Source: Octopus sinensis (Eukaryota). From it: a stretch of 64,000 nt of DNA. Under the pieces are notes generated by a model. That model saw only the letters and a list, made by a program, of their open reading frames with translations. It ran no database searches and had not been told where the DNA came from. A program made the translations under genes and the position numbers. This document shows positions 1 through 64,000 of this stretch, piece by piece. Location: positions 8,556,001 through 8,620,000 of the forward strand of contig NC_043017.1 of the NCBI RefSeq assembly GCF_006345805.1, read 5' to 3'. Positions within the stretch are counted from its first letter, which is position 1, and each line of letters starts with the position of its first letter.

Positions 1-2003
1 CTCTTACACCTATCCTACATTGCCGTTCTAAAAATAAACAATCACGTCATTAAACTCTTGAAGCTATGAGATAATGCATGAGTAATTCAAAACAATGTGA
101 ATAAATAAGCAATACAGGTAGAATATTTGAGCCTAATATGGCTCAAATATTCTACCTGTTTTATGTTAAACTGTCAAGATCTGGCTTCTCACACCTACCT
201 GCAATGTCATTGTAAACTACAAAATAATGCATACTTAATTCAAAACAATGTGAGTAAATAAGCATCATATTTGATCGAATAGTCTGAATGCTAAAGGGTT
301 AACTGAACTCTTGATTGAGTTTTGAGTTGTGGAGTTGAGTCGCTTGGTTGGGGATTCAGCAACTGTACTGCCAATTCTCTCTTATATATCAAGCGACCCC
401 TGACATATGTAAGTTTAATTTCATGATGCAATATGCTGTGGTACACTTTAATCAGACATCAAGAGGTGCAGGGTTCAGTTCTCCTTAGTTTTTATTACAC
501 ATTTGGCCTTGTTGGATGGTAAACATAAATCAGAACCTGATTTAACATCATTGCATAGAAAACATTATAATAAAAACAATGACATCAAACTGAAGACTCA
601 CTCAATACACTTTGTAGGGTATGTATTTTTTTTTACTTTTTCAAGAAGAGAGGTGACAGTGACTTCGAAGTGTCAATGGTGCAACAAAGATTAGCAGGCC
701 AAAACTTCAAAATCAGTGTCACCTTTCTTCTTGTATATAATTTAAATTAATTCCTTTATGGGAACAGTGAATCTCGAAGCAAATATAGTTATGATTAATA
801 GCATGTTTATATTTGGTTAAAAGCCACATCAGTAAACGTGACTTTTTCCATCCAAACATGTTTTTCAACCGCATATTTATGTGGTGTTATTAATAGCTTT
901 ATTTACTTCAAGGTTCCCTGTTCCTAAAACAAATTATTTCACATTCTTGAAGTTTTAAACTCTTATGATATCAACAACATTTAAATTTATTTTAAAATTA
1001 TATACAAAAATTAAAAACTGAAAAATAAACACTGCGTTCAATTATACCGTTGCAAATTTTATTAATTACTTAATTAATAAATAAATAAATTAATTAATTA
1101 CAGCTCACTGTCATCTAATAAACCAATTAATGCTGATTATATTTCAGTCAAATCTAATTTTTAAAATAAATTGAAAATTATAAAATAATTTTTTTCCAAT
1201 TTTATTTGATTTTCATTTTAATTATTTTCTTTCATCTTCAAATTTCACTGAAAAATATTTTCAAAAAAGAAATATTGTTATCATTGAAAAGAATCTTTAT
1301 CAAAAAACTATATAATCAATTAAAATCACTGAATCGATCAATTTCCCTGTATCAATTCAAATTTATCATTAATTTGTGTAGTATTTCCACTTTTCTCTTA
1401 TTTGAAAATTGTAATTCTCTTTTTGTTGTTTTTTTTTTTGTTTAATATCTTCATATTTTATATATTTATATGTTTTAATGTGGTCTTTGTTCTTCCTTTC
1501 AAAGAAATAATGTCTCTGTGAAGAGAAATGCTAGTTTAAACAACTAATGTCTTTGAAAAGTCACCGTACATATTCAGTGTGCCATTGATGAGAAAAATAT
1601 CATATTTGCGTATGTGTGCGTTTGCCCGTGTGTGTATTTGCATGTGTGTGTATTTGCGTGTGGGTATTTGCGTACATGTCTGTCTGGCCATAAATGGCAA
1701 TATCTTCTGTACTCTTAAAATGGTCATATCGTTCAGTTATTTATTTATTTACTTTGCTGCAGGCACCAGCATGACTGTGTGGTTAAGAAATTTGCTTTTC
1801 AACCCTGTGGATTCATGTTCAGTCCCACTGTGTGTTACCATGGGCAAGTGTCTGGTAATATATAGCTCTGGGTTGACCAATGACTTGTGAGTGAATTTAG
1901 TAGAGGAAGCTGCATAGAAACTCAAGACATGCACACATTTGCGTTATTATTATTATTATTTAAGACAGTTTAATCCAGCTTCATATAACTTAGAGTTTTG
2001 CAG

Positions 2004-2041
2004 GCTTCTTACTGAAACCTACCTCATTCAGGGTCAGATCA
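2004..2041 (+). CDS. Myo3: Probable myosin III motor-domain exon (loop-2 region), (G)FLLKPTSFRVRS
   Basis: ttttgcAG acceptor and GTAAGT donor. 38 nt read from phase 1 ends in phase 0 and can join the 9891 exon. No strong homology is visible, so this is tentative. Confidence 0.5.
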
Positions 2042-2467
2042 GTAAGTCATATGTTCATATACAAATATATGTATATGAATACGTATATCTATCTGTCTGT
2101 CTACCCTCAACACTCTCTCTCTTTCTCTCTCTTACCTGCTTTAACTTTTGTTGCATATTTAGTCAAAGGAGACTACTACAAGGTCCAGCCCTTTTTTGTG
2201 GAGTGACAGCTTGTGTCCTTCTTGAACCTGAGAGCTATGCCTTTGGAGTGGACACCTTTTGTAGAGCCTTCCATGCTGGACAGGTGAAAGGACAGGGGCC
2301 ACACTAATATGGATAATTTCATCCGATAGATAAAACCATGTTTTATAATGCCATGTCTGTGTAATACCTAGAAAAGGAAAAAGGACAGAGGCATTGATGA
2401 CTATTCAAAACTGACAAGAACTGGAAGAGGAAGGCTCTCCTTCAGGGAAACAAAAGAGAGCCTAGAG

Positions 2468-2654
2468 CAATGGTCCCCAACCTGTAGTCCATGGACCCCT
2501 GGTGGTCAGCAAATGTAGTACTGGAGGTCTGTAAATTAAATTCAAAATTTCATATATATATATATACATAAGGATAAACATATTAAAAGGAGTCTGTGGG
2601 AAAACTCATTTAAATAAAAGAGGTCTTTGGTAGTGAAAAAGTTGGGGACCACTG
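2468..2654. mobile_element. hAT (Charlie-like) MITE
   Basis: TIR CAATGGTCCCCAAC / GTTGGGGACCACTG; 8-bp TSD GCCTAGAG/GCCTATAG. Confidence 0.8.
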
Positions 2655-3853
2655 GCCTATAGTTAAGGAAAAAGGTTGATGGCCTGTGCTCCATTGGGAG
2701 TGAAGGGCTTAAAGAGAGGACAAAGTTGGAGGAGATCATGCTTTGCAAAACTGGTTGGAGAAGGGCAGAAAGTTCTGCTCAGAACAGAGGCCAGGCCTAA
2801 ACATGCAATATAGGGGACTCTGCTAAAGATGCCCCAAGGGCCATGCGTTGGTGTTAAACTAGGCAACAGGTGAAGTCTCCCAGTCTAGAACAGGAATGTT
2901 TTTTCTATGCTTCCACACAGTTTCCATTTAGTAAATCCTACTCATCTCACAGTGATTTGGTTGACCTGAAACTGAAATAGAAATTACTTAGCTAAGGTCC
3001 CGGTTAGTGGGATTAAACCTGAAATTATGCAGTTATGAACAGAATTTCTTAACCACACAACCATACCTTGATAGATTGAAACCTTTCAGAGTCATAGATA
3101 TAAAAAGAATAATATCACACCCACACATATATATATTGTATATACGTATGTGTGTGTATACGTATATATATATATATTTATTTATTCATACACACACATA
3201 CATGAATGCATGTGTGTATCTTATATATGCATATGTATATATATGTGTGTATGTATGTATATGCATATATATCTATATCTACATATATATATGTGTGTAT
3301 GTATATATATACATATGCATGAATATATTGTATGTATATATATATATATATATATATATGCAAGTGTGATAATGCAATATCTATGATAATATCAAATCTT
3401 TTCAAGTACATTGATTGCAACCAGCCCCACCCCCTCCCAGAAGAACATAAGTAAAAAAAAAAACAACCAATCAACCAAAAACATCCTGGTTTCACATGCA
3501 TATTTATGACAAAGTTGAATTACAATGGATGCAGTGATAGAAAAGAAGTATCACATGTTTGTGCGTGAATAAATCAATTTATTGCCCATATCTGTTATAC
3601 TGGGTGAATCTCTTTGGTATATTAACGGAAGAAGGAGACGAAAGAAAGGAAACGTTGCATCATGTTTGTTTTATGAAGAAAATATCTCGTGGATGTGTTG
3701 CGAAGACAAACTTTGTGTTTGTGTGTGTATTATATATATCTCTACACATTATATATATATATATCTATATATATATATATATTGGTTTATATATCAATAT
3801 ATATAATATATATATATAATATATATATATATATATTGGTTATATATCAATAT

Positions 3854-3897
<44 letters not shown>

Positions 3898-3942
3898 TTA
3901 ATATATCAATATATATATATATATATATATATTGGTTATATA

Positions 3943-3986
<44 letters not shown>

Positions 3987-5511
3987 TTTATATATCTATA
4001 TATATATATATATATATATATATTGGTTAATATATCAATATATATATATTGGTTTATATATCAATATATATATAATATATATATATATATAATGGTTCAT
4101 AGTTCATATATCAATATATATATATATTGATTTATATATCAGTATATATATACCCATGCTAGCATGGAAAGCGGACGTTAAACGATGATGATATATATAT
4201 ATATATATTTCTATGGATTTATTTTTATATATATTTTATATGCACACACACACACACACACACACATGTGCACACGCACACACACACTTCTATACATATG
4301 TAGGTACATGTCTATAGATATATTAATATATATGTATGTATATGCAAATGTGTGTGTGTGTAAATGTATTTATCTGTTTATGTGTGTGTGTGTTTGTAAA
4401 TATATGTATGTTTGTGTGTGTGTGGATAAGGAAATGCGAAATCCATTAATATATTAAAACCCACGGCATAAAAAAAAATGTGTGTATATGTGTGTGAGCT
4501 TCTGTATGAATGCGTGTATTTATGCGTGAGTGGATGTTTAATTTTTAATGTTTCATGTTTGTTGATAGAAGTCTTTAAATATTCATTTACGTGGTAAACA
4601 GAAACCTCTTCTGAAAGCTAATATAAAACGTTCTCTTTCTTACCATATACATATGTGTGTATATGTATATATATATATAAATGTGTGTGTGCGTGGGTAT
4701 ATATATATATATATATGTATATATACACACACACACTCACAAAGCACTGGTAATGGTGTCACATAAAAAGCACTGGTGATGGTTCCAAGTATAAAAGAAC
4801 TGATGCTGGTGCCACCTAAGGAGCACTCGGTACATTCTGTAAAGTAGTTGGGGCCAGGAAGGGCATCCGACCATAGAAACCATGCCGTTGCAGACGAGGG
4901 AACCTGGTGCAGGCCCTGGCCTTGCCAACTCCTGTCAAACTGTCCAACCCATGCCATCATGGAAACTGGACGTTAAATGATGATGATGTTGATGATGATG
5001 TAGAAAGGACCATTATTATCATTATTGTCAAGGTGGTGAACTGGGAGAATCATTAGCACACTGGACAGAATGTTTAGTGGTATTTCATGTTTTTACATTC
5101 TGAGTTCAAATTCCAATGAGGTCAGCTTAGCCTTTCATCCTTTCAGGGTCGATAAAATAAATATCAGTTGAACTCTAGGGTCGATATAACTGACTTAGCC
5201 ACTCCTGCAAATTTGCTGGTCTTGTGCCAAAATTGGAAATCATTATTATCATTGATTAGTACAAGGGCAGCTTCTATTGAGCTGACTTAGGTTCAATGTT
5301 TATTGAAACCTTCACAATCATCTCTTTTGTCCCTTTTATCTAGATGTGGTGCTTTTAAAACTTCAATATCCAGTACTTCCTTCTTTGCTCTGGGAGACAT
5401 TAGATTGTGGTATATGAGGAGAGAGATTTGATTGTGATGTCTAGGCAATTAAGGACACCATGTAAGGACTCCTGGTGTCTGTATGTGTATGCAAATTGCC
5501 TTCTGTATGTG

Positions 5512-5552
<41 letters not shown>

Positions 5553-5875
5553 AAAGAACAAACACAAAAAAAACAACAATGCCAGGACGTGGTACATGTA
5601 AAGTATTAGAAAACGCTCAGGGAAGGAAAGAAAGATGGTTTAATGTTTTAAGCAAAGCACTTCTTTGGAAACGGAGGAAAGTCCAACAGAAAAGGAAGAC
5701 GGAGGAAAAAAAAATTTGCCAGTGATTCACATGTGGTTACATTCTGACTGACTTTGGAGTATCTAATTCATGGAATTCTTTCTACCATTGGATTACATAA
5801 CATTGTTCATTCGGAATATGCCATTTCTGCACTTTGATTGTGAATCATATATACATATAGATAGATAGATATTTG

Positions 5876-5909
<34 letters not shown>

Positions 5910-7000
5910 TATAGATATATAGATACTGTATATATACTGGATAATAAAATGAATTACAGAGGAGGGGTGCTAAGCAATGATGGGTAAAATTGTAATGTTA
6001 TTATCGGTCCAAATATACTTGCGGCACATTTGAACCTGTGAACAAGCTACCCACTGTGTTTTGTCATGGAAAATATATTCCGTTTGTTGACCTCTAATGT
6101 CTGTAACTCATGGTCTGGGTAGGTGGTGCTGTGAGCTGATCTAGGTGTATACATACCATTTGTCAACAAACGGGGTATATTTTCTGTGACAAAATGCTGT
6201 CTATTGGTTCAAACGTACCTCAAGTATATCCGGACTGATAATAATGATAAAATGAATGGTTTACAACTGGTGGCTTACTAGTAAACCACGGTCCCTTTCC
6301 AGTGTTCACTATGTATATGATAAATGAAAGATGGAAGATACAAGATTTTTTATTAATCACAACAATTGTTTTGACCCATCTAGCATCAATTCCTCGCATG
6401 AAGGATCGATGCAAGATATGCAGAAACAATTGCTGTGATTAATAAAAATTCTTGTATATTCCATCTTCCGTCTTTCATTTACCATATAGATGTATGTTTA
6501 TGTATATATGAATATGTAATTAGGGCATTGGCTTGAAACATCAAAGACTTCTTTTCATTTATCCTAAGCTTCAAACTGATACAACTTCTTTGTTCTTTTC
6601 TCTCTTGTTTCTTTCATTTGTTGCTGTTTTCTTGTGTCATTTTTAACTATATATATATACATACAAGTAATATATGTATATAATATGTGTATATAATTCA
6701 TATATATATACATATGCATATGTATCTGTATATATATATATATACACACACACACAGATTTATATGTATATGATATATAAATATACATACATATATATAT
6801 ATACATGCGTGCATACATACAAACATACATACATATATATATATATATTTATATATATATGTATATATATACACATTATATTTATATATACATATATATA
6901 TATATACGCATTATATTTATATATATATATATTTATATATATATATATATATATATATACAACACATTATATTTATATATATATATATACACATTATATT

Positions 7001-7036
<36 letters not shown>

Positions 7037-7112
7037 CACATACACATTATATTTATATATATATATAATATATATATACACATATTATATATATATATAT
7101 ACACATATTTAT

Positions 7113-7143
<31 letters not shown>

Positions 7144-7977
7144 TATATACACACATATAAGCCTATATCTATACATATGCTGTTACAAACGTAATAAAAA
7201 TTAATTTTTTTTTTCTGTTTGTGTCTTTTTTTTTCCAGTACAAAACTGTAAGTATTTGTCACACTGGTTTGCAGCATTACTAAATCAATAAAGCAATAAG
7301 TAATTCTTAACAAGAACAACAACAACAACTACTATCACCAGCTACTCCTGCTGCTGCTGCTGCTTCATTTGCTTGCCTTTCTTCTTTTGCAGTGTGTCTC
7401 TCTATATATATACATATGTGTGCTGTGGTGTGTTTAAGCAGTTTGAACTAACACTAAATATTATATATATATATATATATGTATACGTGTGTGCATGAAT
7501 GTGTGTATTCTTGTCTCTTGTCTGCTGTTTCTTAACCAATGTGAGAATCTCTCTCTATTTATCTATCTGTCTGTTTGTCTGTCTATGTGTGTGCATATAT
7601 ATATAAAGGCAAAGAATGACCATTGGATTGCCCCTGGTGAGACCCCTCCAAGGTAGAAGTCCTAGCAAGATTGTTTATGGAAGACCAGCAGTCACCCATG
7701 CATGCATGCCAGCCTCCCCTCTCCATGCCACCAATGTTATCAAGACTTTTTCTTCCCTTAGGTTCAATGTTTATTGAAACCTTCACAATCATCTCTTTTG
7801 TCCCCTTTTATCTAGATGTGGTGCTTTTAAAACTTCAATATCCAGTACTTCCTTCTTTGCTCTGTGAGATAATAGATTGTGGTATATAAGGAGAGAGATT
7901 TGATTGTGATGTCTAGGCAATTAAAGACACCATATAAGGACTCCTGGTGTCCGTATGTGTATGCAAATTGCCTTCTG

Positions 7978-8009
<32 letters not shown>

Positions 8010-8466
8010 AACAAAGAACAAACACGAAAAAACAACAATGCCAGGACGTGGTACATGCAGCCCAGTCTGAGAAATCTGTGACTGTTTTTTTTCTCGCTTA
8101 CCAAACAGAATAAAATCAATAGACACGAAAGTCACGATTCCCTCAGTAACTGGTTGAAATATCCTGGGGATTCCAAGCAAGAATTTGTTCCTAGTTAGTC
8201 AACCTAGGTCTTACCCGAAGTGCTGTGCACTGGAGTTAGATTTAAATATTTGTGGTTGCAAGGTTAATTTCTTGACTTCATAATCACACAGAATGAGAAA
8301 AGGTGTGGTGGATGGTAAGGAGAGGAGGGGCTTCTCTTGATTATACGAGGGGGCAGCTATTCCAAGAAAAGACTGACTATGAAAATCCATACAAGCCATG
8401 CCAGCACGGAAATGTGGATGAAAAAGTGCTGGTAATGTGTGTGTGTGTTTATGTTTATAGGCACAG

Positions 8467-8622
8467 GTGTGGCTGTGTGGTAAGTAGCTTGCTTACCAAC
8501 CACATGGTCCTGGGTTCAGTCCCACTGTGTAGCACATTGGGCAAGTGTCTTCTACTAGAGCTTCGGGCTGACCAAAGCCTTGTGAGTAGATTTGGTAGAT
8601 AGAAACTGGAAGAAGCCTGTCG
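8467..8622 (+). mobile_element. tRNA-derived SINE, second family (copies near 1770, 15275, 17250, 24015(-), 28885(-), 42315, 45195, 62210)
   Basis: Head TGGCTGTGTGG...GGTTCAGTCCC, CORE-like TTGGGCAAGTG, tail GATTTGGTAGA.GAAACTG.AAGAAGCC followed by a microsatellite. Confidence 0.85.
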
Positions 8623-8781
8623 TATGTGTATGTGTATATATATATATATATAAAAACATGTATGTATATGAATACATATAAATGCATATGTATGTATATA
8701 TATATATGCATATATATGTGTGTGTTGTAAATATATATTTCTGTGTGTGTGTATGCATATTGTATATGTGTGCATATGTAT

Positions 8782-8833
<52 letters not shown>

Positions 8834-9890
8834 ATTTTCCACTTTTGCTTTGTGTGAAATCTCACATTTCCTTCATTTCATCTCACTTTACTCTCTGCAT
8901 CTCTCTCTCTCTCTCTCTACATCACACTGCACCCAGCTATATAGCCTTGCGTGAATATCTATCAAGAACACAACAAAAGGACTTAAAAACATTGATAAGT
9001 AAACAAAACCACAAACAGGCAATTTGGCTCTCCATCGGTTATGGCAACAAGTGTTCCAGCTGATCCGATCAATGAAGCAGCCTGCTCGTAAAGTTAACGT
9101 GCAAGTGGCTGAGCACTCCACAGTTACGTTTACCCTTGATGTAGTTCTTAGGGTGATTCAGCGTGACATAGAGTGTGACAAGGCTGGCCCTTTGAAATAC
9201 AGGTACTACTCATTTTTGACAGATGAGTGGACTGGGGCAATGTGAAATAAAGTGTCTTGCTCAAGGACTTTATGATTGTGAGCTGGATGTCCTAACACAT
9301 ATGCCTTCATATAGAGAGTATATAATATTAGTAAAACATTGGAAGGACTAGATAGGTAATAATAAGTACTTGATGTTTCGGACAGTTGCCCTTTATCAAG
9401 AAAAAGCAGAGAAGGGAAAAAGGATGTAAAGCAAGTTCTGATGATGCAAGATAATAACGACGCCATTCAGTTGCTTCCTCAGAACTTTATTTTCTTTAAT
9501 TCTTTTGTCCTTTCATATTGATGGAGAATGTTTGTCTGAAATATCATGTACTTTATATTTTCTATTTCTCTTAGTTACATTGTCAAACTAATGGCATATA
9601 TTGTGTTCTCTTGTGGAAGAAGTCTGGCCCAGTGAGGACAGGGAGACACACACACACAACACAACACACACACACACACAATTATACACACATGCACAAA
9701 GCATTTGGGAAGTACCAACTGAATGCACTTATATACACATTTACACACACACACACACACACATAAAATCAAAACTCATTCTTACAAACACACATACACA
9801 CGCTTATGGAATCTGGGAAGAACCTGTTGATCCAAATAACTGCTTCTCTATCCCTAACTAACATAAATTCTTCCATCTTCCAATTTGCAG

Positions 9891-10012
9891 ATGGGCCATG
9901 GACAGGGATCAACCAGCATGACTCGTATTCAGCAGACCGTGTCGTCATATTTCCGTTACTCTCTTATGGACTTACTCTCCAAGATGGTTGCAGGGACACC
10001 GCACTTTGTTCG
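9891..10012 (+). CDS. Myo3: Myosin III motor-domain exon ([41 protein letters not shown])
   Basis: Matches the class III myosin signature [28 protein letters not shown]. tttgcAG acceptor, CG|GTTCGT donor (phase 2). Confidence 0.93.
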
Positions 10013-10189
10013 GTTCGTATTCCACTTTCAGATTCTTTCTTGGGGTCGTAGTAGTGTTTGTAGTCAATGCTGAACTTCATGTTAGTGCTGATAGTCCTTG
10101 TTATTGTTATTGTTGTTGTTTCTGTTCTTTATTCTTGTTATTGTTGTTACTATTAATGTTGCTTTTGCTGTTGAGTGAACGGTCTTCAT

Positions 10190-10535
10190 CCCAGAGCTCA
10201 CAAGATGGGAGAAGTCGGAAACGTAGTCCTTTGCTATTCGTAAGACCTGCAGAAGAGAAAGCAGGTCAACCCCCGACACCGAGAGCATCGACGGATGGAT
10301 GAATGCGCATCCAGGCTCAGCGGTTGCGTAGGAAGTTGGGGACAAGAAACAGGAAGAAAGAATGAGAAAAAGTTGTAGCGAAAGAGTACAACAGGGGTCG
10401 CCATCACCCCCTGCCGGAGCCTCGTGGAGCTTTAGGTGTTTTTGCTCAATAAACACATAACGCCCAGTCTGGGAATCGAAACTGCGATCCTCCGACTGCG
10501 AGTCCACTGCCCTAACCACTGGGCCATTGCGCCTC
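10190..10535 (-). mobile_element. tRNA-derived SINE, fourth family (related copy 35765-36115(+))
   Basis: Reverse complement begins GGAGGCGCAATGGCCCAGTGGTTAGGGCAGTGGACTCGCAGTC with B box GTTTCGATTCCC. Confidence 0.8.
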
Positions 10536-11145
10536 CTATGCTGTTAATGTTGAAGTTACTCTTGAAGATATTAATAGATGTTTGTCTTTTCCATTGTCAG
10601 TTCTGCTGTTGTTCTTGTTGTTGAAGCTGATATCAAAATTGTTTTTTATTTCATGTTGTTGTTGTTTCACCTGTTTTCAATAACACTTTTAAACTGATCA
10701 CTTGCAGAATCATTAGCATACCTGGCTAAATGCTTAGTGGCATTTCATCCCTCCTTACGGTCTGAGTTCAAAACCCACCGACATCAGCTTTGCTATTCAT
10801 CCTCTCAGGGTCAATAAATTGAGTACCAGTAAAACACTTGGGTCGATGTAATCGACTAGTCCCCTCTCCCTAAATTTCAGGCCTTGTGCCTTTAGTAGAA
10901 AGGATCATTATTGGGAAGGTGGCAAGGTGGCAGACGAAATGCTACTAAGCATCTCGTCTTTATGTTGTGAGTACAAATTTCACCGAGGTTGATTTTGCCT
11001 TTCATCATTTTGGGGTCAATAAAACAAGTACCAGTTGCAAACTGAGGTTGATGTAATCAACTTATGTTCCACCCCAAAATTGCTGACTTGTGCCAAAAAT
11101 TGAAACCAATAACAACAACTAGTGTTACCTCTCTGTCTGTTTGTC

Positions 11146-11177
<32 letters not shown>

Positions 11178-11317
11178 ACCCAAAGAAAAGCTCTACCTTG
11201 TAATTTGTCCTATCTGTGTGCAGCCCTGTGTGGCTAATAAAGAAACATATCTATCTATCTATCTATCTATATATCTATTTATCTATCTCTTACTTTCTCT
11301 TTTTCCAACATGTTTAG

Positions 11318-11467
11318 TTGCCTGAAACCAAACACCCAGAAAATTCCTGCAGTCTACGACAAAGAACTCATCAAGACTCAGCTTCGTTACACTGGAGTCT
11401 TGGAAACTACCAGAATTCGCCGAGAAGGTTTCTCTCATCGTATTCCCTTCGGAGAGTTTTTGCAACG
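11318..11467 (+). CDS. Myo3: Myosin III motor exon ([50 protein letters not shown])
   Basis: Cx[13 protein letters not shown] and RxxGFSHRI motifs (SH2/SH1 helix region). Acceptor tttAG, donor GTACGT, phase 2-2. Confidence 0.95.
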
Positions 11468-12699
11468 GTACGTATCGCACATCGGTGGCATAACAGCATG
11501 GGGCGGCTTGCAGTGTATAAGGTTGGGGCCGTGTGGGTGTATGACTGACAGTGTAGTCATTTATTGTTGGTGTTTTGTGGGGGTTTGAGTGACAAAACAT
11601 TATCGTCAGTGGCGTGGGGGAGTTAGGGCTAGGGTCAAGGGTGGGGGTGTATGGTTGGTGGTGTGGGTTGGGGTTAGCATTATGGGTTAAGGGTTAGTAG
11701 TGAAGGCATATGAATTTGATGGTACAGGGTTTTTGTCAGTTTGTTGCGGGGGGGGGGGTGAGTGGTAGAGAATTATCGGCAGTGGTATTGGGGTCAGACT
11801 AGGGGTCAGGGTGTATTGTTGGTGATGTTGGTTGAAGTTAGTAGTGAGATCGGTGCAGAGTTATTGTTGGTGAGTTGTGGAAGTTGAGTGGTAGGGCGTT
11901 GTCGTTGAAGGATGTCAGGTTAGCGTTGGTGACGTGAGGGTGACATCGAGCAACATGTAGGTTATTATTAGTGGTATGAGATGATGAGGTGTGAGTGAGG
12001 GGTTGTTATTGGGTGGTGTGGGATGAAGTGGAGTGAAGTGGGGGTTGATGGGGGAGGGATAATTTTGGGAAAATTGATGAGTGTTTGCCTTTTTTTGAGT
12101 GTTTGCCTCCTGTTCTTCGTGGTGGTGTTGGGTGGTATAGTTGTTGGTAGCTTTGTAGTACATACACGTACATGTACTGTACACTCCCTTACACACACAC
12201 ACACATGCCATATTATGCATACAAATATCATAATGTACATTCATATATAGAACACATACATACATACATACATATATAGAATACATGCATACATACATAA
12301 ATACACACACACCCCTCTTGGCCCATTAGCATTCATTTTATTCTATCAAACACTTGTGTATTAACTTTGTTTTGAAGTAATCATGAATTCTCTCATAGCT
12401 TTGAGATTTCGGTGTTGTGTTTGTTTGTTTCTAAAATGACATTGTGGGCTAAATGTGAGAGACCAGATCTGGCCGGTTTGAAGAAAAAACAAGTAGAATG
12501 TCTGGGCAGGACATGGCCCTTTTAAATGCTAAAAGGTTAACATATCCACATTTACATATGCAATGTTCCTTAAAAGGAACAATTGTTTCACTATAAAGGA
12601 TCACATTTTTTGATGTAGTTCAGGGATAGAAAAGAATGAATGCCACCACATGCACCTAAATTCTCCTAATCATGTCAGCATTCAAATTATCATTTGCAG

Positions 12700-12811
12700 G
12701 TACTACGTACTGATGCCCAGCTGGGTAAAAGCACCAAAAGCAAGGGCAGAGAACTGTTCTTCACTTCTACAGCATGTGGGATTCAGTGACTATGCCTTTG
12801 GCAAAACCAAA
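12700..12811 (+). CDS. Myo3: Myosin III converter exon (YYVLMPSW...YAFGKTK)
   Basis: RY...GKTK converter motif. tttgcAG acceptor, GTAAGT donor, phase 2-0. Confidence 0.93.
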
Positions 12812-13101
12812 GTAAGTGCCACCACTATCTTCAGTTGTTTGACATCCAAACCCTTTCTTTGTTCCACCCTAGACCAAACTGACTTGACTGACTCCCAGAC
12901 ATACTCAACATTTTTTTGTCATAGCATAGCTCCAACATTTGAAACTCCAAGTCCTATAATGACAACCGTTTACTTTTTTCTAAATTTGTTCTAAATTATA
13001 ACATATATAAATAATCCTCTATTTATCTAATATTGAGGTCTCATACTTTGTAATTACTTATTATATTATATATATTATATATATTATATATATAATAATA
13101 T

Positions 13102-13464
13102 CTAGTACATATGACCCTGCAACGCTGGTCATAGTGCTAGTGCAGCATATACAGCTGCGTGCATGCGCACATACACGCGAGTACTGTCCAAATCTCCGAC
13201 CAATACATACTGCTAGCTGGCATTCAATTGGCGTATCAAGTTTCGGGCATTTTGATTGGGTTTTGGATAGAAAATTCACAAAACAGTCCACTTCTATTGA
13301 TTTTTCAATGGCTTTGGCGGGTGACTGGGGAAATGTAAAGATGTGCACGACCACCCTTGGACAGTTTTGAATGACCATAGAAAGTGCGAGCCCTCTAACT
13401 GAAAAATTGTGGATTTGTATAAAGGACACACACACAGACATTTTGCCGTTTATATATATATAGA
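13102..13464 (-). mobile_element. Non-autonomous Helitron
   Basis: Minus strand begins TCTATATATAT and ends with hairpin TATGACC...GGTCATA followed by CTAG; internal (TG)n microsatellite. Confidence 0.72.
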
Positions 13465-13854
13465 ATAAAACTCTTGCAGGCAAAGTTTTCTTTATTAGGT
13501 AAAAACATTGATGAGCAAATCTTGAAGACCTGCTGAATGCAATCTTCATCATACCTTACTCTCAGTATAAAGTCTTCCACCAATAAATATTCCATTGTTC
13601 TTACACTTGTTTGAAATGTCTTATCTGAGTAAGTTATTTTGTTAAGAGAACATTTTTACTTATATAATTACTTGAAACACATGTATTAAATGCATTCAAA
13701 ATATCAATGTTTGGTATGTCTTCATTACACACACAGACACAATTTCAAACAAGTGTAAGAACAACAATGGAATATTTATTGGTGGAAGACTCTATACTGA
13801 GAGTAGAACGTAAGGTATGATGAAGATTGCATTCAGCAGGGCTTCAACATTTAT

Positions 13855-14542
13855 ACATATATGTATAGGTATATATATGTATGTATATATATGTATATAT
13901 ATATATGTATATATATAATATATATTATATATATGTATCTATATATATATGTATATATATATATATATGTATATGTATATATATGTATCTATATGTATAT
14001 GTATATTATATATGTATGTATATATAGGTTATATTTTATTATATATATATATTATGTATATATCTGTAATGTATATATTGTAATATATATATGTATGTTT
14101 ATATATAGTATATATGTAATAATGTATATAGATGTAGTATATTATATGTATTCTATATATGTAATATGTAATATATATATGTTTAATATATATATGTATG
14201 TAGATGTTTATATATGTATATATAGTATATATAGTATGGATATATATATATATATGTATATATATGTATATATGTATATATATATATATATGTTATATGT
14301 ATCTATTATATATATGTATATATATATATATGTATATATATATATGTATATATATATATGTATATATATATATCTATATATTATATATAGGTATAATATA
14401 TGTATATATATATGTTTATATATATATATGTTTATATATATATGTATATATGTATATGTTATATATATATGTTATATATATATATATATTTTTTATATAT
14501 ATGTTATATATATATGTTTATATATATATGTATATATATATG

Positions 14543-14591
<49 letters not shown>

Positions 14592-14600
14592 GTATATATG

Positions 14601-14631
<31 letters not shown>

Positions 14632-14780
14632 GTATATATATATATGTATTATATATATATGTATATATATATATATGTATATATATATATGTATATATAT
14701 ATATGATAATATATATGTATATATATCTATATGTATATATATATATATATTATATTATATATATATATATATATATATTT
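13855..14780. repeat. Long (TA)n/(TATG)n compound microsatellite (similar tracts at 3130-3360, 3730-4210, 6650-7170, 26940-27170, 34765-34950, 36470-36640, 44940-45180, 60840-61240)
   Basis: Directly visible; source of the spurious YI/CV-rich ORFs. Confidence 0.97.
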
Positions 14781-14833
14781 ATTTATTATTTATTTATTCA
14801 TTTATTACCTCCATGTGGCTGTGTCTCCCACAG

Positions 14834-14933
14834 GTATTTCTACGATATTATCATGTTGAAGAATTGGTAGCTCAGTGTGAAAAGATCCGCGAACAGAAAG
14901 TGCTGGAAGAGAAAGCCATCAAAATCCAAAAAA
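14834..14933 (+). CDS. Myo3: Myosin III exon: converter end ([11 protein letters not shown]) and first half of IQ1
   Basis: VFLxYYHVExL is typical of Myo3. ccacAG acceptor; weak donor GTACAG in phase 1, supported because the join gives IQKSYRGHRGRK. Confidence 0.9.
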
Positions 14934-15565
14934 GTACAGTCATTTGTTGTTTGTTTTTTTTTTATTTCTTTGATTCTTTATTTGTTCACTTGAAAATTTT
15001 TTTTTTTAATAATTTTTTATTTATTGATCTATTCTCCCAAGCATTTTAATCAGAACATCTGTTAATAACGCTTTAATTATGGGAATGATGTGATCAATGC
15101 TTTGATCTTAATTATTACCAACGTTTCGTCCTGGACAGGATACAACATATGTTTTTGCCCTTCATTCATTTTATCATAAAATAAAAGTTTTTCAAATGCT
15201 GGTTTAACAGATATTTTCAAATATATTATTATGTGTCTGCCTCGTTAATTACACAACCAGGAAAATAATAGGTGCAGGCGTGGCTGTGTGTGAAGAAGCT
15301 TGCTTCCCAACTACATGGTTCCAGGTTCAGTCCTACTGTATGGCACCTTGGGCTAGTATCTTCTACCATAGCCTTAGGCCAAACAAATCCTTGTGAGTGG
15401 ATTTGGTACACAGAAACTGAAAGAAGCCCATTGTATATATATAAATATATATATAACTCGCTCTGAGATTTATCATTGTTTGATTTCACTTTTTCAATAT
15501 CAGTGTCAAATCGACACTGGAAAATATATGTATTTGTGAAGGGATCTGACTTCTCATCGACAACC

Positions 15566-15626
15566 CATGATGTCACACGCTGATGAAAGGTAAACACCTT
15601 GAAACTCGGGTACGTGTGTAATCATG
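15566..15626 (+). ncRNA. Type I hammerhead ribozyme motif
   Basis: CACACG-CTGATGA-AAGG taaaca CCTT-GAAA-CTCGGG-TA-CGTGTG: complete core, 6-bp stem I extended by CATGAT/ATCATG, 4-bp stem II, GUA cleavage triplet. Confidence 0.75.
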
Positions 15627-15846
15627 TGTTGAAGACGGGGAGGATGACTCCCCTTCACAAATACTGACAGGACACAGATAGTGTGTCTATAGCCAGCTGG
15701 AGGAGATTATCTTCCTGGGGCTACAAACTACAGTAGCATCCACCCTTATGGGTTAGCCATATTCAAATGGCATACATGCATCACTATATATATATATTTA
15801 TATGTTCATGTGTGTGTGTGTAAATTGCTATAATTTATTCTTTTAG

Positions 15847-16047
15847 GTTATCGAGGTCACCGCGGTCGAAAAGTTGCCAAAGTGAAAAAAGAAGAACGAA
15901 AACAACAAGAACAAGCTGCAACTTTAGTGCAGTCGCAATTCAGAGGTTATCAGCAACGAAAGAAAGAGAATAAAAAAAAAGAAAAAAGGAAGCGCAGAGG
16001 ATCGCAATTGACCAACGAGGAACATGCTGCCATTACAATTCAAAGAT
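15847..16047 (+). CDS. Myo3: Myosin III IQ exon (SYRGHRGRK...LVQSQFRGYQQRK...AAITIQR)
   Basis: Not in the ORF track; translated by hand. IQ consensus IQxxxRGxxxR. ttttAG acceptor, GTACGT donor, phase 1-1. Confidence 0.9.
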
Positions 16048-16289
16048 GTACGTAGCAGCCTATCGTTGCTGAATTTTAAGAGTTTTGCTTTAAGAGTTTT
16101 TGTATCAGAGATCATCTGATTGTCACATTGTACTCGATGCGACAGAAGCACGTTGTCACAAATACATCGCATGCAACATGTCCCACACATTCCCAGACTA
16201 TATGCCACACTGTCATACTACATCCGACACAACATGTGCAACATTGCATTAAAATGATACCAAATATTCCAGTCTTTTGTTTTAATACA

Positions 16290-16439
16290 TATCTGTCTGT
16301 CTGTCTGCCTATCTATCTATCTCTCTATCTATCTATGTACCCATCTATCTATCTATCTATCTATCTCTCTACCTATCTATGTACCCATCTATCTATCTCT
16401 CTATCTATCTATCTATCTATCTCTCTATCTATCTATCTC

Positions 16440-16487
<48 letters not shown>

Positions 16488-16749
16488 GCTATCTATCTAT
16501 CTATCTATCTATATCTACCTATTTTTTTTTTTTTTTAAACCTTCAAAAGAAAAGCTCTACCTTGTAATTTGTTCTATCTGTGTGCAGCCCTGTGTGGCTA
16601 ATAAAGAAACATATATCTACCTATCTCTATCTATCTCTCTATCTATTTATCTCTCTATCTATCTATGTACCCATCTATCTATCTATCTATCTATCTATCT
16701 GTCTGTCTATTTATCTATCTATCTGTCTATTTATCTATCTATCTGTCTG

Positions 16750-16786
<37 letters not shown>

Positions 16787-16980
16787 ATCTACCTATCTCT
16801 ATCTATCTCTCTATCTATTTATCTCTCTATCTATCTATGTACCCATCTACCTATCTATTTATCTATCTATCTATTTATCTGCCTGTCTGTATGTCTGCCT
16901 ATCTATCTATTTGCCTCTCTCTCTATCTATCCATCCATCCATCCATTTATTTATTTATTTATCTATCTATCTTTCTATCT
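16290..16980. repeat. (ATCT)n compound microsatellite
   Basis: Directly visible; a second tract lies at 11130-11290. Confidence 0.95.
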
Positions 16981-17001
16981 GTGCCTGTCTCTTTTGTGCA
17001 G

Positions 17002-17186
17002 CTTACCGAAGATACATGCTGAAGAAATCCAGCAAGAAGATGATGGACGATAGCCAAATCAGGGAAGTCCGTGCAGCAATAATCCTGCAGGCATACTACC
17101 GCACATGGAAGTGCCGTACCTTCTTCCAGCAGCTTCTATTCCTGAAAACCCACAAAGAGATGCAGTATGAAGACTTTGTGGAAGCA
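17002..17186 (+). CDS. Myo3: Myosin III IQ3/IQ4 exon (SYRRYMLKK...AAIILQAYYRTWKCR...EDFVEA)
   Basis: IQ-like motifs. tgtgcAG acceptor, GTAAGT donor, phase 1-0. Confidence 0.9.
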
Positions 17187-18193
17187 GTAAGTGACTTTAC
17201 CAAATTCTTGGCAGATAATAAATATTTTATTAGTTCTTAATTGTTGGTGCCCATGTGTGGTGAGAAGCCTGCTCCCCAGCCACATGGTTTTGGGTTCAAT
17301 CCCACTGCATGGCACCTTGTGTCTTCCATTATAATCTCGGGCCAACCAAAGCCTTGTGAATGGATTTGCTAGATGGAAGCTGAAAGAAGCCTGTAGGGTA
17401 TATATAATCGTGTGAGTGTGTCTGCGTTTGTCCCTCACCACCACTTGACAACCGGTGTTAGTGTGTTTACATCCTTGTAAACTAAGCAGTTCAGCAAAAG
17501 AGACTAATAGAATAAGTGTCAGGCTTGGAAAAAGAAACATATATATATATATATATATGAAGTACTGAAGTTGATTCGTTTGACTAAAAAAATTTTCAAG
17601 AGGGTGCCCCAGCATGGTCACAGTGTAACGATTGAAATATGATGAAACAAGTAAAAAATGAAAGTACAACATCATCATCATCATTACCGTTTAACGTCCG
17701 TTTTCCGTGCTAGCACGGGTTGGACGGTTCGACCAGGGATCTGGGAAGCCAGGCGGCTGCACCAGGCTCCAGTCTGACCTGGCAGTGTTTCTACAGCTGG
17801 ATGCCCTTCCTAACGCCAACCACTCTGTGAGTGTAGTGGGTGCTTTTTACGTGCCACCAGCACAGGTGCCAGGGGAGGCTGGCAGCAGCCACGATCAGTT
17901 GGTGCTTTTTACGTGCCACCGGCACAGAAGCCAGTCAAGGCGGCGCTGGCATCGGCCACATTCGGATGGTGCTTTTTACGTGCCACCAGCACCATGAATA
18001 TGAAAATAGTCTGTATATTCAAAATTTAGACTTCTTGTGAATGGCATGTATGTTGTGTGTGTGTGTGAGGTATTGCTGGTTATTGTTGAGCACATCAGTT
18101 GTTTCGTTTCAGATTGTGACCCAAGCCATTGAATCCTAGGACACAGTCTTCAACAACACAGAGTACTAACGATATTTTTTTTACATTTTGCAG

Positions 18194-18352
18194 GTTCAGA
18201 TTTACAACTTTGATATTTACACCTGGCAAATAGCCACAAACTACGACTACAAGGCAAAGAGTTCTTCAGATTTAGTCGGGGAAACTCTTGAGAAATTCAA
18301 AAAGAAAATGTTTGATTCAAAACAGGTGGGACGTACACCGTATTATGATGCC
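18194..18352 (+). CDS. Myo3: Myosin III tail exon (VQIYNFDIYTW...MFDSKQ[VGRTPYYDA])
   Basis: ttttgcAG acceptor, open frame in phase 0, two in-frame donors (after 18325 CAG|GTGGGA; after 18352 GCC|GTAAGT). Confidence 0.82.
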
Positions 18353-18532
18353 GTAAGTTAGATGCTTGGCACGCTTCTTTCTTTCCTCCACACCATTTCA
18401 CTCTTCATTTTATTTATATATATATGTATGTGATGGGGTATGTAGTGTGTGTGTGTGTATATATATATACACACACACACACATGTATGTGTGTATGTGT
18501 ATGTATATATATACATATATATATATATGTGA

Positions 18533-18858
18533 AGGCGCATGGCTCAGTGGTTAGAGCGTCGAGCTTACGATCGTGAGGTTGTGAGCTCGAATCTTGGGCT
18601 GGGTGTTGTGTTCTTGAGCAAGGCACTTTATTTCACGTTGCTCCAGTTCACTCAGCTGTAGAATTGAGTTGCGACGTCACTGGTGCCAAGCTGTATCGAC
18701 CTTTGTCTTTCCCTTGGATAACACTGGTGGCGTGGAGAGGGGAGGCTGGTATGCATGGGCGACTGCTGGTCTTCCATAAACAACCTTGCCTGGATTTGTG
18801 TCTAGGAGGGTAACTTTCTAGATGCAATCCCATGGTCATTCATGACCGAAGGGGTCTT
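18533..18858 (+). mobile_element. tRNA-derived SINE, third family (copy 34957-35288; fragment 7610-7740(-))
   Basis: GGCGCATGGCTCAGTGGTTAGAGCG head, CTTGAGCAAGGCACTTT..CCAGTTCACTCAGCTG central domain, 3' CATGACCGAAGGGGTC. Confidence 0.8.
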
Positions 18859-18999
18859 TATATATATATATATATATATAAGCATTGCTTTCTAAATAAG
18901 GAAAAATATGAAAAAATTCTCTTTTGTCTTACAAGAAGTGTTAGGGTTAGTGGTGTATACACACAACACTTTCTGATGAGAAGGGATGTAGGAACACAC

Positions 19000-19135
19000 A
19001 CACACGGGACTTAGAAAAACTGAAGGACTGCTACAATAAGTGTGTGAATCTGAGAGGGGAATTTGTTGAATAAAATCATAATTAACTGATCTGCCTAAAT
19101 TTTCTTTTACCCAAAGCTACAGACTTATCAGCACT

Positions 19136-19141
<6 letters not shown>
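19000..19141 (+). mobile_element. Mariner 3'-end fragment
   Basis: Encodes YNKCVNLRGEFVE* and ends in the TIR-like GACTTATCAGCACTCCTCGT. Confidence 0.6.
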
Positions 19142-19188
<47 letters not shown>

Positions 19189-20752
19189 AATATATATATG
19201 ACTCCAATGGTTGAAGACTAGTGACATGCTTGAAACTTAGAGTACCAAGGAGTTAGAATCAAACTGTTTTGATCCACACACACACATATACATATATAGG
19301 GAGAGTTCGCGAAAAAACAAAAGACGAAGACAGGTGGTGTATAAAACAAACAGATGTATTAGTATAACACTCAGATATATATATATATATAACAAAATTA
19401 GAAAATGGAGAAACATACTTAAATCAATAAAACATCAACTATCAGATGATACCCAATCAATACTTTATTACACCATTACATATCAGTAAAGGCATTATAC
19501 AAAATATACATTAAATGTATATAGACAAGGAAATATAAGTATAAAATTTCAAATATAATATAATATATATATATACACATACACACACACATACATAGTT
19601 CAAATTTGTAGAAAAACAAAACTGAAGACAAGTGTAGGAACAACAAGCAACTGTATTAGTTTGACACTCGGGGAAAAATGTACAAGTCTTTTACGTTTCG
19701 AGCCTACGCTCTTTAGCAGAAAGGAACACGAGGAAATAAACAGAGAGAGAATGAAAGAAAACATGTTGAGTTCAGTGGTTCAACATGATAGACATATTAG
19801 TGTATATGTGTGTATACACACACACACACACACAGTGTTGCAGCATGATGTTTCTGTCATTCCCTTGGTCAGCCATGGCCCTCTCTTAAAATGTATGATG
19901 GATTTGTGAAGTTTGTAGAGCGACAACAATTGTCTCAAGTGATTTTGTGAAAGCTAATGGATTACTTGAATGTCTGATCTGCCTCAAACCTCATAAGATC
20001 AAAGCGTGTCTGGATTCCTGAAATATGTTAAGCTGTTGCGACTAAGGATTATCCCCTTCTTCCAATAGGATACCAGTTAACCCCAGGGTTAAACCCTAGC
20101 TGAAACTGATACTCATTTTCAGCTGAGCCATCCGAAGCAGCATGAAATGAAGTGTCTTGCTCAAGGATACAGTGTGCCAGCCAGTTTGGAAATCAACCCA
20201 ATGATTTTAGAACCATGAATCCAATACCTAAACCCCTGGACCATGTTCTTTCACAGAATCAATGAAGCATTGGATGAAATGCTCTGTGGTATTTAATCCT
20301 ATCTTTGTCGGTTCCAGGATCAATTCCTGCCATAGTTGATAAACCAAAATACCAGTCTTATATTGACGAGAATATAGCCAACTGCTTCACCTCCATAAAC
20401 GGTCTGATCTTGTATCAGTATCAGGAATAATGATGGACTCTTTTGTCAAAGATGATGTGTGAGTGTTCAACGTTTTACTGAATGACCTGCACAAAGGGTT
20501 TGTTTTAAAGTGATCGAAACATTTGTGCTGCACATCAGCTCGCTGTCTCACCCCATCAAATTGACGTTGCCTAAACAGGTGAATGGTGTGCCACACATCA
20601 GGTGTAGGAGTGACTGCAGAGCAACATGAGACGAAGATTTTTGCTCAAGAACACAATGCACCACCCTGTTTAGGAATTGAAACCAAGCTCTCATGATCAG
20701 AAGTCCAACACCTTAACCACTAGGCCAATAATGATAATGATTATTATTATTA

Positions 20753-20784
<32 letters not shown>

Positions 20785-21027
20785 AAGCAAGCTAGCAGAA
20801 TTATTAGCACCCCTGGCAGACAAAATGATTTGTATGGCATCTCACCTGTCTTTACATTCTCTGTTCAAATTCTGCAAAGGTTGACTTTACCTTTCTGTCC
20901 TTCAGGATTGATAAAATAAGGTACCAGTCAAGTACTAGTGTTGATGAAATCAACTAGCTCTCTCACCCTCGCCCCCGCCCATCCCCTCAAATTTTAGGTC
21001 CTGTGCCCATAGTAGAAACAATCATTA

Positions 21028-21076
<49 letters not shown>

Positions 21077-21680
21077 GAAGGCAGTGAGCTGCCAGAATCG
21101 TTAGCATGCTGGATGAAATGCTTAACAATATTTCACCCATCGCTATGTTCTAAGGCCAGGTTCCGCCAAGGTTGACTTTACCTTTCATCCTTTCAGGGTT
21201 GATAAATTAAGTACCAGTTACGCACTGGGGGTCCATGTAATTGACTCGTCCCCTTCCCCTAAATTTAAGGCCTCGTCATCATCCTTGCCATTATCATCTT
21301 TGTTGCTGTTGTTGTTGTTATCTGAATATCTGAAGAGGTATATAAACTGACGCAGAAAGGTGAGTATCCTTAAAAACAATTTTCCCGGGTTCAATCCTCC
21401 ACCACATCTTCCTCTTACATCCAGGACCCACATCAAACCAGCTCACATTGCTTCAAGTAGAACTTCTCTTTTTCTTCTTTCTCATCACATAGATTTGCAC
21501 ATAGGTGCACCGGTGCACTGCACAGCACTGCACTTTCACAGGTATTTGCTGCAGCGTTAGTGTGCAGACATGTTGGACATTGTAGCACTCACTCTTAAAA
21601 GAGTGTATATACTTTGTGTATGTATATAAACCTACATGAATGTGTATGTATACAAATACATTTATGTGCATGTGTGTGTG

Positions 21681-21726
<46 letters not shown>

Positions 21727-21735
21727 CACACACAG

Positions 21736-21960
21736 GTGGCGAGCTGGCAGAAACGTTAGCGCGCAGGGCAAAATGCTTAGCGGTATTTCGTCTGTCGTTA
21801 CGTTCTGAGTTCGAATTCCGCCAAGGTCGACTTTGCCTTTCATCCTTTCGGGGTCAATAAATAAAGTACCAGTTTCGCACTGAGGTCGATATAATCGACT
21901 TAATCCGTTTGTCTGTCCTTGTTTGTCCCCTCTATGTTTAGCCCCTTGTGGGTAGTAAAG

Positions 21961-21965
<5 letters not shown>
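21736..21965 (+). mobile_element. tRNA-derived SINE with Meta/MESC-like core (representative copy; others near 5030, 10700, 10920, 20790, 21080, 25430, 26040, 33270, 50180-50760, 51400, 53667, 56240, 57445-57885)
   Basis: A-box/B-box-like head (GGTGGCGAGCTGG...GAGTTCGAATTCC) and core GACTTTGCCTTTCATCCTTTCGGGGTCGATAAA..AAGTACCAG repeated many times. Confidence 0.85.
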
Positions 21966-22011
<46 letters not shown>

Positions 22012-22013
<2 letters not shown>

Positions 22014-22950
22014 CAGGGTGTGAGGGGTATTTGAGGACATTTCGTTTTTAGTTCATTACACCTTCAAATTATTTAATGTAGCATTGTTATTTTCCCATAA
22101 CCCTTTCAAGAAATGAAAAAACATGCAGTCATAGTTGCTATACACGCAAACCACAGCGATTTAGAAATTAGCAACTTTCTAAATGTTGCAAGATCTTTTG
22201 AACACAAAGTTCGGTTGGAATTGGAGGCATGTGATGGTAATGTTTCACAATGCTCAGACACTAAAAGGACACTGGAATTTATACAGCATGTTCAAAACAT
22301 TATCGATGAAAACCCCAGAAAGTCAATGACATCCATTGCTAAAAAACTTTGGGTGTCAGAGTGGACTATCAGAACTGTGGTACATCGTGACATTCGATAC
22401 AAGTCCTATGTAATGAGGAAAGGCCAATTCATGTCTAGAAAGACAGGAAAACCGTTTCTTCTGTTGAAAACCTTCATGAACAAGGTTTGCTTTGGTTTTT
22501 CTCTGATGAAGAAACTCTGATCAGGATCAAAAGTCTAACAGAAGAAATGACTGGTGGTTATGTGCAGATCTTTCTGAAGTACCCAGAGTGATGCACACGA
22601 AATTTCCAGCAACTGTGATGGTTTTAGGAATGGTAAGTAGTGAAGGTCATGTGATGCCGCCCCACTTTTTTCTACAGGGTCTTGGAATTAAGGCTGCTGG
22701 ATACATTGAGGTACTGGAAACTGTTATCAAGCCCTGGATTGATGAAGTATGCAATGGGAAGTCATACGTGTTTCAACAAGACTCAGCACCCTCTCACAAA
22801 GCCCTACTCATCCAAGAATGGTCGTCAGATAATTTTTACGATTATGTAGCACCCAATATGTGGCCTCCGAACTCACCAGATTTGAACCCCCATGGACTAC
22901 TACATGTAGAGCGCTGTTGAAAGGGAGACTAATCATCATCCTCATAATAC
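22012..22950 (+). mobile_element. Degenerate, 3'-truncated DD37D (maT) Tc1/mariner-superfamily transposon
   Basis: Starts TA-CAGGGTG after (TA)n. Frameshifted transposase with FSDE, VMVLGMVS, FQQDSAPSH and WPPNSPDLNP(M)DY; 37 residues between the 2nd and 3rd Asp after correcting one frameshift. Confidence 0.85.
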
Positions 22951-22952
22951 CA

Positions 22953-23033
22953 TATTTCTTTGGTATCGATTCTGCTATCATAGGGAATTGCAAAATCTAA
23001 ACTCACACACTGTTTGTTTATTTTGACCTCTAT
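22953..23033 (-). mobile_element. Fragment of the restriction-like endonuclease of an R4/Dong/NeSL-type non-LTR retrotransposon
   Basis: EVKINKQCVSLDFAIPYDSRIDTKEI resembles the RLE motif CxIIDxAIPxDxRIxxKE; abuts a (TAA)n tract. Confidence 0.5.
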
Positions 23034-23105
23034 GTTACTATAATTATTATTATTATTATTATTATGATTATGATTATCATCATTATTATTATTATTATCT
23101 TTTAG

Positions 23106-23230
23106 TTGACTGGCTCTGCAACTGCTCAACAACCTGATCACTTGCCACCACAGCCAGGTGGCACCCCAGGCTCCCCAGCTGGAGAATTCCCACCCCCGCC
23201 TCAAGACGACGTCGTTAAGACTTCCGGAGG
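23106..23230 (+). CDS. Myo3: Myosin III proline-rich tail exon (LTGSATAQQPDHLPPQPGGTPGSPAGEFPPPPQDDVVKTSG)
   Basis: GC-rich island in an AT-rich intron. ttttAG acceptor, GG|GTAAGC donor, phase 0-2. Confidence 0.82.
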
Positions 23231-23737
23231 GTAAGCACACATGAATGTTCTGTCAATATTAACCTCTACTTCTTGCTTGACCCTCCCTTGGACATGAAGA
23301 AACTCACAACTTACTAGCCCTACATCAAATAAAAATCTAAAGTTATATATATATATATAAATTAGAAAAAACCACCTTTTATCAATCTAAAATGAACAAT
23401 TAAATTACACCATCTAGAAAATTACATATAATAGAAGTATTAAAATTAAAATAACAATAATATATCGATGATTAAGTAAATTGCAAAATAATAATAAAAT
23501 ATATATGCTTTTATTATTATTTTGCAATTTACTTCATCATCAGTATATTATTGTTATTTTAATTTTAATATTTCTATTATATGTAATTTTCTAGATGGTG
23601 TAATTTAATTGTTCATTTTAGATTGATAAAAGGTGGTTTTTTCTCATTTTTATATATATATTATATTTTGTGAAATTTGATTTAGTATTTCTAAATTGAA
23701 TTCCCTGTAAGTTAGGAATAATATTCCCTCAAATAAT

Positions 23738-23777
<40 letters not shown>

Positions 23778-24451
23778 TCTTTCTCTTTTTCTCTTTTACT
23801 TGTTTCAGTCATTTGACTGAGGCCATGCTGGAGCACCGCCTTTAGTCAAGCAAATCGACCCCGAGACTTATTCTTTGTATGCCCAGTACTTATTCTATCG
23901 GTCTCTTTTGCCGAACCGTTAAGTGACGGGGACGTAAACACACCAGCATCGGTTGTCAAGCAATGCTAGGGGGACAAACACAGACACACAAACACATATA
24001 TATATACATATATACGACAGGCTTCTTTCAGTTTCCGTCTACCAAATCCACTCACAAGGCATTGGTCGGCCCGGGGCTATAGCAGAAGACACTTGCCCAA
24101 GATGCCACGCAGTGGGACTGAACCCGGAACCATGTGGTTGGTTAGCAAGCTACTTACCACACAGCCACTCCTGCGCCTATATATATATATATCAAGAAAT
24201 ATAAAATATAAGACAAGAATGCAAAACATCCAGACAGATGATACAAAAAAGGAACAAGAAAAACAAGGACGGATCATTTGGAGTTTTCTTTCCTCAGTCA
24301 AGTACCAGATTATCTTTGCAATTTCGGCTGGTTATACTCGATATTGCAAAGATAATCTGGAACTCGACTGACGAAAGAAAACTCTAAAGGATCCGACCTT
24401 GTTTTTCTTGTTCCTTCTTGTTATTTTAGCATTTTCTACCTTGACTTTTTT

Positions 24452-24510
<59 letters not shown>

Positions 24511-24513
<3 letters not shown>

Positions 24514-25079
24514 TGGGTTGTCTGAAAAGTTCGTGCCAATTTTTAAAGGAAAGAAAAAAGTCAATAAATACTTGCCATTACATTTTTAATCAACCAAATA
24601 TGAACCATTTTGTTGCACAATGTGTCTCCATCTTTCCTTTAACTTGAAAATACCCTCTTCCCAGAATTGAGGTGGTTTCATGGCAAAGAATTCATCAAGG
24701 TATCTTTTTATGTCATCCAAGGAATTGAAACTTTTTCTATTAAGACTATTCTATAGAGACCTGAATAAGTGGAAATCTGAAGGAGCAATATCTGGTGAAT
24801 ATGGAGGGTGGGGTAACACATCCCAGCCAAGCTGCAGCAATTTCTGTCTGGTTCCCAAAGCATCAATACCGAAAATGAACTTTCTTATCTTCCATTTTAA
24901 AGGGTTACAGAATTAACACAGGTTATAGGAACATAAATCTTCTTCCACGAAAAGATAGCTTAAACTGTGCTCTAAATGGAGGTGTCGTCAAATCCTTTTT
25001 CATGGACTCAACCATGTTCTAAAATAAGTCGAAAGGTAAGCTACTATAAATCGGCACGAACTTTCCAGACAACCCAATA
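24511..25079 (-). mobile_element. Internally deleted mariner (DD34D) element
   Basis: TIRs TATTGGGTTGTCTG.AAAGTTCGTGCC / GGCACGAACTTTCCAGACAACCCAATA with TA ends. Minus strand keeps HPPYSPDIAPSDFHLFRSL. Confidence 0.9.
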
Positions 25080-25256
25080 TGATGTATGTGTATATTAAAC
25101 TAAAAACGGAGAGTCAAATTCTTATTAGTGTTGTAAACAAATGAGTGCAGGATAAATGCCTAGAGATGTGTGGTGCTGTATGGGAAAGTAATAACGGAGA
25201 GTGTGTGCTAATATGTTGTTGCCTCATGTATACATTTGGTTCATTCTGTTTTTCAG

Positions 25257-25319
25257 TGCCTTCAAAGCAATTTTAGAGAAGAAAGGAATGGCTTATTATG
25301 ACAGTGCTTCAGGATTTAA
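25257..25319 (+). CDS. Myo3: Myosin III tail exon (AFKAILEKKGMAYYDSASGF)
   Basis: tttttcAG acceptor, AA|GTGAGT donor, 63 nt, phase 2-2. Confidence 0.8.
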
Positions 25320-26816
25320 GTGAGTACTAGCACCATCATCATCATCATTCCTCCTCCTCCTTCTCCTTCTCCTTCTTCTTCTTCTTCTTCTTATTATTAT
25401 TATTATTATTATTGTAACCTTTCTTTACGTTCTGAATTCAAATTCCACCGAGGTTGACTTTGCCTTTCATCTTTTAGGGGTCAATAAAATAAGTACCAGT
25501 TAAGTACTGGGGTCGATGTAATCAACTTACCAAACTCACAGCCCTTGTGCCAAAATTTGAAACCATTATTATTACTAATGAGTGAGAGAGCAGCACATGC
25601 CATCGGAGTGACGCCTGTGTACAAAAATATATGAATCCTAATATGCCCATCATGACTGATAAAGGTACATCAGACACATGCATCACAACTATATGTGTGT
25701 GACATGGTAGCCATATATCAAGATAAACAGTGCATGTCTTTGCAGGTGGTGCCCTGTTAGCATTTTCTTCAGGTCGAGTAGCCCGTCCCACTCAAAAGGT
25801 CCCTAGATAAGGGTTGTTTAAGGATGTTGAATGAAACACCCATATTTCCAGAGGTGAATTATTCAAACCCCAAAGAATTCCTCTCAACACATGGCTATGA
25901 TGCTCCCCCACTACTTCTGCTCGTGGTCAGAGATGCACATATTGTCAGCCACTAAGGGACATGCTCAACTGGTTACGGTCAAGCAACTGACAAGCAAATC
26001 TGTGGCTGCTGCTGCTGCTGTTGTTGTTGTTATTACATAAGGTGGCAAGCTGGTGGAATCGGTAGCATGCCAAGCAAAATGCTTAGTGACTTTTTGTCTA
26101 TCGTTGCATTCTGGGTTCAAATTCTGCCGAGGTTGACTTTGCCTTTCATCCTTTTGGGGTTGATAAAATAAGGACCAGTTGAGCACTAGGGTCAATGTAA
26201 TCAACTAAGCCCATCCCCCAAAATTGCTGGCCTTGTGCCAAAATTTGAAACCGTTATTATTACAGTATTTCATCTAGCCCCTTATGTTCTGTGTTCAAAT
26301 CCCACTGAGATAAGTTTACCTTTCATCCTTTTAGGGTCGATAAATTAAGTAGCAGTTGAGCCCTTTGTAATCACACAGCCACTACTGAAAAAAGGACAAG
26401 GGTTGCTCTCATAATTTGCACAATATTGCCCTTGTATTGATGCAATTAGTCCACATTACTCCATGAGGAGTATAGGAACGGTTTCCTGGTTTCTCTGGGG
26501 TATATATTTCTTCCTGGATGGGACGCTGGTCTGTTACAGGATTAATCAATTTTTTACCAGCTGAAAGGACTGGAACAACTTGAAATGAAGTCTTTTAATC
26601 AAGAACACACAATGCAACACCAGAACCAGGAATCGAACCCTCAATCTTACGATCATGTGCCTCAACTTGGCCTTCGTAAACCCTAAACCTAGAACACCTT
26701 AATAGCTTAATCAAGAACTGAATCCCATTATGGGTAGATGAAGACAAAAGCTGTTAGAAGTTCCTGCATCGTTTTCCAAGAGTTCTAACAAATGTTTCTT
26801 TTTTTCTTTGTTTCAG

Positions 26817-26891
26817 GCCAACTGAGAAACCATCTGGAAAGACGACATTTGCGAGTATCAAGGAAAAACTCAGAGTCAATCAAATTAAAAA
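26817..26891 (+). CDS. Myo3: Myosin III tail exon (PTEKPSGKTTFASIKEKLRVNQIK)
   Basis: Long polypyrimidine tract plus cAG, AA|GTATTT donor, 75 nt, phase 2-2. Confidence 0.75.
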
Positions 26892-26940
26892 GTATTTGCA
26901 ATTTTACTGTTTATTTCTCTTGGATATTCTTATCATTCAG

Positions 26941-26996
<56 letters not shown>

Positions 26997-27944
26997 TATA
27001 TTATATAGTATGTATATATAATAATATATATAGTATATATATGCATATACATAGTGTATATATTGCATATATTATACAATATCATATATATATATATATA
27101 TATTATATACATGTATATATATATATATATATGCATATATATATATGTATATATATGCATGTATACCTTATATAACCCACACATATGACACATTTGATAA
27201 ATATATAAATATGTATTTCAACAATTCTGTGAATACTTCAGTATTTCTGGGGTATTTTTTTTTCCTGATATTTCCTCTCCTTGAGTAAGCATTTACCATT
27301 CCAAAATGAATGCAGTAATTCTAAGAAATATATTGATTATATTGTGGGAATGCTCCCTAATTTTTGCATCGTAAACCATAGGATTACTGGAGCATGTCCA
27401 AATTAAGGTTAAACAACATCATCATCATTATCATGCATACAAATATCTCCCTGATTTCATATTACCATTCCATATAAGATTCCTTGCTTTGATTCTTGTT
27501 GATTATATTGTGAAGAAATTTCGTAATTTGTGAAGAATTCATTAATTTTTTATTGCTATGTTGACATCATTTAGAACAGGTAAGTTTGTAAGACTTCCAT
27601 GTGTGTGGGGTGCATGTGTGTGTGTGTCTGTATATGTTATACAGTTGTGTTTGTGTACATGAATAGTTGTGTGTATGTGTGCCCATTTGTGTGTGTGTGT
27701 GTGTGTGTGTATTTGTATGTCTTTATATGCCTGGACACAAGGGTTGTTCAGTGGTTAAGATGTTTACTTCTCAATCACAAGGTTTCAAGTTCAATCCCAT
27801 TTAGTGACAGCAACTCTCCTCTTCTGTAGTCCTTGGTCATTCCAAGCCCCGTGAAGTGAAATCGGTTTGATAGAAACTGTATGGAAGCCTATCAGTTGAA
27901 GGTCAACATTATCACACAAAGTCAGTTTCATGTTGATGTTAAAC

Positions 27945-28183
27945 CTGTTGTTCCCAACTGAGGTCCATATGGCCCTTGGTGGGGGTCTGTGTAGGATTTT
28001 GTTGTTAAAATTTGTGCAGTGAATTACTTATACTTCCACAATACACAAGATATTTTAAGAATTATTTTTATACAATCCCTAATAATACTCAATTATAGAA
28101 ATTTGATGGGATTTTTTTAAACATCAAATGGGTTCATCTGAATAAAATGCACCTCAAAGGTAAAAAATGGTTGAGAGACACTG
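27945..28183. mobile_element. hAT (Charlie-like) MITE
   Basis: Decayed TIRs; TSD TGTTAAAC/TGTTAAAG; similar to the 40414 copy. Confidence 0.65.
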
Positions 28184-29192
28184 TGTTAAAGGGACAACTG
28201 TTTGTGGTATATTCAGCCACATTCCACACTATAATACATGATGGGCTTACCTGTAATTTAAAGGACCAGTCTTGATTCTCCCTGATGGTTATATTAACTC
28301 TTTTGTTACTGTATTTATTTTAAGATGCTCTGTGTTTCTTTCAATTCATTTTAAGTATATACAAAGAATTTAGTAAAATAACTAAGTTCTTCTTGTGACT
28401 AAGTTTTGGTGGAAGATTTTCATTCAAATCTTATGAACATAAGATATTTGTACTCAGAGCCAGAGCCGGTTCCAGCCGGGTTGGTAACGAAAGGGTTAAA
28501 GGTTCATGTCTGTGGAATGTCAGCCATTTACATTCCAGGACAACAATTTCTTCTGGCTTTTCATGTTTTAAGTTTAAATAATATTTCTCCATGGTCAGAC
28601 ATGTTTTCTATGACAGATTGGAATTGAGTACTGCTTACAACTATCATATGATGATGATGATGATCATCATCATCATCACCATCATCATCATTACCATCAT
28701 TTTCCATGCTGGCATGGGTTGGACGGTTTGACTGAAAACTGGTAAGCAGGGGAACTGCACCAGGTTCCAATCTGCTTTGGCATGGATTCTATGGGTGGAT
28801 GCCCTTCCTAATGCCAACTACAAGAGTGTAGTGGGTGGTTTTAACATGACAAAAAGACACAACACACACACACACACACATGAAATTCTTTCAGTTTCCA
28901 TTTACCAAATCCAATCACAAAACTTTGGTTGGCCTAGAATTGTAGTAAAAGCTGCTTGCTCTGAGGTGCCACACAGTGGGACTGAACCTGAAACCATGCG
29001 GTTGGGAAGCAAACCTCTTAACCACACAGCCATATCTGTATCTATATTTATATGTATTTATGTGTACATTCGTGTGAGTGTGTGTGTGTGTGAAAGAGAG
29101 TATTTTGTATCCTTTCCATCAATTGTTCTGTTGCAGCCGAAGACTCTGAAGTGAAGAATTTACCAATTTTCTTTTGTTTACTTCATCTTTAG

Positions 29193-31370
29193 GCCAATGC
29201 CAGAGGAATCTTTGCAGACAGATTCTCCAGAGAGCTCTGAGATAATGCCTCGGGCCAATAAACCCTATAACAGCACACAGCATAACTATAAAAAAAGCAT
29301 TGAGTATGATGATCCTCCTGCCCACGTCGGTATTGAGTATGAGAGGGAACAGCCTAGCACTAGTGCTACTAATGCTGTTGTAGTTAGTGATGTGCAGAAT
29401 AGTATGGATAGCAACCAGAAGCAGAATAACATAGAAACTACCATTAGTAATTCAGATTCTTCTGGGAAATGGATTGGGTCTGAACACAATATAGTCGTTG
29501 AGAACTATCAGTTCCCTTTGGAGGAAACGGCCAAGAAAGATAACCCAGAAATTATTAAGGAGCCGGAATATAATCGCAACCCTGTAGTTTTAGTCATTGG
29601 CAATACAAATAAAACAAGCAAAGAGAGTAACCATGTACAAAATAACAGTTGCCGTGTACTGCCTCCTGTTGGGGAAGATCTGACAATGGAGCGAAGGAGC
29701 ATCCGTCCTTCAAGGAAACTGTTGCCAAGTTCTGAAAACAAACTCTCCGCTGGCATTGAAGATGTGCAGTGGAGGGTGGATGAGTCTCGAAATTTTGATA
29801 CCACTGTAAAGCGATCGTCGGAATCGATCAACAAACTGCCAGTAAACGAGGAATACCACTGGATCAATACAATCGACGATTCAATCCGTACGATTTTGAA
29901 CAATCATCGTAGACGTAGTCATGATTTCCGTCAAAGTGGTTTGATGCCGCCTGATGTTAATAGACGAGCAAGTGATGGCGGTGAGATATACAACAACTGT
30001 CGAGTGTGCGAAGACTGCAACCCAGCGAATGTGAGGAACAGTGACTACCAAGAAGCTTGCTACAATGGTGGCCGAAAATTTCCTGTGTGTGCCGAGCCAG
30101 AAAGTTATCCGAAACCGAGTATTGTATTAGATTACCACTTTAACGAAAGCATCGACAATGATAGTATTAGCGTACATTTTGAGAAAGACTCGTGGCCAGA
30201 GATGGAGGATGAAGAAGACGAGGAGGAAGCTTTTCATCCAGCTTGTATTCTAGGAGGCTATTACTGTCAGGCCGATTTCAATGACAATGGGGACGAGACA
30301 AGCACCGATGAGAATGATTGGCCAAGTCTACAGAACTGCTCAGATCAAAACCGCAATGACAAAAACAGCTTATGTAATGAAATCCGGTCAAGAGCTCCCT
30401 GTATAGATACGCGACCCTACAGATCAAGATTTGGACGTAAAGACTTGTATAAATTAAAGAATCACCATTCTCACGAAGACAGAACTAGTTATAGTAGGTG
30501 TCACCTTGTGGAATCTAAACAAAGCCAAGAATTTGGAAATATTCACGCAGCATCTAAGGATTATGATTCCTGTTTAGGTATGAACTTTTTCTTAAGAATG
30601 AGCTTTGACGATGGCAGTCTAGTTGCAATCAGTGAAGAGACAATTAATTTGGAGGAGGCTAGCTCCGTGAATTATAGCGACTCAAATCACAGTGATGCAA
30701 AAGGAAGGACGTCACTGGAAGATTTCGAAAGTATAGGTGGCAGCACAGTCAGTGTGTTTAGTTTAAGTGTAGAGAACGACTCCAATGAACAAGCGTGCAG
30801 TATAAGCACAAACAGTTGTAGCTTTAAATCGAATATGGCTGATTGTGATACGTCCGACATCGAAAGCCAGAGGCCAAGCAGCGATGAGAGCAAGCAAAGC
30901 ATTCCTGAATTAAGTAGTCCTTTATTTCCTGTTGATAGATGTTGGCAAAAACTGGACGATTCCTGGTATTTAGGCAGCTGTGATAACTACTACATAGATA
31001 TTCCTTTTAGCCGTAGTTCTAGTCGAAGTAATTCTAGCTCACCTCTCTTATCTGCTTCCTCTACTGCTGCCACTGTTTCTTCCGACACGTTCGGCCGTTC
31101 AAAAGATTCGCAGTCGTTCATCAACGCCGATTCATCTAGTCCAGAAAATCCGTCCTACAGTAATACTTATCTATTTACCGAAGATCAAAGTAGATCCAGT
31201 TTGAGCAATAGTCATAGTTCTTTAGATACTAATCCATTCCAACCTCATACCATGTCGCCTGGGCATTTATTTAGGCAAAGCAGATCCGTGGAGATTAACA
31301 AAGCCCATGGAAGAGGAGAAATCTCTCAATGCTTGATTGCAAACACCATCGCCAGACCTCGTCTTGTTAA
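29193..31370 (+). CDS. Myo3: Giant 2178-nt exon encoding 726 aa of Ser/Asp/Asn-rich, probably disordered myosin III tail
   Basis: Uninterrupted ORF 29197-31593. Pyrimidine tract plus tttAG at 29191-29192; AA|GTGGGT donor at 31371, after which the sequence turns T-rich. Phase 2-2, in frame with both neighbours. Confidence 0.8.
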
Positions 31371-34300
31371 GTGGGTCTTTCTTCTTCATTTCTTCTTTCT
31401 TTCCTCATCAATGTCGGTTCGTGTTATTTTCCCTTTTTTTCTTTTTTGGTCAGTAATGTTTGTTCATTCAGTGCGTCTTTCTTTCTTTCTTTCTTTCCAC
31501 ATCAGATGTTCGTTCATTTGTGGTTTAATGTCTTGCTCTCAAAACCACACAAAAATGCATGATAACATTTTTTTCTTTCTTACATTGGCATGACTATTTT
31601 TGGTAAAACTATTATTACTGAGACCAAATTGGTTTACTGCCTTGTCTCCTTGCCTGTCCATCTGTTTCCGTTCCTTTGTTGAACTACACACTCAACGCAA
31701 CATATCTTGTTCCATTTCTATAGAATTTTTTTAAAGACATTTTTTTTTTGTTATTGCATCATGTTTCAGACTGTTCCCTTCTGCTATCCGTAGCCTGCAA
31801 GGAACCTTTTTTTTTTTCTTTTTCAACTTTTTTCTTAAATTTAATTATTCTTTAAAATTCTTTATTTAACTCTTATGTTTTTCTTCCATCTTTGCATGTC
31901 TTTGAGATGGGAAATTATACAAATCAAAATATTGAAAAAAATACCAAAAAAAAAACCACCCCAGAATAATGTATTTTTCAAAAAAGGAACATTACTTTCA
32001 AACACATTGTCATCACTGTATTGTTGTGTTACCTAACATGTACACACACACACATACACTTGCACACAATCACACACATACTCACATATGTGTTTGTGTA
32101 GTTATGTGTGTGTGTGTGTGTGTTTGTAAGCATGGTAAAGTGGACGGGAGTTTGCAGGAAATGAATATTACAACACAGTTGTTACTATATTGTTGAAGTC
32201 TTTTCACTAATGATCTTAAGAGAAGCATGAATGTCACATCATCACATATACTCTTCCATTAAAAGAAAAACAAATTTTCCATCTTCAAACTACATGGGAA
32301 TAACAAAAAAACATGGGAGATCATGGTGGTGTACTCTGCTAGAGGCACTACTGTACTCTCTCAAAGACATTGGTCTTCTCTCCTAAAGATGCTATGAAAG
32401 ACTTGAACAAACTAATGTGTAACAGAGACAATCTCTTTAATTTTCTATGTCCCATCAAAAGTGAAGACTCATTCTGACCTAGCAATACTGTGATTCAATG
32501 TAGTTAACCAGCATCTGTGTTTTTCCCAAAGTTTGGTGAAGTACATGTCTGAATCAGAGAACCATGCATCCAGGCAAAAGCAACAGGTTTCTAATTACTA
32601 TAATAATAAATGCAAGGTTTGCACAAATATGTTTTAGAAAATGCTTATTCATATGTTTATAAAGTTAAATACTTGGGTAACTCAATGGGATAGAAGTTGC
32701 ATTATGTGTTTGTCCTTGAATTAAAATTCTTTTTCAATGTCACACATAGGAAGAGTGAATGATATTGCTTAGATAAACAAGGCAGAAAATAATATATATA
32801 TAGTACAGGAAACTGGCAAAAAAATGAGACACGGTGAATTCATTCAGCTACCATCTTTCTACTGAAATACCCTGCATTTGTTTCAATTAGTTTTGAAATT
32901 AGTGAAGAATTTAGCAAAATATTTGCTATTATTAAGTTGTTGTTTGGAACATAAACTAACATAGAATTTTGATGAAAGTTTTTAATTTAGATTGCTTAAA
33001 CCTTTTTGCCATATTTCTGTTGAACTATTGTGCATTCATTTCAATTTCAAAAATAATAAAAAATTTAATAGAATAACTGTCATTATTCAGCTGGTGTTTG
33101 GAATATAAATTAACTTAGAACTTTGATAGAAGGTTTTGATGTCAATCACTTGAATCCTTTTGTTACCATATCTCTACAGAAATACATGACCTTTGTTTCA
33201 ATTGCTTTTTTTTAATACTGAAGAATTTAGTGAAATAACTGTCATTATTAAGGTGATATTTATAAGGTAGCAAGCTGGCAGAATGACAAGCATGCTGAGC
33301 AAAATGCTTAGCAGTATTTCACCTGTCTTTACATTCTGGGTTCAAATTCCACCGAGGTTAGCTTTGCCTTTCATCCTTTTGAGGTTGATAAATTAAGTAT
33401 CAATTGAGTGTTGGGGTTGATGTGATCGATTGATCCCCTCCTCAAAAATTCCAGGCCTTGTGCCTACAGTGGAAAGGATTATTGGGGTGATGTTAGGGAC
33501 ATAAATCACAATGAAATTTTAATGGAACTTTTTAATGAGGATCACTTGGAAACAGAAAATTTGTATCTTGGTAAACCAAGGCAGTTTCAGGCAGGTTCGT
33601 ATCAAAGGGGTTAAACAAAGCTTGTTCGTTAAGACTAGCTTAAATTAAAGTTTGCATATGAAAAACAGAATTCTGTTTTAGTGGTACTGACTTCTAATGG
33701 AAAAAACAAAGTGGAAACAACTTAAATTCTGCTTATAAAGCCAAAAATAGCCAAAATATTATATATACTGGCCTCTGAAAGTCCAGAAAAACTAATGAAA
33801 AGCAATTACTAAAATGTCACCAGGGCATAGTATGGCTGAATGGTTGAGAAGTTCTCTTCACAACCATGAGGTCCTGGGTTCAATCACATGTGGGGTACTA
33901 GGAAAATTTCATTTTCTTTAACTTTGGGGCGACTCATACCTTATTAGTATAATGAGGCAGAGAGTAACTGTGTTGGATGGATTGTGGTTGTAATTCAAAG
34001 ATATAGTTTTGTTTGCACTCACTGTTTCATGTTAATTCTGCCTCAGGGTTTCATTAAAGACACATGTGTCTCCTTCATGTTAATTCAGTTGATTAAAACC
34101 TGAAACCTCATTGTTGAAAGCTGGAAATCTATTCATGAATATACAAATATATATATAGATAAAACTTACTTGGAAAAGGATGCGTGGTGTTCGATCATAT
34201 AATAATATATCATCATCATCATCGATTAACGTCCATTTTCCATGCTGGCATAGGTTGGATGGTTTGACTGAGGTCTGGCGAGCCAGATGGCTGCACCAGG

Positions 34301-34783
34301 TTCCAATCTGGTCTGGCAGAATTTCTACAGCTGGATGCCCTTCCTAACACTCTGAGAGTGCAGTGGGTGCTTTTACAGATATGTATATTTATTGTGTATA
34401 TATGTGAATAATATATATATATATATATGTATATCAGGTGATTGACCAGACTATCCAATATTGTTATATGTCACTGGTCACAATGTGCTTTACATCATTT
34501 TAGCTTTTGAATGAGGCCACCCTGATGACTAAGCAAACAGGCCAAATATATATATATATATATATATATCCTCTTCCTCCTCATCATCATCACTATGTTC
34601 ATATCCCCTGCTGGACCCAAAGACTGCATTGTACTCCAGTGCGGAAGGCACTGCGGGTTCTTGTTGCAAGAGGACCTTCATGGCTGGTCAGGTTTAGAAG
34701 AGAGGGTGAATGGGGACTCAGGGACTAGGGGTGTAAGTGGGTGGATAAATAAATGTGTACGTGTATACATATATATATGTATA

Positions 34784-34822
<39 letters not shown>

Positions 34823-36578
34823 ATGTATGTATATGTGTGTATATATGTATGTATGTATATGTGTGCATATATGTATGTATGTATATGTGTGCATATATAT
34901 ATATATGTATGTATGTATATGTGTGCATATATATATATATATGTATGTATAAGTGAAGGCACATGACTTAGTGGCTAGAGCATCGGCTTACAATAATGAG
35001 GTAAGGAGTTTGATTTCCGGATCGGGCTGTGTTGTGTTCTTGAGCAAGACACTTTATTTCACATTGCTCCAATTCACTCATCTGTGGAAACAAGTTGCGA
35101 CGTCACTAGTACCAAGCTGTATCGGCCCCTTTGCCTTTCCCTTGGATAACATCAGTGGTGTGGAGAGGGGAGGCCGGTATGCATGGTCAAACTGCTGGCC
35201 TTCCATAAGCAACCTTACCCGGACTTGTGCCTCAGAAGGGAACTTTTTAGGTGCATCCCATGGTCATTCATGACCGAAGGGGGTCTTGGATATGTATATC
35301 TATATGTGTGTGTATTCTTCCATTATATGAAGAATTAAGGAATAAACTTCTTTACCATGTAATATATTACCATGATCTCACCAAGATATTGTAGAATTAA
35401 TTCTTCATGGATTCACCATTTTTCAGAACTTCAGCATGTTTTGTGTAGAGTAGTGAATTACTCACATTTGTTGTGTTAGTTTTCTGCATTCTCAGTCTGA
35501 ATAGAAATTTCTTTTTAAATTTTAATTTCAATTTTAACATGTAATATTCAAATATTTACAATATTTCAATAGATAATTTATTTTGATTAGATAATTAATT
35601 TTTCTGTAGATAGATACTTTTCTAATTTTCATTACATAAACCTACTTTTCTATTTATTTAATTTTCATGATATAACCTCAATACATAAATCCTATTCCAT
35701 ATACACATACGTAAATACGTATGTGTATTTATGTATCTATATGTGTGTGTGTGTGTATATGTATGTGTGGACTCGCAGTTGTAGGATTGCGGTTTCGATT
35801 CCCAGACCGGGCGTTGTGAGTGTTTACTGAGCGAAAACACCTAAAGCTCAACGAGGCTCTGGCAGGGCGTGGTGGTGAACCCTGCTGTACTCTTTCACCA
35901 CAACTTTCTCTTGCTCTTTCTTCCTGTTTCTGTTGTACCTGTATTTCAAAGGGGCCAGCCTTGTCACACTCTGTGTCACGCTGAATCTCCCTGAGAACTA
36001 CGTTAAGGGTCCACGTGTCTGTGGAGTACTCAGCCACTTGCACATTGATTTCACGAGCAGGCTGTTCTGTTGATCAGATCAACTGGAACTCTCGTCATCT
36101 TAACCGACGGAGTACCATGATGTGTATGTATATATTTACATGTATGTTTTGTGTGTTTATATATATATATGTGTGTGTGTCTGTGTGATAAAGAGTATTA
36201 CTTTTATCTCATGCTACACACAAAAGTGACCTATACATTGTCATTGACAATCTTATAGTACACGTATATATCGGTTGAAGTTCCTTCCACACCATAGCCT
36301 TATGCTAGTGTCCCAGAATTTAGGCATGCCTATCTTTGACAGATTTGCTTTCTTAAGAAGCAAAAAAATGTTAATTTGCTATTCTAGTTACTGCAAAAAC
36401 TTTCTGAAAATTGTGGATAGAGAAGTAACTACTAACAGTTAACATATATATGTAACCATTCGTTTGTGAGTGTGTGTATACATATATATATATATATGTG
36501 TGTGTGTATATACATATATATACATACATACATATATATGTATATATACATACATATATATGTATATATACATACATA

Positions 36579-36620
<42 letters not shown>

Positions 36621-38039
36621 CCACACACACACACACATCCTACATATCTGTATGTATATATTTTACTTATATTCCACCAAGTTTACAATGTAAATATTTC
36701 TCTCCCAGTCATTATTATTCTAAATACCAAACATGATAAGGTTATTAGAATTTTATATATATATCCAAAAAAGAGTTTAAAGGGATATATTATCATTTTG
36801 CCAGCTGGAGTTCTAAGTTTTGCTTGATGGTATATTCAATCAGTTGAAGTCTGTTATTTATAATGTTTGTATTTCAAATTGTGGCACAATACTTTAACAT
36901 CATCATCATCATAATAATAACAATAATAATAACAACAACGATGGTATTATCCAATAAAGAGACAGCAAATCAATTTATAGTTTATAATTGTATTGTATTT
37001 TATTAAAGGCAAATAGCTTGAAATAATTTTTTTATTTTATATCCGAAACAAATAGTAATGTTATACAAGAAATGTCTTAAGCAGAATTATAAGAAAATAT
37101 TCTTAAAGTATTGTGTGACTTCCCTTGATATAATTTATATCAAAGTTCTTGGATTCTTTTTATATTGAACTTTATTTAATTTCAGTTGTTCTCGCCTTTT
37201 TATTCTGAACCATTCATTTTTTAACCATTTTATTTGAAGTACTGTCCTAAACTAACACTACCGTTGACTCTAGGTTCTATGCCCTAGCTAACTCTACATT
37301 TGATCACAGTGCCTGGTCTTTAACTATTTACCATGCCTCATCATATTCTTAGACTATTAAGTATCTCCAAGTTTAATTGCAGTCTTTGACTACACATCCA
37401 ACTCTAGTTATTAGTTCTGTACTTAATGTATCTTTATACTTTACCACAATCTATATCTTTATAATATTTATTGAGAATAATTCTTGACACTTCAGAAAAA
37501 AAAAATACAGGTTTTAAGGGAAAACAATTCAAAGTTTGGGGGAGCTCTAAGGGTTCTTTTTGTTTGGACCAACATAACTTTTTGTATGCAAAGAATATTT
37601 AATACCTTTCAGAATTTCTGTCTCTTGAAAATATATGTCTGACAAAATATTTTGTTTCAACTTTAAGGCTCTTAAGGGTCTAAATATGTATTTATTTTCA
37701 CACTCAGACTTCACACGCTAAATGGCCTAACCATATTCTTATGAATTGGTTAACACCAGCACGCACACACAGAGGAGAATAAGAAATAGAAAGTCTTTGA
37801 TACATTATCATATATTTGAAAAAGAAATTGATAGAAATGGTTTTTTCTGATTATTTTTCCACTTTAATAATTAGATGTTTATAAATTATTATATGTTTAT
37901 CTAATAATTATTAAGGTGGAAAAATTATGTGAAAAAATATTTCTATTCATTTTTTAAAAATATGTTCCTATTTACTGTTTTATAGTCAGACACTAAATCA
38001 GAGAATCACTCAGTCCCTTTCAAAGAATAAGTCAGTAGT

Positions 38040-38230
38040 TACCGTATTTTAACATGTATAAGGAACCTGTTTTTGTCAAAAATTAGGCTTAAAAAATATG
38101 GGAGTCTCTTAAACAGGGATAGTATTATAATCCCTTTCAAAACCTTTTTTTCCAAATTTTAAGCCCCAAGAATTAGGGGATTCCTTATACACGATACACA
38201 AAGGTTCCTTATACATGTTAAAATACGGTA
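38040..38230. mobile_element. Tc2/pogo-type MITE
   Basis: About 28-bp TIR TACCGTATTTTAACATGTATAAGGAACC and its reverse complement, TA ends. Confidence 0.7.
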
Positions 38231-38370
38231 CTTTGAAGCTTTTAGCATAATTACCCTCATCAGACTGTCTACTAAGCCGAAACTTTGAAGTAACTGTTAA
38301 CTTTTTCCTGCAAAAATTATATATATATATATATATATCTGTAAATGTAATATGTGACAATTATTCGGTA

Positions 38371-38440
38371 GCCATGATAAAACTCTGAGTTTCGGATGCC
38401 GAGGTGGAAATCCATGCCACCATCTCTTCAGTTATCCGGC
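38371..38440 (-). ncRNA. Hammerhead-like motif in the antisense arm of the same element
   Basis: Reverse complement reads GATAA-CTGAAGA-GATG...CATC-C-GAAA-CTCAGAG-TT-TTATC, with a 5-bp stem I. Confidence 0.58.
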
Positions 38441-38527
38441 CATCGAATAGCTTTTGTCTTAAAAGCAGTAAATAACACAGTAATTTCCCTTTGTATAACG
38501 GTCACTTTTGATAGCATTTTTCTGATG

Positions 38528-38597
38528 GCCGAATAACTGAAGAGATGGTGGCATGGATTTCTACCTCAGCATCCGAAACTTGGAGTTTTATCTTGGC
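38528..38597 (+). ncRNA. Hammerhead-like motif in the sense arm of a Penelope-type inverted repeat
   Basis: AATAA-CTGAAGA-GATG...CATC-C-GAAA-CTTGGAG-TT-TTATC; GUU triplet. Confidence 0.55.
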
Positions 38598-38694
38598 TAC
38601 CAAATAATTGTCACATATTACATTTACAGATAAATTCCTCTATTTACATAATATCAAGGTCTCTTTCATTCTTTTGTTGTCTTACCGATTTTAT

Positions 38695-38731
<37 letters not shown>

Positions 38732-38989
38732 AATTAAGGACTGCACACGAAAAGTGGACAGTCAACATGCTAGATATAGACATTTCGTATATTTTTCACT
38801 TGTTTATTGCTTTGGTTTTGTTGAGTTTGATCTGAGAACGGCGATTTGACGTCTATATCTAGCATGTTGACTGTCCACTTTTCGTGTGCAGTCCTTAATT
38901 GGTATATATAAATATTTTAATCTTCGGATTCTTTCTTTAATATGCTAGAACACTGGTTCTAATTGATAAATATCAATTTTTACCCTAAA

Positions 38990-39029
<40 letters not shown>

Positions 39030-40413
39030 AAGACACGCAATACTTCCCTCTCAATGAAACATCCAACTCTTCCCAATATACTGCTATAAAATATGATGAA
39101 GTGACATAGGAGCCTCTCCATGGACACTCAGCCATCTATGCCTTACACATAGAACACTTTGGATAGGGTTGTCCAGGGTACATACATATCTATCTATCTA
39201 TATGTTTGTTTTTTATGCCCAGTTGTACTTGAAATAGTTTAGCATTAAACTAAAAGAATTACTCAGTACATTTTTGTAGAGAATGTATTTATTAAACTTG
39301 TACAAAAAAAGTGGGGTGAAAGTAACTTCAAAGCTTCAGCCTGCTGGCCTTTGTTGGACTGTGTGTGTGTGTGAAAAGATTAAATGGTCACAGTTGGAGT
39401 GTCTCTGTTCATAAGTCTACTCCATGAAGGTTGTCTTGGATTTAAACAACAACAATGTTGTAATATGTGGATGCTCGACCTGTTAAAAATAGTAGCCAAA
39501 CTTCATGAAAATCACATCTTAGCTTTAATAAAAACCAACCAAAAAAAAAAAAAAAAGGAAGAATATAATAGATAATATTGTCCTAGATCCAGCTTGACCA
39601 GAAAAATGATGGGATGGTCATGGCAGGAAATACTTTTGATCGTATACTGAACAAAATATTGGGAATGAATAGAAACATCAAAGCAATTTAGTCTATAAAG
39701 AATCTCATGGCTTACCCAATGCTTTGTTTTTTTTCATGTCAATAATTTTTTTTATCCTTTTTTATTTGAAATATTATTTTTGCCTTGATTTTAATAGATT
39801 TTGCTTTCTATATGAAAGGTTCCTCATGTGTGCATATCGGTTTGTTTATTATTTTTTCCCTTTTTCTCTTCAAGAAAATCTGTTTATTGTTTGTTTTTGT
39901 ATCTTGCATTCAAGTGAAATTTATAAATTGTTAAATTGTTTTGAAAACAGTTCTTGTCATTTAGCTAAAAATATATTTTTTTGTCATGGGAAGTTGTGGC
40001 TGGGAAATCATCATTGTTTAACATCCGCCTTCCGTGCTGGCATGGGGTGGATGGTTTGACAGGAGCTGGCCAGGCAGGATCCTGCACCAGACTTCTGGGT
40101 CTGTTTTGGCACAGTTTTTATGGTTGGGTGCCATTCCTAACACCAACCACCCAGCAGAGTGGACTGAGGGCTTTTTACATGGCACCAGCAGAGGCGAGAT
40201 CAGTTTTGGCAAGGTTTTTACAGCTGGATGCCCTTCCAAATGCTGACCACTTTACAGTCTTTATTTTGCAAAAAATATACGTGTGTGTGTGTGTGTGTTA
40301 AAACTGAGAGAAAGAGTAATTAAGAGGTTGGAAAAGTGAATAATAAATTCAGTCAAAAACCTAATACCCCTGCTTTCATACCAGCATATTGGCAAGTAAT
40401 TATTCCTCTAGAG

Positions 40414-40734
40414 CAGTGGTTCTCAGCTGAGGTCCATGTGACTCCTGAGAGTCCACACAACAATATAGTAAATTGGGGATCTACAATAGTATTTTAAGGG
40501 CCTCTGAAAAACTTTTGCTTTAGACATATGTATTGGTTTGTATTGCAAGTAACAGCTAGGTTTCTTTCTCTAACATTTTACATAGCTCAATCTACACAAA
40601 TTAATGTGTGAAAACATTAATAAATAACATTCTATAAAACTAGTTTTTAAAGATCGAATGGCTATGGGGTTCATCAGAATTAAATAGCAATCAAAGGGGG
40701 TCCATAGATAAAAAAAAATGGTTGAGAACCCCTG
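40414..40734. mobile_element. hAT (Charlie-like) MITE
   Basis: TIR CAGTGGTTCTCA / TGAGAACCCCTG; TSD CTCTAGAG/ATCTAGAG. Confidence 0.8.
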
Positions 40735-41605
40735 ATCTAGAGCATGTATCTGTCATTCAGCCATCATGACTACCAACTAAAAATCTCTGGAGAAGTCGTT
40801 GTGCTCTTAGCACAAATCTAGTTGACATTATGTAGATGTGTCCCTAAAATGGACTTGACTACATAAGTAAACCATACTGTGCATATATATGTATGATGTC
40901 CCTGAAACTGACACAACTTGTAAAAAAAAAATAATAATAAATAGGTTAATAGAAGAACTAAAGTTTGTGGTAATGATAAAATCTGTTAAAAATAAATAGA
41001 ATCAATAATGTTCTAATTTTGATAATAAATATTATTAACAATATTCAGGAAAACAAATCAAAACTGCTTACCATTTTTTGGTGGGGTATTTTGGGGGGGA
41101 AACGTTTTAATATATAAATGAAATTTTAAGAATAAAAATTTATTTTGAATAAAAATATATTTATTTTAAATAAATTTATCATAAATAAAAAACTTTATTT
41201 ATTTTAACTTTTCATTCGAAATGAAAATTTATTTATTTAAAATTTACAAATACAATTGTTCTCAAAATAAAAAATTGAGAAACATTAAAAAAAAATGCAA
41301 AATTTATTCTCTGAATTCTTTTATCTTAAATTTCATAACATTTACCAATTTCTGTTTCACCAGATTTAAGACAAAAAAAAAAAAGAAATTCAGAAACCAA
41401 TTTTTTTGGTTTTGGTTTGTTTTCTGAGGTTATTTCACTTTTAAATTTGATTAAAATTTCACTAATTCAATTTTTACAATTTCATTTTTTTTTTTTTTCT
41501 TAAAAATATTTTTCTTTTTAGAAAAGAACTTGTTTTCATCTCATATTTTATGGTTGAAAGAGTCAAACAAATTTTTTCTCATGCTTTATTGTTCCATTGT
41601 TTTAG

Positions 41606-41692
41606 GACTACTGAAGAAGGGCAACCCAAAGATGACCAATTCACCAATATCCTTGAAGCAGCCAAACAAAAGAGAAAGGAAAGTGGACCACT
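41606..41692 (+). CDS. Myo3: Myosin III tail exon (TTEEGQPKDDQFTNILEAAKQKRKESGP)
   Basis: ttttAG acceptor, CT|GTGAGT donor, 87 nt, phase 2-2. Confidence 0.8.
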
Positions 41693-43429
41693 GTGAGTTG
41701 ATCTTTGGTTATTCCTCGGTGGAATGGAGGTGGTGTAGGAGGGAGGGAGGCTCTTTGAAGTAAATATAAACTCTCAACTCTGATGAAAATAAAATGAATC
41801 TCAAATGCAGAATAGATATTCATGGTTGATGCCATATGATGATGCAGAAACCTATGCAGGCCACAATCTAATGATGCTGTTTGTAACCCAATGTGTTTTC
41901 ACACAATTTTCCCTCAAGACTACTTCTACAGTGAACAGTCTTCCCATGTTCAAATGTACACAAAATTGTTAAATATCATTGTACATGCGCACAGATATTC
42001 AACACTACTTCTTGCAACTCTGTTTAATTAATTCCAGCTTGCCTAAAGCTTTACACACACCAGCAAATTTATTGTTTGCTATTCTTATATTATAGAACTT
42101 TCATTTTGATGGGGTTGTGGAGGATGATGTGTAACAACGCAGAGATGCATGTGTCCTGTGATTCAATGATGTCATTTGTTGCCCAGTGTGTTTTCACACA
42201 TATTGTCTTTGAGGAGAAATGTTTTCTCTGAGACTTCTTCCACAGCAAAAGGTCTTCTCACATTCAAATATACACAAACATGTTAAATATTATTGTACAT
42301 GCATATATAGGTGCAGGTGTAGCTGTGTGGTAAGAAGTTTGCTTCCCAACCACATTGTTCAGGGTTCAGTCCCACTGCATGGTACCTTGGGCAAGTGTTC
42401 TCTATGATAGCCTTGAGTAAATTTGGTAGGCAGAATCTGAAAAAAGCCTGCCGTCATCATCATTTAACATCCGCTTTCCATGCTGGCATGGGTTGAACGG
42501 TTTGACTGAGGACTGGCAAGCCAGAAGGCTGCACCAGGCTCCAATCTAATCCAGCAAGGTTTCTACAGCTGGATGCCCTTCCTCATGCCAACCACTCTGT
42601 GAGTGTAGTGGGTGCTTTTTATGTGCCACCAGCATAGGAACCAGCCAGGCGGCACTGGCAACGCCCACGCTTGAATGGTGCTTTTACGTGCGGCACTGGC
42701 ATTGACCACAGTTGTATGGTGCTTTTTATGTGCCAGTCAGGTGGTACTGGTATCAGTCACGATAGCGGCCATATATATATATATGTAAATGGGGGGGGGG
42801 GGTCATTGTGTCTATGTTTGTCCACCACCAGTGCATGGCAACTAGTGTTGTTGTGTTTACATCCTCATAACTTACCAGTTCTCCAAAAGATACTAATAGA
42901 AAAAGTGCCAAGCTTAAAAAGAGATAAGTACTGGGGTTGATTTGTTTGACTAAAATTCTTCAAGGTGGTGCCCCAGCATGGCCACAGTAGAAACAAGTAG
43001 AAGGTAGAAGACATCATTTATATAATTACATAATTAACTAATTACATATTTAGGTCTTCATTTACCACTCTCCATCATCTAAATTTCATCATGTAAATCA
43101 TGTTTTAGTTTCACCTGTCACCTATATTTTCTTTTACCTCCGTTGTCCCCAATCATTTACTTTCAATCACCTGTCATCAGTCATTTGCTTTATCTTCATC
43201 TATCACCTGTGTTATCTTCCCCAATCTCATTTTCCTACTGTAATCACTTTCAATGTTCTTACCTGGCATCATTCATTCAATTTACTTCACCTGTCAGCCA
43301 CATTACTGTTATCACCTCCACCACCTTCATCTATTTATTATGCCTATCATCCATCGACTACTAAATCAAGCAAGCTGTCCTCTCTCTTTCTTTGTCTATT
43401 CCTTCACTGCAAACCAATTTCTTTTCCAG

Positions 43430-43732
43430 CCCCGTCCCTAGATTTGCTGATGAAATAGATGATGAAGGTGAGAAGGAATTAGAGGAATTCTTTGAAGAGA
43501 ACACCAAAACAGAATTAGCGAAGAAATGTGAGACCCAAGTGACCGCAAGGATCCTGTCGATGATGTTCAGTCACATGGCAATGTATGAGTCCGATGAGGA
43601 ATCAGATTTCTCGGAGTCTGGTGATGAAGAGATGATCAACTATTCCGAATTAGATGCGCCTGCAGTACGAGACAGAATTAATTTATTTGAAATGGGTTCT
43701 GTTTCGCATATTCAGACCCCAATAATGAAAAG
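43430..43732 (+). CDS. Myo3: Myosin III acidic tail exon (PVPRFADEIDDEGEKELEEFF...AVRDRINLFEMG...TPIMK)
   Basis: ttttccAG acceptor, AG|GTAAGA donor, 303 nt, phase 2-2, coding-like composition. Confidence 0.85.
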
Positions 43733-44310
43733 GTAAGAAGGAAAATAATATTAAGTTTTTTTCTTTGTTTAGGGAGTAGTATTGTATATGTATACATATA
43801 TATTTGATGTTTGGTTTTTGTTTTTTGTTTTAACATTGACAGGGCCCGGTCCATAGCTTTTTCCTTTTCTTTTTCTTTTTTTAATCTCTCTGATCTTGCA
43901 ATAAATAAAATAGATGGAGAGTTGGTTGAGGTCAACAGTGTTGATGCTCAATTTAAAATGATGCAGATATGAGTGTATGTATGTGTGTATATATGTGCAT
44001 GTGTATATTTATGTGTGTGTGTGTATATATATATATATATGTGTGTATGTATGTATATGTATGTATATATATATATATACACATATATATGCATATATGT
44101 GTGTAGGTATATATATATGTATGTATGTATATATATTGGGCTTAAAATGTAGTAACATAATTCTTTATAGAACAGCCACGTTATAGTGGTAAAAAAAAAA
44201 AAAAAACTTACTGTCTACTATTGTTGTTATTTACATCTCGTTTAGAGATTTTAGAACAAGTTATTTTGCACCTTAAGTAAACAGCAGCAGTTGTCTGCCG
44301 CTTCTGTTTA

Positions 44311-44841
44311 TACAAGGGTGAGTCAAAAAGTAATGCCACTTTGTTTAGGACAGGTATAATTACCAACACAGGAACACGTATCATACATCAAAATGAAGCT
44401 GGTCCTCTGTGGATCACATCCCTACATCTCAACATAGTCACTGTTTCTCTCAATAGCAATGTTCCACCTTTGAATAAGAGCATGTATCCCTGCCCCATAA
44501 AATTCTGTTGACTGTTCTTTGAGCCACTTCTTCACTACAATTTTCACTTCCTTGTCACTGGATTAATGTTTGCCTCTCAAATCCTCTTTCATGGGACCGA
44601 AGAGATGATAATCCAGTGACAAGGAAGTGAAAACTGTAGTGAAGAAGTGGCTCAAACAACAGTCGACAGAATTTTACAGGACAGGGATACATGCTCTCAT
44701 TCGAAGGTGGAACATTGCTATTGAGAGTAACGGTGACTAAGTTGAGAAGCAGGGATGTGATCCACAGAGGACCAGCTTCATTTTGATGTATGATGTCCCT
44801 GTCCGAAACAAAATGGCATTGCTTTTTGACTCACCCTTGAA
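44311..44841. mobile_element. Fold-back element made of two inverted mariner 3' ends
   Basis: Arms 44311-44565 and 44609-44841 are reverse complements. The right arm encodes DKEVKTVVKKWLKQQSTEFYRTGIHALIRRW; TIR CAAGGGTGAGTCAAAAAG. Confidence 0.85.
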
Positions 44842-44995
44842 TATTGTGAGCGGAGATGAGTGACTGCCATCTCTAGCAGGCAGGTGTCCAGTACCTATAT
44901 CTTGTTTAGAGATTTCAGAACTAGCTATTTTGCTCCTTACGTGTATGTATATGTGTGTATATAGGTACATGTGTATGCATGTGTATATATGTGTG

Positions 44996-45054
<59 letters not shown>

Positions 45055-45063
45055 GTATGTGTG

Positions 45064-45094
<31 letters not shown>

Positions 45095-45990
45095 GTATGT
45101 GTGTGTATATAGGTACACGTGTATGCATGCATGCATGTATATATATATATATATACACACACATGCGCGTGCAAACACATATGTATTTCCACTGGTATGG
45201 CTGTGTGGTAAGAAGCTTGCTTCTCAACCACATGGCTCTGGGTTCAGTCCCACTGTGTAGCACCTTGAACAAGTGTCTTCAATATACCCTCGGGCAGAGC
45301 AAAGCCTTCTGAGTGCATTTGATAGGTGGAAACCAAAAGAACCCCATCATATATGTGTGTTCCACTACAACTTGACAACCGGTGTTGGTTTGTTTGCATT
45401 GCCGCAACCTAGCGGTTCAACAAAAAGTACCAGGCTTAAAAAATAAGCACAGAGGTCGATTTGTTAGACTAAACTCTTTAAGATGGTGCCCCAGCATGGC
45501 CGCAGTCAACTGTCTGAAACATGAGAAACCCAGTCTCACTCCACTTGAGTGCTCTCCCTTGAATAATATATTTGTGTCTCGCTCTGAAAAAATGAATGCT
45601 CTCCCTTTAATTTTAAGATCTCTTCTGTTAAGCAGAAATGTTCCTGTGTGCGAACCCAACAGTTGTTTTTTTTTTTTTACATTAAATTCCGATACAATCT
45701 ATATCATTGGGAAAGTATTTGTGGTAAATTTCACTGAAAAATACTGATTTTCTGATGTCGTGGTTGTGTGGTAAGAAGCTTGCTTCCCAACCACATTGTT
45801 TCGAGTTCAATCCCATATAGTTCATGACTCTTTATTTTCACACACGATGAATGCCTAAGCCTAGAATTGGAAGTATACCATAATACTGCTCGCTATTTGG
45901 TAAGGGTGTGCGAGCTCTATTTTGTACTCTAATACGTTCCAAACGGAATAAACCTTCAATATAAATATATATATATATATATATATACAT

Positions 45991-46291
45991 ACTAGCAGTA
46001 TCGCCCGGCGTTGCTCGGGTTTGTAAGGGAAATAACTATATAAGCATTTTTAAAGAGTTACTTCCCTTATATAAACCGAGCAAAAAATGCATTAAAAAAC
46101 GAAAACAAATTATGGTAAATTTTTTTTTAAATCGTAGACTCATCGTAGACGCGCGCAAATACCCAGAAGGGCTCGATATGAATCACGTCTATAAGATACC
46201 CGCTTTTGGTTAAACTGCACCGCAAAATGTGGGAGTAGTTAGGAATCTAAATCGGAGGAGACAGACTCTCACACAACTTCAGTTTTATATA
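45991..46291 (-). mobile_element. Non-autonomous Helitron-like element
   Basis: Minus strand ends with GC hairpin CCCGAGCAACGCCGGG, then CTAG|T. CpG-rich relative to flanks, so probably young. Lies about 100 bp upstream of the last Myo3 acceptor. Confidence 0.68.
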
Positions 46292-46394
46292 AACATTTTT
46301 CAATAAGTGTGCTGACCAATATATGTATACATCACTCTGCTTCTGAAAAATCTTAAGTGAGTTGTTTCCCTTTTTTTTTTTTTCTCCTGTCCAG

Positions 46395-46566
46395 GCGACC
46401 ATCCGGTTCTCCAGATTTCAGTTCTTTTCAGCAGGCCACTGATGTAAGTGGTTCTCTCTTGGCTTTCAATGACGATGAGGAAGGAAACTCTACAGACTTG
46501 CGAAGTGTTTTGAAACGGAGTGGAAACCTCGAGGCTCTTTTGTACGAAGATGGAATCCTGGAATAA
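46395..46566 (+). CDS. Myo3: Terminal coding exon of myosin III (RPSGSPDF...TDLRSVLKRSGNLEALLYEDGILE*)
   Basis: Poly-T plus ccAG acceptor in phase 2, stop TAA at 46564-46566. Contains a DFRxxL-like motif, as at the end of Myo3A tails. Confidence 0.83.
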
Positions 46567-49500
46567 TTTCTATATTTTTTGTGTTTGTTTTTGATTTTTT
46601 TTTTTTTTTGGTTAAAGATTCCTCAAAAAAGGCTCACACAACACTTAATTGAATTACACCGCGTTTGGTAAATTTTTTACTAAAACGGACAAATTGAAAG
46701 ATAGGTAATATAGCCAGCAACTGTGTGAAATATCAGAAGAATGCTATCAACTATAATAGAGTAGTAGAAAGACCTAGCAAGCTCCCCTGCTTCTCTCTCT
46801 CTTCACCCCTAACCCTTTATAGTCACATCTCCTTCATTCTTCCTCCTGTTGACATTTGAGTTTTTCTTCCCTGTGAGAAACAAAATCCAGTTTGACTTTT
46901 TAATTTATGAATTCAACTTTTTATTTGTCTCAAGCCATGACAAAAAGAAAAAAAATGTATGGAAGAACATTATGAAAATGGAAACCTGGCAAAAAAATGT
47001 ATGGAAGAACATTAAGAGCAATATTACTTAGATATTTCAGTTCTATAGAAACCTATACATACAATACTACTTACCTCTGACTTGTGTGCTGTAATAGTCT
47101 CACCACCACAAACACCACACCTAGGTCTGGTCCCTGTATTTCAATATGTTGGACCCGTGTGCACATCTTATATCAATAGACCTTTTTCTCTTTAGTTCAA
47201 AGCTGTATTTATTATTCAAACTTACACAACTCCATCTTGTCTAATTATCACCCTACCTGTGTCTCTATGAAAGTATGTGTGGCTGGAGAGAGAAAAAAAA
47301 ACCATGTCATTATCTCCCTTCCCAATTTATGTAAAACCTAAACACACAGACACACACACACATCAGTGGCATAGCTAGAGTGTGTGTGTGTGTATGCGTG
47401 TGTGCCATCCAGGGGCAGCCCTTGAGTTTGCTGAGCCTCCAAAACCTAAATGATTTTACAGCAACCTCCAAGTTTACTGCCTTCACAAAAGCGTGACCTA
47501 GGGTGGACTGCCCCCACCTCCCTAGTTACGCAACCAACACACAATTTACATGATTAAATATGAAGCCTGATCTATGATTAAACCTAAGTACACCTGTTTA
47601 TATTTATTCACTCATCTCTCTCTCTCTCTTTTCTGTATGTCTTGTGTGTTGAGAAACTTATTGATTCTATCTTTTAGTTTATGTAATGAAAGAAAAATTA
47701 GGCAAAACCTTACCTTAAATTTGAGGGCAAATCTAAAACTGAACACAAAATGTCTACATTTATATTTTTAAAATTTAGTTTGAATGCTGGCATATAGGAT
47801 TTTCATGAAGGAGGATCAGTTAAGAGATAGAAGCAGAGACAAATTGTGCGCCATATATTGGAGGGATATTGAGGGTCTTTTTTTGAAACAGATTTTGGTA
47901 TTAGGGACCAGGAAATAACATTGAGTTTTATACATTGGTATAACATAACTACGTTAAGATTAGAACCAACAAGTGATAATTCACTGAGTGGTTTACACAT
48001 ACAAAGCATCTATTGTGATTTAACCGACAAGGAAGCTTGTCATACCGGTGTGTGACTTGTCATACAGCCTCTTATATAACAGATTTTGTTAACCCAATTT
48101 TGAAAGGGCTGTTTGTTGTCCCTAATTCTTTCATGATTGAGGATGTGTTCTGTTTATTTATTTATTGTTTCTGAAACAAAATAAAAAAGAGAGAGAAAAC
48201 TCCTTCTATAATTCGCTATGCCCCTCCGACTTCACTCTCTCGCTATGTTAGGTACATAATGTATTATATTGTTTTGCAAATATTCTCATCTTTAATTAGT
48301 TACTAATCCGACAGAAATAGCTTTATCAAATGGCAATTAGAATAAACTATAGATGAACTTCCAGGAAATTCTGCACATTTTTCCTTTTCAGTGTACACAT
48401 GTATGTGCATATATATGACAATAAATGCATCTATATTTAAACATATATGTACATACTTAGAAGTTTGAATTTGTATGTAAAGTTGTTATAGCTGAATCAT
48501 GCTTTGCATTCAAACCTTCTTGTCCCTGGTAGGAAATTATGCTCTATTTTTCTTTCTCTTTTTGGTTACAATAATGTCAGCCAGGTTCTTTCTTGTTTAC
48601 ATTTTAAGAAGCAACTTTCCACTTACGAATCAACTCTTTGGAACAGAGAAGGGTCAGTACATTCTGATGAGTATTAAAGAAGGTGAAACTCATCAGTCCA
48701 ATTCTCGTCCCAAGCAGCCGAAAAGAGCCTTGTGCTTAGATAACAGGGCCTAATTTCACAGCGAAACTACTTCTGAATAAAGTATTTTCTGTATCGCTTT
48801 TCTGTAAACAAGAAGACCTGTTAGTTCAGAGAAACCCTGTCAGTATTTTATCTTGCTTCCCTTTGCTCCTCCAATATTGGTAATATAACATCATCGAATA
48901 CTTTTAAACTGTCACCAATTCTTAAATCCACTCCCACCTTTTCACTTCCTTGTTATTGCCAGATTTATCAAAGACACATGTTTTTCGTGACTAATTTTTT
49001 CGGTGAAAAGGAGTAAGAAAGATCGCCTAAAATGGACATATCTTCTTGCAGAAATGTTTCTATCGAGCGTTTGTAACTAAACTAAGTCTGATAACAGTTT
49101 TCTTTGGGTTTTTTTTTTTTCTCCATTTGATAAACACAAGTCATTGACGAGATGCAGCAAGATGAATTTTTAATCCTGCAAATGTGGCAAACCACATTTT
49201 TTGTTTTAACTAATCAGATACGTTATTGATTATTGCTGCAGAATAGATTTAAAGACTTATCATATTAATCTGAATAATGATAATGGTGTGACATGGCTGG
49301 TACAAAAACTGGTTGTCATCTATGTTATATAGGCCAGCGTGTTAAAAGGTTAGACAACCAAAATAGAGGAGAAAAAAAAGAGAAAACAATCAACAACTGT
49401 TATCAAGAAACGGCTTCGAACTGGTTTAGTCTGACAATAAATAAACCAGACATTGTTTTTTGGGTTTTTTTTTTGTTTTCAATGGAAAAAGAATAAAAAA

Positions 49501-51703
49501 TCTTTTCTTTCTTTTCATTTTAAAATTAAAAGTTGTCTCAATGTTTTCACACTTCAACTGGTTATTTGAGATAAATTCTATGTGATTATACATCAATTTA
49601 ACTTTTTTTGTTGGAGGGGGGCAAAGCTAAATAAATTATGAAGAATGAAAGAAAACAGAAAAAAGTATCTACAAATTATTATTACCATTCAAGGGACACA
49701 TATTCACCTCTGCACATTAAGTTCTATGACTTGTAAAAAAAAAACTGACTACTTTGGAATAGAAAAATATTTGAAATGGAAAAAAAAAAAAATAATAATA
49801 ATAATAATATGCACTTATCTAATTAGAGTTTTCAAAAATAAATATTTCAATTTTTACCAAATTATCTCATGGGGAGTTTTGGGGGGGGGGCAACAAAAGA
49901 TTGTTTCTGCAAATTATTTAGATTTTCATTTTTTTTTTTATCTGTATAAAAAAAAAAAAAAAAAAAACAGTTGTGATGCATAAATCAAAAGTTCAGTCTA
50001 GCTGGGTGGGAATTTGCAAAAGAGAGAAAGATTTTACAGAAGAAGGTTTTTTTGTATTTGTACATGAAGTTGAAAAAAAAAAAATTAACAAGATTTTGTA
50101 AATTCCTATGGAAATAGTCTTTCTATTTTCATATAAGGTATTGGTTCCTCCCAGCACAATCCCATTATTATTATTATTATTATTATTTCCACCGTGGTTG
50201 ACTTTGTCTTTCATCCTTTCAATAAATTAATACCAGTGAAATACTAGGGTCGATGTAAACAACTAGCCCCCTCCCCACAAACTTCAGGCCTTGTGCCTAT
50301 AGTAGAAAGGATTATTATTATCATCATCATCATCATCATCATCATCAAGGCGGCAATATGGCAGAATCATTAGCATAGCAGGCAGAATGCTTAGCAGCAT
50401 TTCCCCCATCTTTTCATTCTGAGTTCAAATTCCGCCAAGGTTGACTTTGCCTTTCATCCTTTCGGGGTTGATGAAATAAGTACCAGTGAAATACTGGGGG
50501 TCAATGTAATCGACTAGTCCCCTCCTCCAAATTTCAGGCCTTGTGTCTATAGTAGAAAGGATTATTATTATAATTAAGGTGGCAAACTGGCATAATCATT
50601 AGCATACCAGGTGAAATGCTTAGCGGTATTTTGTTTGCCACTATATTCTGAGTTCAAATTCCGCCAGGATTGGCACGTGCCAGTTACACATAAGGGTCGA
50701 TGTAATTGGCAAGTCCTTGCCCCAACAATTTCAGACCTTGTGCTTTAGTAGAAAGGATTATTCTTATTAATTTTAATTAGTATTAGTGCTAATTAGAAGG
50801 CTCAAATTTGGTAGAAATTGGACAAGAAAGTACCTATCTGTCATGTATCGTTCCATCCTTCAACATGACGTTCAGAGATCAAATCCTGATAGGTTTTTAT
50901 ACTTTGCTTTCTATATGATTGGAACTCGATACAATAGTACCAGTAATCCCCTGGGAACCTTGTGCTAATTCAGTAAATAAATAAATCAGTTACAAACCAG
51001 ATTTCCTTCATATTTTTAGTAAATATACTCTTAAGATTTGGAAAAAAAATATTGTCTTCTAAATGACTTTAATTTGATGATGATTAGCATTTACACAAAA
51101 AAATGATTTCCCTTTTTTTTTTTTCTATTTTCAAAAATTCTACTAATTTCATGTTTAAAATTCCAAATTATAGAATTAATATTTTATTAGAATTCACTAT
51201 ATGTAATTATAGATATTTTTTTTTTTTAATAATAATAATATAAACAAAATTGCTTTATTAAAATAATTTCCTGATTGAAATATTTTTCTCAAATCTTGGG
51301 TGGTAAAATGTATTTATTAATTTTTTTTTTTTGGTAAAAAACAAAAAACAAAAATTTATTCAAGTGGCGGAGTAAATACTTTACAATATTTATTCCAGCC
51401 CTTTATTTCTGTGTTCAAATCCCATCAAGGCCAACTTTGCCTTTTGTCCTTTCAGGGGGATCAATAAAATAAAGTACCAGGCAAGTACTGGGGTCGATAG
51501 TTTTTGACTATTCCCCTTCCCAAATTTGAGGCCTTGTGCCTATTTAAGGAAATTATTATCATTAATATTATTATTACTATTATTACTACTACTAATTATT
51601 ATTATTAATATTGTATTGTTTACTTTTGATATATTTCATCCTGTAAAATCACAGTATATGTATACATTGGATGGACGGACAAACATATGTGTATATATAT
51701 ATG

Positions 51704-51746
<43 letters not shown>

Positions 51747-52784
51747 ATATGTGATGTGTGTATGTGTGTATATATATATATAGATATATATATAAAATGT
51801 ATAGTTGATGGACATGGGAGAAGCGGTATACACTGTAAAGTTTTTAAGAAGAATAAAGAAGAAGAAAAAGAAACAAAATGAAAAGATGTTGAACTGAATA
51901 ATTTTTCAAAAGAACTATTTCATTTTGGAGAGCGGCCCCTGGGTCAAGGCAATTTCTCCTTTTCATGTGTAGCTGTTTACTATTTTACTCTGATTTTATT
52001 TCTTAAAACAATCTTGCCTCTTCCTACACCATCTGCAACAATTTCTGATTCCGATAAACAATAAACGGATTTGACTAGTTTGATTTTTTTTTTTTTTTCT
52101 AGTTCTTGATGATATCTTGTTCCACAGAAAATGGATTTTTAGAAATAAAAAAAAAAGTGGAAATAAAAAAAATTAACTAAATTACAAATCGTGCTCCAGC
52201 ATGACCACAGCTACCCGGCTGAAACGAATAAAAGAATCCACAGACACATGTAGACCTCTTTGTTAAAACTCTACTAGAAATTCATCCTTTTCACAAACCA
52301 ACCCTCTTTTTTTTCTTTAAAAAAAAAAAAGATTTCCTTTTTGAATCACCTTAGTTTCAGCAGTTCTTCACCTTTTGTTGTTCTACTCGCTTAGAGTTTG
52401 ATTAACAAAGATTATTTATTGATTTCTTTAAATATTTCAGACAATACTTTTTCCTTCCTTTCATTTTGTGTCCACCTTTTTTCCTTTTTTTAGAGAAGGT
52501 CTTACATAGATCAATTGATAAGGCTGACATTTAAATGAAAGGGGAGAGAGAGAGAAAACGAAGGAGGTGTATGTGTGTGAGTATGTGTGTGGGTATATAT
52601 ACGATATATAAATAAAAAATATATATATACATATACATGCAAGCACACACACACGCACATGCGTGGATACTTGTGTGTATGAATGTGCGCAAGTGTGCCT
52701 GTGCAGCATTACCATGTCATATCTATCAATTTGTATGGATTTTCAGTAAATGTATGACCCATTATTCTGTTGTTCAATTGTTTT

Positions 52785-53290
52785 TATTTCTACACTGCGT
52801 TGCTCCCTTTCAAAAATACTGTAACCCCATACAGGGACAACAGTAACATTCTTCAGTAAAAATTTCTACCCTTTTACTACAACCTATAAAACTACAATAT
52901 TACCATACTGGAGCAACAGCTAACTTTATTTTGTCAAATAAACTTTGAATAAATTCTTTCTACATTGTGCTGCTCCCTTTAAAAATATTGTATTACCATT
53001 CTGGGGCGACAATAACATTCTTCAGTGAAATAAACTTTGTTAAATTATTTCTACAATTCACTACTCCTTTTAAAAATACGGTATTATCAGTCTGGGGCAA
53101 CAGCGAACTTTCTTTCATGAAATGAATTTTGATAAATTCTTTCTACATTATAGATCCATCATGGAGCTACATTTCTCAGTCAAATAAACCATAATGAATT
53201 TTTTCTACAATCTGCTACTCCCTATAAAAATACTGCACTACCACCCTGGGGCAACAACTAATATTTTTCAGTCAAATATTCTTTGCTATA
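52785..53290. repeat. Degenerate minisatellite of about 90 bp, about 6 units
   Basis: Recurring TTCTACA..CT.CTCC..T.AAAAATA.TGTATTACCA..CTGGGGCAACA at about 91-bp spacing. Confidence 0.75.
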
Positions 53291-54396
53291 CAATGTTGCT
53301 CTCTCTTTCTAGCATGGCTGGAGTGCCAGTCACAAAATCTGGCAGTCATGCATTTCTAAGTGAACAAGTCTAGTGTTTTGCAGAGCATAAGCAGAAAGCA
53401 TTGTTCTCTATGAGGCTAAAAGCTGGGCTATGAAAGGAGAGCTTGGCAATTGCCTTGATGGAATGTACACCAAACTACTCATAATGGCTTAACCCTTTTG
53501 TCACCATAATTCCATTGAAATACACTGCGTTTATTTCAATTAATTTTGAAAATAACGAAGAAACTAGTGTATTAATCTGGTGTTTGGAACATAAACTAAT
53601 ATGAAAGTTTGATGGAAGGTTTTAACTGATGTCAATGCAAAGCAGGAATTTTGCATCACAGAAACAAGGCGGCGAGTTGGCAGAAACTTTAGCATGCTGG
53701 GCGAAATGCTTAGCAGTATTTCGTCTGCCGTTATGTTGAGTTCAAATTCCACTGAGGTCGACTTTGCCTTTCATCCTTCCGGGGTCGATAAATTAAGTAC
53801 CAATTACGCACTGGGGTCGATGTAATAGACTTAATCCCTTTGTCTGTCCCCTCTGTGTTTAACCCCTTGTGGGCAATAAAGAAATAAGAAACAGGGGCAG
53901 TCTCACAAGCAGAGGTGAATTAGGGTCAAAATGGTTAAAATATCTCCTGGCACGAGCATAAGATCAAATAAATCTATGGACACATTTGACCCAACTCTGC
54001 TATTGTTGCTCAACACAAGAAACGGCTTTGCTGTCCGTTGTCATCATGACAAACAACTGGCCATATTATTAAAAGGACATGATAATATAGTCCTCATCAT
54101 CTGGTCAAAAGAATGAAGTGCAAAGCATAAAGAAATACTGTTTTGGGATTTCTTCCAACTTCACAGAACAAATTACACTTTTATGAATCTGCAATCATCT
54201 GTGAGACGTGTGACCCCAGGCAAGAAATTAGCAACTGAAAGACATGCCATGGCTTGAATTCAGAGTTCAATATTGTCCTAGATATAAAAAAACTGGGTTG
54301 CCTTTGTTGGAATGCCTTTCATCATAAATCTGCTTGATAAAGGGTAGCATGGAGTTAAACAATAGCAACCAGAGACAGCCTTGTCTACCTAAGTCG

Positions 54397-55644
54397 TATT
54401 GGGTCATCCCATAAATGCGGTTTTTTCAGATGCATGAACTAAAAGTCAGAGAGGGACGGGATAAACTACCTGCATCAACTTGCTATAAAAGCAGGTAGTA
54501 ATTTTACCATGTGCTTATTCTTAGTGCAAGTTTTGAAGAGTGCAGTTTGATTTTAACAGTCATTTTTTCAAAGCTATAATGGAAATGAGAAAGGGGCATA
54601 TTTTGCTTTATGAGTTCAATAAAGGCAACAACGCAATGGAAAGTGCAAGGAATATTAATGCAGTATATGGGGATTGGACAATAAGCATAAGCTGGTGTCA
54701 GTGGTGGTTCCAGAAATTCCAAGTCGGAAACTACAGTCTAGAAGATGAGCCTTGTCCTGGAAGATCTTCAGAGCTGGACAAGGACATCCTGCAAACTCTG
54801 ATGGAACAAAATCCCATCGTAACTGTTGAAGAACTAGCAGAGGAGCTTGGATTTGGTCATTCAACCATTCATCAACACCTGCATGCCACTGGAAAAGTCA
54901 GCAAATGGGTCAATGGGTTCCTCACAAACTTTCTGAGTCTAATCATGCACAGAGGGTGAATGTGTGCTCTTCTTAGCTGTCACACCTCACAAATGAACCT
55001 TTTGGGGACTGAATAGTGACTGCTGACGAGAAATGGGTTCTCTATAAAAATGTCAAGTACTGAAGACAGTGGGTAGGGAAAGGGGGGATACTGGCACCCC
55101 AGGCTAAAGAAGGTCATCACCCACGTAAGGTGTTATCTGTTTGGTGGGATATGAAAGGCTTAGTCTATTCTGAACTTTTAAACCCAAACCATATGATAAC
55201 AAAGGAGATCTACTGTGAGCAGCTTGAGTAGCTTAAGTTAATGCTAGAAGGAAAATGACCATCTTAGGTTTCAAGACAAAAGGTGGTCTTCCATCAGGAT
55301 TATGCTCAGCCACTTACTGTGACGATGACATTCCAAAGGCTGGAGCAGTTTCAATGGGAAACAATGTCCCACCCACCATATTCATCAGTCACTGCCCCAT
55401 CTGATTATCATTTATTCTGCAATCTTCAAAATCATTTGGACAGAGAAAATATGAATTCTGTAGAGGAGGTCAGAACAGGACTGGAAGAGTATTTTTCATC
55501 ACAGACAAGTGAATTTTGGAAGAGGGGCCTTGCAAGTGTACCAGATAGATGGAAGAGCATTGTAGAAAATGAAGGAGAGTATATTTGAGTTTGCAAAAAG
55601 AACTTTATCTTAATTTTGAAAAATATTTATGGGATGACCCAATA
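54397..55644 (+). mobile_element. Full-length mariner (DD34D) transposon with a pseudogenised transposase
   Basis: TIRs TATTGGGTCATCCCATAAAT / ATTTATGGGATGACCCAATA, about 1.25 kb. Motifs LEDEPCPGR, WVPHKLSE, VTADEKW, HPPYS..APSDYHLF, with several stops and frameshifts. Confidence 0.93.
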
Positions 55645-55684
55645 ATTATGTATGACAGGAGGGTCTCAGTAATTAAGTTCCACA

Positions 55685-56000
55685 ATGAGGTACAACCACT
55701 TAGTTGTAAGTAGGTACCACAGCTTTATCCAATCCACCATTGTCAGTGAGGTACAATCCACCTAGCTACATGTAAGTAACATGGCTTTATAAAAGACACA
55801 GCTGTCACATCTAGGTACAGTCCATCTAGCTATAAGTAGATGCTGTGGGTTAATGTAATCCATTACTGTCACAGAGAGGTACAGTCTACCTAGCTATAAG
55901 TGGGTACCATGAATTTATGGTAAATCAAATCCCCTGCTGTCATGGGTACAGTCCATCTAGTTGTAAGCAGGTACCCTACATTTAGGCAATCCATTACTGG
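55685..56000. repeat. Degenerate tandem repeat of about 60-66 bp, 5 units
   Basis: GGTACA(G)TCCA(T/C)CTAG(C/T)T(A/G)TAAG recurs five times. Confidence 0.75.
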
Positions 56001-56454
56001 ATGCCGGTGTGTTTGTGTCTCCGCAACTTAGCAGTTCGACAAAAGAGACTGATAGAATAAGTACTAGGCTTACAAAGAATAAGTCCTGGCGTCGATTTGC
56101 TCGACTAAAGGTGGTGCTCCAGCATGGCCGCAGTCAAATGACTGAAACAAGTAAAAGAGCGAGAGAGAGAGAAATCCTATATGTGTGCGTGTGTGCACGA
56201 AATTATGATAAACACATATTGGTATTATTAGTTCATATGTTCGTTAGCACACCGGACAAAATGCTTAGAGACATTTCGTCTGACTTTACGTTCTGAGTTC
56301 AAATTCCACTGGAGGTCGATGTAATTGACTAGTCCCCCCACCACCACCACCAAAATTTCAGGCCCTGTGCCTATAATAGAAAAGGTTATTAGTTCCTCTG
56401 TAGGTTTAACCATTGTAACTGTTTGGAATACTACACAGGATGTAATAATGGGTA

Positions 56455-56682
56455 ACCGTTTAGCATTTAAACCGGCCATAATCCAGCCCCAAATGTTCTA
56501 CCTGTTTTATGGTCAAACTGACCGGATCTGGCCTCTCACACCTACCCTACTATGTCATTCTAAAAATAAACAAGCACATCATCGAAATCTCAAAGCTGAG
56601 AGATAATGCAGGATTAATTCAAATCAATGTGAATGAATAAGCATTGGATTTGTCAGAATAACCTGGAGGATAAAGGTTTTAA
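56455..56682. mobile_element. TTAA-flanked piggyBac-like MITE family (other copies 1-302 and about 12310-12540; related family 28296-28499, 32850-33615, 53488-53660)
   Basis: Shared core CTGGCCTCTCACACCTACCCTAC...GTCATTCTAAAAATAAAC; family termini TTAACCCTTT / AAAGGGTTAA. Confidence 0.6.
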
Positions 56683-57261
56683 GCCTCCAGCTGTACTTGG
56701 AACATCTGAACATCCAATGCAGAGACAGTTCTATATTGAAGAGGTGAAGAATTATTTACATTATTTACATTTGACAGATATTTGTCCTCATCGTGTTTGT
56801 TGTTAACACAATGTTTCGGCTGATATACCCTCCAGTTTTCATCACGGGTATATGGCGTAGTGGTTAAGAGCACAGGCTACTAACCCCAAGATTCTGAGTT
56901 CAATTCCAGGCAGTGACCTGAACAATAATAATCATCATCATCGTTTAACATCCGCTTTCCATGCTAGCATGGGTTGGACAAATGACAGGGCTGGCGAACC
57001 AGATGGCTGCACCAGGCTTCAATCTTGATCTGGCAGTTTCTACAGCTGGATGCCCTTCCTAATGCCAACCACTCCAAGAGTGTAGTGGGTGCTTTTACGT
57101 GTCACCGGCACGGGGCCAGTCAGGTGGTACTGGCAACAACCTTGCTCGAATCTTTTACACATGCCACTGGCACAGGTGCCAGTAAGGTGATGCTGGTAAC
57201 GATCACGCTCAGATGGTGTGTTTTACGTGCCACACACAGACATAGAGAGAACATTTTGTAA

Positions 57262-57302
<41 letters not shown>

Positions 57303-58360
57303 TACAGAGTGGGCTAAAAGTCACACACAAAATAAATTCAATACTCTCCAGAATTGTTGAAGACATGCTTCAATTTTTCTAAAATTAAAATAAACTAATG
57401 ATGAATACACATACTTGTAAATGAACAAAATGAATAATAATAATTTCAAATTTGGGCACAAGGCCAGCAATTCTAGTGGAGGGAGGTAAGTCAATTACAT
57501 CGACCCCAGTGCTCAACTGATACTCATTTCATTGACCCCAAAAGGATGAAAGGACCTTGCAATTTGAACTCAAAAACGCCAAGATCAGTAAAATGCTGCT
57601 AAGCATTTTGCCTGGCACATGCTAACGATTCTGAAAGCTTGCTACCTTAATAACAATAACAACAATAATAATCCTTTCTACTAAAGGTACAAGGCCTGGA
57701 ATTTCTAAGGAGAGGGATGGTTGATTACATCGACCCCAGCACTTGATGGGTACTTAATTCATTGACCCTCGAAGGATGAAAGGCAAAGTCAACCTCAGCG
57801 GAATTTGAACTCAGAATGTTAAGACAGGTGAAATGCCACTAAGCATTTTGTTTGGGGTGCTAACAATTCTGCCAGCTCATCAACTTTAATAATAATAATA
57901 ATAATAATAACAATAATGATAAGAGCACTCAGAGAGCACAAACCTCTGCCAAGGCAACACTAACATCCTCTCAATGATTAACCAGAGAAGATTTTTAAAA
58001 TGAGAATATCTGAAATAAACATGAATGCTCTCGCAAAGCAGAATACTAAAAATGAACTCGACCGTTCTCAAATAAAAAAAAAAAACAGGAAAAAAACAGG
58101 AAAAATAATTCAGAATCCCTGTCTGGTACCAGTTTGGTCCCAAAATCTAATCAGTTTGTGCCAGTCAGGAGGCCAAACATCCCTGAAAGTTTCATCCAAA
58201 TCCATCCAGTGGCTCTTGAGATATCTTGTCCATGGACAAACAGACACAAATGGAAACAATACCTCCACCTTTGCTAAGGCAGAGGTAATAATAATAATAA
58301 TAATGTTAATATAAATAAAATGACAAATGTTTTAGTGTATGACTTTTGGCTCACCCTGTG
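57303..58360. mobile_element. Tc1/mariner-type MITE with nested insertions
   Basis: Imperfect TIRs TACAGAGTGGGCTAAAAGTCA / TGACTTTTGGCTCACCCTGT enclose two SINEs and a DINE-like element. Confidence 0.6.
57921..58288 (-). mobile_element. DINE-1/HINE-like (Helentron-associated) element
   Basis: Subterminal inverted repeat ACCTCTGCC/GGCAGAGGT, terminal stem-loop near GAGCACTCAGAGAGCAC, internal AAAGTTTCATCCAAATCC core, TT ends. Confidence 0.65.
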
Positions 58361-58534
58361 TGTGTGTGTGTGTATTAATTAATGACTGACAAGAGTAGTT
58401 TAAGTAAAATAAATCTATACATTGTTTTCTTCTTTTATTGTTCAAAGCCAGAATTACATTTATTGCAACAGATTTTGTAAGGAAAGGAATCACTATACAT
58501 GCATAGAGGCTTACAATAAACGCTGTTGTATACA

Positions 58535-59640
58535 AGAGAAAGGGCCTTAAAAGAGTGCTCTAATATGTACAAGAGAGGGCACATTAAAAGACTGCTCCAT
58601 GATACAGGACAGAAGGGGCTTTAAAAGAGAGCTTTATTATATAGGACAGAAGGAGCCTTAGAAGAGGGCTTTATTATATAGGACAGAAGGAGCCTTAGAA
58701 GAGGGCTTTATTATATAGGACAGAAGGAGCCTTAGAAGAGGGCTTTATTATATAGGACAGAAGGAGCCTTAGAAGAGGGCTTTATTATATAGGACAGAAG
58801 GAGCCTTAGAAGAGGGCTTTATTATATAGGACAGAAGGAGCCTTAGAAGAGGGCTTTATTATATAGGACAGAAGGAGCCTTAGAAGAGGGCTTATTATAT
58901 AGGACAGAAGGAGCCTTAGAAGAGGGCTTTATTATATAGGACAGAAGGAGCCTTAGAAGAGGGCTTTATTATATAGGACAGAAGGAGCCTTAGAAGAGGG
59001 CTTTATTATATAGGACAGAAGGAGCCTTGGAAGAGGGCTTTATTATATAGGACAGAAGGAGCCTTGGAAGAGGGCTTTATTATATAGGACAGAAGGAGCC
59101 TTAAAAGAGCTTTATTATATAGGACAGGAGGAGCCTTAGAAGAGGGCTTTATTATATAGGACAGAAGGAGCCTTAAAAGAGCTTTATTATATAGGACAGG
59201 AGGAGCCTTAGAAGAGGGCTTTATTATATAGGACAGAAGGAGCCTTAAAAGAGCTTTATTATATAGGACAGGAGGAGCCTTAAAAGAGAGCTTTATTGCA
59301 CTGGACAGGAGACTTAAAAGTATGCTTTATAATACAGGACAGAAGGGGGTCTTAGAATAGTGAAATGATGCCTTATTATTGAGGACAGAAAAATCCTTAG
59401 AATTGAGATTTATTATACAGGAACAGAAGGAGCTTTAAGAGTGTGTTACAGGGCAGAATTGGCCTTAGAAGAGAGTTTTATTATAAAGGACAGAAGGAGC
59501 CTTAAAAGGGAGCTTTATTATAGAGGACAGAAGAAACCTTAGAAGTGAAATTAGAAAGGGCAGAAAGAGCGTTAGAAGAGTGCTTTATATGATATAGAGT
59601 AGAAAGAGGCCTTAGAAGAGCGGCCTAATATATAAAGCAG
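58535..59640. repeat. 37-bp minisatellite, about 30 units, homogeneous centre and decayed edges
   Basis: Unit GGGCTTTATTATATAGGACAGAAGGAGCCTTAGAAGA; GGACAG recurs at 58681 and 58718. Confidence 0.95.
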
Positions 59641-60117
59641 TGGGAGCTATTAGAAAAAGAGGGCTTACAACAAATCACCTCTGATCCATCCAAACCAAGA
59701 AGCAAACAAGTTGGTCCCTTCAGTTTATTGGGGGTTACTTTCATCACATGATGCTTGTAGCAGATTGCAGATGAAGCCTGAAGAGAATCTGGAATGATGG
59801 AACCAAATGAAGGTCAAGGAAGGGCAGGAGGTAGCTAAAAACTGATCCTTATGGGTTTATGTGAAGAACAGGGTGAGAAATAGATGGTAAGATAAATGGT
59901 ATTTGAGAGGGGAGGAAAAAGGGATAGAGAGGAGATAGGGATGAGAGGAAGGGAGATAGGGGTGAGAGAACGAAAAGAGAGAGGGAGTAATAAGTGAAAG
60001 AGAAAGGGAGATAGGGATGAGAGAGAGATGAAGAGAGAGAAATCACATTCATATGTATCGCACTCACTCATTGTTCAACCATTGTCAAAAAAAGGAGTCA
60101 TGAAGCCATGTCAATGC

Positions 60118-60750
60118 TTAGGTTTGCAACATGAGCAATTTTTGTAATTGAGTTGGTAGGGGTAGTTTAGGTATAACCTCTGGTAGATAACAGTAACCCA
60201 GGGCTTTACGTATGACCAGACAACAAAGATTTTGTAGCGCACAAGGGTTCCTACACAGTGACAATAGCAACTTCTTCACCTTGTTATCCTGACAAAGCTC
60301 TGAAATCAAATCTACACATTTACTGTGCATACCTGATGGACCTGAAGCTTTAATTAACAATTCAAGACTTGTGTTGTCCAAACAGTTCAACCCTCTACTC
60401 TGGACATAGGCAGCCTGCATTAAAGGTGTGTAACCCCTAGTGTTTCTGTTGCACAGATCAGCGTTATATTCAAGAAGTAGTTGGATGATCTTGAGGTTCC
60501 CCTTCAGTGCAGCCCAGCTGAGGGGGGTGTCACTGTTATCGTTGCGGACATCAGGGTCAGCCCCCTGCTGCAATAACACCTGGACACATTCAATCTTGTT
60601 CTTGTACGAGGCCCAGTGTAACGGGGTGTTGCCACTGCCATCACGTGCATTTATGTTTGCCCCATGTTGCAGTAAGATCAGTATGCACTGTTCGTCTTTC
60701 TCGGCTGCATAATGCAAAGCTGTCCTCAGGTAACCATCTAAGTCATTCAC
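60118..60750 (-). CDS. ASB8: Ankyrin repeat and SOCS box protein 8, last coding exon
   Basis: VNDLDGYLRTALHYAAEKDE, TPLHWA and DTPLSWAALKGN closely resemble vertebrate ASB8. C-terminal SOCS box LQNLCCLVIRKALG...LPLPTQLQKLL. Acceptor tttctttcAG at 60751-60760. Upstream exons lie outside the window. Confidence 0.93.
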   Translation of the reverse strand: MNDLDGYLRTALHYAAEKDEQCILILLQHGANINARDGSGNTPLHWASYKNKIECVQVLLQQGADPDVRNDNSDTPLSWAALKGNLKIIQLLLEYNADLCNRNTRGYTPLMQAAYVQSRGLNCLDNTSLELLIKASGPSGMHSKCVDLISELCQDNKVKKLLLSLCRNPCALQNLCCLVIRKALGYCYLPEVIPKLPLPTQLQKLLMLQT

Positions 60751-60861
60751 CTGAAAGAAATCACAATACACTAACTGCACTAATTGTTGCAACAGCTCAA
60801 AAAGGGTGGATGTATGTGTGCACGTACACATATGTATAAATGTATAAGTTTATATACATAC

Positions 60862-60892
<31 letters not shown>

Positions 60893-61704
60893 TACATATA
60901 TATACACACACCACACACACATATATACACACACCACACACACATACATATATATACACACACACATACATACATATACACACACACATACATACATATA
61001 CACACACACACACATACATATATATACACACACACATACATATACACACACACACATATATATACACACACACCATACATATATATACACACACACATAC
61101 ATACATATATATACACACACACATACATACATATATATACACACACACATACATACATATATATACACATACACACATATATACACACACACACATACAT
61201 ACATATATATACACACACATACATACATACATACACACAAAAGAAATGAAGGACAAACAAATGGAAAGTGATAACAAATGAAATGCAACAAACAAAATAT
61301 ACCCTTCTGCCTAGAGATTCTCACAGTTTTGTCACCTTGAGGCAGGTATTGCTAACCCTAGCAGCATCAAGAGACAGATAAAGCTGTTAAGGACTAATAG
61401 GACACAAGATACACACAGTTTAATCTGAGCAACTAGGACAGAAAGAAGAAAATGTTTCATGACCAAAATATAATAAAGCAACACAAGACAATATTACACA
61501 TGTGCAAACATGGGAAGAAGGGAATACAGGATAAGGTGCTGAAACAGGTGTTGCCATAATGTGGGCTTGAACCTGGGATCTTGTGGTTGTGAAGTGAACT
61601 TCATAACCTTTGCTACTACACACACAAATTATATAAGTCTTTAGAGTAAATCCCAGCTGTTCCCTCTTGAAGCACATCTGCTTATTCCATTACTTCAATC
61701 AATA

Positions 61705-62090
61705 TCATCATCATTTAACATCTGCTTTCCATGCTAGCATGGGTTGGACGATTTTGACTGAGGGCTGGCGAACCAGATGGCTGCATCAGGCTCCAATCTT
61801 GATTTGGCAGAGTTTCTACAGCTGAATGCCCTTCCTAATGCCAACCACTCCGAGAGTGTAGTGGGTGCTTTTTATGTGCCACCCGCACAGGTGGTACTGG
61901 TAATGACCCCGCTTGAATCCTTTTACACATGCCACCAGCACAGGTGCCAGTAAGGCAACGTTGGTAACGATCACGCTCGAATGGTGCCCTTTTACGTGCC
62001 ACTGGCACGGAAGCCAGTTGGCTGCTCTGGCAACGATCACACTCGGATGGTGCTCTTTGCACCATGCTAGCATGGATGCCAGTCATCGAT
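61705..62090 (-). mobile_element. RTE-related non-autonomous element with internal GTGGCACGTAAAAGCACC-type repeats (copies near 4745(+), 17670, 28690, 34210, 40010, 42455, 56930, 63791)
   Basis: Shared GGCATTAGGAAGGGCATCCAGCTGTAGAAAC block and consensus 3' tail CCCATGCTAGCATGGAAAGCGGACGTTAAA(TGA)n. Confidence 0.75.
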
Positions 62091-62169
62091 TTTGATTTTT
62101 ATTGATTTCATTTGCCTATGGAGAATAAATAATATTAAGAAATTTCCATTTTCCTGTTTTGCTTTAAAA

Positions 62170-62203
<34 letters not shown>

Positions 62204-62650
62204 TAGGTACAGCTGCATAGTTAAACCTGCTTAGCAAACCATGTGGCCCTGGATTCAATCCCACTGCACAGCAACTTGGTTAAGTGTCTTCTATTAAAGC
62301 CCCAGGCTGGCGCACACAATTCTTGTGAGCAGATTTGGAAGACGGAAACTGAAAGAAACCTGTGTGTGTGTGTGTGTGTACAGATGCATATTTGCAAATC
62401 CTGATCATCATTTAATGCTCATATTCCATGTTAGCATGGGTTCGACAGCCACTTTACAGAGTGGACTGGGTGCTATTTTTGTGGCACCAGCACTCGTAAG
62501 GTCACCAAGTAACTTGCGAGACAAAACACCCCTTGATAGAGTGAGGGTACAGTATTGAGGGATGTGACGTTATGCCAGCTGTTGAGGAGCTAAAGCATGA
62601 TAGAGGGACAGGAAAAGTGTCTTGTTGTACAAAATATATGTATATGCGAA

Positions 62651-62687
<37 letters not shown>

Positions 62688-62832
62688 GGATGAATGAATT
62701 ATCTTTTGTTTACTGTTAACATGGAAAATTCAGTAAACAGTTACCAGGGTAGCAAAATTTACGCAAGTAACAAGGATGTAGCAACCTATTCAAAGGTAGA
62801 AACTCCGGGTTAATGTGCAGTAATTTGTATAG

Positions 62833-63015
62833 TATAAGTAAATAAATGGAGTTGAACGCAGATGCTATTCAAATGCTTTTACTTTCTTTCCTGATGAGAA
62901 GATTGCATTTACACCATTTATTCCTTTGGAATAAAACCAATGTTGTCTTCGAAACATATGTCAAGAGTAAAAGAATTTGAATAGCATCTGCATTCAACTG
63001 CATTTATTTACTTAT
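62833..63015 (+). ncRNA. Type I hammerhead ribozyme motif inside a long hairpin
   Basis: CTGATGA (62891), GAAGA...TCTTC stem II with inner TTTATTCC/GGAATAAA, GAAA (62951), palindromic CATATG, GUC triplet. Stem I is about 50 bp but imperfect next to the core. Confidence 0.7.
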
Positions 63016-63019
63016 ATAT

Positions 63020-63790
63020 ATCTGTAATATATGTGACAATTATTTACTTGCCATAATAAAACTGAGTTTCGGCTGTCGGGGTGGAAACCTGCACCGGCAT
63101 CACTTCAGTTATCGAGGCAATCCAAATATGCTATGAAAATGACTATTAAACAAAGGGAAACTACAGTGTAATTGACTGTTATTAAGACAAAAGAGCTATT
63201 AGAATGACCGTTAAATAAGGGGGAAAAAACCAAAGGGGAGGAAGTAAAAAGTAAAGGAGTAAAAATACTCATAGCAATCGCACACCCACGTACATGTGCC
63301 TATATGCATATGCTCATCCACACTCACTTGAAACACACATGCGCACCCACACATACGTCAAAAAAATATACATACCCACACACAAAAAAGTTCCTATACA
63401 CGTCTAAAATATGCACATGCAGGGTGAAAGGTAAAATACAGAAAAAATGTATAAAAATATATAAAGCAATAAAAACATATCTCTATAAATATGTAAAAAA
63501 TATATAAGAAATATATGCAAAATGTATAGAGAGATAAAAAGCTTGTACGTGGACACAATATAAAAAGCAAGTTCTATCTGTGATCTAGGTGGGACCAAAA
63601 ACATAATATTTGGCTACGAGTGGACATATCCAAAAAGTTCAGTTCTTGAATTTAGACATGAAGCAGGGTCTAAGCTGCTTTTCCAGGTGAGCCATCTTTC
63701 CATATCACAAAGACCGCACTTTGCACTGCCGCTGGTGTAAGGCTTACACTTGGCTAAGATCTTCCAATGGATGTTGTAACTGACACCTTT
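63020..63790 (-). mobile_element. 3' part of a Penelope-like retroelement: GIY-YIG endonuclease C-terminus, 3' UTR and hammerhead-bearing terminal repeat
   Basis: 63614-63790 translates to YNIHWKILAKCKPYTSGSAKCGLCDMER...LNSRTEL, matching the WxILxxxxPY...CxLC..E...LNxRxEL pattern of CxxC-type (Naiad-like) PLE endonucleases. 63020-63200 is homologous to 38447-38632. Ends in a TA tract and is interrupted at 63791 by an RTE-type element. Confidence 0.7.
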
Positions 63791-64000
63791 ATCATTTAAT
63801 GTCCGCTTTCCATGGGTTGGACGATTTGACTGAGGACTGGCAAACCAGATGGCTGCACCAGACTCCAATCTAATCTGGCAGAGTTTCTACAGCTGGATGC
63901 CCTTCCTAACGCCAACCACTCCGAGAGTGTAGTGGGTGCTTTTACGTGCCACCGGCACAAGGGCCAGTCAGGTGCTACTGGCAACAGCCACACTCAAATA

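What the first reader, a model, noticed from the sequence alone, without database searches (positions are those of the whole stretch)
15566..15626. Near-intact hammerhead ribozyme on the sense strand of a myosin III intron
Seen: CACACG CTGATGA AAGG-taaaca-CCTT GAAA CTCGGG TA CGTGTG. This has the complete CUGAUGA/GAAA/GUA core, a perfect 6-bp stem I extended by CATGAT/ATCATG, and a minimal near-palindromic stem III. It lies in an approximately 330-bp non-coding unit between TA tracts (about 15460-15785), about 220 nt upstream of the exon completing IQ1. Known: minimal type I hammerheads with palindromic stem III occur in Penelope-like elements and retrozymes and can cleave as dimers. Inference: it is transcribed as part of every pre-mRNA spanning this intron and could cut it. 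The 10.1-11.1 pair is A-U rather than G-C, which may lower activity.
Basis: partly seen in the sequence, partly recalled or inferred. Interest (0 to 1): 0.8.

Follow-up and report, generated by a model that had tools for sequence, protein, structure and literature searches.

The report
Octopus retrozyme copy in myosin intron
A complete hammerhead-ribozyme sequence lies in an intron of an octopus myosin III gene as one of over a thousand related copies of a small non-coding mobile repeat, likely spread by Penelope-type retrotransposons, and this lone copy is predicted to cut weakly because it lacks the second copy it would need to pair with.

Summary
The motif is real: a complete canonical type I hammerhead at 15574-15618, sense in an intron of a class III myosin gene. 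It is not a host element. It is the middle of one 333-nt copy (15452-15784) of a 353-nt repeat. The genome holds 105 exact copies of the core and 1,455 family-pattern cores, with tandem arrays, 5' truncation, inverted partners, (TA)n targets and a 43-46-nt one-sided tail, all marks of Penelope-like elements. Stems covary across subfamilies. Verdict: a new octopus family of non-LTR retrozymes. Folding predicts a locked monomer (+6.1 kcal/mol) and an accessible dimer (+1.7 to +3.0), so this solo copy probably cuts slowly. One contig from a probable RNA run shows the intron spliced exactly, though that animal may lack the insertion. Cleavage, circular RNA and the partner element are untested or unfound; Rfam misses the motif. 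Two paper searches found no cephalopod report; one relevant supplement was unreadable. The scan earlier noted a similar TA-targeted repeat without a ribozyme in another genome.

The parts
15452..15784 (+). Single, 5'-truncated copy (unit positions 1-333, 'body' 3' end, no tail) of a 353-nt non-coding repeat, non-LTR retrozyme subfamily A
   Evidence: 97% to a natural 353-nt unit in L005; 82 matches among 40 scored candidates genome-wide
15574..15618 (+). Type I hammerhead: stem I 15574-79/15613-18, CUGAUGA 15580-86, stem II 15587-15600, GAAA 15601-04, stem III 15604-11, A17 15612
   Evidence: sequence; only full-descriptor hit in window, 1 of 300 shuffles; covariation
15612..15613 (+). Predicted cleavage site, after GUA
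   Evidence: hammerhead numbering; cleavage not tested
15604..15611 (+). Near-palindromic stem III/loop 3; can form an 8-bp duplex with a second copy (-8.9 kcal/mol; -10.7 for the perfect palindrome of subfamily B)
15566..15626 (+). Distal helix I (15566-71/15621-26) and internal loop holding unpaired U1.7 (15619). This copy carries private indels near 15566, 15570 and 15620 that change the family's 3x1 loop into a 2x2 loop
   Evidence: U invariant at 1.7 in 23 of 23 aligned rows
15530..15664 (+). Long rod enclosing the ribozyme, closed by a perfect 14-bp inverted repeat 15530-43/15651-64
15266..15432 (+). High-copy SINE-like repeat whose TA-rich tail received the insertion
   Evidence: 9 hits in the window; 2 of the 6 other copies printed run into TA-rich tails; extreme depth; SINE label recalled
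15433..15455 (.). (TA)n tract 5' of the insertion
15785..15803 (.). (TA)n tract 3' of the insertion
14834..14933 (+). Myosin III exon ending inside IQ1
   Evidence: AG/GT ends; joined to 15847 in contig X1 record 1
14934..15846 (+). Host intron, 913 nt, GT..AG
15847..16047 (+). Myosin III exon completing IQ1 and holding a further IQ motif
   Evidence: Pfam IQ E=3.9e-7

Best explanation
The motif is the hammerhead of a solo copy of a 353-nt non-coding repeat family, likely a non-LTR retrozyme mobilised by a Penelope-like element, that landed in the TA tail of a SINE inside a myosin III intron and is predicted to be largely inactive there. SHOWN: motif, family size, tandem/inverted/tailed insertion structure, (TA)n target, stem covariation, host gene and strand. 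INFERRED: tandem loci are transcribed; two adjacent hammerheads swap stem I strands, pair their palindromic stem III and cut out a 353-nt monomer; the monomer is probably ligated to a circle, as in mussel and axolotl retrozymes; a PLE reverse transcriptase/GIY-YIG endonuclease primes at (TA)n from a fixed point in the unit and copies the circle or an uncut multimer. In a solo copy the CUGA core pairs with the UCGG loop (predicted), so cis cleavage of the pre-mRNA should be slow and of little effect on splicing.
For: 105 exact 33-mer cores (50 +, 55 -; control 0); 1,455 family-pattern cores; 2,073 exact matches to a sister-subfamily 17-mer. Unit 353 nt, head to tail, with same-strand cores 352-353 nt apart and up to 5 in a row. 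In 88 de-duplicated subfamily-A loci: 41 are head-to-head inverted, of which 32 pair one 'body' end (unit 328-340) with one 'tail' end (22-33 of the next unit), 0 are body/body, 0 tail/tail and 9 have an unclassified end; 46 are one-directional (27 tail, 18 body, 1 other); 1 is complex. 105 of 120 classified ends run into TA repeats (before de-duplication). Craig et al. (PMC8557442, passages) list partial tandems, inverted 5'-truncated copies, a 30-40-bp tail at one end and microsatellite bias as PLE marks. Covariation: 20 cells changed on both sides against 8.5 in shuffles (0 of 500); 8 of 19 pairs; slid controls 22-56% paired against 89%. Folding: monomer active fold +6.1 kcal/mol, even within the whole intron; natural dimers +1.7, +2.7 and +3.0 for both ribozymes. 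A young PLE family with open RT-CxxC-GIY-YIG frames that also ends in (TA)n is in the genome.
Against: No cleavage, circular RNA or strand-specific RNA data were available. No RNA holder was on record, and the runs are contigs only. No 3' end among the 88 loci lies at the ribozyme cut (unit 163/164), and only 2 of 131 chain starts lie next to it, so cleaved linear monomers are not visibly the templates and the ribozyme's role in spread is not shown. Subfamilies with a U4C core (13 of the first 100 listed, hand count) or a mismatch at 10.1-11.1 (13 of 16 distinct rows unpaired) also amplified. The one PLE family examined shares no sequence with the unit, so the partner is not identified. Covariation counts are sequences, not independent events; the pattern used to collect them fixed the core and part of stem II, and the window row is misaligned in the distal helix. 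Nearest-neighbour energies ignore core and loop-loop stabilisation, and solo coral and mussel retrozymes do cleave (0.8 and 0.1 per min; PMC7229834). Rfam has no hit.
Confidence: 0.8

Rival explanations
1. The copy self-cleaves as a monomer fast enough to cut a real fraction of myosin III pre-mRNAs, lowering or tuning expression.
For: Sense orientation; complete core; stems I and II form with P>=0.99 in the whole intron; U1.7 and the loop-2 terminal A of the tertiary contact are present (contact described in PMC11875169 passages); a 2-bp helix III is normal in invertebrate hammerheads that cut as monomers (PMC7229834).
Against: P(stem III) is about 0 and the active fold costs +6.1 kcal/mol; A-U at 10.1-11.1 and GUA (somewhat slower than GUC after transcription, though fastest during transcription in ELVd, PMC1636495); slow intronic ribozymes did not affect splicing (Fong 2009 as cited in PMC10919898; original not held); the cut lies only 234 nt from the 3' splice site; one of 105 or more dispersed young copies; intron spliced in one contig (genotype unknown).
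Confidence: 0.1
2. The unit is the pseudo-LTR or an internal-deletion derivative of an autonomous PLE, and copies are truncated PLE ends rather than an RNA element with its own cycle.
For: All integration marks are PLE marks; Xenopus retrozymes resemble pLTRs (bioRxiv 10.64898/2026.07.22.740005, parts 1-3 of 5 read).
Against: The unit closes on itself at 353 nt in tandem arrays. No shared PLE ORF adjoins it in 60 loci with about 4-kb flanks; the PLE ORF near L079/L080 is a separate insertion. The PLE family examined has a different 3' end and a different ribozyme-like motif.
Confidence: 0.07
3. The ribozyme is now a passenger: the family spreads through uncut multimeric transcripts and hammerhead activity is dispensable or lost in subfamily A.
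For: No insertion ends at the cut site; U4C and mismatch subfamilies amplified; 8 of 9 Xenopus dimers showed no cleavage; an unchecked scan note reports a TA-targeted PLE-type repeat with no ribozyme.
Against: Core letters and helices are kept, with compensatory changes, across subfamilies 75-93% identical; stem III stays self-complementary; the most frequently listed subfamily (49 of the first 100, hand count) has the textbook G-C, palindrome and GUC.
Confidence: 0.25

Closest known systems
Animal non-LTR retrozymes (coral, mussel Mytilus ~350-390 nt, axolotl 331/353 nt; Cervera & de la Pena 2020, PMC7229834; read parts 2-4 of 6 and passages; supplement not readable)
   Same: 150-450-nt non-coding unit with one type I hammerhead, GC below 50% (42%), highly paired predicted circle (64% paired), tandem and solo copies, 2-bp helix III with tetraloop, variant at the base of helix II (as HHR_Amex2), PLEs in the same genome
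   Different: New sequence family in a cephalopod; mostly 1-2 units (up to 5 seen); no target-site duplication discernible in (TA)n; monomer predicted locked by core-loop 3 pairing, whereas the paper says most metazoan circles leave the ribozyme free; circular RNA not shown here
Penelope-like elements (Neptune/Naiad type) and their non-autonomous derivatives (Craig et al. 2021, PMC8557442, passages; Li et al. 2026 bioRxiv)
   Same: 5' truncation, partial tandems, inverted 5'-truncated partner, one-sided tail, (TA)n target
   Different: No ORF; tail 43-46 nt rather than 30-40; canonical rather than minimal hammerhead; no homology to the one resident PLE family tested
Satellite-borne hammerheads of newts, Schistosoma and Dolichopoda crickets (PMC2837043 passages; PMC4209133 part 1 and passages)
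   Same: Canonical type I fold, short palindromic helix III, dimer cleavage, compensatory changes also at 10.1-11.1
   Different: Dispersed TA-targeted insertions rather than long satellite arrays
Intronic self-cleaving ribozymes with host roles (CPEB3, PMC10919898 passages; ultraconserved amniote intronic hammerheads, title seen in reference lists only)
   Same: Sense strand of an intron
   Different: Those are single-copy and deeply conserved; this is one young copy of a mobile family, 234 nt from the 3' splice site; conservation of the site is untested

Membership tests
Type I hammerhead ribozyme (canonical metazoan form) | Core CUGANGA / GAAA / UH with helices I-III | tested here: met
Type I hammerhead ribozyme (canonical metazoan form) | Helices supported by covariation | tested here: met
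   8 of 19 pairs change on both sides; related sequences, so not a probability
Type I hammerhead ribozyme (canonical metazoan form) | Conserved G10.1-C11.1 pair | tested here: not met
   A-U in subfamily A; G-C in subfamily B; mismatches in others; natural exceptions are known
Type I hammerhead ribozyme (canonical metazoan form) | Loop 1-loop 2 tertiary contact (unpaired U1.7, loop-2 terminal A) | tested here: inconclusive
   Both letters invariant in 23 rows; contact not modelled; this copy's loop 1 altered by indels
Type I hammerhead ribozyme (canonical metazoan form) | Match to Rfam hammerhead models | tested here: not met
Type I hammerhead ribozyme (canonical metazoan form) | Self-cleavage after H17 | not testable with these tools
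   needs an in vitro assay or raw RNA ends
Non-LTR retrozyme | 150-450-nt non-coding unit, one type I hammerhead per unit | tested here: met
   353 nt
Non-LTR retrozyme | Tandem loci with two or more intact hammerheads | tested here: met
   family level: 3 subfamily-A dimers among the first 100 of 105 sites listed; 5-mer in B; this copy is solo
Non-LTR retrozyme | Low GC and highly self-paired circle | tested here: met
   GC 0.42, 64% paired, -128.6 kcal/mol circular; z -7.0 linear
Non-LTR retrozyme | Accumulates as linear and circular monomer RNA | tested here: inconclusive
   Only contigs of runs guessed to be RNA; contigs cross the cut (X1, X8) and the unit region; cannot show ends, strand or circularity
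Non-LTR retrozyme | Co-resident autonomous PLE | tested here: met
   partner identity not shown
Penelope-like element insertion | 5' truncation, partial tandem, inverted partner, one-sided tail, microsatellite target | tested here: met
Penelope-like element (autonomous) | RT + GIY-YIG ORF | tested here: not met
   no ORF in the unit; none attached in 60 loci with about 4-kb flanks
Minimal PLE hammerhead (min-HHR) | Helix II of 7-8 bp, helix I of 4-5 bp, extra nucleotide between 9 and 10.1 | tested here: not met
   helix I 6+6 bp, helix II 4-5 bp, no extra nucleotide
Domesticated intronic ribozyme | Single copy, conserved at the orthologous site across species | tested here: inconclusive
   multi-copy; the listed contigs of two large, presumably DNA runs break at the TA tract, so presence at the site is unknown

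The most novel reading that the evidence does not exclude
Solo sense-strand intronic copies are half-ribozymes switched on in trans: abundant retrozyme RNA from tandem loci pairs with the intronic copy through the palindromic stem III and swapped stem I and cuts the host pre-mRNA. A mobile RNA family would then act as a sequence-specific nuclease network on myosin III and every other gene carrying a sense insertion.
Probability: 0.05. Interest if true: 0.85.

Novelty: new member of a known kind. Interest (0 to 1): 0.38.

Why it matters
As a host-gene switch it probably does not matter. As a family it extends non-LTR retrozymes to cephalopods, where my searches found no report, and gives a clean natural data set on two open questions. 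First, how PLE machinery integrates: a 353-nt cargo with over a thousand ribozyme-bearing copies shows a strict rule that inverted insertions carry one tailed and one untailed end 43-46 nt apart (32 of 32 classifiable loci). Second, whether the hammerhead is needed for spread: subfamilies with textbook, variant and core-mutant ribozymes all amplified, and no insertion ends at the cut site.

Tried and rejected
Rfam scans found no hammerhead hit. The core-only pattern is at chance level; four other core-like matches in the window fail the stem test. Run search: no RNA holder listed; contigs of guessed RNA runs cannot show ends, strand or level, so expression and circularity were not judged. Presence or absence of the insertion in other animals could not be read, because the listed contigs stop at the TA tract. 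The search for an autonomous partner found no ORF attached in 60 loci and no homology to 30 loci of one PLE family beyond independent retrozyme insertions; other PLE families were not examined. The PDB search with the 33-aa exon gave only chance hits. The 17-nt inverted match between the two TA flanks was judged likely chance in self-complementary TA and not followed. 'A-U is decay of this copy' is rejected. 'Minimal PLE hammerhead' is rejected. Earlier scan notes: none by sequence or in this genome. Literature: 'retrozyme/hammerhead/octopus' (20 of 97 listed) and 'hammerhead ribozyme/cephalopod/Penelope' gave no cephalopod retrozyme report; the 2026 O. vulgaris repeat annotation has 0 mentions of ribozyme, hammerhead or retrozyme in its main text. 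The supplement of PMC7229834 could not be read, the bioRxiv supplements were not seen, and Repbase and Dfam are not searchable here, so the family may already be listed under another name.

Full report
1. Observation. Stem I is 15574-79 with 15613-18, the core CUGAUGA is 15580-86, stem II is 15587-15600, GAAA is 15601-04, stem III has 2 bp and a UCGG loop, and GUA puts the cut after 15612. The core pattern alone is at chance level (5 found, 2.67 expected). With all stems required it is the only hit in the window, and 1 of 300 shuffles gave a hit. Rfam does not detect it. By the definition in Cervera & de la Pena 2014 (PMC4209133, part 1 and passages read) it is the canonical metazoan type I form, not the minimal PLE form.

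2. Host gene. Exon 11319-11438 matches Myosin_head, and exons at 15849-16046 and 17004-17162 match IQ. Kinase-motif exons lie 70-100 kb upstream on the same strand (2 of 4 tested hit Pkinase). The long downstream exon is 100% identical, over 58% of its length, to a protein named myosin-IIIb-like [Octopus sinensis]. A 6,184-nt contig from run X1 (RNA by guess) joins 14933 to 15847, so the intron is 14934-15846 and the ribozyme is in the sense strand, 234 nt before the 3' splice site. Whether that animal carries the insertion is unknown.

3. What the ribozyme belongs to. The stretch 15452-15784 is a dispersed repeat. A DNA search gave 82 matches among 40 scored candidates, with full-length copies 94-98% identical. 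The 33-nt core occurs exactly 105 times. Copies run on through 20 further bases into the start of the same sequence, closing a 353-nt unit; the window copy is unit 1-333. Variant letters led to sister subfamilies: 2,073 exact hits of a 17-mer and 1,455 family-pattern cores, with arrays of up to five units at 353-nt spacing. Subfamily B (49 of the first 100 listed, hand count) has G10.1-C11.1, a perfect palindrome in stem III and GUC. Subfamily A, this copy's, is 9 of those 100 and has A-U, a near-palindrome and GUA. Others have U.U or C.A at 10.1-11.1, or U4C. I aligned 22 of 30 loci plus the window; 4 were dropped as 5'-truncated in the region and 4 as near-duplicates or indel-rich. In 16 distinct rows, 88.8% of cells pair and 8 of 19 pairs change on both sides (20 cells against 8.5 in shuffles; slid controls 22-56% paired). 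These rows are related, and the collecting pattern fixed part of the motif, so this supports but does not prove selection. Pair 10.1-11.1 is unpaired in 13 of 16 rows.

4. How copies integrate. In 88 de-duplicated subfamily-A loci (90 fetched; L026 and L080 dropped as overlap or duplicate; a few others share a flank) the 5' ends are scattered and the 3' ends fall in two classes: 'body' at unit 328-340 and 'tail' 43-46 nt further on. 41 loci are head-to-head inversions; 32 of them have one end of each class, none has two alike, and 9 have an unclassified end. 46 loci are one-directional (27 tail, 18 body, 1 other) and 1 is complex. 105 of 120 classified ends run into TA repeats. Craig et al. 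2021 (PMC8557442, passages) describe partial tandems, inverted 5'-truncated partners, a 30-40-bp tail at one end and microsatellite bias as marks of Penelope-like elements. The window copy is a one-directional body-end insertion in the TA tail of a SINE-like repeat. A young PLE family with RT, CxxC linker and GIY-YIG is present and also ends in (TA)n, but it shares no sequence with the unit, so the partner is inferred by kind only. No 3' end lies at the ribozyme cut and only 2 of 131 chain starts lie next to it (the sample is biased to ribozyme-containing loci). Templates therefore look like circles or uncut multimers, and these data cannot separate the two.

5. Is this copy active? Stems I and II form with P>=0.99 in the whole intron, but CUGA pairs with the UCGG loop, and the active monomer fold costs 6.1 kcal/mol. 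The same holds for ordinary A copies (6.1) and for B (6.6). In three natural dimers the strand-swapped double hammerhead costs only 1.7, 2.7 and 3.0 kcal/mol for both ribozymes, against 12-16 for two monomers. This fits the known rule that a short helix III impedes monomer cleavage and the axolotl data (6-22% in 1 h as monomer, efficient as dimer; PMC7229834). Against it, coral and mussel monomers cut at 0.8 and 0.1 per min, the model ignores tertiary contacts, and U1.7 and the loop-2 A are kept. Slow intronic ribozymes left splicing unaffected in Fong et al. 2009, as cited in PMC10919898 (the original was not held). The copy also has five private indels, an outlier among 108 segments, which may be assembly errors. 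RNA evidence is limited to contigs of runs guessed to be RNA; two contigs cross the cut site, which cannot tell uncut RNA from religated RNA or DNA.

6. Comparison and novelty. It works like, and meets every sequence-testable feature of, the animal non-LTR retrozymes (PMC7229834; bioRxiv 10.64898/2026.07.22.740005, parts 1-3 of 5 read). Self-cleavage and circular RNA, the functional criteria, could not be tested. It is not an autonomous PLE and not a minimal PLE hammerhead. Intronic location is ordinary for such elements (42-44% of Xenopus copies). Searches and the O. vulgaris repeat paper gave no cephalopod report, but one relevant supplement was unreadable and repeat databases were not searchable. 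An unchecked scan note describes a similar TA-targeted repeat with a tRNA instead of a ribozyme in another genome.

7. Verdict. This is a new member of a known kind: a solo, probably weak copy of an octopus retrozyme family. Interest 0.38, carried by the family (strict one-sided tail rule, ribozyme variants across subfamilies) more than by this insertion. The boldest reading not excluded is trans-activation of solo intronic copies by family RNA (probability 0.05).

Noticed in passing
G000 loci L001-L090; sister subfamilies L091-L160: Head-to-head inverted insertions pair one untailed end (unit 328-340) with one tailed end (22-33 of the next unit): 32 of 32 classifiable, never two of a kind. 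The same pattern is visible in sister subfamilies.
   Followed up: yes
G000 C1 sites listed: Subfamilies with CCGAUGA (U4C; 13 of the first 100 listed, hand count) and with C.A or U.U at 10.1-11.1 have amplified, which suggests that ribozyme activity may not be needed for copying.
   Followed up: partly
window 15452-15784: This copy has 5 gap openings and 3 mismatches against a natural unit, while 73 of 108 segments have no gap and only 5 have 3 or more. Contigs mostly show the family letters. The indels, three of them in or beside distal helix I, may be assembly errors.
   Followed up: partly
L060, L066, L076, L079, L080 at about 3940-4010: The same 5'-truncated retrozyme (from unit position about 105) with the same upstream flank recurs beside LINE-like ORFs at several loci; it may have been copied as a passenger of that LINE.
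   Followed up: partly
L080:5850-8001 (-) and L161-L190: Young PLE family (RT, CxxC linker, GIY-YIG; copies 89-100% identical, open frames up to about 1000 aa) ending sharply in (TA)n, with a minimal-hammerhead-like motif that has U at position 3.
   Followed up: partly
window 48664-48698 (+): Hammerhead-core-like string inside a short inverted repeat; fails the stem test.
   Followed up: partly
window 22510-22917 (+): Fragment that looks like a Tc1/mariner transposase (label recalled) in a downstream intron.
   Followed up: no
window 29155-31590 (+): An 812-codon open frame, a very long exon of the myosin III tail, with no Pfam match.
   Followed up: partly

Follow-up and report, generated by a model that had tools for sequence, protein, structure and literature searches.

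A hammerhead-bearing hairpin in the Octopus sinensis genome, best explained as paired truncated ends of a Penelope-like element

Penelope-like elements (PLEs) of the Hydra clade are recognized by DKT and RWK motifs, the lack of a CCHH motif, CxxC/CxH, a CxCX5C linker, a length of less than 3 kb, (TA)n targets and a canonical hammerhead, as set out by Craig et al. (2021; PMC8557442), and the tables of that paper list Hydra-1_Obim of Octopus bimaculoides among them. Helix II of the Hydra-clade hammerheads in its File S2 consists of stems of 3–7 bp and loops of 3–10 nt, making 10–24 nt in all. Inverted 5'-truncated copies, a tail on one side only and insertion into (TA)n, which is the target of the Hydra clade, are likewise described for PLEs in PMC8557442. 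For a lizard element, the protein was reported to cleave and extend both DNA strands, using two reverse transcription start sites, with no strand difference (PMC11167929). Hammerheads with a palindromic helix III are described as acting as dimers, and as having weak activity in vitro (PMC4209133). According to PMC11167929, such motifs were active only with protein, and cleavage was not needed for insertion in vitro.

We analysed a 64,000-nt stretch of the Octopus sinensis genome, hereafter the window. An initial annotation, made from the letters alone, had described near its end a hammerhead with a long stem II and a palindromic CATATG stem III, enclosed between arms of about 50 bp. The hammerhead letters, both stems and the arms were all found where they had been placed, and the motif was confirmed as a type I hammerhead with a minimal palindromic helix III, a classification that stands on predicted pairing. 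An exon encoding ankyrin repeats and a SOCS box is located at 60121–60849 on the minus strand, opposite to the hammerhead, and it is plausible that the hammerhead lies antisense to an ASB-type gene. The features of the locus are as follows.

62654..62684, no strand: (TA)n microsatellite bordering the inverted copy on its outer (3') side, identified from sequence
62685..62886, minus strand: inverted 5'-truncated element copy, tail only, starting near the hammerhead cleavage site and running to the long 3' end (...CATCCATTTA)
62833..62883, no strand: left hairpin arm, reverse complement of the first ~50 nt of the tail
62882..63016, plus strand: direct 5'-truncated copy, with 9 nt before the core, the hammerhead and a 54-nt tail to the short 3' end (...ACTTAT)
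62886..62890, plus strand: 5' strand of helix I, CUUUC, positions 2.5–2.1
62891..62897, plus strand: core strand C3-U4-G5-A6-U7-G8-A9 (CTGATGA)
62898..62950, plus strand: helix II, 53 nt, with 6 bp closed by G10.1-C11.1, a U/U mismatch and 5 bp
within 62898..62950, plus strand: distal part of helix II, an internal loop followed by an 8-bp hairpin with a UUU loop
62951..62962, plus strand: G12-A13-A14-A15.1, helix III (pairs A15.1-U16.1 and C15.2-G16.2, AUAU palindromic loop) and the GUC triplet
62963..62967, plus strand: 3' strand of helix I, AAGAG in the window copy and GAAAG in most copies
62963..63015, no strand: right hairpin arm, the tail of the direct copy

On the plus strand, GAAGA (62898–62902) pairs with TCTTC (62946–62950) at the base of helix II, which is extended by GCATT/AATGT and by TTTATTCC (62917–62924)-TTT-GGAATAAA (62928–62935). 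This is followed by GAAA (62951–62954), CATATG (62955–62960) and TC (62961–62962); the GUC triplet ends at 62962, and cleavage is predicted between 62962 and 62963. TA-rich DNA flanks the hairpin on both sides, as initially annotated, with (TA)n at 62654–62684, presumably the insertion target of the element, and TATATAT at 63016–63022.

The hammerhead motif and its conservation in the family

The specificity of the motif was examined with a strict descriptor, consisting of CUGANGA, a helix II of at least 4 bp closed by G10.1-C11.1 and abutting GAAA, a 15.2-16.2 pair, U16.1, H17 other than G, and at least four of five stem I pairs next to the core. Within both strands of the window it found a single site, the hammerhead described here, and it found none in 200 simulated 64-kb sequences with the dinucleotide make-up of the window, which places the motif far beyond chance. 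A loose pattern (CTGANGA-N37-67-GAAAC) gave four matches in the window against 0.71 expected. With Rfam, the whole window gave no match at the gathering score, and at E ≤ 10 neither the surroundings of the site nor a clean family copy gave a hammerhead match. Since the short minimal hammerhead-like motif at 15580 was likewise unmatched, the Rfam models seem to be blind to this class, and the search has low power. Sub-threshold Rfam matches to miRNA precursors (32 bits against gathering scores of 55–70) reflect a generic hairpin, and a reading as a miRNA precursor was rejected.

A family search of the animal's own 2.7-Gb genome gave 1881 first-look candidates, of which the best 40 were scored and 30 loci returned. 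A second subfamily, about 80% identical, was represented by 3016 candidates, again with the best 40 scored. Comparison of the family bore out the proposal that it is a repeat family separate from the motif at 15.6 kb. Ordinary copies read ...GGUUCUCUUUCUUUC before the core and GAAAGUAAAAG after GUC, and therefore helix I (GAAAG/CUUUC, 5 pairs) forms right at the core; pairing of stem I next to the core, on which the initial annotation had staked its reading, is thus present in the family. In the second subfamily, the core strand is CUGAAGA (N7 changed), helix I is GGAAG/..UUUCC, and helix III is CAUGUG, in which self-pairing of a dimer is kept through two G-U pairs.

An alignment of 46 copies from the two subfamilies (A1) was then used for the covariation check that had been proposed. 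Core columns 16–22 were invariant except N7. The A15.1-U16.1 pair (columns 84–91) was A-U in 45 of the 46 rows, and the G10.1-C11.1 pair (G62898-C62950 in the window copy) was G-C in 41, G-U in four and unpaired in one. Altogether 91% of the 1326 pair cells were paired, against 35–51% when the partners were slid by 1–3 columns. One compensatory change separates the two subfamilies, at pair 1.2-2.2 (U-A in 25 rows, C-G in 19), the other changes being one-sided; the covariation rests on two subfamilies and therefore on one event. Copies within a subfamily are young (87–97% identical), and for this reason their agreement says little on constraint. Core positions were mutated in 13 of 45 distinct family sequences, as counted by eye. 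When one copy of each subfamily was compared, identity was 86% in the hammerhead and 85% in the next 48 nt of the tail, with 76% upstream and 78% beyond the short end, so that the hammerhead segment was the best conserved non-coding part in this comparison of single copies.

A long helix II is a feature of the family: it measures 53 nt in the window copy, mostly 54 nt elsewhere, and 58 nt in the second subfamily. In a third family of the window, at 38389–38431 and 38537–38579, helix II is likewise in two parts and spans about 36 nt, so that a long helix II may be a common trait of hammerheads in this genome.

As a monomer, helix III has only 2 bp and the AUAU loop. Energy prediction for a dimer of a natural copy gave −45.6 against 2 × −19.1 kcal/mol, for a structure in which the cores are unpaired, both helix II hairpins are intact and helix III forms 8 bp between the two molecules. 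This computed structure fits the dimer model described for hammerheads with a palindromic helix III (PMC4209133). Conservation, pairing and the predicted dimer together support the presence of a real hammerhead motif, cleavage itself being a prediction.

The window copy differs from ordinary copies in having A for G at 1.1 and G for A at 1.3. Its stem I retains four of five pairs, with an A/C mismatch at 1.1-2.1, and in the minimum-energy fold the foldback arm pairs in another register, leaving CUUUC bulged out. The initial annotation had attributed the disturbance of stem I to a small insertion; CUUUC at 62886–62890 is instead the genuine stem I strand of the family, and the disturbance consists of the G-to-A change at 1.1 and the out-of-register foldback arm. 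No second hammerhead was found on the same strand near the window copy, and this copy is, by prediction, most likely inactive.

Origin of the enclosing hairpin and of the copy ends

A 201-nt stretch of the locus folds at −82.3 kcal/mol, compared with −32.5 ± 3.9 kcal/mol for 200 dinucleotide shuffles (z = −12.7), none of which folded as well. The opposite strand folds equally well (−79.8 kcal/mol, z = −13.6). The left arm, together with 62685–62832, reads as the 3' tail of the element itself in reverse complement. When the window locus (L001) was aligned with a natural family copy (L012), positions 1501–1636 of L012 matched 1550–1684 of L001 (95.6%; window 62882–63016), defining the direct copy, and positions 1583–1779 of L012 matched 1554–1342 of L001 in reverse (85.5%; window 62886–62674), defining the inverted copy. 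We read the locus from these alignments as two 5'-truncated element copies lying head to head, with the 3' ends outward, in a (TA)n microsatellite. The 50-bp stem exists because both copies contain the same tail stretch, and CUUUC at 62886–62890 doubles as a microhomology at their junction.

Family comparison gave the same picture. Among the 30 loci returned from the best of the 1881 candidates, 25 had no left arm and matched only query positions 50–183, that is, the hammerhead and the right arm, with 94–97% identity. The whole hairpin was present in five, the window locus L001 and L002, L003, L007 and L016, and the internal junctions of the five all differ. The claim of an extended stem I, which was the initial interpretation of the 50-bp pairing, is not supported: the enclosing hairpin is no part of the ribozyme, and its left arm is an inverted copy of the tail.

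A second sample of copies was collected with an exact 27-mer from the tail, which occurs at 108 places in the genome (0 for the reversed control); 100 listed places were examined. As this sample was chosen solely by the tail 27-mer, it is not biased by the hairpin query. Foldbacks, in which a 5'-truncated direct copy abuts an inverted copy of the same element, accounted for 45 of the 100 copies. A further 23 were 5'-truncated copies with other, often TA-rich, flanks, 21 were collinear for at least 287 nt, and 11 carried internal deletions. Three direct tandem pairs were found among the 100 listed places, all of them duplicated foldback units. Contigs of four public runs, presumed to be RNA, contain family sequence and opposite-strand joints.

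Measured from the 27-mer, the inverted copies of the 45 foldbacks have inner ends anywhere between −485 and +154 nt, and in no case is the cut site 3 nt or less away. The possibility that the inner end of the inverted arm represents the 5' end of a hammerhead-cleaved RNA was rejected on this ground. Given this wide spread, the junction of the window locus at the cut site is one point of the spread and not the footprint of a cleaved RNA; the CUUUC microhomology helped the junction to fall there. As to the direct copies, 79 have a collinear match ending 287 nt or less from the anchor, and only L144 among them ends within 2 nt of the cut site. Their ends are distributed as a falling curve with no sharp peak: 39 lie in the hammerhead segment of 84 nt, 30 in the adjoining 84 nt and 10 in the 118 nt beyond. 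No meaning is attached to this distribution.

The 3' ends of the family are of two types. The short end (...ACUUAU) is located 54 nt past the cut site and the long end (...CAUCCAUUUA) about 145 nt further, approximately 198 nt from the cut site, and both usually abut (TA)n. Solitary copies had 23 short, 28 long and 4 other ends. For the foldbacks, the combination of inverted and direct ends was long/short in 25 rows, short/long in 6, short/short in 2 and long/long in none, while 12 rows had at least one odd end. We left out L101 and L198 (repeating L100) and L171 (repeating L170) as repeats of one event, and L188, L134 and L119 as partner arms of L189, L135 and L118, respectively. Of the 27 independent foldback events, 26 combined one short with one long end, against 49.5% expected from the solitary copies (binomial P = 1.6e-7). 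The window locus obeys this rule, its inverted arm having the long end and its direct arm the short end.

The parent element, its insertion and rival explanations

Longer family copies contain a 142-aa EN frame upstream of the hammerhead, and these copies run collinearly through the RT-EN frame, its 3' UTR and the hammerhead. An exhaustive HMMER search with the 142-aa frame gave 1585 relatives at E ≤ 1e-3, 88 of them at E ≤ 1e-10. Word-index protein searches with the same frame found nothing, Pfam and NCBIfam gave nothing usable for it or for 16 of its relatives, and Pfam had no match for the RT or EN frames of the family. Three long relatives, P0079 (720 aa), P0071 (690 aa) and P0062 (658 aa), are RT-EN fusions with a C-terminal EN. 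The long relatives carry the RT motifs FDIxSFYPSI, LYRDDGL, FLDITL and KP..Y...SNHP, together with RWK, ADKT, a CxC..C linker and CxxC/CxH around conserved E and N; ADKT and RWK/RWR were identified in P0079 and P0071.

Within the family, RT frames were found in L097 and L248, and the linker continues into the EN in one frame in L247 and L249. The 498-aa RT frame of L248 includes RIRWLAFFF, SDKTGNLY, FIQFDISSFY and LYRDDCLL, so that DKT is present and RWL stands in place of RWK. The RT piece of L097 is 33% identical to P0079 (E = 8e-36). The EN frame of the family reads CNIC..E..LxN..CKH. Conservation among the closest relatives, P0002–P0014, does not extend to the cysteines between IY and YIG. 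The linker of the family reads ...NNNN..NMVLVSEDNPNRIKFMSNNSKIKNSIYQ and has none of the CxCX5C cysteines, a poly-Asn/(AAT)n microsatellite being found instead; distant relatives retain them, with CNC-5 residues-C in P0060 and a spacing of 4–7 residues in P0062, P0071 and P0079. Because CxCX5C is absent, the family is called Hydra-like and not a proven member of the Hydra clade. On its motifs, we class the family as a Hydra-like Penelope-like element with RT and GIY-YIG endonuclease, present in thousands of copies. The initial annotation had considered extended stems I and II unusual for PLE hammerheads; the assignment to PLEs and the unusual helix II hold, and the extended stem I does not.

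Three other candidates were set aside. The (TAA)n run, taken as the 5' end of the element, is an internal coding microsatellite corresponding to the poly-Asn linker. The RT-EN family of the same genome found with P0060 (L073–L084) was rejected as the parent, as its 3' UTR differs; no canonical hammerhead was detected by eye in the first 520 nt of this 3' UTR. The 812-aa frame at 29155–31590 is unrelated to the PLE protein.

The locus is thus very probably a dead PLE stub, composed of two 5'-truncated 3' ends inserted head to head in a TA microsatellite, in which the type I hammerhead of the right copy would have to dimerise to cut after C62962 and is probably impaired. Insertion would begin with an endonuclease that cuts both strands of the (TA)n target; each 3'-OH would then prime reverse transcription on element RNA, one cDNA starting 54 nt after the ribozyme (the short end) and the other about 145 nt further (the long end), and the two converging cDNAs would be joined head to head. 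Such priming on two strands is inferred from the structure of the ends and from the in vitro work on the lizard element. In a full element, the hammerhead would lie just upstream of the reverse transcription start sites and, judging from the literature, may process element transcripts; its helix III, of 2 bp with an AUAU loop, would need a second copy, or protein, for activity. Several observations stand against this explanation. No Rfam hammerhead model matches the motif, the genomic copies give no sign of cleaved templates, the covariation represents a single event, and the linker cysteines of the Hydra clade are missing. In addition, the lizard element was without a strand difference in start site in vitro, whereas the pairs described here are nearly always one short and one long. 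It is conceivable, although we regard it as rather doubtful, that an asymmetric and probably dimeric particle primes the two cut DNA strands at different fixed places of the template, and that the hammerhead with its long helix II may help to position the particle.

Several other origins have to be weighed against a PLE stub. Non-LTR retrozymes, short non-coding hammerhead repeats that would be transcribed, cleave themselves, circularise and be mobilised in trans by PLEs, have as their hallmark a hammerhead of type I whose helix III is palindromic (PMC7229834; bioRxiv 10.64898/2026.07.22.740005), and the contigs of runs presumed to be RNA do contain family sequence. However, longer copies carry the hammerhead collinearly with the RT-EN frame and 3' UTR, the family copies are dispersed with only the three tandem pairs of duplicated foldback units among the 100 listed places, and monomers derived from circles would be expected to end near the cut site, where none of the 45 inverted-copy inner ends and only L144 of the 79 direct-copy ends is found; a retrozyme is therefore improbable. 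The inverted arms of about 50 bp in TA-rich surroundings, and the recovery of five loci with the whole 183-bp form, would also suit a Stowaway-like MITE, whose terminal inverted repeats and TA target duplication would enclose a hammerhead-like motif by chance. This is highly improbable, as the left arm is missing from 25 of the 30 loci returned, and the five hairpins differ in internal junction; furthermore, the arms are the tail of an RT-EN retroelement, the outer ends are non-equivalent, one being long and the other short, and the TA flanks are microsatellites with no 2-bp duplication.

Near-perfect pairing over about 50 bp on both strands, and the weak, sub-threshold resemblance to miRNA precursors (32 bits against 55–70), might point to a long dsRNA element in an intron that the host has adopted, either for RNA editing or as a source of small RNAs, whatever its origin. 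The miRNA matches reflect only a generic hairpin, and similar foldbacks are formed by 45 of the 100 family copies elsewhere, so that nothing marks the hairpin of the window as adopted by the host; we consider adoption very improbable. That the hammerhead resemblance is itself a chance match in AT-rich repeat DNA might be argued from the excess of loose-pattern matches (four against 0.71) and the lack of an Rfam match, but the full descriptor occurs once in the window and in none of 200 simulated windows, the motif lies in the 3' UTR of the element, where published Hydra-clade elements carry their hammerhead (PMC8557442), a compensatory change is seen in stem I, and between subfamilies no other non-coding part is as well conserved as this segment; chance is hardly credible. 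A pair of truncated PLE ends remains the best explanation of the locus.

Comparison with known systems

For annotation, this hairpin and many similar ones should be read as PLE insertion stubs, rather than as MITEs, miRNA-like genes or viroid-like units, and it should be noted that the Rfam hammerhead models seem to miss the whole class. The family also offers a cheap test case for whether such hammerheads cut as dimers or need the protein of the element.

With the Hydra clade as described in PMC8557442, the family shares type I hammerheads with CUGANGA and GAAA cores, G10.1-C11.1, a short self-complementary helix III and a stem I of about 5 bp. The hammerhead is located in sense orientation in the 3' UTR of an element with RT and C-terminal GIY-YIG that inserts into (TA)n, and the protein has DKT, RW(K/L), CxxC and CxH with no conserved CCHH. 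In contrast, helix II of the family is 53–58 nt long (about 19 bp, with a mismatch and an internal loop), against 10–24 nt in the rows of File S2. This exceeds the helix II of published relatives by a factor of two to five, and thousands of copies in two subfamilies retain it. The family also differs in lacking the CxCX5C linker cysteines, and in an optional tail of about 145 nt instead of 30–40 bp.

The hammerheads described by Cervera and de la Pena (2014; PMC4209133) resemble those of the family in a helix III of 1–2 bp with a palindromic loop of 2–4 nt, implying a dimer, in G10.1-C11.1, and in a helix II larger than usual. They too occur as thousands of dispersed copies, mostly single, with opposite-strand pairs 100–700 bp apart. 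The family differs from them in having no unpaired nucleotide between A9 and 10.1, and in a helix II far longer than 6–8 bp. Animal non-LTR retrozymes share the type I hammerhead, the palindromic helix III and a link to PLE pseudo-LTRs (PMC7229834; bioRxiv 10.64898/2026.07.22.740005); those are tandem non-coding monomers, whereas the copies of the family are dispersed and collinear with an RT-EN frame.

The closest likeness in architecture is to the inverted pseudo-LTR units of EN+ PLEs (PMC8557442; PMC11167929), in which an inverted 5'-truncated copy abuts the 5' end of the direct copy, the 3' ends face outward into microsatellite DNA, and an extension is found at one end only. Unlike the published units, the direct copy in the window is cut to 135 bp, and the whole therefore looks like a 183-bp hairpin. 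Head-to-head insertion has thus already been published, and the kind of element is known. The present sample puts numbers on features that were described verbally, with about 45% head-to-head units and with the one-sided tail, here of about 145 nt, quantified in 26 of 27 events; this pairing of short and long ends bears on how both DNA strands are used. What is new in comparison with these systems is the family itself, in which helix II is much longer and the one-sided tail is long.

Pairing of short and long 3' ends

The 45 foldback loci of the genome from which the window derives (L099-L243) represent 27 independent classifiable events in which two copies of the Penelope-like element (PLE) lie head to head. 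In 26 of these, a short 3' end (54 nt after the predicted cut site) is paired with a long one (about 145 nt further on), P = 1.6e-7. In contrast, solitary copies, which have no inverted partner, used the two ends nearly equally, 23 being short and 28 long.

Hammerhead-bearing repeats of other families

Next to the PLE hairpin at 62833-63015 lies the 3' end of another repeat that carries a hammerhead, here called family C. The two are arranged tail to tail at the same TA-rich place, near 63021. One microsatellite is used here by two unrelated families. The core of this family C copy reads CTGAAGT, with T in place of A at position 9. Two further family C motifs form a head-to-head pair with a spacing of about 150 bp, and (TA)n is located to its left at about 38320-38340. 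This pair shares the architecture of the PLE stub; its helix II is two-part and about 36 nt long. The short minimal core described as the 15.6-kb motif in the initial annotation was not matched by any Rfam hammerhead at E<=10.

Hammerhead-like features of the window
63021-63125, - strand: family C 3' end
38389-38431, - strand: family C hammerhead motif, CTGAAGAG...CGAAAC
38537-38579, + strand: family C hammerhead motif, CTGAAGAG...CGAAAC
15580-15605, + strand: minimal hammerhead-like core, CTGATGA-AAGGT-AAAC-ACCTT-GAAAC

Other features of the window

Other features of the window
60121-60849, - strand: open frame with ankyrin repeats and SOCS box
29155-31590, + strand: 812-aa open frame
54537-54956, + strand: DNA transposon remnant, Mos1-type HTH domain
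22510-22917, + strand: DNA transposon remnant, DDE_3 fragment

The first is apparently the last coding exon of an ASB-type gene. Pfam recognised nothing in the 812-aa frame, which also does not resemble the PLE protein P0079.

RT-EN families and their variation

Another family encoding reverse transcriptase and endonuclease (RT-EN), represented by L073-L084, is very abundant, with 31658 first-look candidates and open frames of up to 766 aa; no canonical hammerhead was seen in the first 520 nt of its 3' UTR. Within the PLE family, a single copy, L136 (G000:C8:35249558-35250184), shows an inversion of the distal helix II segment at its original position; since this segment is itself a hairpin, it still folds almost as before. 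RT and EN are joined by a coding linker that consists of an expanding (AAT)n/(TAA)n microsatellite translated as poly-Asn (for instance in copies L245, L248 and L250), reaching several hundred bases in some copies, whereas Hydra-clade elements carry a cysteine linker at this site.
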